Positions 1 to 64,000 of a stretch of 64,000 bases of DNA are shown one piece after another; the stretch's first letter is position 1, and each line of letters opens with the position of its first letter. Location of the stretch: the NCBI GenBank assembly GCA_964016885.1, contig OZ024744.1:61318001-61382000 (forward strand), read 5' to 3'. A model generated the notes under the pieces. The model worked only from the letters and a program-made list of their open reading frames with translations. It did no database searches and had not been told where the DNA came from. The position numbers were made by a program, and so were the translations under genes. This stretch comes from Eledone cirrhosa (lineage: Eukaryota).

Positions 1-339
1 GTTTGTTGCTGCAACCTAAACAGACCCAACTTCTACATTGTACTCCAACCCAAACACTACTACAACAACATTGTAGTAACTGTTGTATCAAATACAAACA
101 AAGACATACACGAGCCAACTGGCGAGTCCCCTTTCGTGATGGCTCAAATTTGCTAAAGACAGCAGCCAGATTTCCTTTAACTCACACACTGCTGTCTTAG
201 TGAATAAGGCGTATGACAATGTAGTGGTAGATATGTGTATATATAAAAAGACGAAATGATATGGCTGGAACTCGTTTTGACCAGAAGTCTGTTGCATGAA
301 AGTTGACCAGGGAGTAGACAACTAAGAAATGTACAGCAA

Positions 340-500
340 AGGAGGGCTAAAAAGCAGGGGCGACCTTGGCAGGATTTGAACTCAGAAGGAAGAGGTAATT
401 CATAACAGTAATAGTGATTAGTAACACAAACAGAAGACCACACATTTAGGGCGAGGGGAAATTCGATTAAATTGACACATATCTGACTGGTTCTTTATTG
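340..500 (-). mobile_element. Degenerate tRNA-derived SINE remnant (Meta/MESC-type central domain)
   Basis: 'gaccttggcaggatttgaactcagaa' (B-box region) and 'gactggttctttattg' resemble the better copies at 51985-52160 and 61952-62137. Confidence 0.5.
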
Positions 501-1695
501 AACATAAATACTTTTTTCTGGATATCTACCGACTGTGACACACCGCCTGATTATAATAACAAAAATAATTTTATTGGTTACAAGAAAACAACAAATACAC
601 AGTAGAAGAGATGTTATACACATAAAAACGGTGGGATATGTAGCATGAACAATAAGGATACATTAATAAAGCAGGCAATAATAATTTCTGAACGATATCC
701 TTTTCTTTAACTGCCACAAGGGCGAAAGATGAGAAAAACAATAACGAAAATTATTTATGTTATTAGGCAATAGGGAGCGCGACCAAGCCGTTGGTGTGAG
801 GACAGCCAATATGAAATACTGTCGTGTTGGGAAGACATTGTTTAAAAAGAGACAACTCGACAATAACTATAAAAAGCAATAACAATAAAGAAAATAAGGT
901 GCCAACAAGTTCATTCTATATGATTGAAGAAAAAAAACAAAAAAACCCCCAAATATACCTCGAATCGCACCACACCGACTTAATAACAAACATCACATCC
1001 AACCGTCTTAAAAACAGACATATATAACGGACTTAAAAAGCAATAACAAATCCTCAGAAGTGGAAGGAAAAACACATTTGTTAAGACTAGTCCTAGAGTC
1101 ACCATAACCTAGTAAAAGACAGGATGCTCACGGCAGGAATGTCTGGTCAAAGGTCTGATAACAATCGACATGGGTTTTAACTAACGAAATAATGATTTTA
1201 AACATTTCATAACGCTGGCACAAGGCCACAAATCATGGTGGGAGGGTAAAGACGGTCATAACAACTACAGTACTTAGACTGGTAGTTTATTTTATCGACA
1301 ATAACTTATTAAATACATAAAATATATACAACAAACACGCGCACACAAACATGGGGAATAATACAATCAGCTAAAAGTAGTAGCCACATTTCCCTAATAA
1401 ACTGTCTTGAAGAAAAAAAAAAAAAAAAGAAACGGCTGTTCTTAGATACTAAAAAAAGTCGTGATGGTTGTGACTGAATTGACTTTGATAATGACATGGA
1501 ACGTAAATATATATGTACCTTTGTATGCATGTGCGTACAAAGGTACTATGTATGTACACACGCACTTACATAAAATGTAAGCGAGACTACCAAAAGCAGC
1601 ACACAATTCTATTATAAACATACATAAACACGTGCAAGACTAAATAGAAACATAGACCCTGTCTAAATAATGAAATATTGTTTTAATATACGCCC

Positions 1696-1727
<32 letters not shown>

Positions 1728-1850
1728 AATATATATACACACACACATACATATATATATATATATGGAGAGTGGGGGGGGGGGGGGGGGTAGACATTTA
1801 ATTTTAAAAAAAATTTTTTAAAAGAAACGCAGTTATATAATATACGCATT

Positions 1851-1888
<38 letters not shown>

Positions 1889-2494
1889 CATACATACATA
1901 CATAGTGTGTACACAGGAATAATGGAAAATACAATATTCATATTAATACATTTTAATATAAGCATATAGAAATTAACGTGTAGTATATATTTACATGTAT
2001 GGACATAACGATGTATATACTATTTGTTTATATAAATACATTTATAAATGCACAGTGGATACATTATATACATACATGCATATTGTAGGTTTATAAATTA
2101 TACATATATATTATACAAAATAATATAAACACCCCTATACACAACAAAATGACTTACCGGTGTTAAGTATTATTCCTTAATTGGCCGTATTTGAATTAAA
2201 CCATCAGGTTGTCACACCTATACACCCTTAAAATATATACATACATGTATATATACAACTGTCTTTGTGTGTACATAAAAATATATATTCAAGAAACAAG
2301 CGAAGACACTGTTTTGTTACTTACGTGAGAGTTACACTGAATCCACTGGTTTATACCCGTCACTGTCTCCAGAGAATGGTGGTGGTGGGAGAGCAGAGTA
2401 GATGGTTGTGTCGTCGTTTTGTCTTTGTATTTATACGTTTTCCGTTTTGCACGCGCATACACATATACAGATGTATTAGCAGTGTATGTATATT

Positions 2495-2529
<35 letters not shown>

Positions 2530-2578
2530 ATTTATATATATAATATATATATATATTTATATATATAATATATATGTT

Positions 2579-2608
<30 letters not shown>

Positions 2609-2609
<1 letters not shown>

Positions 2610-2812
2610 TTTTTTATTTTATAGAAGGAGCTTCTACAGGACTAGTACTGTTTCATTCAGATGAAATCTTCAGGCGCTTCCTGAAGATTTCATCTGAATG
2701 AAACAGTACTAGTCCTGTAGAAGCTCCTTCTATAAAATAAAAAATTTTTACTCTGCCATGTATTGAGTACCTTACTTACTGTGGTTATCCCCGACTCAAC
2801 CCGGGACCTACG
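2609..2812 (+). mobile_element. Short PLE pLTR-like fragment with a fold-back palindrome and a hammerhead ribozyme
   Basis: Inverted arms ~2609-2674 and ~2680-2745 with a 5-nt spacer. Homologous to 2940-3075 on the minus strand. Embedded in (TA)n. Confidence 0.7.
2676..2724 (+). ncRNA. Type I hammerhead ribozyme (family HH-2)
   Basis: GCUUC-CUGAAGA-uUUCAucUGAAu-GAAA-CAG(uacuaguc)CUG-UA|GAAGC: stems I and III pair and the core is intact. Confidence 0.7.
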
Positions 2813-2846
2813 TATATTTATATATATATATATATATTTATATATT

Positions 2847-2879
<33 letters not shown>

Positions 2880-2889
2880 ATTTATATAA

Positions 2890-2935
<46 letters not shown>

Positions 2936-3022
2936 GTTTATTCCGAGTTCAAATGGGGGTAACCACAGTAAGTGAAGTACTCAATACATAGCAGAGGATA
3001 AATATTTAATTAATATACAAAT

Positions 3023-3074
3023 GGCTTCTACAGGACTAGAACTGTTTCATTCGCGAGAAATCATCAGGAAAGCC
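3023..3074 (-). ncRNA. Type I hammerhead ribozyme (family HH-2, second copy)
   Basis: Minus strand reads GGCUUUC-CUGAUGA-uUUCucgcGAAu-GAAA-CAG(uucuaguc)CUG-UA|GAAGCC. Confidence 0.65.
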
Positions 3075-3094
3075 CCCCCCCCCACATACACACA

Positions 3095-3173
<79 letters not shown>

Positions 3174-3175
3174 AA

Positions 3176-3227
<52 letters not shown>

Positions 3228-3268
3228 GTAAATATATATATATATATGTATATATATATGTATATATA

Positions 3269-3550
3269 GGAGGCACATGGCTTAGTGGTTAGAGCATTGG
3301 CCTTGCAATCGAAAGGTTGTGAGTTCAATCCTCAGACCGGGTGATGTGGTGTTTCCTTGAGCAAGACACTTTATTTCACATTGCTCCAGTTTACTCAGCT
3401 GTAGAAATGAGATGATAGGGACTGGGGTCCCTATCATTCCACTGCAAAGTGGACGTGTAGGCGCCACAGCAAAAAAGCATCCAGCACTCACTGTAAATGA
3501 GGTTGGTGTTAGGAAGGGCATCCAGCTGTAGAATCCCACCCTTGCAAGCA
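3269..3550 (+). mobile_element. tRNA-derived CORE-SINE with RTE-derived body and tail
   Basis: A box TGGCTTAGTGG, B box GAGTTCAATCC, CORE-like 'ccttgagcaagacacttt...cagtttactcagctgtagaaatg', then an RTE-shared module and tail 'cccacccttgcaagc'. Confidence 0.85.
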
Positions 3551-3654
3551 TATATGTATATATGTATATATATATTGGAAAGACCAATGGAAACATTGTT
3601 TCTTCGGTCCAATTTGACGAAAGTCGATATATATATATTTATTTATTTGTATAT

Positions 3655-3694
<40 letters not shown>

Positions 3695-3821
3695 GGTTAA
3701 ACAAGGTTCAATGAATAAAGTTTCACAATAGATTAGAAGCATTCCACAATAAAATGGTTTTCTGGAGTTATTAATATTAATTCAAAATATTAACAAATAT
3801 AGACATTCATGTGATCAAGTA

Positions 3822-3888
3822 TATTTTATTATACATATTTCAGAGGTACTGAGCTATTTTCAACAGTACGTCCTCATCAGATAAAATA
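3822..3888 (-). ncRNA. Type I hammerhead ribozyme (family HH-1)
   Basis: Reverse complement of 4069-4135. Confidence 0.8.
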
Positions 3889-4068
3889 GGTTGATTCTTG
3901 ACATACCTTGACTATGTTGATGGTTAAAATTCAGTCATGGCAGTGAATTAGTTATGACAAAACTCAATATATAAATATTGAGTTTTGTTATAAATATTGT
4001 CATAACTAATTCACTGCCATGACTGAATTTTAACCATCAACATAGTCAAGGTATGTCAAGAAACAACC

Positions 4069-4135
4069 TATTTTATCTGATGAGGACGTACTGTTGAAAA
4101 TAGCTCAGTACCTCTGAAATATGTATAATAAAATA
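4069..4135 (+). ncRNA. Type I hammerhead ribozyme (family HH-1)
   Basis: UAUUUUAU-CUGAUGA-GGAcGUACUG(12-nt loop)CAGUACcUCU-GAAA-UAUGUAU-A|AUAAAAUA, with self-complementary stem III AUAUGUAU. Predicted cleavage after 4127. Confidence 0.85.
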
Positions 4136-4262
4136 TACTTGATCACATGAATGTCTATATTTGTTAATATTTTGAATTAATATTAATAACTCCAGAAAAC
4201 CATTTTATTGTGGAGTGCTTCTAATCTATTGTGAAACTTTATTCATTGAACCTTGTTTAACC

Positions 4263-4301
<39 letters not shown>

Positions 4302-4330
4302 TATATATACAAATAAATAAATATATATAT

Positions 4331-4699
4331 CTCAGTAGGCACCTCTAACAAAATACACCCCGTCTCACTACCCACACCCCATCCACACCACCCCTTTCAA
4401 TGTAAAGTTATGTTGGTGTCACAACATCCAGCCCGAAACAAATGACGTCGTGTAGGTGTCACGACAAAAAAAACACACAGTCCACACTGTAATGTGGCCG
4501 TGTAGGTAACATGGTAAAAACCTCCCAGCCCCACACTGTAAATGTGGTTGGTGTTAGGAAGGGCATCCAGCCGTAGAAAACCCGCCAGACAGTCCTATGC
4601 GAGCAAGACAACCACTCTTGCCTCAAGTGGGAAAACTCCCGTCCAGACCCATACAAGCGTGGAATATGGACGTTAAACGATGATGATGATGATGATGAT
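4331..4699 (+). mobile_element. RTE family A 3' UTR fragment with (GAT)n tail
   Basis: Matches the 3' UTRs at 41670-42043 and 44100-44468. Confidence 0.85.
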
Positions 4700-4902
4700 A
4701 TCGACTTTCGTCAAATTGGACCGAAGAAACAATGTTTCCATTGGTCTTACCAATTGTTAACACTATCTATCGGTCGTAACTCCAGGTAGAAGGAGCAACG
4801 CAAAATAAAATGTCTTGCAAAGACATAATACATCACCCGGTCTGGGAATCGAAATCACAACCTCACGATTGCAAATCCAATTCTCTCAACCATGCGCCTT
4901 CA
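4697..4902 (-). mobile_element. Degenerate tRNA/CORE-type SINE with a different tail
   Basis: Head similar to 3269-3380. Tail 'ccaatggaaacattgtttc' is shared with 59345-59525. Confidence 0.65.
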
Positions 4903-4956
4903 AAAAAAAAAAAAAAAAGAAATATATATATATATATTCATATGTGTGTACGAATA

Positions 4957-7900
4957 TCATCATCATCATCATCATCATCATCGTTTGACGTCCATCTTTC
5001 ACGCTTGCATGGGTTTGGACGGGAGTTTTCCCACTTGAGGCAAGATTGGTTGTCCTGCTCGTATAGGACTGTCTGGTGGGTTTTCTAGGCTGGATGCCCT
5101 TCCTAACACCAACCACATTTACAGTGTGACTGGGAGGTTTTTACCGTGTTACCTACACGGCCACATTACAGCGTGGACTGTGTGTTCTTTTGTCGTGACA
5201 CCTACACGTCTGGCGGGTTTTCTACGGCTGGATGCCCTTCCCAACACCAACCACGTTTACAGTGTGGACTGGGAGGTTTTTACCATGTTACCTAGACGGC
5301 CACATTACAGCGTGGACTGTGTGTTTTTTTTTGTCATGACACCTACACAACCTCATTTGTTTCGGACTGGATGTTGTGGTACCAACATAACTTCACATTT
5401 AAGGGGATGGTGTGGATGGGGTGGGGTAGTGGGACAGGGGTGTATTTTTGTTAGAGGTGCCTACTGACTGTAGGTTTCGCTTTGTACTTAGGCAAGGCAG
5501 GTCTTCTGTATTACTGTATAGCGCCAAAGATCTCGGTCCAGTGATATTGTCTTGGAGAGGTGTAAGTGTGTGAGGTCGGAATTTATCAAGCCGTCCCAGG
5601 TTTTTCTGGGTCTGCCTACTCCGTGGTTATCGTCTATTTTTATTGCCCTGCACTTTTTTATACAGTTGTCGTCTTTCATGCGCATCACGTGACCGTACCA
5701 AAGTAGTCTTCTCTCGAGTAAACAACATCTGATCCCTCTTATTCCTAATTTCTCCCTTAGTTCGTTTATGCTTTGCCGTTCACATATATTACTATTACAC
5801 ACATCCAGCGGAGCATGCAAGCTTTGTTCCTCTCCAGTCTGCGCAGGTCCTCTGCACACAATGCCCAGGTCTCACTGCCATGTAACATTGCTGTTTGTAT
5901 GCAGGCATCATACAGCCTGCCTTTCATTTTTAGAGAGAACCCTTTAGCGGCCAATAGCGGTATAAGCTCTCTGAACTTTTTCCATCCCGTTCTGACTCTA
6001 GCTACTGTACTTTCAGAGCACCCAGCCCACTGCTGATTTTGTCACCCAGGTAACGGAAGGTGTCCACTATTTCTATAGAACCATCTGTGCAATGGAATGA
6101 GCTAGTATTCTGTGGGCACTTGCTGCTACTTATTGCACCAGAGCATCGGCCACATATAAAATCTATATTCTTAGTTAGCTTACCTGTGATCCCATTACCT
6201 CTTTTATGCACCCATACTTTGCATTTGGGAAATAAAATGGAGTTTCTGCCTACTCCTTTCCTACACACTGAGCATGGCCATTTCCCAGATGGGACCGGTG
6301 CCCTATTTTCCTTCCTACAAACTAGGACTTTAGTCTTAGACAAGTTAACTTTAAGGCCTTTTGATTCTAGGCCGTGCTTCCATGTTTGGAATTTCTTCTC
6401 GAGTTCCGCCATTGATTCAGCTATGAGCGTTAGATCATCTGCATATAGGAGCTCCCATGGGCAGCCGGTCTTGAACTCCTCTGTTATAGCCTGAAGGGCA
6501 ATAATAAATAGTAGGGGGCTAAGGACGGAGCCCTGATGAACACCAACTTTTACGCTAAACTCTTCACTATATTCGTTGTTAATTCTAACCTTGCTGACTG
6601 TTTCTTTATACATGGCTTCTATAGCTCTCACAAGCCATTCATCAACGCCTAGTTTTCTAGAGCCCACCAGATAATGGAGCGGGGGACTCTGTCAAGGGAT
6701 TTCTCCAAGTCGACAAAAGCTAAGTATAGGGGTTTACTTTTAGCTAGGTACTTCTCTTGTAGTTGTCGTACAATGAAAAGAGCGTCTGTGGTACTTTTAC
6801 CTGACACAAACCCGAACTGCATTTCATCTAGATCAATTCGTTCTCTGATTAGTTGCGCTATTACTTTTTCTGTGACCTTCATGACCTGATCGATTAATTT
6901 AATGCCTCTATAGTTACCCCTATCTAGGGCATCTCCTTTACCCTTGTAGCAGTTAATGATGATGCTGCTACGCCAATCCTTCGGAATGGCCCCATTCTGT
7001 ATGACTTGGTTTACAATCCGGGTGACCATAGTGTGTCCCACCGTTCCAGATGCTTTCAGCATTTCAGCAACTATTTCTGAAGGCCCAGCCGCCTTACTCG
7101 TCTTCATATCTTTTAGTGCCTTACTTATTATACTACCTTCAAATAGCATTGCTGGTCCCTTTATTGGATCGATGTGGGGGAGACTGTCTTTCTCCCATTT
7201 ATTCTCCTCATTTAGTAGCCTTTCGTAGTGACACTTCCAAGCTACCTTCTTATCAGCATCAGTGATGGCAAGTACACCATCATCATTAAGGACACACTTC
7301 TCCCCGACAATATCACGGTTTTCCTTGACACATTGCCTAGCAATCCTGAACACCTCACGTTTTTGGTCCTCGCGTTGTAGAACATGCTTGAACTTTCTTA
7401 CCTCTGCTTCCCTTCTTGTGAAGTACACTTGTCTCCTAGCTTCCCTCCTGGCCACTTGATAGTCTTCTCTACTTCCCCCATCCCGCCATACTTTCCAAGC
7501 CTACTTTTTGGCCTTAATTGACTTCTCCACCTTACTGTTCCACCACCACGTTACTCTCCTCCTGCCTATAGGCTTGCTCCAGGTACAGACTTCATCTGCC
7601 GCCTTCAGCAAGTTAGCTTTCAGGAATTCCCACTGTTCCTCTATATTGTACGACTCTAATTGATCTTCCTTACTGTCGAAAGCATCAAGTTATATGCTTT
7701 TAAATTTATTACTGGCTGTGGGGTCCTTTAGCTTCCATATTTTTCTCCTGAGGATAGCCCACCTCTGTTGTCGAGTACGTCTTGTCCTGACTATGAGGTC
7801 GCTGACTATGAGTCTATGTTAGGAGGTGCATTCTTCATGGAGGAGGGATTCAGTGTTTACAACAGACACTCTATCACTTCTTCTGGTAAGGATATAATCT

Positions 7901-8107
7901 ATCTGACTGGCGTGTTCCCCTGATCTATAGGTGATCAGGTGATTGTCTCGTTTTTTGAAGTTAGTGTTACAGATAGTTAGGTTATTTGCGTCACAGAATT
8001 CCAGGATTCTGGAGCCTTCCTCATTTCTAGTACCAAACCCATAGCCTCCATGGATTCCGTCATAGCTGTCACAATGTTGTCCAACGTTACAGATAGTTAG
8101 GTTATTT
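4957..8107 (-). mobile_element. RTE-clade LINE family A, 5'-truncated and frameshifted (part of APE, RT with PHD finger, 3' UTR)
   Basis: ORFs 7819-8127 (APE: SQIDYIL), 6649-7455, 6002-6667 (QGSVLSP, YADD), 5488-5954. (CAT)n tail at 4957-4983. Confidence 0.95.
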
Positions 8108-8120
8108 ATATATATATATA

Positions 8121-9110
8121 TCATCATAATCTATAAAGCTCAGTGTGTGGTGATGCTCCTTCGATATAGAATTTCTTCAATTGAAATTTACAATTCAGTA
8201 TTCGAAATAGTTTCGATTGCGTCTTGACGCAGATAATTTTTTCAATTTCACCCAGAATTACGCAAAAAATAGATAAAACTCAATATTTTACGATTTTTCT
8301 CTCTCATTTAAACTGCTGAACTCTTTCTACTACCATTCAAAATCTATACAACTTCATACTTTCTGCTACTTTCTCTTTCCAAGCTTGATAGTAATACTGT
8401 CCGTTCACACCACTCCCTACTGTCTTAAATTTAGAAAACACATATCCTCTATGAGGTTACTAAACCTGCTAGAAACTGCAGCTAACTCTCTCCCATATCG
8501 CACCCCTCCCACACCACTCCCTACTGTCTTAAATTTAGAAAACACATATCCTCTATGAGGTTACTAAACCTGCTAGAAACAGCAACTAACTCTCCCCCAT
8601 ATCACACCCCTCCCTAGTGTCTTAAATTTAGAAAACATATCTTCTATGAGGTCACTAAACCTGCTAGAAACAGCAGCTAACTCTCCCCCATATCACACCA
8701 CTCCCTACTGTCTTAAATTTAGAAAACACATATCCTCTATGAGGTCACTAAACCTGCTAGAAACAACAGCTAACTCTCCCTCATATCACAACCTTCCCTA
8801 CTGTCTTAAATTTAGAAAACACACAGACAACCATGCAGAACAACTCCATCGCAGCTCTGTTGTTCGGCTGGCATCGTCTACGCGCGTGTTGCGCAAGTAT
8901 TGTGAAACAATAAATTTCAACACTTTTTTGCACAGAGATAATATCCATAGGCGAAACTACAATTGTCACTGCTGGCGCAGCTCATGCTTCCAGGTCTGCA
9001 ATTCATTCACCCAGTGCCTGGCAGACAAAAAAGTGCTGCCATAAAATGGGTGGTGCAACCTAACTTTGGTAACTTAATGACCCCGAGCAACGCCGAGCTT
9101 TAATGCTAGT
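8121..9110 (+). mobile_element. Non-autonomous Helitron containing a minisatellite
   Basis: 5' 'tc...tctataaagctcagtgtgtg'. 3' 'cccgagcaacgccgagctttaatgCTAG|t' is the same terminus as 39606-39632 on the minus strand. Confidence 0.7.
8407..8824 (+). repeat. Minisatellite, unit ~85-105 bp, about 4.5 copies
   Basis: Repeated 'ccctactgtcttaaatttagaaaacacatatcctctatgagg..actaaacctgctagaaacagcagctaactctcccccatatcacacc'. Confidence 0.95.
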
Positions 9111-9121
9111 ATATATATATA

Positions 9122-9198
9122 TGAAATATGTATAATAAAATATACTTGATCACATGAATGTCTATATTTGTTAATATTTTGAATATTTTGAATTAATA
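9122..9198 (+). mobile_element. Short PLE pLTR fragment (3' half of HH-1 and downstream sequence)
   Basis: Matches 4115-4180. Confidence 0.75.
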
Positions 9199-9355
9199 TA
9201 TATATATATATATATAAGTCGAGTTATCCTGTTGTGAGCAATGCTAAGTCAGGTGACCATGTCTTGCTCATATAGAACTGATCCTGGTTTCGTTTCTACA
9301 GATAGATGCCTTTCCTAACACCAACCTCATTTATAGTGAGTACTGGGTACTTATA

Positions 9356-9387
<32 letters not shown>

Positions 9388-9643
9388 GCGGCGATGAATA
9401 TAACACCACTGACGATGTTGCAGATGTGCAACGAAAGATTTATGTAAATTATGTAAACTATATATATGTGTTTGTGTCCTTATTGTATCTGTATTATTTT
9501 TGACCGCCGGTCAGTCAATGGCAACATTGAGGACCGAGTAAGTTAGATCGCAGATATAAAAGACAGCGAGAAGCGAAAACCAACCAAACAGTGAGTGTGT
9601 TCTGTTATTAATTCTGGCAATATTACGCAAATATGACCCTCCC

Positions 9644-9675
<32 letters not shown>

Positions 9676-9935
9676 CGCGTGTGTGTGAATATATATATAT
9701 ATATCCTCATCATCATCATCATTATCATCATTATCATCATAGTTTAACATCTGTTGTCCACACTAGCAGAACTGTTTCTGGGTAGGTTTCTACGGATGGA
9801 TCCCATTCCTAATGCTAACCACATTTACAGTGTGTGCTGAGTGCTTTTTTTCGTGATTCCTACACAACCACTTTGCATATGTATATGTGTGAGTGTGTGT
9901 GTATGTATATATATATATATGTGTGTGTGTATATA

Positions 9936-11690
9936 TCATCATCATCATCAACGTTTAAAGTCCGTGTTCCACGCTTGCATGGGTTTGGACGGGGGTTTTC
10001 CCACTTGAGGCAAGAGTGATTGTCTTGCTCGCATAGGACTGCCTGGCGGGTTTTCTACAGCTGGATGCCCTTCCTAACACCAACCACATTTACAGTGTGG
10101 GTCTGGGAGGTTTTTACCGTGTTGCCTACACGGCCACATTACAGCGTGGACTGTGTGTTTTTTTGTCGTGACACCTACACGATCTCATTTGTTTCGGCCT
10201 GGATGTTGTGGCACCAACATAACTTTACATTGAAGGGGCGGTGTGGATGGGGTGGGGGTGGTGGGACGTGGGTGTATTTTGTTAGAGATGCCTACTGGCT
10301 GTAGTAGGTTTTACTTTGTATTTAGGTAAGGCGGGTCTTCTCTATTACTGAGTACCGTGACATATTTCAGTGACATTGTCTTGGAGAGGTGTAAATGTGT
10401 GAGGTCAGAATTTATCAGCTCGTCCCAGGTTTTTCTGGGTCTGCCTACTCCATAGCTACCGTCTATCTTTATTGCCCTGCACTTTGTTATACAGCTGTCA
10501 TCTTTCATGCGCATCACGTGACCATACCAACGTAGCCTTCTCTCGAGTAAACAACATCTGATCCCTCTTATTTCTAATTTTTTCCTTAGTTCGCTTATGC
10601 TTTGCCGTTCACGTATGTTACTATTACACATCCAGCGGAGCATGCAAGCTTCGTTCCTCTCTAGTCTGCGTATATCCTCTGCACACGATGCCCAGGTCTC
10701 ACTGCCATGCAACATTGCTGTTCGTATACAGGCATCATACAACCTGCCTTTCATTCTTAGGGAGAACCCTTTAGCGGCTAATAGTGGTATAAGCTCTCTG
10801 AACTTTTTCTAACCAGTTCTGACTCTAGCTACTGTACTTTCAGAGCACCCTCCCCCACTGCTGATTTTGTCGCCCAGGTAACGGAAGCTGTCCACTATTT
10901 CTATAGAACACTCTGTGCAATTGAAAGAGCTAGTATTCTGTGGGCACTTGCTGCTACTTATTGCACCAGAGCACCGGCCACATGTAAAATCTATGTTCTT
11001 AGTTAGCTTACCTGTGATCCCACTACATCTTTTATGCACCCATACTTTGCATTTGGGACATAAAATAGAGTTTCTACCTACGCCTTTCCTACACACTGAG
11101 CATGACCATTTCCCGGAAGGGACCGGCGCCTTATTTTCTTTCCTACAAACTAGAACTTTAGTCTTAGCCAGGTTAATTTTAAGGCCTTTTGATTCTAGGC
11201 CGTGCTTCCATGTTTGGAATTTCTTCTCGAGCTCGGCCATTGATTCAGCTATGAGCGTTAGATCATCTGCGTATAGGAGTTCCCATGGGCAGCCGGTCTT
11301 GAACTCCTCTGTTATAGCCTGAAGGGCAATAATAAATAGTAGGGGGCTAAGAACGGAGCCCTGATGGACACCAACTTTTACGCTAAACTCTTCACTATAT
11401 TCATTGTTAATTCTAACCTTGCTGACTGTTTCTTTATACATGGCTTGTATAGCTCTCACAAGCCATTCGTCAACATCTAGTTTTCTAAGAGCCCACCAGA
11501 TAATGGAACGGGGGACTCTGTCGAAGGGGTTCTCCAAGTCAACAAAAGCTAAGTATAGGGGTTTACTTTTAGCTAGGTACTTCTCCTGTAGTTGTCGTAC
11601 AATGAAAAGAGCGTCTGTGGTACTTTTGCCTGATACAAACCCGAACTGCATTTCATCTAGATCAATTCTCTCTCTGATTAGTTGCGCTAT
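9936..11690 (-). mobile_element. RTE family A, 5'-truncated
   Basis: ORFs 10809-11651 (YADD, PHD) and 10311-10754 are separated by a W-to-stop change. (CAT)n tail present. Confidence 0.95.
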
Positions 11691-11710
11691 TTATATATAT
11701 ATATATATAA

Positions 11711-23432: not shown

Positions 23433-26320
23433 GGTCGTCTGTTCCATACAAACTTGACAACTTCTGGCACTTTAGGTCTGTTACCATCAAGAGATATCAA
23501 ATGGTTTTTTAGTCCTGAAAGTCTGTGAAACACCCATCCACAAATAATACAATGATGTTTCACTTCATCCTTGTTTTGCACTTTGGGTTTGCTTATTGTG
23601 TATGTTCAGATGTCGCTTCAATCCACCTCCTGATTTACAAATTTTCTGACAAACATGGCACTGGAACTGATTTTCTGTAACAAAGTTTGAATAGTCAACT
23701 TTGACTTTTCCATCATGTGCTCATTGGTGTGACTTCAAGGCAGTGTTCAAAAGGTCCACCTTAGAGCACACAGGGCATTTGAAAACCAATGCTGGATAAG
23801 ATTCATCATTATTACTGTTAGTACCATACTTTCACACCTTTCTTTCCAGTTCTGCATGTTTTACCCTCTCCATTTCAAATGCTTTAACTCTATTCCAAAT
23901 GGCATTTCTTCAGGATACTCTTTCTACTGCATATGATGCAAGATTTTTGTAAGATATGTTAAGGCATTTTAAGTTCGCTTTCTGAGAGTCTCTGTATCTC
24001 CTCCTTGGCTTACTGTTTAACCTTTTTCCCAACTTAAGTTCATTATAAAACATTTTCTTGGGGATGCATCCGTCAACCATACGTATCGTGACCTGTCCAT
24101 TGTAAATGATTCCTATTAAGCATGGCGTGAGTAGATGTTTAATTTTTGGCCTAGCAAGAATTTCAGTCTCTGAAACGAATGTATTCTAGCTTATTTTAAG
24201 TATATGCTGGAGTCATTCTTGGTGAAATTGCTCTAACATTTTAACATGCTCTGTGTACAATGTCGATGTCTCAGATGAATACAATAGTACGGAGAGTACA
24301 AATGGGATATATACAGCATCCCTATCTCCAATTTAATGTGATGTTGTTACCAGACTTTAATTCCAGTCCACCAAAGGCTTTTGCTGTCTTTTTTATATGA
24401 GATGTGATTTCAGTATCCAATTTGCCATCAGCTTGTATCCCACTACCAAGGTATTCAAAGGAAGTCACCGTCCTTAGCATTGTGCCCTTAACGAGGATTT
24501 GACGTGCAGTTGCCTGCTCCCCAGAATCAGGTTGATGTATTACAATAGTCTTTTTTAAATTAATTATAAGTCCTAACACATCATAAACAGCGTCAAAATC
24601 ACTGATCAGGCTTTGTAAGTCCTCCTTAGTGTGACTTACTAGGTTACAGTCATCTGCACAAAGAGGGTCACAGATGAAAGAGGTGAAGGCTTTAGAGTTG
24701 AATCTCATTCTAATCAAGTAGAACACATTGCTTGAAGAGCAATATCAGATAAAGACTCCGTCTGTTAATGTTGTAAAGGCATTTGACAGTATCATCGCAA
24801 AATAAATGACAAAGAGTGTTGGTACTTCATGGTCACCCTACTTTACTCATTTTCCTCTGTGAATGATTCTGAAAGAGTACCACCAAAATTAATGTGGTAA
24901 ATATGATCTGGATGTCATTACATTATCTGAGACATGACTACCTGGAGATGGCAAAATTACTGAAAAGCCATTAGGTTACACTTTCTTTTGGAAAGGTTTG
25001 CCTGAAGGACAAAGGAGATATTCAGGTGTTGGTTTTAAATTAAAAACTCAATCCTAGAATATCCAAGAATTTCCAAGCTGTGTATCTGAAAACATGAAAT
25101 TCTTCCAGCTTCAGCTAAAAGATCAATTCCTGACAATGTCATATTCCATTGAAAAGTTTTATCAGGATCTTGGGAATCTGGTGTAAAAAGTTCCAAGGGA
25201 AAAAATGCTAGTCATCAGGAGTGACTTTAATGCTAGAGTGAGAGTAAATCATACAATGTGGCCTGTTTTGGGGAATGGCACTGGAAAATGTAACGAAAAT
25301 GAACTATCGCTTCTCACATTTTGTACTGAACACCAGTTAGCTATCTCAAATACTTTCCTCAAGCAAAAAGAGAAATATAAAACACATGGATGCACCCAAG
25401 GTCTAAGCACTGGCACCTTCTTGTATATATTAGTTCGCAAGGCAGCTTTGAATGATGTCACTACTGTCCAAATAAGGAGTGATGCAGAATGTTGTTTGAA
25501 CCATAGGCTTGTTAGGGGACAATTCAATTTGTTAATCAGGCAAAAAGTCAGAAAGGCAGGGCCTAAAATATCAAAGAGAGTAAACACTGCAAGCTTCAAA
25601 TCCCCTAAGCTGTTGAAAAGTTTTCAAGATGGGCTTATGAGCATTACTTTTGATGAAGATAACATTTGGGGGAGTTTAAAGTCTCAAATCTAGAAGTTGC
25701 ATCAAGTACTTTGGGTTTCAAATTCAAGAGGATGGCTGATTGGTTTACTGATAATGACTTGGAAGTGTCCAGAATTCTGTGTGAAAAACAAGAGATGTGC
25801 AAGAACATTCTAGGAAAGTCCAAAATTCCCAACAAAAGCCGTAAGCTTAAGGCTATGAAATCAAAAATTTAGAGCAGTCTTTGGCAAATGAAGGAAAATT
25901 GTGCCACCAGAAAGGCAATGAAGCATAAATAACTGCAAAGACTCTAAAACCTTCCTTTCATATATAAAAGCTGTATTTGGTCCAAGAGCAACAGTGATAT
26001 GCTCTTTACGGATGTCATATCCATACAGAAACATTGGGTGCAACACTACATTGATCTGCTTAACAAGCCATCAAATGAGAATATGGACACAATTGAGGGA
26101 ATGGACAACCTTCCAGTCATTGCAGAAGTGTCTTCCTTACATGGCATCACTGCAGCTGTGAAGAAGTTAAATAACAATAAATCTCCCACTATCGATGGTA
26201 TCAGATCAGAAATATTAAAATTTGATGAACAAAGGAAGATCGAAATGCTTCACTCACTATTTTTGCATTGTTGGAGAGCGGAGGAAGTACCACAGGACTG
26301 GGTTGATAATATTTTAGTAT
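23430..26320 (-). mobile_element. Old RTE LINE with a 5' inversion (3' half minus 23430-24890; APE and RT start plus 24890-26320)
   Basis: Minus: ADDC, FEYLGS, C2H2 'CIICGWVF...LKNHL'. Plus: 'SDFNARV', 'AISNTF', 'KSPTIDGI', 'EVPQDW'. Confidence 0.85.
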
Positions 26321-26384
26321 ATATGTATATATACATACATATACATATATATATATATGTGCGTGTATGTGACTCTGTGTGTGT

Positions 26385-26781
26385 ATCATCATCATCATCA
26401 TCATCATCATTTTACATCCACTTTTCCCTGCTTGCAAGGGTGGGATGGGAACTAATTCTGGCTTGATTTCTACAGCTGGATGCCCTTCTTAACACCAACT
26501 TCATTTAAAGTGAGTGATGGGTGCTTTTTTTCTGTGGTGCCTACATGTCCACTTTACAGTGTGGGCTGGGTGCTTTTTTGCCATGGCACCTCCACGACCA
26601 CTTTGCAGTGGAATGATACGAACTCCAGTCCTATCATCTCATTTCTACAGCTGAGTAAACTGGAGCAATGTAAAATAAAGTGTCTTGTTGAAGGAAACAA
26701 CACATCACCCGGTCTGAGAATTGAACTCACAACCTTTCGATTGCAAGCTCAATGCTCTAACCACTAAGCCATGCGCCTTCA
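26385..26781 (-). mobile_element. Full-length tRNA/CORE-SINE with RTE-derived body and tail
   Basis: Same family as 3269-3550 and 57181-57491. (CAT)n tail. Confidence 0.88.
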
Positions 26782-27318
26782 TGTATGTGTGTGTATATAT
26801 GCTTCAATCCATCGCCTCATTATATATATATATATATATAAATATAAATGTAATGAAGATTGCTGGTATTTAGTCAACGGCCTCCAGGGAACATCTAGCT
26901 CATGCAATGAATCTGCCGATTTGCAGTAATGCTGCTGCAATCAGTTGTTCAGAGTGCACACATTTAGTTAATAGTAGATACAGTGGCTGTTTTGGTAGAG
27001 ATAAATGTAAAAATCTCAACTCTTGGACGATATCATTTCTGTGCAACATAACACAAATGAAGATATTAAATATTCAGAAAATTACGCTGTATCTGCAGAT
27101 ATTTACATAACCAGGCTATTACAAGTCTTCAGCAGGCCGCCCATGTCACTAGATCGGTCTATGCTTTATGGATAAGGTATCCAGCAGTTCTTGGCATTCT
27201 CACTGTCTCTAATGAAAAAAGGAAGACTTCTATAGTAGACTAAAACACTTGATTTGGTGGTTGAATTCAAACAAAGGAATTCACGCCAAAAGGAGAACTC
27301 AACCAGTTTATTATATAT

Positions 27319-27350
<32 letters not shown>

Positions 27351-30300
27351 TTTATGTCCGCTTTTCCCTGCTTGCAAGGGTTGGACTGGTCCTATTCAGC
27401 ACAGCATCTCTCCACTTGTCACGGTCCTTCGTCATCTCCTCGGTGAGATTCAGCGATCTGAGGTCAGCTCTCCCCCACCTCCGCCTATGTTTTTCGTGGT
27501 CTACTTCTACTGCATCTTCCTTCTACTGGGATTTCTTGGCAGCGGTCATCCTCCATGTGCATCACATGTCCATAGGTTCTCAGCCTTCTCTTCTGCACAC
27601 CACAACTTATCCCTCTTATACCCAGTTTCTTTCTCAACTCGTCCATGCTTGGTCGTTCACACACATTGGCATTACACATCCAACGGAGCATACTTGCTTC
27701 ATTTCTCTCCAGCCGTCGCATATCTTCTGCAGTTGCTGCCCATGTCTCACTACCATGCAGCATTGTGCTCCTCACACAGGCATCATATAACCGCCTTTCG
27801 TACGGAAGGAGAAATCCTTCTTAGTCAACAGAGGAAGCAGCTCCCTAAACTTCTTCTAACCCGTCCTTATTCTAGATACTAAGATACTATGGCCTCGGGA
27901 CCCCCCCCCCTCCCATGCAAATCTGATCACCTAGGTACCGGAAGCTATCAACCACTTCTATAGAACCCACCTGCATTGGAAAAATGTGTCTATCACTGCG
28001 ATTACTACTGCCAACTTTCCCTGTACATCTACTGCATACGTAGTTTTCCCTACCTGTTAGTTTGCCTGCTATCCCACTACATCTCTTGTGTACCCAAGAT
28101 CTGCATTAGGTACATTTTATGGAATTTATGCCAGTTCCTTTCCTACATATCGAACATGGCCATTTCCCCAACGGAATCAGTGTATTGTCCTCTCTTCTAC
28201 TATCAACACTTTTGTTTTAACTATGTTCACTCTCAGGCCTCTTGATTTCAACTGCTGTTTCCATAGCCAGAATTTATTCTCTAGCTCCTCTACTGATTCT
28301 GCTATAAGAACCAGATCGTCAGCATAGAGAAGTTCCATGGACAGTTAGTCTTAAACTCCTCTGTTATGGCTTGGAGGACTATAATGAACAAGAGCGGGCT
28401 GAGGACCGAACCCTGATGTACACCTACTTGTATCTGGAATTCCTTACTAAACTTTACTGACAGCACCTCTGTACATAGCTTGCACTGTCCTCACAAGCCA
28501 TTCCTCAACACCTAGTTTCCTTAGGGACCACCAGATGACAGATCGGGGTACCCTATCAAAGGCCTTCTTTAGGTCAACAAAAGCTAAGTATAGTGGCTTA
28601 TTCTTCTCTAAGAACCTCTCTTGTAGTTGCCTCACCAAAAAGAGGGCATCTGTTGTACTTTTCCGAGGCACCAAAACAAACTGCATCTCATCTAATTTGA
28701 CCCTTTCTCTAATTAGTTGTGCTAATATCCTTTCTGCCACTTTTATAACCTGATCCATCAGTTTTATACCCCTATAATTGCTCCTCTCCAGAGCATCCCC
28801 TTTACCTTTGTAGCAATTTATGAGAATACTGCTGCACCAGTCTTTGGGTATGACACCACCATATATAACCTGATTGATGATGCGTGCAACCAGTTTAGTG
28901 CCTACGTCCCCCGATTCCTTCAGCATCTCAGCAACTATCCCCGACGGTCCAGCAGCCATACCATTCTTCATTTCCTTAATTGCCTCTTGTACCCTATATT
29001 CATCAATCTCAATAGCTGATCTCTCTGTCGGGTCTACTGGGGTAATTCCTCTCTGTCCCATTCGTTCTCCACATTCATCAGTCTCTCATAGTGACATTTC
29101 CAGGCCTCCTTTTTCTGATCATTCGTGACACTAAGTACACCGGCATCATCCCGGACACACTTATCTCCAACAACATCCTGATTTTCACTGACACACTGCC
29201 TTGCAATGTGGAACACCGCACGCTCCTGATCTGCTCGTCGCAGAACATTGGCAAACCTCCTACTCTCAGCCTCCATGCGTGCTAAGTACACCTGACGTCT
29301 AGCTTCTCTCTTAGCAGCTGTGTATCCTTCTCTACTCCCACCATTTTTCCAAGCCTTCCATGTCAGTCTTTTGTCTCTAATGGCCTTATCTACTGTGTTG
29401 TTCCACCACCAGGTCACTCTTTGTCTGTTTGAAGTTCTGCCCCAACCACAAATTTCTTCAGTAGCCTGCAGTAAGTTGTCACGTAAGAAATTCCAGTTAT
29501 CATCTATGTCATACGATTCTAAATCGTCTTCCTTTTCGTCATACACATCTTGAAGGGCTTTGCTAAATTTATATTTTAATGAAAGGTCTTTTAGCTTCCA
29601 GACCTTTCTTTTCCACACCTTCCTGTATGTCTCATTCTTTCTCTTGCTTACTGAGATGCCACTAATGACTAACCTATGCTGGGGGGTACATTCTTCCCCA
29701 GGGTATGCCTTAGTATTTGACACCATCTGTCTGTCTCACTGTCTAACTAGCAGGAAGTCAATCTGGCTTATGTGCTCACCTGATTTGGAGGTTATTAGGT
29801 GGTTGGTAGGCTTCTTGAAGTTAGTGTTGCAAATGGTTAATGCACTTGCATCACAAAATTGAAGACACCTCATTCCTTCTTCATTTCTTGAGCTGTAACC
29901 GTGCTCACCATGTACCCCAGTATATCCATCCTGGAGCCATCCAACATGACCATTGAAGTCTCCTGCTAGCATAACGATGTCTCTGTCCTCTGTCATTGAG
30001 TCTGTTTGTAAAAGTTGCTCGTAAAAGCAGTCTTTCTCTTCTTTACCTAGGCCCGCTTGGGGAGCATAGGCAGAGATGATTGTCAGTAGTCTCCTGCCTA
30101 CAACTAACCTAAGCTTAATTATTCTATTACTAACTCTAACTACCTCTATTGTCTTATTGATCCATCTCTCAGCCAATAATATGCTCACCCCCACCTAACC
30201 CATCAACATTACCCACCCAGAAAAGCTTATAACTATGATGTTTGCCTGCGATTAGTCTTGCAGAGGCATCTCTCTCCATCTCGCCTCTTGCACACATCAA

Positions 30301-30705
30301 CATGCCTTCTCTCCAGCATCTCCACTATCTCACCAGATCTACCTGTTAGTGCCAACATTAAGTGTGGCAACTCTGAGATGCAATGTCTCGTTCTTTTTCC
30401 TGTTGTGTGATTGCTTGATGACAGTCGGGGGGTTCTCGCACATGGCCTCACTAGCCACCCTACTACCGTGCACAGCCTTAACATGGTTAGTGTTATTGCT
30501 GTTTATGCAGTTGTTGCAATTCTTATTTGTTGTGCTCATAATTTGGCTTTTATTATACTGGTTGGATGCCCTTCCTAACACCAGCACCACATTACAGCAT
30601 GGATTAGGTGCTTTGATTCGTGCCAGCAGCACTAAAGAGGTTGTCTTACTGGACTCAGGGGCCCTCTTTACCCTTCCATTTTACAGCATGGACTGGGTGC
30701 TTTTA
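27319..30705 (-). mobile_element. Near-full-length degraded RTE family C (5' UTR, APE, RT with PHD, short 3' UTR)
   Basis: LRVATLNVGT, SAYAPQ, GDFNGHVG, SQIDF, AFVDLKKAFDRV and later motifs across ORFs from 30632 down to 27485. Confidence 0.93.
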
Positions 30706-30831
30706 TATATATAGTGAGGTGTATGCATATATACATATATACAAGCAAATAATAGCTGATTTGTGATACAAAGTCGAACATTCAATACTCAATATTTAAT
30801 ATTAGGAAACAAACAAGAAATATATATATAT

Positions 30832-32085
30832 ATCATCTTATCTGCCCCGTAGTCTGGTGGAGCGTTGGAGCACCACAGATGGCCTGGCAACCAACTCCTT
30901 CCATTCCTTTCGCCTCTCCACCCTCTTCATGATTGCACCCAGCTTCATGCCTGTCCATTCTGGGATGTTGTCCTCCCATCTCTTTTTCTGTCTGCCTCTC
31001 TTCCTCCCTGCAGGAGAGCCTTGGCAAACACTGAAGATCTTGTCACGTACCCGTGCCATCACAATTTGCATAGTTTTACAACGGTCAGTAGGTCTTTTAG
31101 GGCCTGATGGCTTGCCAAATTCTGTTTCGCACCTCCTCATTGGAGATCTGGCGAGTACTTCGGATCCTTTATCTGAAATGATTGCTCTTAAGTATTTGCA
31201 ACTGTTGACACACTAGTTTCTCGCCATTGACCTGACGTTAGTGCTGATGCTGTTGGTGTTGCTGGTCATTACTTTGGTCTTTTCTGCACTGATCTGCATG
31301 CTGTAGACAGTAGAAGTCTTGTTAAGACATTCCACTAGGTTGGCTAGCTACTCTTCCTTCTCAGCTAGACCAACTATGTTGTGAGCAAAATGCAAGTTTA
31401 TAACAGTCCTGCCACCAATGCTGACTGTTTCTTCATGGTCTTCCAATGTGTCTGTCATAATTCTATCTAAGAAGATGTTGAAGAGAGTTGGAGAGAGCAA
31501 ACAGCTTTGTCTTACTCTGACTGTGGTTCTGAACCAGTCCCCAATGCAGATGTTTAAGTAGCGATCATGAACTTGTCATCATGACCTTCAAACTACATCT
31601 GAAGTTGGTCAAGAAACAGGACCACACCAGAATCAGATTTGACCTTGAGAATCTGAAGAATCTTGATAAGATCCTTGGCAAACATCGCCCAATCAAAAAG
31701 CCCTGGTTCACAGCTGAGATACTTGATATGTACGGCAGTCAGAGGATGTTGAAGTGGAAGAAGAAAAATGTAGAACGAGCAAAACAGTACGGGTCAGTCA
31801 ACCAGGGAATAAAGAAAGGCAGGGAATAAAGAAATGATAAGGGCTAAAGAGAACCGGATTGAAGAGCAGTGCCAGAACATTGAAGATAACCTGAAAAGGA
31901 ACAACAGCAAGAAAGCTACCAACTGGTGAAAGACCTGACCAGCATTAATCAAGGGTGAACCACCCCTATACAGGATAAGGAAAGTAAAAGCCTGACTGAA
32001 GAACAGGACATCCTAAACAGATGGACTAAGTACTGCTCAGAGCTGTACAACCACAGAGCTATAGGAGATCCAGAAATACTGATGA
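30832..32085 (-). mobile_element. Another RTE LINE with a 5' inversion (3' part minus 30832-31560; linker region plus 31560-32085)
   Basis: Minus: 'VRQSCLLSPTLFNIFL', 'RGRQKKRWEDNI'. Plus: 'RIRFDLENL', 'KKPWFT'. Confidence 0.8.
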
Positions 32086-32090
32086 CAACT

Positions 32091-32252
32091 ACCTTTTAAA
32101 ATGATTAACCTCCTTTGTATATATTTAATTAAATAAAGAAATATATTTCACCATCAATCGGTAAATCACAGTAGTCAAATCCTGATTGATGGTGAAATAT
32201 ATTTCTTTATTTAATGAAATATATACAAAGGAGATTAATCATTTTAAAAGGT
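32091..32252. repeat. Inverted repeat with ~70-bp arms at the end of a PLE
   Basis: 'accttttaaaatgattaa...caccatcaatc' and 'gattgatggtg...ttaatcattttaaaaggt'. Confidence 0.85.
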
Positions 32253-32399
32253 ATATTTGAAATTCTAGTTAAACTTTAATTAGTTACCTACCTAGCTACA
32301 CACTTTACAAATTATTCCCTGTGATTGTTTCATATGTTTATTTTATATATGTCAATCAATTTCTAGTTGATATAAAATGCTTGGATCTATTCATTGGAA

Positions 32400-33722
32400 T
32401 CTTTGAGCATATTCTGCAGTGGATATGGCGTATGTCTCTCAGACATGACCCCCTTAATTTAATTTTGGATATATATACGGCCCCTATGTTCCATTTTGGC
32501 ATGTTCGTGGAGTACTGAGGAGTTCTAACCATCTTGTAGTTCTCGCCAGTGTTCATTTATTCTTTGTCCTATGCTACGTGATGTCTCACCTATGTAAGTT
32601 GTATTCTTATTCCTACACTGTCCCTCAGTACATGTTATGCTATATACTACGTCACTAGTTTTGCAGTTGATTTGAGGGCTTAATTTGTAGGCTATAAATT
32701 TCCTATCAGCGCCGAGTTTTCTTTTTTAAAAGATATGTCCTACTAATTAGGGCTTTTATGGGAATACTTGGTTTTTCAACAATCTTAATATTTAAATTTA
32801 ATTTCTCTAGAGCCCTTCTAAATCTGTAAACTAGTTTGCTTCTGGGGGTTGCATTGACAAACATTTCACTCTGGTATTTATTTCTGTCATACCACAAGTT
32901 AACTTTATTAGTCTTCTTCTTAGTTCTTTCATTCTATTCTTTTACTTGGAGCAAGTCCCATTTGCATTTTTTACAATCTTCATCCATTTGGCTCCTTTAT
33001 ATAGCTTGATCCTGTCTAATTGTAGCCAGAGGACTGCATGCAGTAGATAAGTGTTGTATGTGTCTCTCTAATTCTTTAAGATTGCACATACAAGACGCAT
33101 TCCTCATCACTCTTACTAAATCTGTAATTAGTATGTTAACTTTCATGTTATCTGAAATGGCTGAGATTTAGTGGATCAGGTACTTGGAGGTCATGAGTTT
33201 GGTATAATGCGAATGGAGGATTTGTGTTTTATTACTAATGGTTCTAACCAGAGTTCTGTGTCTAGTACAGGTAATCTATGGTTGGGGTATTTAGTTGGGT
33301 AGTCTATGGCAACTTTAATACTCTGGTGGATGGAGTTAGTTATTTGCTGGATGATTTCCATGGTGTTCCTTTCTAATTTCTGACCATTCTTTACGATGCT
33401 GATGTCATCTACGTAGCGGGAGTACATAGTCAGGGTTATAGAGTTCTCATCTAAGTGTTTCTTAAGTCTACTGTCCCACCATGCCATAAAGAGGTCCACC
33501 TGCTCCATTTTTCTGTGTGCGTCTTCTTGGCCATTGAGATAATGGTTGGTGGTCTGCCTCTCTCTGGCCATGTGAGACAGAGGCTGCTAAGGTCATGTGT
33601 GTCTAAGTAATCCTTATCCCATGTAAGTCTAAATAGGAGTCCCTGCTCACTAGTGTCAATCCCACAGAATTCTAAATCACTCTTGCTGATCATTTCTACA
33701 CATTTTTCAAATCTTGCAAAAG
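32400..33722 (-). mobile_element. Degraded Penelope-like element of a second lineage (RT and GIY-YIG)
   Basis: YSRYVDDI, DYPTKYPNHRLPVLD. Minus 32555-32690 translates to CKTSDVVYSITC...YIGETSRSIGQRINEH. Confidence 0.85.
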
Positions 33723-33754
33723 AAATACATATATACATACATATTTATATATAT

Positions 33755-36216
33755 ATCATCATCATCATCCGTTCTTCCATGCTAGCATGGGTTAGACAGG
33801 CTGTCCTATTGTGGGCAGTATCCGGTTGGCTGACCTTGTCTTGCTCATACAGGAACTGATTCTGGCTTGATTTCTACAGCTGGATGCCCTTCCTAACACC
33901 AACCTCATTTACAGTGAGTGCTGGGTGCTTTTTTTTCCATGGCACCTACACATCCACTTTACAGTGTGGGCTGGGTACTTTTTTGCCGTGGCACCTCCAC
34001 GACCACTATGCAGTGGGAGGGTGTGGGGGCATATTGTCTATATGCTTCAGCTTCGGCTTTAACCTGTGGGAGGTCGGGTATTCTGTATTACTACGTGACG
34101 CCAGAGGTCACGGTCCTGTGTCATCACCTTTGAGAGGTGTAATTGGGTAAGGTTGGCTTTTATCACCTCATCCCAGGTCTTCTTGGGTCTCCCCACTCCG
34201 CGGTTTCCATCGACTTCTAGTGCTCTGCACCTTTTTATGCAGCTGTCATCCTTCATACGCATCACATGTCCATACCAACGCAACTGTCTCTCCTGCACAC
34301 AGCATTGATTCCTCTTATGCTCAGTCTCTCTCTCAATTCATTTATGCTTTACCGTTCACGTATATTACTATTACACATCCATCGGAGCATGCAGGCTTCA
34401 TTTCTTTCTAATCTACGCAAGTGTTCCACATTCAGCGTCCAGGTCTCACTACCATGTAATATTGCTGTTCGTATACATGCATCATACAGTCTGCCTTTCA
34501 TTTTGAGGGAAAAGCCTTTTGCAGCTAGCAGTAGCAGCAGCTCCCTGAACTTCTTCCATCCCATTCTTACCCCAGTTATTGTACTTTCTGAACACCCACC
34601 TCCACTGCTAATTCGGTCACCTGGGTAGTAGAAGCTGTCTACTGTTTTTACAGAGCCCTCCCAGAGATTGGTGGTACTTGTTTCCTGTGGCTGTTTGCTG
34701 CTTGCTGTCCCAGCACAGCTGCTAAATGTGAAGCCTACATTCTTAGTTAAGCTTCCTGGGATCCCGCTACATCTCTTGTGTACCCATTGTTGCATTTGGG
34801 GCAGAGAATGGAGTTCCTACCTACACCTTTCCTACATAGTGAGCAAGGCCATTTCCCTGAGGGGATCTGGGTTCTCTTTTCTCGTCTACTTACAAGGACC
34901 TTAGTCTTTGTCAGGTTGACTGTGAGACCCTTTCTTTCTAGTCCCTGCTTCCAAGTTTGGAATTTTTTCTCTAGTTCTACCATAGATTCAGCTATAAGTG
35001 CGAGGTCATCTGCATGGGCATCCGGTCTTAAACTCCTCCGTTATTGCCTGCAGGACTATGATGAACAGGAGAGGGCTAAGAACGGAGCCCTGGTGGACAC
35101 CGACCTGTACGCTAAATTCCTCGCTATACTCATTGCTAATCCTAACTTTGCTGACTGCTCCCCTATATATGGTTTGTACAGCTTTCACAAGCCATTCATC
35201 TACTCCTAGTTTTCTAAGAGCACACCAGATTACAGCACGTGGAACTCTGTCAAAGGCTTTCTCAAGGTCGACAAATGCCAAGTAGAGTGGCTTACTTTTA
35301 GCTAGGTACTTTTCCTGTAACTACCTCACAAGGAAGAGGGCATCAGTGGTGCCTTTTCTTGGTACACTGCCTTGCAATCTTGAACACCTTCTGTTTCTGG
35401 TCCTCACGTTGCAAAACATGCTTGAATTTTCTATCCTCTGCTTCCCTCCTAGCTAAGTATACTTGTCACCTAGCTTCCCTCTTGGTCTCTATGTAATGTA
35501 CCCTGCTCCACCCGTTCTTCCATTCTTTCCATGCCTGTCTCTTACCCTTAACTGCCTCATCTACCTTATTGTTCAACCACCATGTCACTCTCCTCCTGCC
35601 TGTGGTCTTACTCCAGCCACAGATCTCATCCGTCGCCTCTAGTAAGTTATTTATTAGGAACTCCCAGTGCTCTTCTACAGTGAATGTCTCTATTTGTTCT
35701 TCTTTACTGTCGTAGACGTTGAGTAAAATATCTTTAAATCTGTTACTGGCTGAGGGGTCTTTCAGCTTCCAGATCTTTCTTCTCCAGGTTGCCTTCTGTT
35801 TCCAAGTTTGTCTAGTTCTGACCGTGAGGTCGCTGACAACTAAGCTATGTTGGGAGGTACATTCCTCACTAGGGAAGGCTTTTGTATTTACGACCGTCCA
35901 TCTGTCACGTCCTCTGATGAGGATAAAATCCATCTGACTAGAATGCTCCCCTGATCTATAGGTGATCAGGTGGTTGTTGGGTTTTTTGAAGTTTGTGTTA
36001 CATATCGACATGTCATTGGCGCCGCAGAATTCTAGAAGCCTGAATCCTCCCTCATTTCTTGTGCCAACCGCATGGCCTCCATGGACTCTACAGAAGCCGT
36101 CACAGTGTTTCTCTACGTGTCCGTTAAAATCTCCTGCAATAATTAGGAAGTCATTGTCGTTTGTTAGAGCAGTAGTGTGTATTAGGGACTCGTAAAACCT
36201 ATCCTTAAGTTCGTCT

Positions 36217-36221
<5 letters not shown>
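33755..36221 (-). mobile_element. RTE family B, 5'-truncated with internal deletions
   Basis: APE ORF 35466-36221. RT pieces 35006-35281, 34747-34983, 34349-34795. (CAT)n tail. Confidence 0.93.
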
Positions 36222-36251
<30 letters not shown>

Positions 36252-37539
36252 TCATCATCATCATCATTTTACATCCGCTTGGTACCAAGCAGTTTCGGCT
36301 TGTGACACACAAACCAAAACTGCTTTGCAAACATGGTTGAGATTTTACATATCTCTATATCCACTCTGCATTTCCTCATGCAATGAGTACTCACATGATT
36401 AGTGGTCTCCCCGGTCTCAGCTGTAAAATCACTTGGTATGAAAATTAGGCTAATCAGCCAATATATACTTTAGAGAATACTATATGTTCTCAAGAGTTCT
36501 AGTGTCTGGCAGAAAAGGAGAGATACACAATCTTGACAAGGGGCAATAACCCTGAAAGAATTGTAGATTGTTTCTCTCTGCTACCGCTAGAACAAAATGA
36601 TGATAGTAATCTAAAAACACATATCATTATGAGGCTGTTTGCTTGCAAACAAATAAAATATTAATAATATTTTCATATTATTATTATTATTCGATATAAA
36701 AGACTCACAAACGAATACATTTATGTATCTGCTGTATTAGATCAAAAACAAATTTTGTTTATATATATATATATATAAGTATATATCATCATTATCATTT
36801 AATATTCGCTTTCCCCGTTAGCAAGGGTTGGACAGGCCTAAATAGTCCAAGTTAGTACTGGAGCAGGGTTACTGATCTCCCAGACAGGCTGGGGGTTTCT
36901 GAATATTGCTTATGTACAGTCTCATGTTCTGCCGAGTGAGACACAGGTGAGGTTGTCATGTTTTTGACACATCTGAAGGGTCCTCCCAACTCCTTTGACA
37001 AACTTTCTACTACTCAATGCCCTTCTTATCACCGACCACTTTACAGTATACTGGGTGCATTTATCGTGTAAATCATCGACACAAGTAAGGTTGTCATGTT
37101 CTTGACATGACTGAAAGGTTCTCCCAACCCTCTTTTTGACAAGCTTTCTACAATTGGATGCCATTCCTATTATCAACTATGTTACAGAGTGTACTGGGTG
37201 CGTTTATCATGTAGATCACCAACACTAGAGAAGTTACTGTACAATGGCATGACTGAAGGATCCTCATGACCCTTTTTTTTTTTTATTATGGAGAAGAGAA
37301 CATTCAGTGCTGGAAACGTGAGATGTAGCGATGGTGAGATGTAGAAATGCAGATCCTGTGAAATCATTGAGCAAGTGGGAAATTTTAGTACGCTAGCACA
37401 AACTCAATTTATCTAGTTCGATTATATATATATATATATATATAAGGAAAAGAAATCGAAAATGCATCTGGAGTCTTTTTAAGAATATTTATTTGTCCTT
37501 TACCGGTTTCAAAGTTCTTATGCGTTACAAAAGTAGAAT

Positions 37540-37950
37540 TGAGATGGAGGGTTTATGGTTTTCTGTTTTATGAGGAAAAAAGTGGCTCAACTTGCTAGGT
37601 TTTTAAAAAAAAGTAATTTGGTTGCTTGATGACTGTCACATGAATAAGTATAATAAATTTTGTGCCAGTTTGCGTTACAAAGTTCTTATACTTGCCTTTA
37701 AAAAAAGTGGCTCAAATTGTTTTTTCATATATAAGTGAAATTTGGTTGGTTGATGACAGTCACGTGAATAAGCACATCAACTTTTGCGCCAGTTCACATT
37801 TGAGGGTTCTTTATTGTCACTTTTACATAGAAAAGTGGCTCAAAATGTTGTTTTTTTATAGATGTAATTTAATTGGTTATGATTGTCATGTGAAAAAGTA
37901 CATTAAATTTCACGCCAGTGCTAGTTCGTAATTGGGGGTTCTTTGTAGCC
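37540..37950 (+). repeat. Diverged tandem repeat, unit ~125 bp, about 3 copies
   Basis: Recurring 'aaaagtggctcaa', 'gatgactgtcacatgaataag' and 'ttttgtgccagtt'. Confidence 0.75.
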
Positions 37951-39484
37951 GTTTTCACAGTCACATGATTTGTCATAGACAGTTTTGTGCCAAACAAAAG
38001 ATAATGGTTGAGAAAAGGGATGGGGAGAAATCGTTCTGATTCAGTGAGTATGGCTGATGTGCTGAGGTGTCAAAATTCAGACTTTCTATTGAAATAAATT
38101 GAATGTTTGTATCGATAGTGGTGGTGGTGGCGGCAAAGTAGAAAATAGAGATATATATTTTTATTTGTGTGCAGATGTATATGTGTGTGTAGGAAAATGA
38201 TTCCATTAGTAGAAATGGAGAAGGGTGATATGCGTGTGTATATGGGTGTTATGTGTGTGTGGGGGGTGTATGGTTAGCATGTTAAGGTGTTAAAGTATTA
38301 ACATATGTTAAAGTCTATTTAGCTCTGGTTTTTATTTTCGAATAAAGAAGAGGGTGTTATGTGTATGTTTATGTATGTGTCTGTTTGGATGGTTGGCATG
38401 TTATGGTGTTAACATATTTATGTATATTAAACTATATTTAATGCTGGTCTATATTTTTGAATAAACATATTTTCCTTATTTATTCGTATTTAGTCTGTTG
38501 TATTGTCAGTGCAAAGATAAAGTGGGAAGACTTGTAATTTGGGTGTCTTATCACTTGCACATATGTCTAGATGTGCACTGAGTGGTATCTGTCTTGTGGT
38601 AGCGTCTCGTAATATATATATACTTTATATATATATATATATTTCAATGCCAATAGAAGGCCGGTTTCCAATATTTTCCTTTAATATTGCACAGTTACAT
38701 AATACATATTTCTGTAACTGGCTTACATCATCAAACCATGATGTAAAACAATCAGCAACGTCATCAGATGTAATGAACATAACAGATTTAAAAGATTCAG
38801 TTCAGTAATCCCTACTGGGTTACAGCGAAATATAAACAAAGAATTGATATGGAGGCAGCCCAGCCAGCGATACAATCACTATGACAGATGGCCTCTGAAA
38901 GAAGTATTTAACTCCATTTCTGCACCAACCCCGAGCTATGACATCTTTGATGGATGGCATGCATACTGTCAAGTGCTTTTGCTTATTGTATCACAAAATC
39001 TTAATTTGGTGGGACACAAGCCAGGCCAACTAAAATAAGTCAGTTTAACTCATAAAATTTTCCCTCTACCATGGTTTCAAAAACATTAGAACAACCAATA
39101 TTAGAAGAACTATTCTGTCATGTATATATATGTGTGTGTGTGTGTGTCTGTAGTAAAAGATCAATAATTTTCAAAAGGCTGGTACAATGCAGTAGCAAAA
39201 TATGAAGGGCAAGTGATGACAAATAAAACAAAACAATGTAATATTTCAGGGCTATAACCCACTTTTCAAATGCTGAACTGAAACAGTTCAAATCAAAACA
39301 AAATGAATGATCGATGTATTCTTCCCCAGCAGCTGGCCTACATGACTCTAGTATGCATGTGCAGAGTTGCTACAGTAACCAGTCTGCCTTGTGCATTTCC
39401 AATCTATTATTGACTTTCTATAACAATATCGGTTTCAACACACATTTTCAGATAAGAAATCTCGCAAAACAAATTCGAAACGAA

Positions 39485-39548
<64 letters not shown>

Positions 39549-39605
39549 ATATATATATATGTGTATATATATATGTATATATATATATATGTATATATAT
39601 ATATA

Positions 39606-40655
<1,050 letters not shown>

Positions 40656-40699
40656 GCACCGATTCTTTGCTTAAACTTTAATCTGTTCTTATAACATAT

Positions 40700-42043
<1,344 letters not shown>

Positions 42044-42405
42044 TATATATATAAAGAGAGAGAGAGATGCTTTGTACAGCTTTTGGAGGAAGGAGTGACC
42101 AGCAGTATGTTGTTCGGTATTATTATGAAAAGGTGTAGCAGAGAAAACCCGCGTGAACTAACAGCTCGGGTGGAAACTACTTACCTCGAAGATTCATTTT
42201 CCATCGTTCTTGTCAACGCTCCGTTTAGTTGGTATTTGTTGGTCTACAGTTAGATGAGTGGCGCACAAAAGGTTAATGTTTATTGGCAAGAAATTTTTTG
42301 AATAATAAAAGACAGGTTAAAGCGACCTACAATGTATCTGTGTGTGTATATATATTTATATATATATACACAGATACATATAAATGTATATATATATATA
42401 TATAT

Positions 42406-44468
42406 AGACAGTCTCCCCCATATCGACCCAATAGAGGGACCAGCAGTGTTAGTCGAGGGGAGTATAATAAGTAAGGCAATCAAGGATATGAAGACAGGTA
42501 AGGCGGCTGGGCCTTCGGAAATAGTTGCTGAGATGCTGAAGGCATCTGGCACGGTGGGACACACCATGGTCACTCGCATAGTTAACCATGTCGTACAGAA
42601 TGGGGTTGTTCCGAAGGACTGGCATAGCAGCATCATCGTTAACTGTTATAAGGGTAAAGGAGACGCCCTAGATAGGAGTAACTGTAGAGGCATTAAATTA
42701 ATCGACCAGGTCATGAAGGTCACGGAAAAAGTAATAGCGCAACTAATCAGAGAGAGAATTGACCTAGATGAAATGCAGTTCGGGTTTGTGTCAGGCAAAA
42801 GTACCACAGACGCTCTTTTCATAGTACGACAACTACAGGAGAAGTTCCTAGCTAAAGGTAAACCCCTCTACTTAGCTTTTGTCGACTTGGAGAAAGCCTT
42901 CGACAGAGTCCCCCGCTCCATTATCTGGTGGGCTCTTAGAAAACTAGGCGTTGACGAATGGCTTGTGAGGGCTATACAAGCCATGTATAAAGAAACAGTC
43001 AGCAAGGTTAGAATTAACAACGAATATAGTGAAGAGTTTGGCGTAAAAGTTGGCGTCCATCAGGGCTCTGTTCTCAGCCTCCTACTATTTATTATTGCCC
43101 TTCAGGCTATAACAGAGGAGTTCAAGACAGGCTGCCCATGGGAACTCCTATACGCAGACGACCTGACACTCATAGCGGAATCAATGGCCGAGCTAGAGAA
43201 GAAATTCCAAACATGGAAGCACGGCCTAGAGTCAAAAGGACTTAAAATTAACCTGGCTAAGACCAAAGTTCTAGTTTGTAGGAAAGAAAACAAGGCGGCG
43301 GTCCCTTCTGGGAAATGGTCATGCTCGGTGTGTAGGAAAGGCGTAGGTAGAAACTCCATTTTATGTCCTAAATGCAAAGTATGGGTGCATAAAAGATGTA
43401 GTGGGATCACAGGTAAGCTAACTAAGAACATAGATTTTACATGTGGCCGGTGTTCTGGTGCAATAAGTAGCAGCAAGTGCCCACAAAATACTAGCTCTTT
43501 CAATTGCGCAGAGAGTTCTATAGAAATAGTGGACAGCTTCCGTTACCTGGGCGATAAAATCAGCAGTGGGGGAGGGTGCTCTGAAAGTACTGTAGCTAGA
43601 GTCAGAACTGGTTGGAAAAAGTTCAGAGAGCTTATACCACTATTAGCTGCTAAAGGGTTCTCCCTAAAAATGAAAGGCAGGTTGTACGATGCCTGCATAC
43701 AAACAGCAATGTTGCATGGCAGTGAGACCTGGGCATTGTGTGCAGAGGATATACGCAGACTAGAGAGGAACGAAGCTTGCATGCTCCGCTGGATGTGTAA
43801 CAGTAATATACGTGAACGGCAAAGCATAAACGAACTAAGGAAAAAATTAGAGATAAGAGGGATCAGATGTTGTTTACTCGAGAGAAGGCTACGTTGGTAT
43901 GGACACGTGATGCGCATGAAAGTCGATAGCTGTATAACAAAGTGCAGGGCAATAAAGATAGACGGTAGCCACGGAATAGGCAGACCTAGAAAAACCTGGG
44001 ACGAGCTGATAAACTCCGACCTCACACACTTACACCTCTCCAAGACAATGTCACTGGACCGAGACCTTTGGCGGTACTCAGTAACAGAGAAGACCCGCCT
44101 TGCCAGTAGGCATCTCTAACAAAATACACCCCGTCCCGCCACCACCCCCACCCCATCCACACCACCCCGTTCTATGTAAAGTTATGTTGGTGCCGCGCCA
44201 TCCAGGCCGAAACAAATGAGATCGTGTAGGTGTCACGACAAAAAAACACACAGTCCACGCTGTAATGTGGCCGTGTAGGCAACACGGTAAAAACCTCCCA
44301 GACCCACACTGTAAATGTGGTTGGTGTTAGGAAGGGCATCCAACTGTAGAAAACCTGCCAGACAGTCCTATGCGAGCAAGACAATCACTCTTGCCTCAAG
44401 TGGGACTACCCCTGTCCAAACCCATGCAAGCGTGGAACACGGACGTTAAACGTTGATGATGATGATGA
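42406..44468 (+). mobile_element. RTE family A, 5'-truncated, with an uninterrupted RT reading frame
   Basis: Lacks APE. (GAT)n tail at ~44455-44468. The 5' end abuts (TA)n. Confidence 0.96.
42407..44119 (+). CDS. RTE reverse transcriptase with an inserted PHD finger (open frame, no native start)
   Basis: QFGF, AFVDLEKAFDRVP, GVHQGS, YADD (43151-43162), C4HC3 (43322-43453), FRYLG. The listed N-terminus is a (TA)n artefact. Confidence 0.9.
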   Translation, partial: DSLPHIDPIEGPAVLVEGSIISKAIKDMKTGKAAGPSEIVAEMLKASGTVGHTMVTRIVNHVVQNGVVPKDWHSSIIVNCYKGKGDALDRSNCRGIKLIDQVMKVTEKVIAQLIRERIDLDEMQFGFVSGKSTTDALFIVRQLQEKFLAKGKPLYLAFVDLEKAFDRVPRSIIWWALRKLGVDEWLVRAIQAMYKETVSKVRINNEYSEEFGVKVGVHQGSVLSLLLFIIALQAITEEFKTGCPWELLYADDLTLIAESMAELEKKFQTWKHGLESKGLKINLAKTKVLVCRKENKAAVPSGKWSCSVCRKGVGRNSILCPKCKVWVHKRCSGITGKLTKNIDFTCGRCSGAISSSKCPQNTSSFNCAESSIEIVDSFRYLGDKISSGGGCSESTVARVRTGWKKFRELIPLLAAKGFSLKMKGRLYDACIQTAMLHGSETWALCAEDIRRLERNEACMLRWMCNSNIRERQSINELRKKLEIRGIRCCLLERRLRWYGHVMRMKVDSCITKCRAIKIDGSHGIGRPRKTWDELINSDLTHLHLSKTMSLDRDLWRYSVTEKTRLASRHL

Positions 44469-44829
44469 TATACAGATGTGTGTGTGTGTATGTATGCATA
44501 TATATATATATATAAATATATGTGTGTGTGTGTATATGCATATATTTTTATGTGTATATTTATATATGTGTATATGTGTATATCTATATATGTGTTTGTA
44601 TATGTGTATATATATATGTGTGTATATGTATATATGTGTATATATATATATGTATATATAAGTATATATGTATATATATATATATGTTCGTGTGTGTGTG
44701 CAAGTGCGTGCACGCGCGTTTGTGTGTGTGTGCGCGCGTATCTGTCTGTGAATGTAGCGAAGATAATCCGTCAGCAATGACGTTATGCAGACAGCCAGAC
44801 ATACAGACAGATATTATAAGAGCGCGATG

Positions 44830-45003
44830 GAGATGGCTAACCGGCGCCTAACACCCCTTTAACAACAGAAAATTGAAAAAAAAAAAGCTGCAGTTAATAT
44901 CTTTAGACCGCAAGGAATATATAAATGCAAGGTTGAAGTCAATCGGAGTAGAAATGTGGATTTGTATAGACTTTGCAAAAATGAGGACACACAGACAACA
45001 TCA

Positions 45004-45043
<40 letters not shown>
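44830..45043 (-). mobile_element. Helitron-like 5'-terminal fragment
   Basis: 'aaggttgaagtcaatcggagtagaaatgtgg...gacacacagac...ttttatatatatagag' has the usual end architecture of non-autonomous Helitrons. Confidence 0.45.
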
Positions 45044-45075
<32 letters not shown>

Positions 45076-45524
45076 GAGAGAATGCCTACTTTGAGAATAA
45101 GAATTTAGCAAAGTTATATTCTATAATAGATTATCACTAATTAAACTAAAGGCAATTAACTTTAATGAATTAATATCAAGTGTGTAATGGAAAAAAAAAA
45201 CATAATTACCTTTATTAGGTTTATTAATAATTATGGAATATGACGATTCCATCTATATGTGTATTATGAGAACATGAGAAGAAAATGTAGAAAATGCCAT
45301 AAGTGAAAATAGATTTTTTTCATTAGTATTATATTAATGTTATAGAGTTCATAGTCAATAAGTTAATTTTGTATGCATGTGATAGTGTAATCATAATGTG
45401 TGAACATATATAAGGTATGCATATATTAGTGTGTTTAATGTAAAGATGTTATGTAACTCATCATAATTTAGGACCAACAACAATGGGATTATGAAAGCAA
45501 TTTATAAGGCATTTGTGGGGTTAG

Positions 45525-45825
45525 GCTATTTGGTTCACAATCGTAAAGTCATGAGTCCAATTCAATTCCCGGCGGCGTGTTGTGTCCTTGAGCAAGGTAC
45601 ATTTATTTCATGTTGCTTCCGTCTACTCAGCTAGCAAAAATGAGTTGTACCTGTAATTCAAAGGGAAAGTCTTGTCACATTTGGTGTCACACTGAATCTC
45701 CCTGAGAACTACGTTAAGGACATGCATGTCTGTGGAATGCTCAGCCATTTGCATATTAATTTCGCAAGCAGGCTATTCCGCTGATCGGATCAATTGGAAC
45801 ACTTCGTAACCAATGGAGTGCCAGT
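45525..45825 (+). mobile_element. CORE-SINE with a third tail type
   Basis: 'gtgtccttgagcaaggtacatttatttcatgttgc...actcagctagcaaaaatgag' is the CORE-like segment. Confidence 0.7.
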
Positions 45826-45959
45826 CTATTTAAGCAAGGGAGATGATTTAATGTCTTTATCAATTTGCTTTTTAAAAAATACATTTTCCAAATTTAGAAA
45901 CAGTTAGAGAACCCTTGAAATAAAAGTAAGTTTATTGGTTTAAAAAGCAAGCTAATTTT

Positions 45960-46330
45960 AACTAATTGGTCCACAGTTCTGCAGAGTGTGCCTACCCTCA
46001 ATGGTGCAGAAGCTCCCACACTAAGAAGCTATGTACAGCTCTGAATGACACCTTCAGGCTCATCATTGGATGTCTCCATACAACACCAACTGAGTATCTA
46101 CATGTGCTCTCAAGCATTACTTCGGTACTCCTTTGTTGGTACACTAATAGGTTGGTAACCAAGGCCTCAATTGTGGCCATCAGTAGCTTGCCAGTGTGGC
46201 TCGCTAGAGCAGACAGCTGAACACATACTGAGCAGGATCCCGGATTTCCACCCACCTGAGAATATGGACCTCACACACCATAATCCCATTACTTTGAGCT
46301 GGTTACAACACCTGGGGGACATCACATAAT
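45960..46330 (+). mobile_element. Degraded Ingi/Vingi-type LINE fragment (RT thumb region)
   Basis: 'SSAECAYPQWCRSSH...LNDTFRLIIGCLHTTP..L.VLSSI' resembles the SxAEYCAPVWxRSxH...ITGCLxxTP motif. Confidence 0.6.
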
Positions 46331-47559
46331 TGCAGCTGTCTCATATACAAGACATAGAAGAACTAATATAACATTTTGGGATCAAATATAATGGCTTATG
46401 GTGCAAAAGAGTTTATTCTATAGATCACCAACATTAGAGAGGTTGTCATAACTAAAGAGTCCTCACGACCCATTTTGGCATGGTTTCTACAGTGGGGTGC
46501 CCATCCTATTGCCAACCACTCTACAGAGCACACTGGCTGCATTTATCGTGGAACCAGCACTAAAATGTTGTCATCATTTACTCAGTTGAAAAGCCCTCTC
46601 TATATTATAGACTGAAATGGAAAGTATATCAGAGGTAGGCGCCAATTGTGGGGAGGGATTTGACAAGATTAGGGATAGTGAGAGGGCAGGGAAGGATGAC
46701 ATCTGATAGTATGGGAGGTACTTTGATGATAGCAGCTACTAATCAGCTATGACTGGTGCTGCAGGATTTTGGAACCAGGATTTCTAGTGTAGAAAGGGAG
46801 GCTGGTAGGTAACCCTGGATAGAGTGTAGGTGTTAGGATTTAGGAGGGGTAAAGATGATCCTGAATAAAGTAGGGGTGGGGAGATTTGTGGATGGTAGAG
46901 TATAAAGTAGTATTAGTAAGGAAATTAAGAGTCATAAGAAAGAAGCAAAGCAGCAATGGGTAGCTGAACAATGCAAAGACATTGAGGACCGACATAAAAA
47001 CAACATAAGGAAGGCTTTTCTGCTGGAAAAATATCTTACCAAAGAAAAAACATTTGTTTTAATCTATCAAAGATAAAAATGAAAAATATAATCACCAAAG
47101 AAAAAGAAGTATGGAAGAACTGTACATATTACCAAAACAGAGGGAATCTGATTGTGTTGTATGTATGGGATTGTTTCAATGAGGATGACTGCATAGACTG
47201 ATACTGCAGGTAAAAAACATCATGGCCAAAAACTGGCTTCCATAAAGATAGAAGCATCTATGAGCATATATTCAGCATGTGCCCATTCTGTGAGAAATAA
47301 CTGTAACATCATAAAAAGTTATACTATGTCTTCATGGGTTTCAAAAGATATTTTTGAAACTCATGAAAGATGAACAAACCTGCCTCAACATTTAGTTTTA
47401 AATCTTTAATTTCTAATTCTTTTTAATTCTTTTTAATTGTAATACTCAACATTTGATAAGATGGTTTTCACTGATACATCGAAACTGGTTATATTTTATA
47501 AGAAAGAAAAAAAAATGGGAAGGGATAGGAATGGTAAGAACTCTGATGTCGCAAAAAAG

Positions 47560-48110
47560 AGGGAAGGGGTGAAGGGGGAGAGTGATTGGGCTTTGGGCCT
47601 AGGGCATGGGGGTAGAAGGGCTGTGCCACGTGGAAAAACTGCAAAAGCATTCCCGCGGACGATAGCCAGTAGCACCCACTGCAACAGCCACACAACCTCA
47701 CGGAGCTCCTTCCTCAGATGGACCATCGACGTTCTGATCTTGTGGAGGAGCTTGGCAATATGGAGTCCAAGTATGCCTGAGGTCTTGACAGTGACCTGTG
47801 CGGAGAGAAAGTGGTCAGACAAACTCTGGTATTTGTTTATTTTATATCCTTCTGGGAGGTGGGCTGCGATGCCGGGGTCTGTCACCGAAGTGACTAAGCT
47901 GGAGGTAGAGAGCATGTCACAGTAGGTGGCGTCCCAGATGAGGGATCTACCTCCTTCGAATGGGAAGAGGGTGATACATCAGGGTGCTTGCCATCTTCAC
48001 AGTCTATGCCAGCTGGCTCCAGTTGAGATGGAAAGCCAGCTGCATCTAGGCTCCATCTCAGTATGTCTTTGAGAGCAGCTATATAATATGCTTGTGTATT
48101 TGTCACACAC
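47560..48110 (-). mobile_element. CRE-type non-LTR retrotransposon 3' fragment (restriction-like endonuclease)
   Basis: 'LEPAGI..EDGKHPD', 'KINKYQSL', 'KTSGILG', 'LAIVRGNA' match RLE motifs, with frameshifts. Confidence 0.75.
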
Positions 48111-48634
48111 TAGAGATGACTGAGGAAGGAAAGGGTGATGACAAAGCGAAACATCGGTTCGGGAAACATTTACAGCTGACGATGGAAACTCCTTTCTTCC
48201 TTTCTCCTCCTGTTCCATCCTAACTACCATCCTAAACCTTGTTTTTAGCAACCACACAGCTCCTTTCATTTCATAACTTTTTGTATATATATATATATAA
48301 TATATATATATATATGATATATATATATGTATATTTATGGCAAGTAAGTATGTTTTGAAACAGTGAGCAGGTTTGAAATTAGAAAATAGAATATTTATCT
48401 GAGGGTTCTAAACCCCATTATCAGGCTAAAATTCCTTTAGTCAAAAATACGGTGAAAGCTATTCTATATATATTTATATATATATATAAAGCGGACGTAA
48501 AATGATGATGATGATGATGATATATATATACAATATAATTATATATATATCATCATCATCAACATCATTTTACGTCCACTTTATATATATATATAAATAT
48601 ATATATATCATATATATATATATATGTATATATA

Positions 48635-51600
48635 ACTTAACTTTGATAACTTTGATAGGTATCGGCCAGTATTGGCCCAGGCCATGTCTAACTTAATAGC
48701 ACCACCTGGTGAAGTCTTACAAATCAGTGTTTGGGCACCATGGCCCACTCGAGCAGAGAGTTATTGTTTACGGAGGCATATCCGGGTGTAGGAGGTTTAT
48801 CGAGGATTTCTTGAAGGAATTTAGCCAAAGACTTCTTGAACTTGATGGGGTCTGTCTCTGCTTTGATGTGTTTTGGTGTAATGTTAAAGAGTGCAGGGCC
48901 AATTGAGGTGAAATAATTGTGCCGTATTGTTGTTATGTGATGTGAGTGGGATTTTTGTCGTGGGCGGATAGCACGGTGCCCAAGCCTTGGGTGTACACTA
49001 AAGGTGATGCCAACATCATTTGGGCTAAGCTGATGGAATATTTTCCACATCATACAGATAATGTAGCGCTCACGGCGACGTTGAAGAGAATAAAATTTGA
49101 GCTTTTCTAAACGACCCCAATAGTCGAGGCCTGTCATGCCAACTATCTTTTTTGTAATTGACTTTTGGGGTGCTTCAACTTTCATGATACTTTGTTTCGT
49201 GTGGGCTGACCACAGAGGACAACAGTATTCAAGGTGGGGTCGGGCAAAAGTGGAGAAGAGAAGGACAACAGTGTGGATATCTCTTGACTGGAAAGTTCTG
49301 AGAATCCGGGAACACATTCTGCGGGCCATATCAACTTTGCTGTTTATATGAGTGGCCCAGCTTATATTGTTGTCCACAATTACTCCCAGGCCTCTGATGT
49401 TATTGGAAGCCACTAGAGTTTCACCTGAATGAAGAGAGTATGGGAGTTTCAGGGCATCCTTTTTTCCAAAGTGGATTAATTCAAACTTATCCTCATTCAA
49501 CAGCATATTATTCTTTTCTGCCCATTGGATAACAGCCAGTAGGTCTGACTGAAGGCAAGTCCGGTCACCCAACTCAGTGATGACCCTTTGGAGCTTGGAA
49601 TCATCTGCGAAGATTCTTATGTTGCTGTGTTTGATGATGTCAGTAATGTAGATTATGAAAAGAAGTGGGCCCAACACAGTGCCTTGTGGGACGCCACTGC
49701 TGACTTTGACAGGGCTTGATTTTACTCCTTCGACTACAACATGCTGGGTTCTGCCTGTCAGGAAATATTTGATCCACTGTAGTAACCTTCCAGAGACACC
49801 AACATTGGATAGTTTTTTCAGTAGAATTTTATGATCAACCCTGTCGAAGGCCTTGCTGAAATCAAGGTAGATGACATCAGTGTTGGAGCCCTCTCCCAAG
49901 GCTCTCAAAACATTGTCAAAGTGATGCAGGAGCTGCATTAGGCAGTCCCTTCCATTACGGAATCCATGTTGGTTGGAGTTCAGCAGTCCGTTGCTTTCAA
50001 GAAAGTGGGTTATTCGTGATCTCACCACCCTCTCAAATACCTTGATAATATGAGAGGTGAGTGAGATCGGATGGTAGTTCACTGCAAGGGACTTATTTCC
50101 CTTTTTGAAGACTGGGACAACGGACTGGGACAGAAAGTTTTCAGGAATATAGCCAGTGTCCAGTGAGTTCCTCCACAGATTAGCAAGAGGAGTTGCAAGT
50201 TGGTGTCGACACACCTTCAGGATACAATCAGGGAACCTGTCGGGGCCTACTGCTGAATTGTGTTTAATTTCGTTTATTGCTGCTAAGACATCAGGGGCGC
50301 CAAACGTTATGTCTGATATAGTGTGTTGGGGTTAACATCACTGATACGGCCCAGATCGGCCATATCAGGATTGCTGAAAACAGAGCAGTATTGTTTCTGC
50401 AGTATCTCACCCATGGTTTTGGCATTGTCCTGGAGTGTGCCATTTTCATCAACTAGGGGGCCAAAGTGGAGATAGTGACCTTGTGTTTTTTAGCGAATGA
50501 GAACACTTTGGGGTTGAGTTTGATTTTCTCAATGGCCCACCTCTCTTCAGCTATTCTCTGGTTATTGATGATGGTCATCATGCATTGCTGGAGGTTATAC
50601 TTTTTTGACTCAAGCAGGGCGATAGCCATCGAATGTGTGTGTTGCTGTTGGCAGTATTTTAGTGTGTTAATTTTTTTGTTTGTTCTTTTTATTTTTCTGA
50701 TAATTGTTTTTCTGTTTTGGGGGATACTGCACTTGGTTTTTTTCACAGGTTTTGGTGGGGTGTGTTTTGCACATATATTTGTGACAGTGTCTACAAAGAT
50801 CTGCCATGATGTTTTGATGTTGGTGGAAGTGTGTGCGTGTGTAAAAGACCAGTCGACATGTGATAGTTCGTTCATAATTGCATCCCAGTTGGCATTGTGG
50901 AGATCCATGTTATCAAATGGGTGGGCTCGAGAGAGGACCCTGGGATTAGCTTTTGGCTGGTGGAATCTCAGGTTACAAAGAACCATGTCATAGTCTGAGA
51001 GAAGAGTTTTTTCCACTGTAATATTATGTATAGTGTTAGTGTGGTTACTAAACACTAGATCCAGAATGTTCTTCTGATGCCTCGTTGGTGCAAGGACAAG
51101 TTGTGACAAGAAAAACTTATTCATGAAGTCAAGAAGTGACTCGATAGCCTCTTTGTCAGTGGTTGAGGCTGTGGAGCCTGGTTTCAAACTACATGTAGAC
51201 CAATCGACACAGGGTAGATTAAAGTCTGCCATCAAAAGTATGTTGCTAGAATGGCACTGTTTAATAAAGCATTTAATACTGTTGAAGCATTCTTTGAAAC
51301 AGATTATGGGTGTTTATGGTGGCCTATAGAGCCCAACTAATGTCAGGTCATTGGCTTTATTGTGCACAGTGACTGATTCACAGTATCCATTAGAGAATGT
51401 TGTGTTGCCATCTGCTGTAAAGGAATCATGCAGGAAAATGGCAGTTCCACCCTTCTTTCTGCCAACATGATCCGCACGGATGGTTGTGAAATTTCTCACT
51501 CTTACTTCAGCCTCCAAGTGGGAGTTGTCAAGGTGGGTCTCAGTAAGAATGAAGAAGGGGATGTGAAATGGATGGTTATCAACCCAATCCTCAATGAATT

Positions 51601-51760
51601 GGATCTTCCATTTCTGTGCATTGATACCTTGTGTATTGAGTAAGAATGTGAAGGCTAGTGTGGTGGTTGGTTTTGACTGTCGCAGAGGGCTTGTTTTGTG
51701 ATTGTGTGTTAGTGACAGCAAGGTTGGTGTTGGGTGATGGCTAAAATGTTTTTCTCTATC
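48635..51760 (-). mobile_element. CR1/L2-group LINE (APE and RT), frameshifted
   Basis: APE: LTETHL, YRPP, ADFNLP, NILDLV. RT ORF 48724-50214: YLDFSKAFDRVDH, GVPQGTVLGP, FADD, HLEYCCPLW. (ATCAAAGTT)n-type tail. Confidence 0.93.
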
Positions 51761-51984
51761 TCTTTTGACAGGTTCATGGCTAAAAAAGAAAGATTTTTTT
51801 TTTTTTAATATATATATATGAAATTTCGTTTCATTTTTTCCATTTATATATATATACTTAGGTTAAATATTGATGCAATTCAATTCAAGCACTCAACGTA
51901 CTTATTCCACATAGGAGTGACAGAGTAAATATCGAATAAGGAAAAGTGAAGTAGTTTCAGATGTTTAAGTCTTTTAATAATAAT

Positions 51985-52160
51985 GGTTTCTTATTTAGGC
52001 ACAAGGCCAGCAATTGGGGGGGGGGGTCGTGACTGGTACTTTATTTTATCGACCCCGTAAGGATGAAAGGCAAAGTTAACCTCGGCGGGATTTGAACTCA
52101 GATCATAAAGGGCCGTAACTCTATGCGGCAAAGCATGGCGTCCGACCCTCTACCGATACT
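51985..52160 (-). mobile_element. tRNA-derived SINE with Meta/MESC-like central domain
   Basis: Minus strand reads 'gagttcaaatcccgccgaggttaactttgcctttcatccttacggggtcgataaaataaagtaccag...ggccttgtgcc'. Confidence 0.8.
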
Positions 52161-52233
52161 AATGCTGTGATATATATGTCAAATTGAATCGACCTGGGAA
52201 CGGACGAAGTGTGTGTTCTTGGGTTCTTCATCC

Positions 52234-52292
<59 letters not shown>

Positions 52293-52333
52293 TTCAAAAT
52301 ATTAACAAAAATAGAACTTCTTGTGATCAAGTA

Positions 52334-52400
52334 TATTTTATTATACATATTTCGGAGGTACTGGGCTAACTTCAACAGTACGTCCTCATCAGATAAAATA
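52334..52400 (-). ncRNA. Type I hammerhead ribozyme (HH-1) with a canonical G10.1-C11.1 pair
   Basis: UAUUUUAU-CUGAUGA-GGAcGUACUG(uugaaguuagcc)CAGUACcUCC-GAAA-UAUGUAU-A|AUAAAAUA. Confidence 0.88.
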
Positions 52401-54406
52401 AGATGATGTATGACATACCCTGACATAGTATATGGTTAAGATCCAGTCATGGTAGTGAGTAAGATATGACAAAACTCAATATTTATATACCTTAAGATTG
52501 AGACATGAAAAAACTTACATATAATACAGAGGGTGCATGTGAGAAAGCTTAAAAATACATAACACCAATTTACATAACTGTTAGAGATTCAAATAATTTA
52601 AATTATTGAAGAAAGAGGAAAGAAAAAAAAGAAAGACAGAGAGAAAACAGATGAGGGGAAAATATAGCTAGTAGAGGTATAGAGAGCAACAGAGAATTGA
52701 TCAAGGAAAGAGAGACAAAGAGGAATAATTATAGGGAGGGATGAATTATATATATCTATACATAACTATACATTTGGGCATAGCTTTGCGAAAGAGTAAA
52801 CTCGAATCTTTGAATTATTGAATTATCTAGAAGTATTCATCAATCTAAATCCTAAATATAACTGGGTGTAATTATATGAAGGTTAATTTCCAGTCCTTAG
52901 TTAATTAGTTATATATACTATCCAAACGTATCCGGTTGACCGTTAACTTTCAAATCATTTAAGTTAGTTCAGAGTAATGAATTAATCAAAGTGTATAATA
53001 TTTCAGGCTATAAAAGTTTATAAATATCTGTATTAATATTAAAGTATACTATCATAGTTAATTTATAAAATCATATTTTATGAAATCATATTTAAACTAT
53101 TTGCAAACATGAGAAAGAAGCATAATATTTTCATCCTCACGAAGGTAATTCTTATTAAATTTTATTATATTATATTTAATTATTTATATTATATTGAAGA
53201 TAATTCGCATTATATAATTTATAAAATAATTACAGTTATAATTTTAAAAATTAAGATTAACAATTAGAATGCCTTAAAGCATCAAAAGGCCTTATAATTA
53301 AACTTAAAAAAGTTTATTATTAAATTAGATATATGCATTTGTCTAAATATAAACAAAGATTATATTGTCTAAAGATTATCAGTTATATATAACAAAATAT
53401 AATACAATAAATAAGTTACTGATAATATTGTTAAAAATTAAGGTTTTAGATCAATTATTATAATAAGGTCATGTAATACATATATACTATAAATATACAA
53501 GTCAAACTTCATGAATCATAAGGATAAGAGTCAGATTCAAAATAAAAAAATGAATTGTTTGCGATCTTTAAAATGCCCAATATCCAAGCTATATAGTTTA
53601 AAAATACAAGAACATTTTTTAAAAATTTATTTATATAGTAGTATAATGAGAAAGAGAAAACCTAAAGATTTCATTGACCCGAAGGTAACCCGAATTTAAT
53701 TAAATAAAATAAAATAATAATCGTTATATAACTTAGAAAATATTTAGAAAATAGTTAACGATTACAACACTAGAAAGTCATTAAAGTATCTAAAGTACTT
53801 ATACGTGTAAATGTAACTAGAAGCATGTTATTATACTAGATATACAGATTTGTTCAAATATAAATAGAGTATTCCAGATATTAGTGATCGATATACATAT
53901 AATAAATAATTGTTTCTACTTTAGGCACAAGGCCAGCAATTACCCAGTGCATTACTGGTACTTTATTTTATCGACATATAATAAATAATAAGTAGAATCA
54001 TTGTTAGTAATGTTATAATTGAAGTTTTACATCAAGTTAAGTGGGGAAAAAAATATAAATCAAACTTCGTGAATCGTAAAACATACTCCAAATGAATAAA
54101 TATACAAAAACATAAATGCATGAATGATTTACGGTACATTATAACTGTTAAGGATATAAGCCATATATTAAAAAAATATACAAAGAATCCCAATCAAAAT
54201 TAAATATATCTAAACAATCAAATGATATGCACATTCCTCGAGAGATCATGTTAACAAATAATATGTTTATATACCTAAACATGACCCTTTAATCTAACAT
54301 TAATCATATCATAAATGAATAAAAAAAAAAAATTATTAAAGTTTTATAATCTGTTATAACGTTTTAGGTACACAGTTGATAAGAGACGTCAAAAATTAGA
54401 ACCTGT

Positions 54407-56768
54407 TTATTTAGCGTTTTTCCTGACTTTTTGCGAGGGTTGGAATGTAGACAAAGCTTTATGAAGGCAGTTTGAGAATAATTCACTTTTTTTGTTAATT
54501 AAATTTTCATAATTAGTAATTATTAAAAGGGTCTCCATGGTACAGAGGTTGTAGTTAGGTGATATTGAAGAATTCAAGTAAATTCTACTATTACACAACT
54601 TCGTCCAAGAAATCGAGTATTTTAAATTTTTGTCTTTTAATGACCATATAAGTTGTGATAAAGAAGTCGAAGATTTCCTATTAGGATTCAAAAAAGAGCA
54701 TTTGTGGTTCGTAAATCTTGATTTAAATGTCGAAGAAGTTGCACCAATATAGTTGTATGTGATGTTATTTGCTTTTACAGTGCATTTATATACCAGATTG
54801 CTATCCAGACAATTATTTTGCAGAGGGAAATCTGGTCTATTTCTACAATTACATTTCGATTTATAAATTGTACTATTTACATTAACATTATTAGTACTCC
54901 GAAATGTTCTATTGATTGTAATGTTATTGTTATTCCTAGTATTAATATTGCTAGTGATATTATATTCATTATCGTTAAATGTATGTTGATTATAATTTAG
55001 AATTCTACTATTTATTTTAGCGATGTTCTGGGCCATATTCATAGTTGTAGAATAAGAAAGCTTAATTGTGTGTCTGTTAAATATGGAACGGTGTTTAAGT
55101 TGAATGGGGAAGGATTTATCTAAAGCTTTAAAGAATAGATTTTTGAGTGGAGTTTTTATTGCTACAGAAGCCGGGGGGGGGGGGGGGCATATAACTGATT
55201 TAGTTCTGATTTTTTTCCCAGATTTATTCACGGTACTGGTGTTTGTATTATCATTTTTAGAATCTCGTTTATATATGTTATATATGTTATTCTTATTTTT
55301 ATCAGGATTATAATTCAAATTATTATTATCTATATATTCTATATTATTTTTATAACCTGCTTTTCGTAGCGCGTCATTATAATATCCTGCTTTTTCCTCA
55401 AATATGGATTTATTAGCGGATATTCTAGTTATGCGTTTCTGTACACTATTGACTATTGCGTTTTTCACTGATTTAGGGTGATTAGAGTAATAGCTAACGT
55501 AGTTTAAGTTTTCATTGGGCTTATGGAAAGGGTAATAAAATCCTGAGTTTAAGTTAAGGGTAACGTCAAGGAAATTAACTATTTTGGTACTATTTTCAAC
55601 TTCTAATTTAAGGTCGTAATTTTTAAAGAAGTCAATTATAGTTTTCTTAACCCCATTTAGTTCTGTATTGCTATGTTTGACAACCGTAAATAAAATATCG
55701 TCCCTATATAAACCACCTGTAATCTCCGGTAGTTTTCTATTTACCATATTTAAGATGAAAATCCCCAGAAGATCCGTGACTTGCGCTGAGTCCGATGATC
55801 CCATGGTAATGTCAAAGTTTCTATTCCTATCTGAACGGGTCCAATATTCATTGTTGAAATTAATTAGAGTTCTTCTAGCAGTTAATATGATATCGATTTC
55901 ATCCGTAGTTAGATCTGTATGTTTGTAAGCATAAGATAAAGCCTTATTGAATAGGTTAAGTGTAATAGAAGAATAATAGCTTGCTATGTCCATTTGGATG
56001 AATTTGTGATTTTTCTTATTATCTATATTTTTAAACCAGTCAATCACTTCATTAGTGTCCTTCCATAAGCTCAATTTAGACTTCAATTTCAGAGTAGGTA
56101 GAATTCTATCAATAATATTCTTACTGATTACTCCAATATCCGATTTAGATGGAGCAATCAGTCTAACTGGCAGGTCTTCCTCAAAGTTTCTTTTGTGATC
56201 CTTAAAATTTATCCACGGCTGTCTAGGTATAAAAGGTTCAGTTCTTCCTTCAATTCCAAATTTTGCTATTAATTTAAATGAATCATTATTGATGTCTGTA
56301 AGATCTTCGGCTGGGGCTTTTCTATAATTTTTCCTTAGTTCTTTTAAAATCAAGTCATTATATTCATCTTTATCTATCCCATATAAATTGTTGGTTTTGT
56401 CAGACTTCACTAATATTTTATTAACTTTTTTTATATCCAAGATTTTTTCTTTAAGAGTTCTAAGGTATTGGTGACCTCTATATGGATTTTTCCTGAATTT
56501 AATTTTCTTTAGTATATTGAGCATTTCTGTTTCAAAATCCTCCAAGAGTTTGTTGTATGGAGGATTTTTTCTGGATTTAGGATTTAAAGATAGTTTCGAA
56601 ATAATTGCTGTTGGCTTTCCTTTTAGCTTCTTTATTATCGAAATGAAATGCATGCCATCTCACTCTTCTTATAAAAGAGTTTGTTTGCTCTATAAGTTTC
56701 CTCATCTATTCTTCATTAGATGGTATAGGTATATCTTTGAGAGATGTCGGGAATATGAAGAATTGCAT
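54407..56768 (-). pseudogene. PLE reverse transcriptase-GIY-YIG endonuclease; true N-terminus likely at 56768, with a stop and a frameshift before the 748-aa frame
   Basis: From 56768: MQFFIFPTSLKDIPIPSNEE*MRKLIEQTNSFIRRVRWHAFHF. Main frame: KSDKT, FKDHK, MDIASYYSSI, MGSSDSA, GLYRDD, NFLDVTL, CNC, LVY, YIG. Confidence 0.9.
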
Positions 56769-57180
56769 TATTTATTAAATTTACAATCTATTGTATAGAA
56801 AAGCGCTCAACCTGCTGGGAGCTAGTTATATTTTAGTTCAATGAATAAATCAAAGAATGAGTTTTACAATAGATTGGAAGCACTCAACAGAAATGGTTTT
56901 CCGGAGTTACTAATATTAATTCAAAATATTAACAAAAATAGAACTTCTTGTGATCAAGTATATTTTATTATTTCAGGACGTACTGTTGAAGATAGCTCAG
57001 TACCTCTGAAATATGTATAATAAAATATACTTGATCACAAGAAGTTCTATTTTTGTTAATATTTTGAATTAATATTAATAACTCCAGAAAACCATTTTAT
57101 TGTGGAGTGCTTCCAATCTATTGTAAAACTCATTCTTTTATTTATTCATTGAACCTTGTTTAACCTTTAAAAATACATAT

Positions 57181-57491
57181 ATTGGCCTTGCAATCGAAAA
57201 GTTGTGAGTTCAATTCTCAGACCGGGTGATGTGTTGTTTCCTTGAGCAAGACACTTTATTTCATATTACACCAGTTTACTCAGCTGTAGAAATGAGATGA
57301 TAGACTGGGATCCCTATCATTCCACTGCAAAGTGGTCGTGGAGGTTCCACGGCAAAAAAATCACCCAGTACTCACTGTAAATGAGGTTGATGTTAGGAAG
57401 GGCATCCAGCTGTAGAAATCAAGCCAGAATCAGTTCCCGTCCCACCCTTGTAAGCCGGGAAAAGCGGACGTAAAATGGTGATGATGATGAT
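57181..57491 (+). mobile_element. tRNA/CORE-SINE with RTE-derived tail (5' end clipped)
   Basis: Same family as 3269-3550. Confidence 0.85.
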
Positions 57492-58772
57492 ATATTCTTT
57501 TTTTTTGTTTTTTCTCTGTAAAGTTATGTTGGTACCACAGAACATCCAGTCCACACTGTGAAGTGGTCATGCAGGTGTCACAACAAAAAGCACCTAGTCC
57601 ATACTGTAAAGTGGTCATGTAGGAGACACGGTAAAAAAGCTCCTAAAAAGGCTTGCTTCAAAGTGTTTAGTTAACCCTTATGATGTGATGTGCAGCCAAT
57701 CGTCGCCCTTGGTGGTGAATTGCCCCCACCCTTTTTTATGTTGTTTTATTTTAACCCTTTAATGTTCAAACCGACCAAAACTATATTGTTAAATAAATGT
57801 TAACATTCCTGGATTGAAAACTGTTTAACTAAGTTACTTTCAGCAACCAGTAACTGTTCTTAGTTGTTGAAGTTTAGCATCAGGTTAGCTATAATTGAAT
57901 AACCATACCCATGATCAAAAGCATTCCAACCATAATCATCCTGTTTATTTGTATATCTAGGACTAAATGTGTACATTATTTTCTTTTAAAATCAGTAGGT
58001 TGTGATTTAAGGGGATTTTTCTGTTATTTCTAATTTATGAAGTGACCATATTAAGCCTCTGTTTTAGTTAATTACATGGTGCTGTGAGTGTCTGTGCATT
58101 GATTTTTGGTTTGTATTACAAATACACACACACACACACACACTTTCTCTCTCTCACACACATGTGCACACAAACACAGACACACAGACATATACACACA
58201 CACCCCATACATACAAACAAATATGCAGGTGTACATACATATGTGCATACACATGTGCACACATACACAAACACGCAACAGATACATATATATATACATA
58301 CACACAACAGATACATATATATATACATACACACATGCACAAACACACACACATGCACATAGGCCTACACACAAAAACGCAAAAAACACTCACCCATACA
58401 CACAAAAACACAAACATATATACATATGGACATTACATTGTATTGCATTTGTGAACTGGGCATAGCTATGTTTGCAGATAAATGTTTCAATTCTCTAAAT
58501 ATACCCCACCACTACCACCTCTACCTGCTTTGAGAGTGGAGGGACCTGTCAAATAACTTGTGAAATCCTCAGTTGGCCCAGTGAAAGAAGTACTCAGAAG
58601 TTTTATTATGAGAGATTTGATAGTCATGTTGACAATTCTGGAAATAACCTTATTTTCAGCAGGCTGGGCTACTACTGATCGCAACAAAACCTTGGATGGG
58701 GGCAGGGTAGCATATCAACTGGAGAAATTAAAAGAAAGCATTGACCCAAACAATTAAGCAAAATCAGAGACC

Positions 58773-59001
58773 TTAACCCTTTAGCATTTACATTACTCTA
58801 TATATACTATTGTATTTTCTTGGTAAAGGCTTTACCTCATATAATTATCTCACATAATATTGAATCTACAAGATTTTGATATTATTTATTTTGAGAATAA
58901 TACCTTAACATCAATATGAGCAGTCAGTTATGGCCAGTTTGAACAAAAAGTAGTGAGAGAATTCTGGCTGGATATGGCCTGTTTAAATACTAAGGGGATA
59001 A
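58773..59001. mobile_element. piggyBac-like MITE
   Basis: 'ttaa|ccctttagcattta' and 'taaatactaagggg|ataa' form degenerate TIRs with TTAA-like target sites. Confidence 0.5.
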
Positions 59002-59344
59002 ACTCTTTTGTTACCATATTTCAAATGAAAGACACTGTGTCTATATAAATTTCAAACTACTTCGAAAATAATAAAGAATTTGGAAGGATTTGGTAATACA
59101 ACTAACTAACTTTCTCATTATTATGTTAATGTTTTGAACATAAAAAAATGTTCTAATAAATTATACTGATGGAAAGTTTTCCGATAAATAAGTAAACACT
59201 TTAACCTTTTTGTAACTACATTTCTAATTAATGATAGTGCTTATAATTTTCAAATTATTTAAAAAATAATCAAGAATTTGGTGGAATTTAGTAATATAAC
59301 TAAGTTCCTCATTTTGAAGTTGGTGTTTTGTACACAACAAAGGT

Positions 59345-59525
59345 GAAGGTACATGTCCTAGTGATTAAAGTATTGGACTAACTATCATAAGATCATGAGT
59401 TCGCTTTCTACATGTTGTGTTCCTGAGCAAAATATTTTGTTTCATGTTGTTCCTTCTGTCAGTTAGTTGTGGCCAGCAGATATAATCAGAAATGGAAAGA
59501 TCAATGGAAACATTGTTTCCTTGGT
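59345..59525 (+). mobile_element. Degenerate CORE-type SINE
   Basis: A/B-box remnants, 'gtgttcctgagcaaaatattt', and a tail shared with 4697-4760. Confidence 0.55.
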
Positions 59526-59626
59526 TTGGTTTGGTTTGATTTGTATTACACACACACACTCTCTCACTTTCTCACACATGTGCACACTAAAACAGACACA
59601 CAGACATATATACAAACACCACATAC

Positions 59627-61330
59627 ATCATCATCATCATCGTTTAACGTCCATTTTCCACGCTAGCATGGATCTGGACGGGAATTGTCCCACTTGAGGC
59701 AAGATTGGTTGTCTTGCTCAGGACTGTCTGGTGGGTTTTCTACAGCTGGATGCCCTTCCTAACACCAACCACGTTTACAGTGTGGACTGGGAGGTTTTTA
59801 CTGTGTTACCTACACGGCCACATTGCAGCGTGGACTGTGTTTTATTGTCGTGACACCTACACGTCTAACGGGTTTTCTACGGCTGGGTGCCCTTCCCAAC
59901 ACCAACCACGTTTACAGTGTGTACATCGAGGTTTTTACCGTGTTGCCTACATGGCCACATTATAGCGTGGACTATGTGTTTTTTTGTCGTGACACCTACA
60001 CGACCTCATTTGTTTCGGACTGGATGCTGTGGTACCAACATAACTTCACATTTAAGGGGATGTGGTGGGTGTAGTGGGACGGGGTGTATTTTGTTAGAGG
60101 TGCCTACTGGCTGTAGGTTTCGCTTTGTACTTAGGCAAGGCAGGTCTTCTGTATGACTGTGTAGCGCCAAAGATCTCGGTTCAGTGACATTGTTTTGGAG
60201 AGGTGTAAGTCTGTGAGGTCGGAATTTATCAAGTCGTCCCAGGTTTTTCTGGGTCTGCCTACTCCATGGCTACCGTCTATTTTTATCGCCCTGCACTTTT
60301 TTATACAGCTGTCGTCTTTCATACGCATCACGTGACCATACCAACGTAGTCTTCTCTCGAGTAAACAATATCTGATCCCTCTTATTCCTAATTTCTCCCT
60401 TAGTTCGTTTATGCTTTGCCGTTCACGTATATTACTATTACACATCCAGCGGAGCATGCAAGCTTCGTTTCTCTCCAGTCTGCGTATATCCTCTGCACAC
60501 AATGCCCAGGTCTCACTGCCATGTAACATTGCTGTTCCTGTGCAGGCATCATACAGCCTGCCTTTCATTTTTAGAGAGAACCCTTTAGCGGCCAATAGTG
60601 GTATAAGCTCTCTGAACTTTTTCCATCCCATTCTGACTCTAGCTACTGTACTTTCAGAGCACCCTCCCCCACTGCTGATTTTGTCACCCAGGTAACAGAA
60701 GCTGTCCACTATTTCTATAGAACCATCTGTGCAATGGAATGAGCTAGTATTCTATGGGCACTTGCTGCTACTTATTGCACCAGAGCACCGGCCACATATA
60801 AAATCTATATTCTTAGTTAGCTTACCTGTGATCCCACTACATCTTTTATGCACCCATACTTTGCATTTGGGACATAAAATGGAGTTTCTGCCTACTCCTT
60901 TCCTACACACTGAGCATGGCCATTTCCCAGAAGGGACCGGTGCCCTATTTTCCTTCCTACAAACTAGAACTTTAGTCTTAGACAAGTTAACTTTAAGGCC
61001 TTTTGATTCTAGGCCATGCTTCCATGTTTGGAATTTCTTCTCTAGTTCCGCCATTGATTCAGCTATGAGCATTAGATCATCTGCATATAGGAGTTCCCAT
61101 GGGCAGCCGGTCTTGAACTCCTCTGTTATAGCCTGAAGGGAAATAATAAATAGTAGGGGGCTAAGGACGGAACCCTGATGAACACCAACTTTTATACTAA
61201 ACTCTTCACTATATTCGTTGTTAATTCTAACCTTGCTGACTGGTTCTTTATACATGGCTTGTATAGCTCTCACAAGCCATTCATCAACATCTAGTTTTCT
61301 AAGGGCTCACCAGATAATCGAGCGGGGTAC
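59627..61330 (-). mobile_element. RTE family A, 5'-truncated, with a duplicated 3' UTR module
   Basis: ORFs 60752-61273 and 60131-60709 are split by one stop codon. (CAT)n tail. Confidence 0.95.
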
Positions 61331-61567
61331 ATACAAACAAATATATAGGCATAAATACATAAATGCATACACATGTGCACACATACACACACACACAGAC
61401 AGCATATACATATATATTTATTACCACACACATGCACGCATATAAAGGTTCTTACATAAAATTATGATGGAAGGTTTTCAGATGAATACAAACACTAAAA
61501 TAAACAATCTTGTATCAGAGAACCAGCAGTGATTTAGTATCAAACGGGTTATCTACTAACATTTGGA

Positions 61568-61729
61568 TTGGCAGAATCGGTAGAACGACAGACACCATGC
61601 TTTGCAGCATAGAGTTATGGCCCTTTACGTTCTGAATTTAAATCCCGCCGAGGTTAAATTTGCCTTTCATCCTTACGGGGTCGATAAAATAAAGTACAAG
61701 TAATGCACTGGGATAATTGCTGGCCTTGT
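61568..61729 (+). mobile_element. Meta/MESC-type SINE
   Basis: 'tggcagaatcggtag...aaatcccgccgaggttaaatttgcctttcatccttacggggtcgataaaataaagtac'. Confidence 0.8.
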
Positions 61730-61951
61730 AAAAGTTATGTTTAAAGGGTTAAGAGGAACCTCCAGTTGAGTCAAGGACATGACAACCTCCCTAGTATTGG
61801 TGATCTACATGATAAATGTACTGAGTACAAAACTGTAAAGTGGTTGGGGATATGAAGGGTATCCAGCCATAGAAAGCTTGCCAAACAAATGGTTGTGAGG
61901 ACCCTCCAGTTGTGTGAAAAATATGACAACCTTTCTAGTGTGGGTAAAATA

Positions 61952-62137
61952 ATTGTTTCTACTTTTGGCACAAGGCCAGCAATTACCCAGTGTATTACTA
62001 GTACTTTATTTTATCGACCCCGTAAGGATGAAAGGCAAAGTTAACCTTGGCGGGATTTGAACTCAGAATGGCAAGGCCCGTAACTCTATGCGTCAAAGCA
62101 TGGCTTCCGACCCTCTACCGATACTGCCAATCCACCA
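61952..62137 (-). mobile_element. Meta/MESC-type SINE, inverted relative to 61568-61729
   Basis: Reverse-complement match to the neighbouring copy. Confidence 0.8.
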
Positions 62138-62914
62138 CAGTGTGGGTAAAATAATAAAATGCACTTGGTAGAACATGGAACTGTATGTAATCAAAATGCG
62201 AACCCTCAGTTTGTGAAGACCTCTCCAACCATTGCTAGCAGGGAAAGTAGACGTTAAATGATGATGATTTTAAAAGTGTACATGGGAAGAATATGCCATC
62301 TCGAATAACTTGTCCCAAACTTTGGCATTCAAGAGTAAAAAATTCTAAGAGGAATGGGAGGTACTGTCAGATTTATTGTATATTCTTTTTTTACTAATTA
62401 CAATGTACATGTACTGTACATAATACTGGCATAATACAGTAATACCAAATGTAAATCTTTAACCAAATTGAAAATAAAGTCCAATAAATCTATAAATCAA
62501 TTTCAATATTTTTAATGCAGCCTGACAAAAAGATAGCTATGTTTTCTTATGAAAATCACAGTATTGCAGTAAACATCACATCTTCATACATATGCATCAT
62601 TTGTTTGTTGCTCTTTATGAAGGAGATTTCTTTCAAACAACTTGTACATATGTTGTTTTTTATTAAACATACATTTGCCAAGAATTCTATCACCACCACT
62701 TCATTTGCTCAAGGCCATCTAAAAATAAAGGATAAATTTACATGGTTTTGATTTCTTCTACTTTTAATATTCTATTTCCTTTATGGCATAGAGTTATGAC
62801 CCTTTACGATCTGAGTTCAAATCCTGCCGAGGTTAGTTTTGCCTTTCTTAGGTCAGTTGTCCTGGAATTAGGTCTGATGGTATCTGTCGGTAACTAACCA
62901 ACACATATTCAAAT

Positions 62915-63169
62915 TGGTCGTGCAGGTGTCATGACAAAAAAAGCACCCAGCCCACACTATAAAGTGGTCGTGTAGGCACCACGGAAAAAAAGCATCCAGC
63001 ACTCACTGTAAATGAGGTTGGTGTTAGGAAGGGCGTCCAGCTGTAGAAAGCCAAAATCAGTTCCTGTATGAGCAAGACAAGGCCAGTCAACTGGAAATTG
63101 CCCACAACAGGACAACCCGTCTAACCCATGCTAGCGTGGAAGAATGGACATAAAACGGTGATGATGATA
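62915..63169 (+). mobile_element. RTE family B 3' UTR fragment
   Basis: Matches 11900-12147. Confidence 0.85.
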
Positions 63170-63701
63170 TATATATACGCTGATGAATTTGTTTTGCAAG
63201 GTTTTTGATATGAAATCATGTATTGAAACAAATATTTGGGGAGGGTGATATTGTTATAATATTGCCAGAAATATATAATAAAACACACTCACACTTTGGT
63301 TTGGGTTGGTTTTTGATTCTATATATTTTATATCCCTGTAGTTAATTTAGCTGGCAATCAATGTTTATCATTGATTGACCAACAGTTAAAAATATAGATA
63401 TAAATATATATATAGATTCTCATCACACACCTGTGACATCATCAGTGATACTATTATGTTTCCTTCCATTGTATTGTTGTAATGTTTACTTATCCATTTT
63501 TTATTCATTTATTTACTATTTTTATCAGTTTTCTTAGTTCTATTTCAGTTGCTTCCCTTATTTGTCTACATGTTGAATCATTTCTATGTTTAGATATTAT
63601 TTTCTTGTTTATGTTGTCTATATTACCATCACGTCTTAGTCTGGTGTATTCATATAGTACCAAACCGTCTTTTTGTCCTTTTAGTTCACTCCAGTGTTGG
63701 T

Positions 63702-63993
63702 CTATTCCATGATTTGCTCCTGTACAGTGGGCAAATCCCTTTCATGTCCATCTCTATGAGGGTCTTATATTTCTCTGTGGCTCCTTTGTATACCCTGATT
63801 CTGTCTCTTTGGTTGTTGCCAGAGAACTGCATGGGAGAGACATATCCAACACTTCATCAATCACATGCAATTCTCTGGCTACAACCAAAGAGACAGAATC
63901 AGCCACAAAGGAGCCACGGAGAAATATAAGACCCTCATAGAGATGGACATGAAAGGAATTTGCCCACTGTACAGGAGCAAATCATGGAATAGC
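63702..63993. mobile_element. Fold-back PLE coding fragment
   Basis: Arms ~63702-63832 and 63863-63993. Plus frame 'HMQFSGYNQRDR...YKTLIEMDMKGICPLYRSKSW' resembles the post-RT region of PLEs. Confidence 0.7.
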
Positions 63994-64000
63994 ATGGACT

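What the first reader, a model, noticed from the sequence alone, without database searches (positions are those of the whole stretch)
52288..57170. Penelope-like element whose 5' end coincides with its own hammerhead cleavage site
Seen: the 3' pLTR carries a complete hammerhead (52334-52400, minus). The upstream direct repeat of the pLTR matches only up to 56971, 3 nt beyond the predicted scissile bond (56968/56969). After that an inverted pLTR (56975-57170) begins in the middle of the ribozyme. Known: PLE pLTRs encode hammerheads thought to process the transposition RNA. Inference: this copy records reverse transcription running to the ribozyme-generated 5' end, followed by a template switch that made the inverted pLTR. 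That would be genomic evidence that HH-1 cleaves in vivo.
Basis: partly seen in the sequence, partly recalled or inferred. Interest (0 to 1): 0.8.

Follow-up and report, generated by a model that had tools for sequence, protein, structure and literature searches.

The report
Retrotransposon copy starting at ribozyme cut
This dead Penelope-like jumping gene begins within three bases of the predicted cut site of its own hammerhead ribozyme, and a small excess of related copies begin there too, so the ribozyme likely cuts the element's RNA in living cells, although most copies were made from uncut RNA.

Summary
Observation confirmed. This is a broken Hydra-type Penelope-like element with a dimer-type hammerhead at 52334-52400. 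The 5' direct repeat stops 3 nt past the predicted cut, and an inverted pLTR starts at -45.

The junction is more complex than described. Its 6 nt are hammerhead-core sequence from 5' of the cut, and the inverted arm carries other family alleles, so it likely came from a second RNA.

In the window, 1 of 7 truncated 5' ends lies at the cut. In RAD reads of three samples, 82-87% of depth crosses the cut, but two further loci start at -2 and +1. In animal DNA from another assembly, 3 of 43 breakpoints lie exactly at +1 (0.5 expected, P=0.012) and 5 at +1/+2 (P=0.003). With a +/-3 window P=0.16, and I could not replicate the test. A larger class (13 of 43) starts just upstream of the intact ribozyme, as an earlier scan note saw in shark DNA.

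Verdict: cut RNA is likely a minority template, and this copy is about an even bet to be one. Cleavage itself is untested.

The parts
52235..52287 (.). (TA)n tract, insertion target at the element's short 3' end
52286..52489 (-). 3' pLTR; ends at about +55 relative to the cut
   Evidence: matches sister copies at 3774-4183 and 12430-12587
52334..52400 (-). type I hammerhead, dimer type (2-bp palindromic stem III); predicted cut 52342|52341
52490..54406 (-). long AT-rich 3' spacer (about 1.9 kb), holding a short host repeat near 53905-53975
54407..56768 (-). RT plus C-terminal nuclease ORF of Hydra type; broken by one stop and one frameshift in the first 70 codons
56836..56971 (-). 5' direct pLTR, truncated at -3 (true end anywhere from -3 to +1 because ATA is shared)
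56969..56974 (-). 6-nt junction GAAATA = core -12..-7; equals a 6-nt loss abutting the cut, or a snap-back copy from the inverted arm
56975..57170 (+). inverted pLTR from -45 across the uncut bond to the long 3' end; sister-subfamily alleles
   Evidence: table 3
57155..57170 (+). 3' tail shared with sister copies at 4252, 3705 and 12807, absent from the body's 5' UTR
3678..4279 (.). sister insertion: two head-to-head pLTRs with intact hammerheads, 5' ends at -159 and -148
9122..9200 (+). sister solo fragment starting at -12 (G of GAAA)
12455..12830 (.). sister head-to-head insertion, 5' ends at -114 and -50

Best explanation
This is a dead Hydra-type Penelope-like element whose body begins 0-3 nt from its hammerhead's predicted cut and is joined head-to-head to an inverted pLTR that likely came from a second RNA; the body's cDNA most likely ran off an RNA end made by the ribozyme. 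Proposed steps: (1, inferred) the element's nuclease nicks both strands of a (TA)n site and two cDNAs start, one on a long RNA and one on a sister-subfamily RNA. (2, inferred) cDNA 1 copies the body and stops at the RNA's 5' end at +1. (3, arm shown, stop inferred) cDNA 2 crosses an uncut hammerhead and stops at -45. (4, predicted) its 3' end folds back on the stem II complement and adds GAAATA. (5, inferred) the two 3' ends join with 0-3 nt of ATA overlap. At family level, cut RNA is likely a minority template; most copies derive from uncut RNA.
For: Junction: every base is templated under this model. The filler plus flank gives an 8-nt match to the inverted arm's own sequence, reached by 1.2% of random fillers, or 3.1% if both strands of both copies are allowed. 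The cDNA 2 end is predicted to form the stem II hairpin (-5.8 kcal/mol; -12.6 with the junction). If cDNA 1 had held -9..-4, an in-register join without the 6-nt loss would have been available (inference).

Two templates: the arms differ at 8 substitutions and one indel, and 4 of the 8 are among the 40 listed common variants in reads. Arms of another palindromic PLE in the window are 99% identical. The Anolis PLE protein nicks and extends both strands and is predicted to be a dimer (PMC11167929).

Cut-site class: 3 of 43 breakpoints at +1 in three families and 5 at +1/+2; none at -4..-1. Three of 7 in ORF-linked Hydra-type families. RAD loci at -2 and +1 in all three raw-read runs; the depth step matches their sum (149 vs 149, 172 vs 168, 193 vs 195). 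The stronger stem II has only 3 of 43 ends at its foot.
Against: Only 1 of 7 truncated 5' ends in the window is at the cut, and 82-87% of RAD depth crosses it.

The statistics are thin. With a +/-3 window P=0.16, and without the discovery case 2 of 42 at +1 gives P=0.08. The +1/+2 window and the Hydra subset were chosen after seeing data, and post-hoc 2-nt windows on other landmarks also reach 5. One +2 case is a fold-back on a natural palindrome at +2..+9. A first, faulty filter kept 14 rows and gave P=0.04-0.2.

+1 is also the inner end of stem I, so a structural stall cannot be separated from a cut. The monomer is not predicted to fold as a hammerhead (-7.0 vs -11.4 kcal/mol). In Anolis no RNA reads began or ended at the cut, and ribozyme mutants inserted normally in vitro (PMC11167929).
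Confidence: 0.5

Rival explanations
1. Uncut template with slippage. The strand was copied across an uncut hammerhead, slipped 6 nt between the two ATA repeats flanking stem III, and switched arms at the foot of stem II (-12). Closeness to the cut comes from the ribozyme's own symmetry.
For: It also explains every base: the loss can be placed -9..-4 through -6..-1. The sister copy at 9123 starts at exactly -12. The arms are identical for the first 61 nt, as fold-back copying would give. Most templates are uncut.
Against: It needs an extra rare slip exactly there. No such deletion is among the 12 listed indels in reads (50 not shown). It does not explain the +1 starts in other loci.
Confidence: 0.33
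2. Structural stall without cleavage. Reverse transcriptase falls off at the inner end of stem I on entering the folded three-way junction, which coincides with +1.
For: Ten of 43 ends lie in +1..+10, roughly the span of stem I's 3' strand (4.8 expected, P=0.02). PLE hammerheads cleave poorly in vitro (PMC4209133).
Against: Stem II is longer and richer in GC yet has only 3 of 43 ends at its foot. The edge at +1 is sharp, with none at -4..-1.
Confidence: 0.12
3. Two separate insertions, or an assembly artefact. The inverted arm landed later next to an older body and removed its original 5' end, or the palindrome is a misassembly.
For: The arms come from different subfamilies, there is no target-site duplication, and the right flank is a 5'-cut host repeat. 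The junction itself was not checked against reads.
Against: Three of 4 family insertions in the window are head-to-head, a known single-event PLE anatomy (PMC3846280, PMC8557442). A read-through artefact would give identical arms, not family alleles.
Confidence: 0.05

Closest known systems
Hydra-clade PLEs (Craig et al. 2021, PMC8557442), including Hydra-1_Obim of Octopus bimaculoides
   Same: C-terminal nuclease, RWK-like and DKT motifs, CxC-x5-C linker, (TA)n target, hammerhead in the pLTR, inverted 5'-truncated copy at the 5' end
   Different: A different family: its hammerhead and protein differ from Hydra-1_Obim as printed in the supplement. It is 4.7 kb because of a 1.9-kb 3' spacer; Hydra elements are described as under 3 kb. 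The passages read report no breakpoint at the cut.
Adineta vaga Penelope insertions with inverted pLTR and tail (Arkhipova et al. 2013, PMC3846280)
   Same: [quoted passage not shown]
   Different: Explained there by self-priming, with no link to a ribozyme. Here the arm comes from another subfamily and the junction sits on the hammerhead.
Anolis Poseidon PAc (Frangieh et al. 2024, PMC11167929)
   Same: hammerhead in the pLTR, two 3' ends (tail), AT-rich target, both strands nicked and extended
   Different: Its ribozyme cuts only with the protein, is dispensable in vitro, and no RNA reads mark its cut. Genomic 5' ends at the cut are not reported in the parts read.
R2 retrotransposon HDV-like ribozyme (Eickbush et al. 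2013, PMC3774820, abstract)
   Same: Works alike: the ribozyme cut sets the template's 5' end, and junctions then form by chance microhomology
   Different: Different ribozyme and element class. In R2 the cut is the rule and is shown in vitro; here it is a minority class, inferred from DNA.

Membership tests
Hydra-clade PLE | RT followed by a C-terminal GIY-YIG-type nuclease | tested here: met
   35-37% identity over the length to intact homologues with this order; Pfam gave no hit for this copy
Hydra-clade PLE | N-terminal RWK motif | tested here: inconclusive
   reads RWH in the frameshifted N-terminus; homologue consensus is RWK
Hydra-clade PLE | DKG changed to DKT | tested here: met
   KSDKTNN
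Hydra-clade PLE | CxC-x5-C linker | tested here: inconclusive
   CNCRNRPDF: first two Cys present, third is Phe in this dead copy; near-invariant Cys in homologues
Hydra-clade PLE | (TA)n target and hammerhead in the pLTR | tested here: met
Hydra-clade PLE | placement in the clade by RT phylogeny | not tested
   no tree built with reference Hydra sequences
Hydra-clade PLE | generally short (<3 kb) | tested here: not met
   4.7 kb with a long 3' spacer; a tendency in the paper, not a diagnostic
Type I dimer-type PLE hammerhead | core CUGANGA / GAAA / NUH with stems I and II | tested here: met
   intact in 4 window copies
Type I dimer-type PLE hammerhead | short palindromic stem III allowing a dimer | tested here: met
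   self-duplex predicted, -2.2 to -4.2 kcal/mol
Type I dimer-type PLE hammerhead | self-cleavage | not testable with these tools
   no RNA holder listed; needs a bench assay
R2-like ribozyme-defined 5' junction | most full-length 5' junctions set by the cut | tested here: not met
   1 of 7 in the window; 5 of 43 in G001; 82-87% of RAD depth crosses the cut

The most novel reading that the evidence does not exclude
PLE hammerheads cut in the germline and the 5'-OH product is reverse-transcribed and inserted. About one in ten 5'-truncated pLTR copies starts at the scissile bond, across phyla, which makes genomes a fossil record of in vivo ribozyme cleavage. This locus further records two different RNAs, one cut and one uncut, copied at one site and joined by a snap-back on stem II.
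Probability: 0.5. Interest if true: 0.78.

Novelty: new variant of a known kind. Interest (0 to 1): 0.58.

Why it matters
Whether the hammerheads in Penelope-like elements cut in vivo, and what for, is stated as open in PMC4209133, PMC8557442 and PMC11167929. A peak of genomic 5' ends at the scissile bond is a readout that needs only assemblies, and it can be run on any animal genome. It suggests the ribozyme is not needed for transposition but does trim some templates. The two-template junction also bears on how PLE inverted repeats form.

Tried and rejected
No source of many family copies with flanks was found. No whole genome is held for the window. The family pattern found 0 stretches in metagenome contigs. 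The protein found no relatives in viral contigs. Earlier-scan look-ups by place, by sequence and by Hydra words were blank.

No RNA holder was listed; this says nothing on expression.

The 85 related loci outside G001 were mostly collapsed short-read contigs. They gave one usable breakpoint (-44) from 78 hammerheads.

The first rule-based filter compared rows with themselves and used a chance-level threshold. It was replaced; both results are reported. A planned replication set from G001 was not obtained, so the enrichment is unreplicated.

The largest loose end in the RAD reads (4069, start of stem I; 565/456/436 reads) was not counted as a breakpoint. Its consensus resembles diverged family sequence (agreement 0.5-0.6).

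Rejected readings: the Naiad clade (nuclease is C-terminal here); identity with Hydra-1_Obim; the Rfam microRNA hits on the palindrome, all below gathering scores; random filler at the junction (1-5%).

Full report
THE ELEMENT. On the minus strand the window holds a 4.9-kb insertion between a (TA)n tract at 52235-52287 and position 57170. Its ORF (54407-56768) is 35-37% identical over its length to intact RT-nuclease proteins, with one stop and one frameshift near the start. It has DKT, an RWK-like motif and a degenerate CxC-x5-C linker, which match the Hydra clade (PMC8557442, section 11). It is not Hydra-1_Obim, and no tree was built. The host is likely a cephalopod, inferred from an Argonauta homologue and from repeats I recall as octopus-like (no call).

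A type I hammerhead lies at 52334-52400, with a predicted cut at 52342|52341. The 5' direct repeat is identical to the 3' pLTR over 59 of 59 nt and stops at 56971, 3 nt 5' of the cut equivalent. The inverted pLTR starts at -45. Stem III is 2 bp with a palindromic loop. The monomer's hammerhead fold is predicted at -7.0 kcal/mol against -11.4 for the best fold, and the loop can self-pair. This is the dimer type, which cleaves weakly in vitro (PMC4209133).

First, the 6 nt between the arms read GAAATA, the core sequence -12..-7. With its flank this is an 8-nt match to the inverted arm's own sequence. Random fillers reach that in 1.2% of 200,000 trials, in 3.1% if both strands of both copies are allowed, and in 5.4% for the 6-nt match to the 3' pLTR. 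Seen as a deletion, the missing 6 nt can be placed from -9..-4 to -6..-1, so the loss both abuts the cut and lies between two ATA repeats. Second, the inverted arm crosses the bond uncut. It differs from the 3' pLTR at 3 of 99 positions, and from the direct copy at 5 positions plus a 2-nt indel in 138 columns, none in the first 61. Four of these 8 substitutions are among the 40 listed common variants in reads (174 not shown). The arm therefore likely came from a sister-subfamily template. For comparison, the arms of another palindromic PLE in the window are 99% identical.

TEST 1, THE WINDOW. Seven truncated family copies start at -159, -148, -114, -50, -45, -12 and -3. One of 7 is at the cut.

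TEST 2, READS. I laid one contig run and three RAD runs (4 of the 7 listed) on a sister pLTR, 4000-4268, whose cut is 4127|4128. Of the depth just 3' of the cut, 82-87% continues 5' of it. The step at the cut comes from two stacks seen in all three RAD runs. One is a loose end at 4126 (-2; 107, 125 and 148 reads, one sequence). The other is an opposite-strand joint 4128/4145 (77, 105 and 86 reads, 2 starts). The tool does not print the joint's orientation. The depth drop equals the loose end plus 7/9 of the joint reads (149 vs 149, 172 vs 168, 193 vs 195), which places that arm's 5' end at +1. These are two loci, the number of loci sampled is unknown, and 338 loose-end rows were not shown.

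TEST 3, RELATIVES. The assembly G001 holds animal DNA rich in hammerhead pLTRs. I read 120 stretches, 1.42 of 12 Mb, chosen for hammerhead or repeat hits and not at random. They gave 103 reference hammerheads in 41 families and 156 copy rows. Of these, 58 were reference-limited or began at or before -125, and 6 were at contig ends. Between -60 and +30 a rule-based filter kept 43 rows and dropped 21 as nested, diverged or duplicate. Three start exactly at +1, in three families (0.48 expected, P=0.012). Five start at +1/+2 (0.96 expected, P=0.0026) and none at -4..-1. In families linked to a Hydra-type ORF the count is 3 of 7.

The +1/+2 window and the Hydra subset are post hoc, and other landmarks also give post-hoc windows of 5. 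One +2 case is centred on a natural palindrome, and a few kept rows are doubtful or count both members of a pair. An earlier faulty filter kept 14 rows with P=0.04-0.2. No replication set was obtained. The largest class, 13 of 43, starts just upstream of the intact ribozyme, and 3 start at the foot of stem II. A second hammerhead family in the window also starts just upstream of its core in 3 of 3 copies.

MECHANISM. Shown: the anatomy, the allele differences and the breakpoint counts. Inferred: two cDNAs primed at one (TA)n site, as the Anolis PLE protein nicks and extends both strands (PMC11167929). One copies the body to an RNA end at +1. The other crosses an uncut hammerhead, stops at -45, folds back on the stem II complement (predicted) and adds GAAATA. 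The two ends then join at 0-3 nt of ATA. The out-of-register join suggests the body cDNA lacked -9..-4. I give this 0.5. Slippage on uncut RNA with a switch at stem II gets 0.33, since the sister at 9123 starts at -12. A structural stall at the inner end of stem I gets 0.12, and separate insertions or misassembly 0.05. The junction itself was not checked against reads.

LITERATURE. Inverted pLTRs, palindromic junctions and tails are known (PMC3846280, passages; PMC8557442, passages, section 11 and supplement rows). Hammerhead function in these elements is called unclear there. [quoted passage not shown] PMC11167929 found no RNA reads at the cut and no need for cleavage in vitro (parts 1-2 of 4); I did not see its Fig. 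S2 on genomic ends, which may bear on novelty. R2 is the working analogue (PMC3774820, abstract). I also saw passages of PMC6765202 and PMC7229834, and part 1 of 5 of bioRxiv 2026.07.22.740005. Eight searches listed no paper that, by title or abstract start, reports PLE genomic 5' ends at the hammerhead cut. Lunse 2016 was not held, and Arkhipova 2006 and 2017 were not read.

VERDICT. The element is an ordinary dead Hydra-type PLE. The junction is real, but ambiguous on its own. The population signal, a small sharp excess of 5' ends at the scissile bond in two unrelated animals, is the part worth pursuing. It makes the open question of in vivo cleavage testable from assemblies alone.

Noticed in passing
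window 18831-23228: A second Hydra-type PLE forms a large head-to-head palindrome with 99% identical arms (734 and 801 nt) that run about 850 nt beyond the element's (TA)n end, so flanking DNA was duplicated in inverted form.
   Followed up: partly
window 2610-2812 and 2940-3080: Another hammerhead pLTR family: a palindromic pair and a solo copy in (TA)n, all three starting a few nt before the catalytic core.
   Followed up: partly
window 57155-57170, 4252, 3705, 12807: The tail at the long 3' end of four sister arms is not found in the 5' UTR of this element's body, which diverges at 56836; unexplained.
   Followed up: no
run X1 laid on window 4000-4268: A contig joint goes back from 4130 to 4069 with 19 letters between (depth 138), i.e. 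a short tandem hammerhead repeat of about 80 nt that could allow a dimer.
   Followed up: no
G001, G002 and other loci L078-L092: Several prokaryote genome records hold animal-type Hydra PLEs and many hammerheads; G001 appears to be largely host DNA.
   Followed up: partly
G001 loci L151-L210, L352-L411: Thirteen of 43 5' ends fall in the 15 nt before stem I up to the core start, a larger class than the cut-site class; cause unknown, perhaps a transcription start.
   Followed up: partly
window 56790-56900; L086:6730-6770: A short GCTC/ACTC...GAGC/GAGT stem near the long 3' end recurs in this element (twice) and in a distant relative; a candidate protein-binding or initiation element, seen by eye only.
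   Followed up: no
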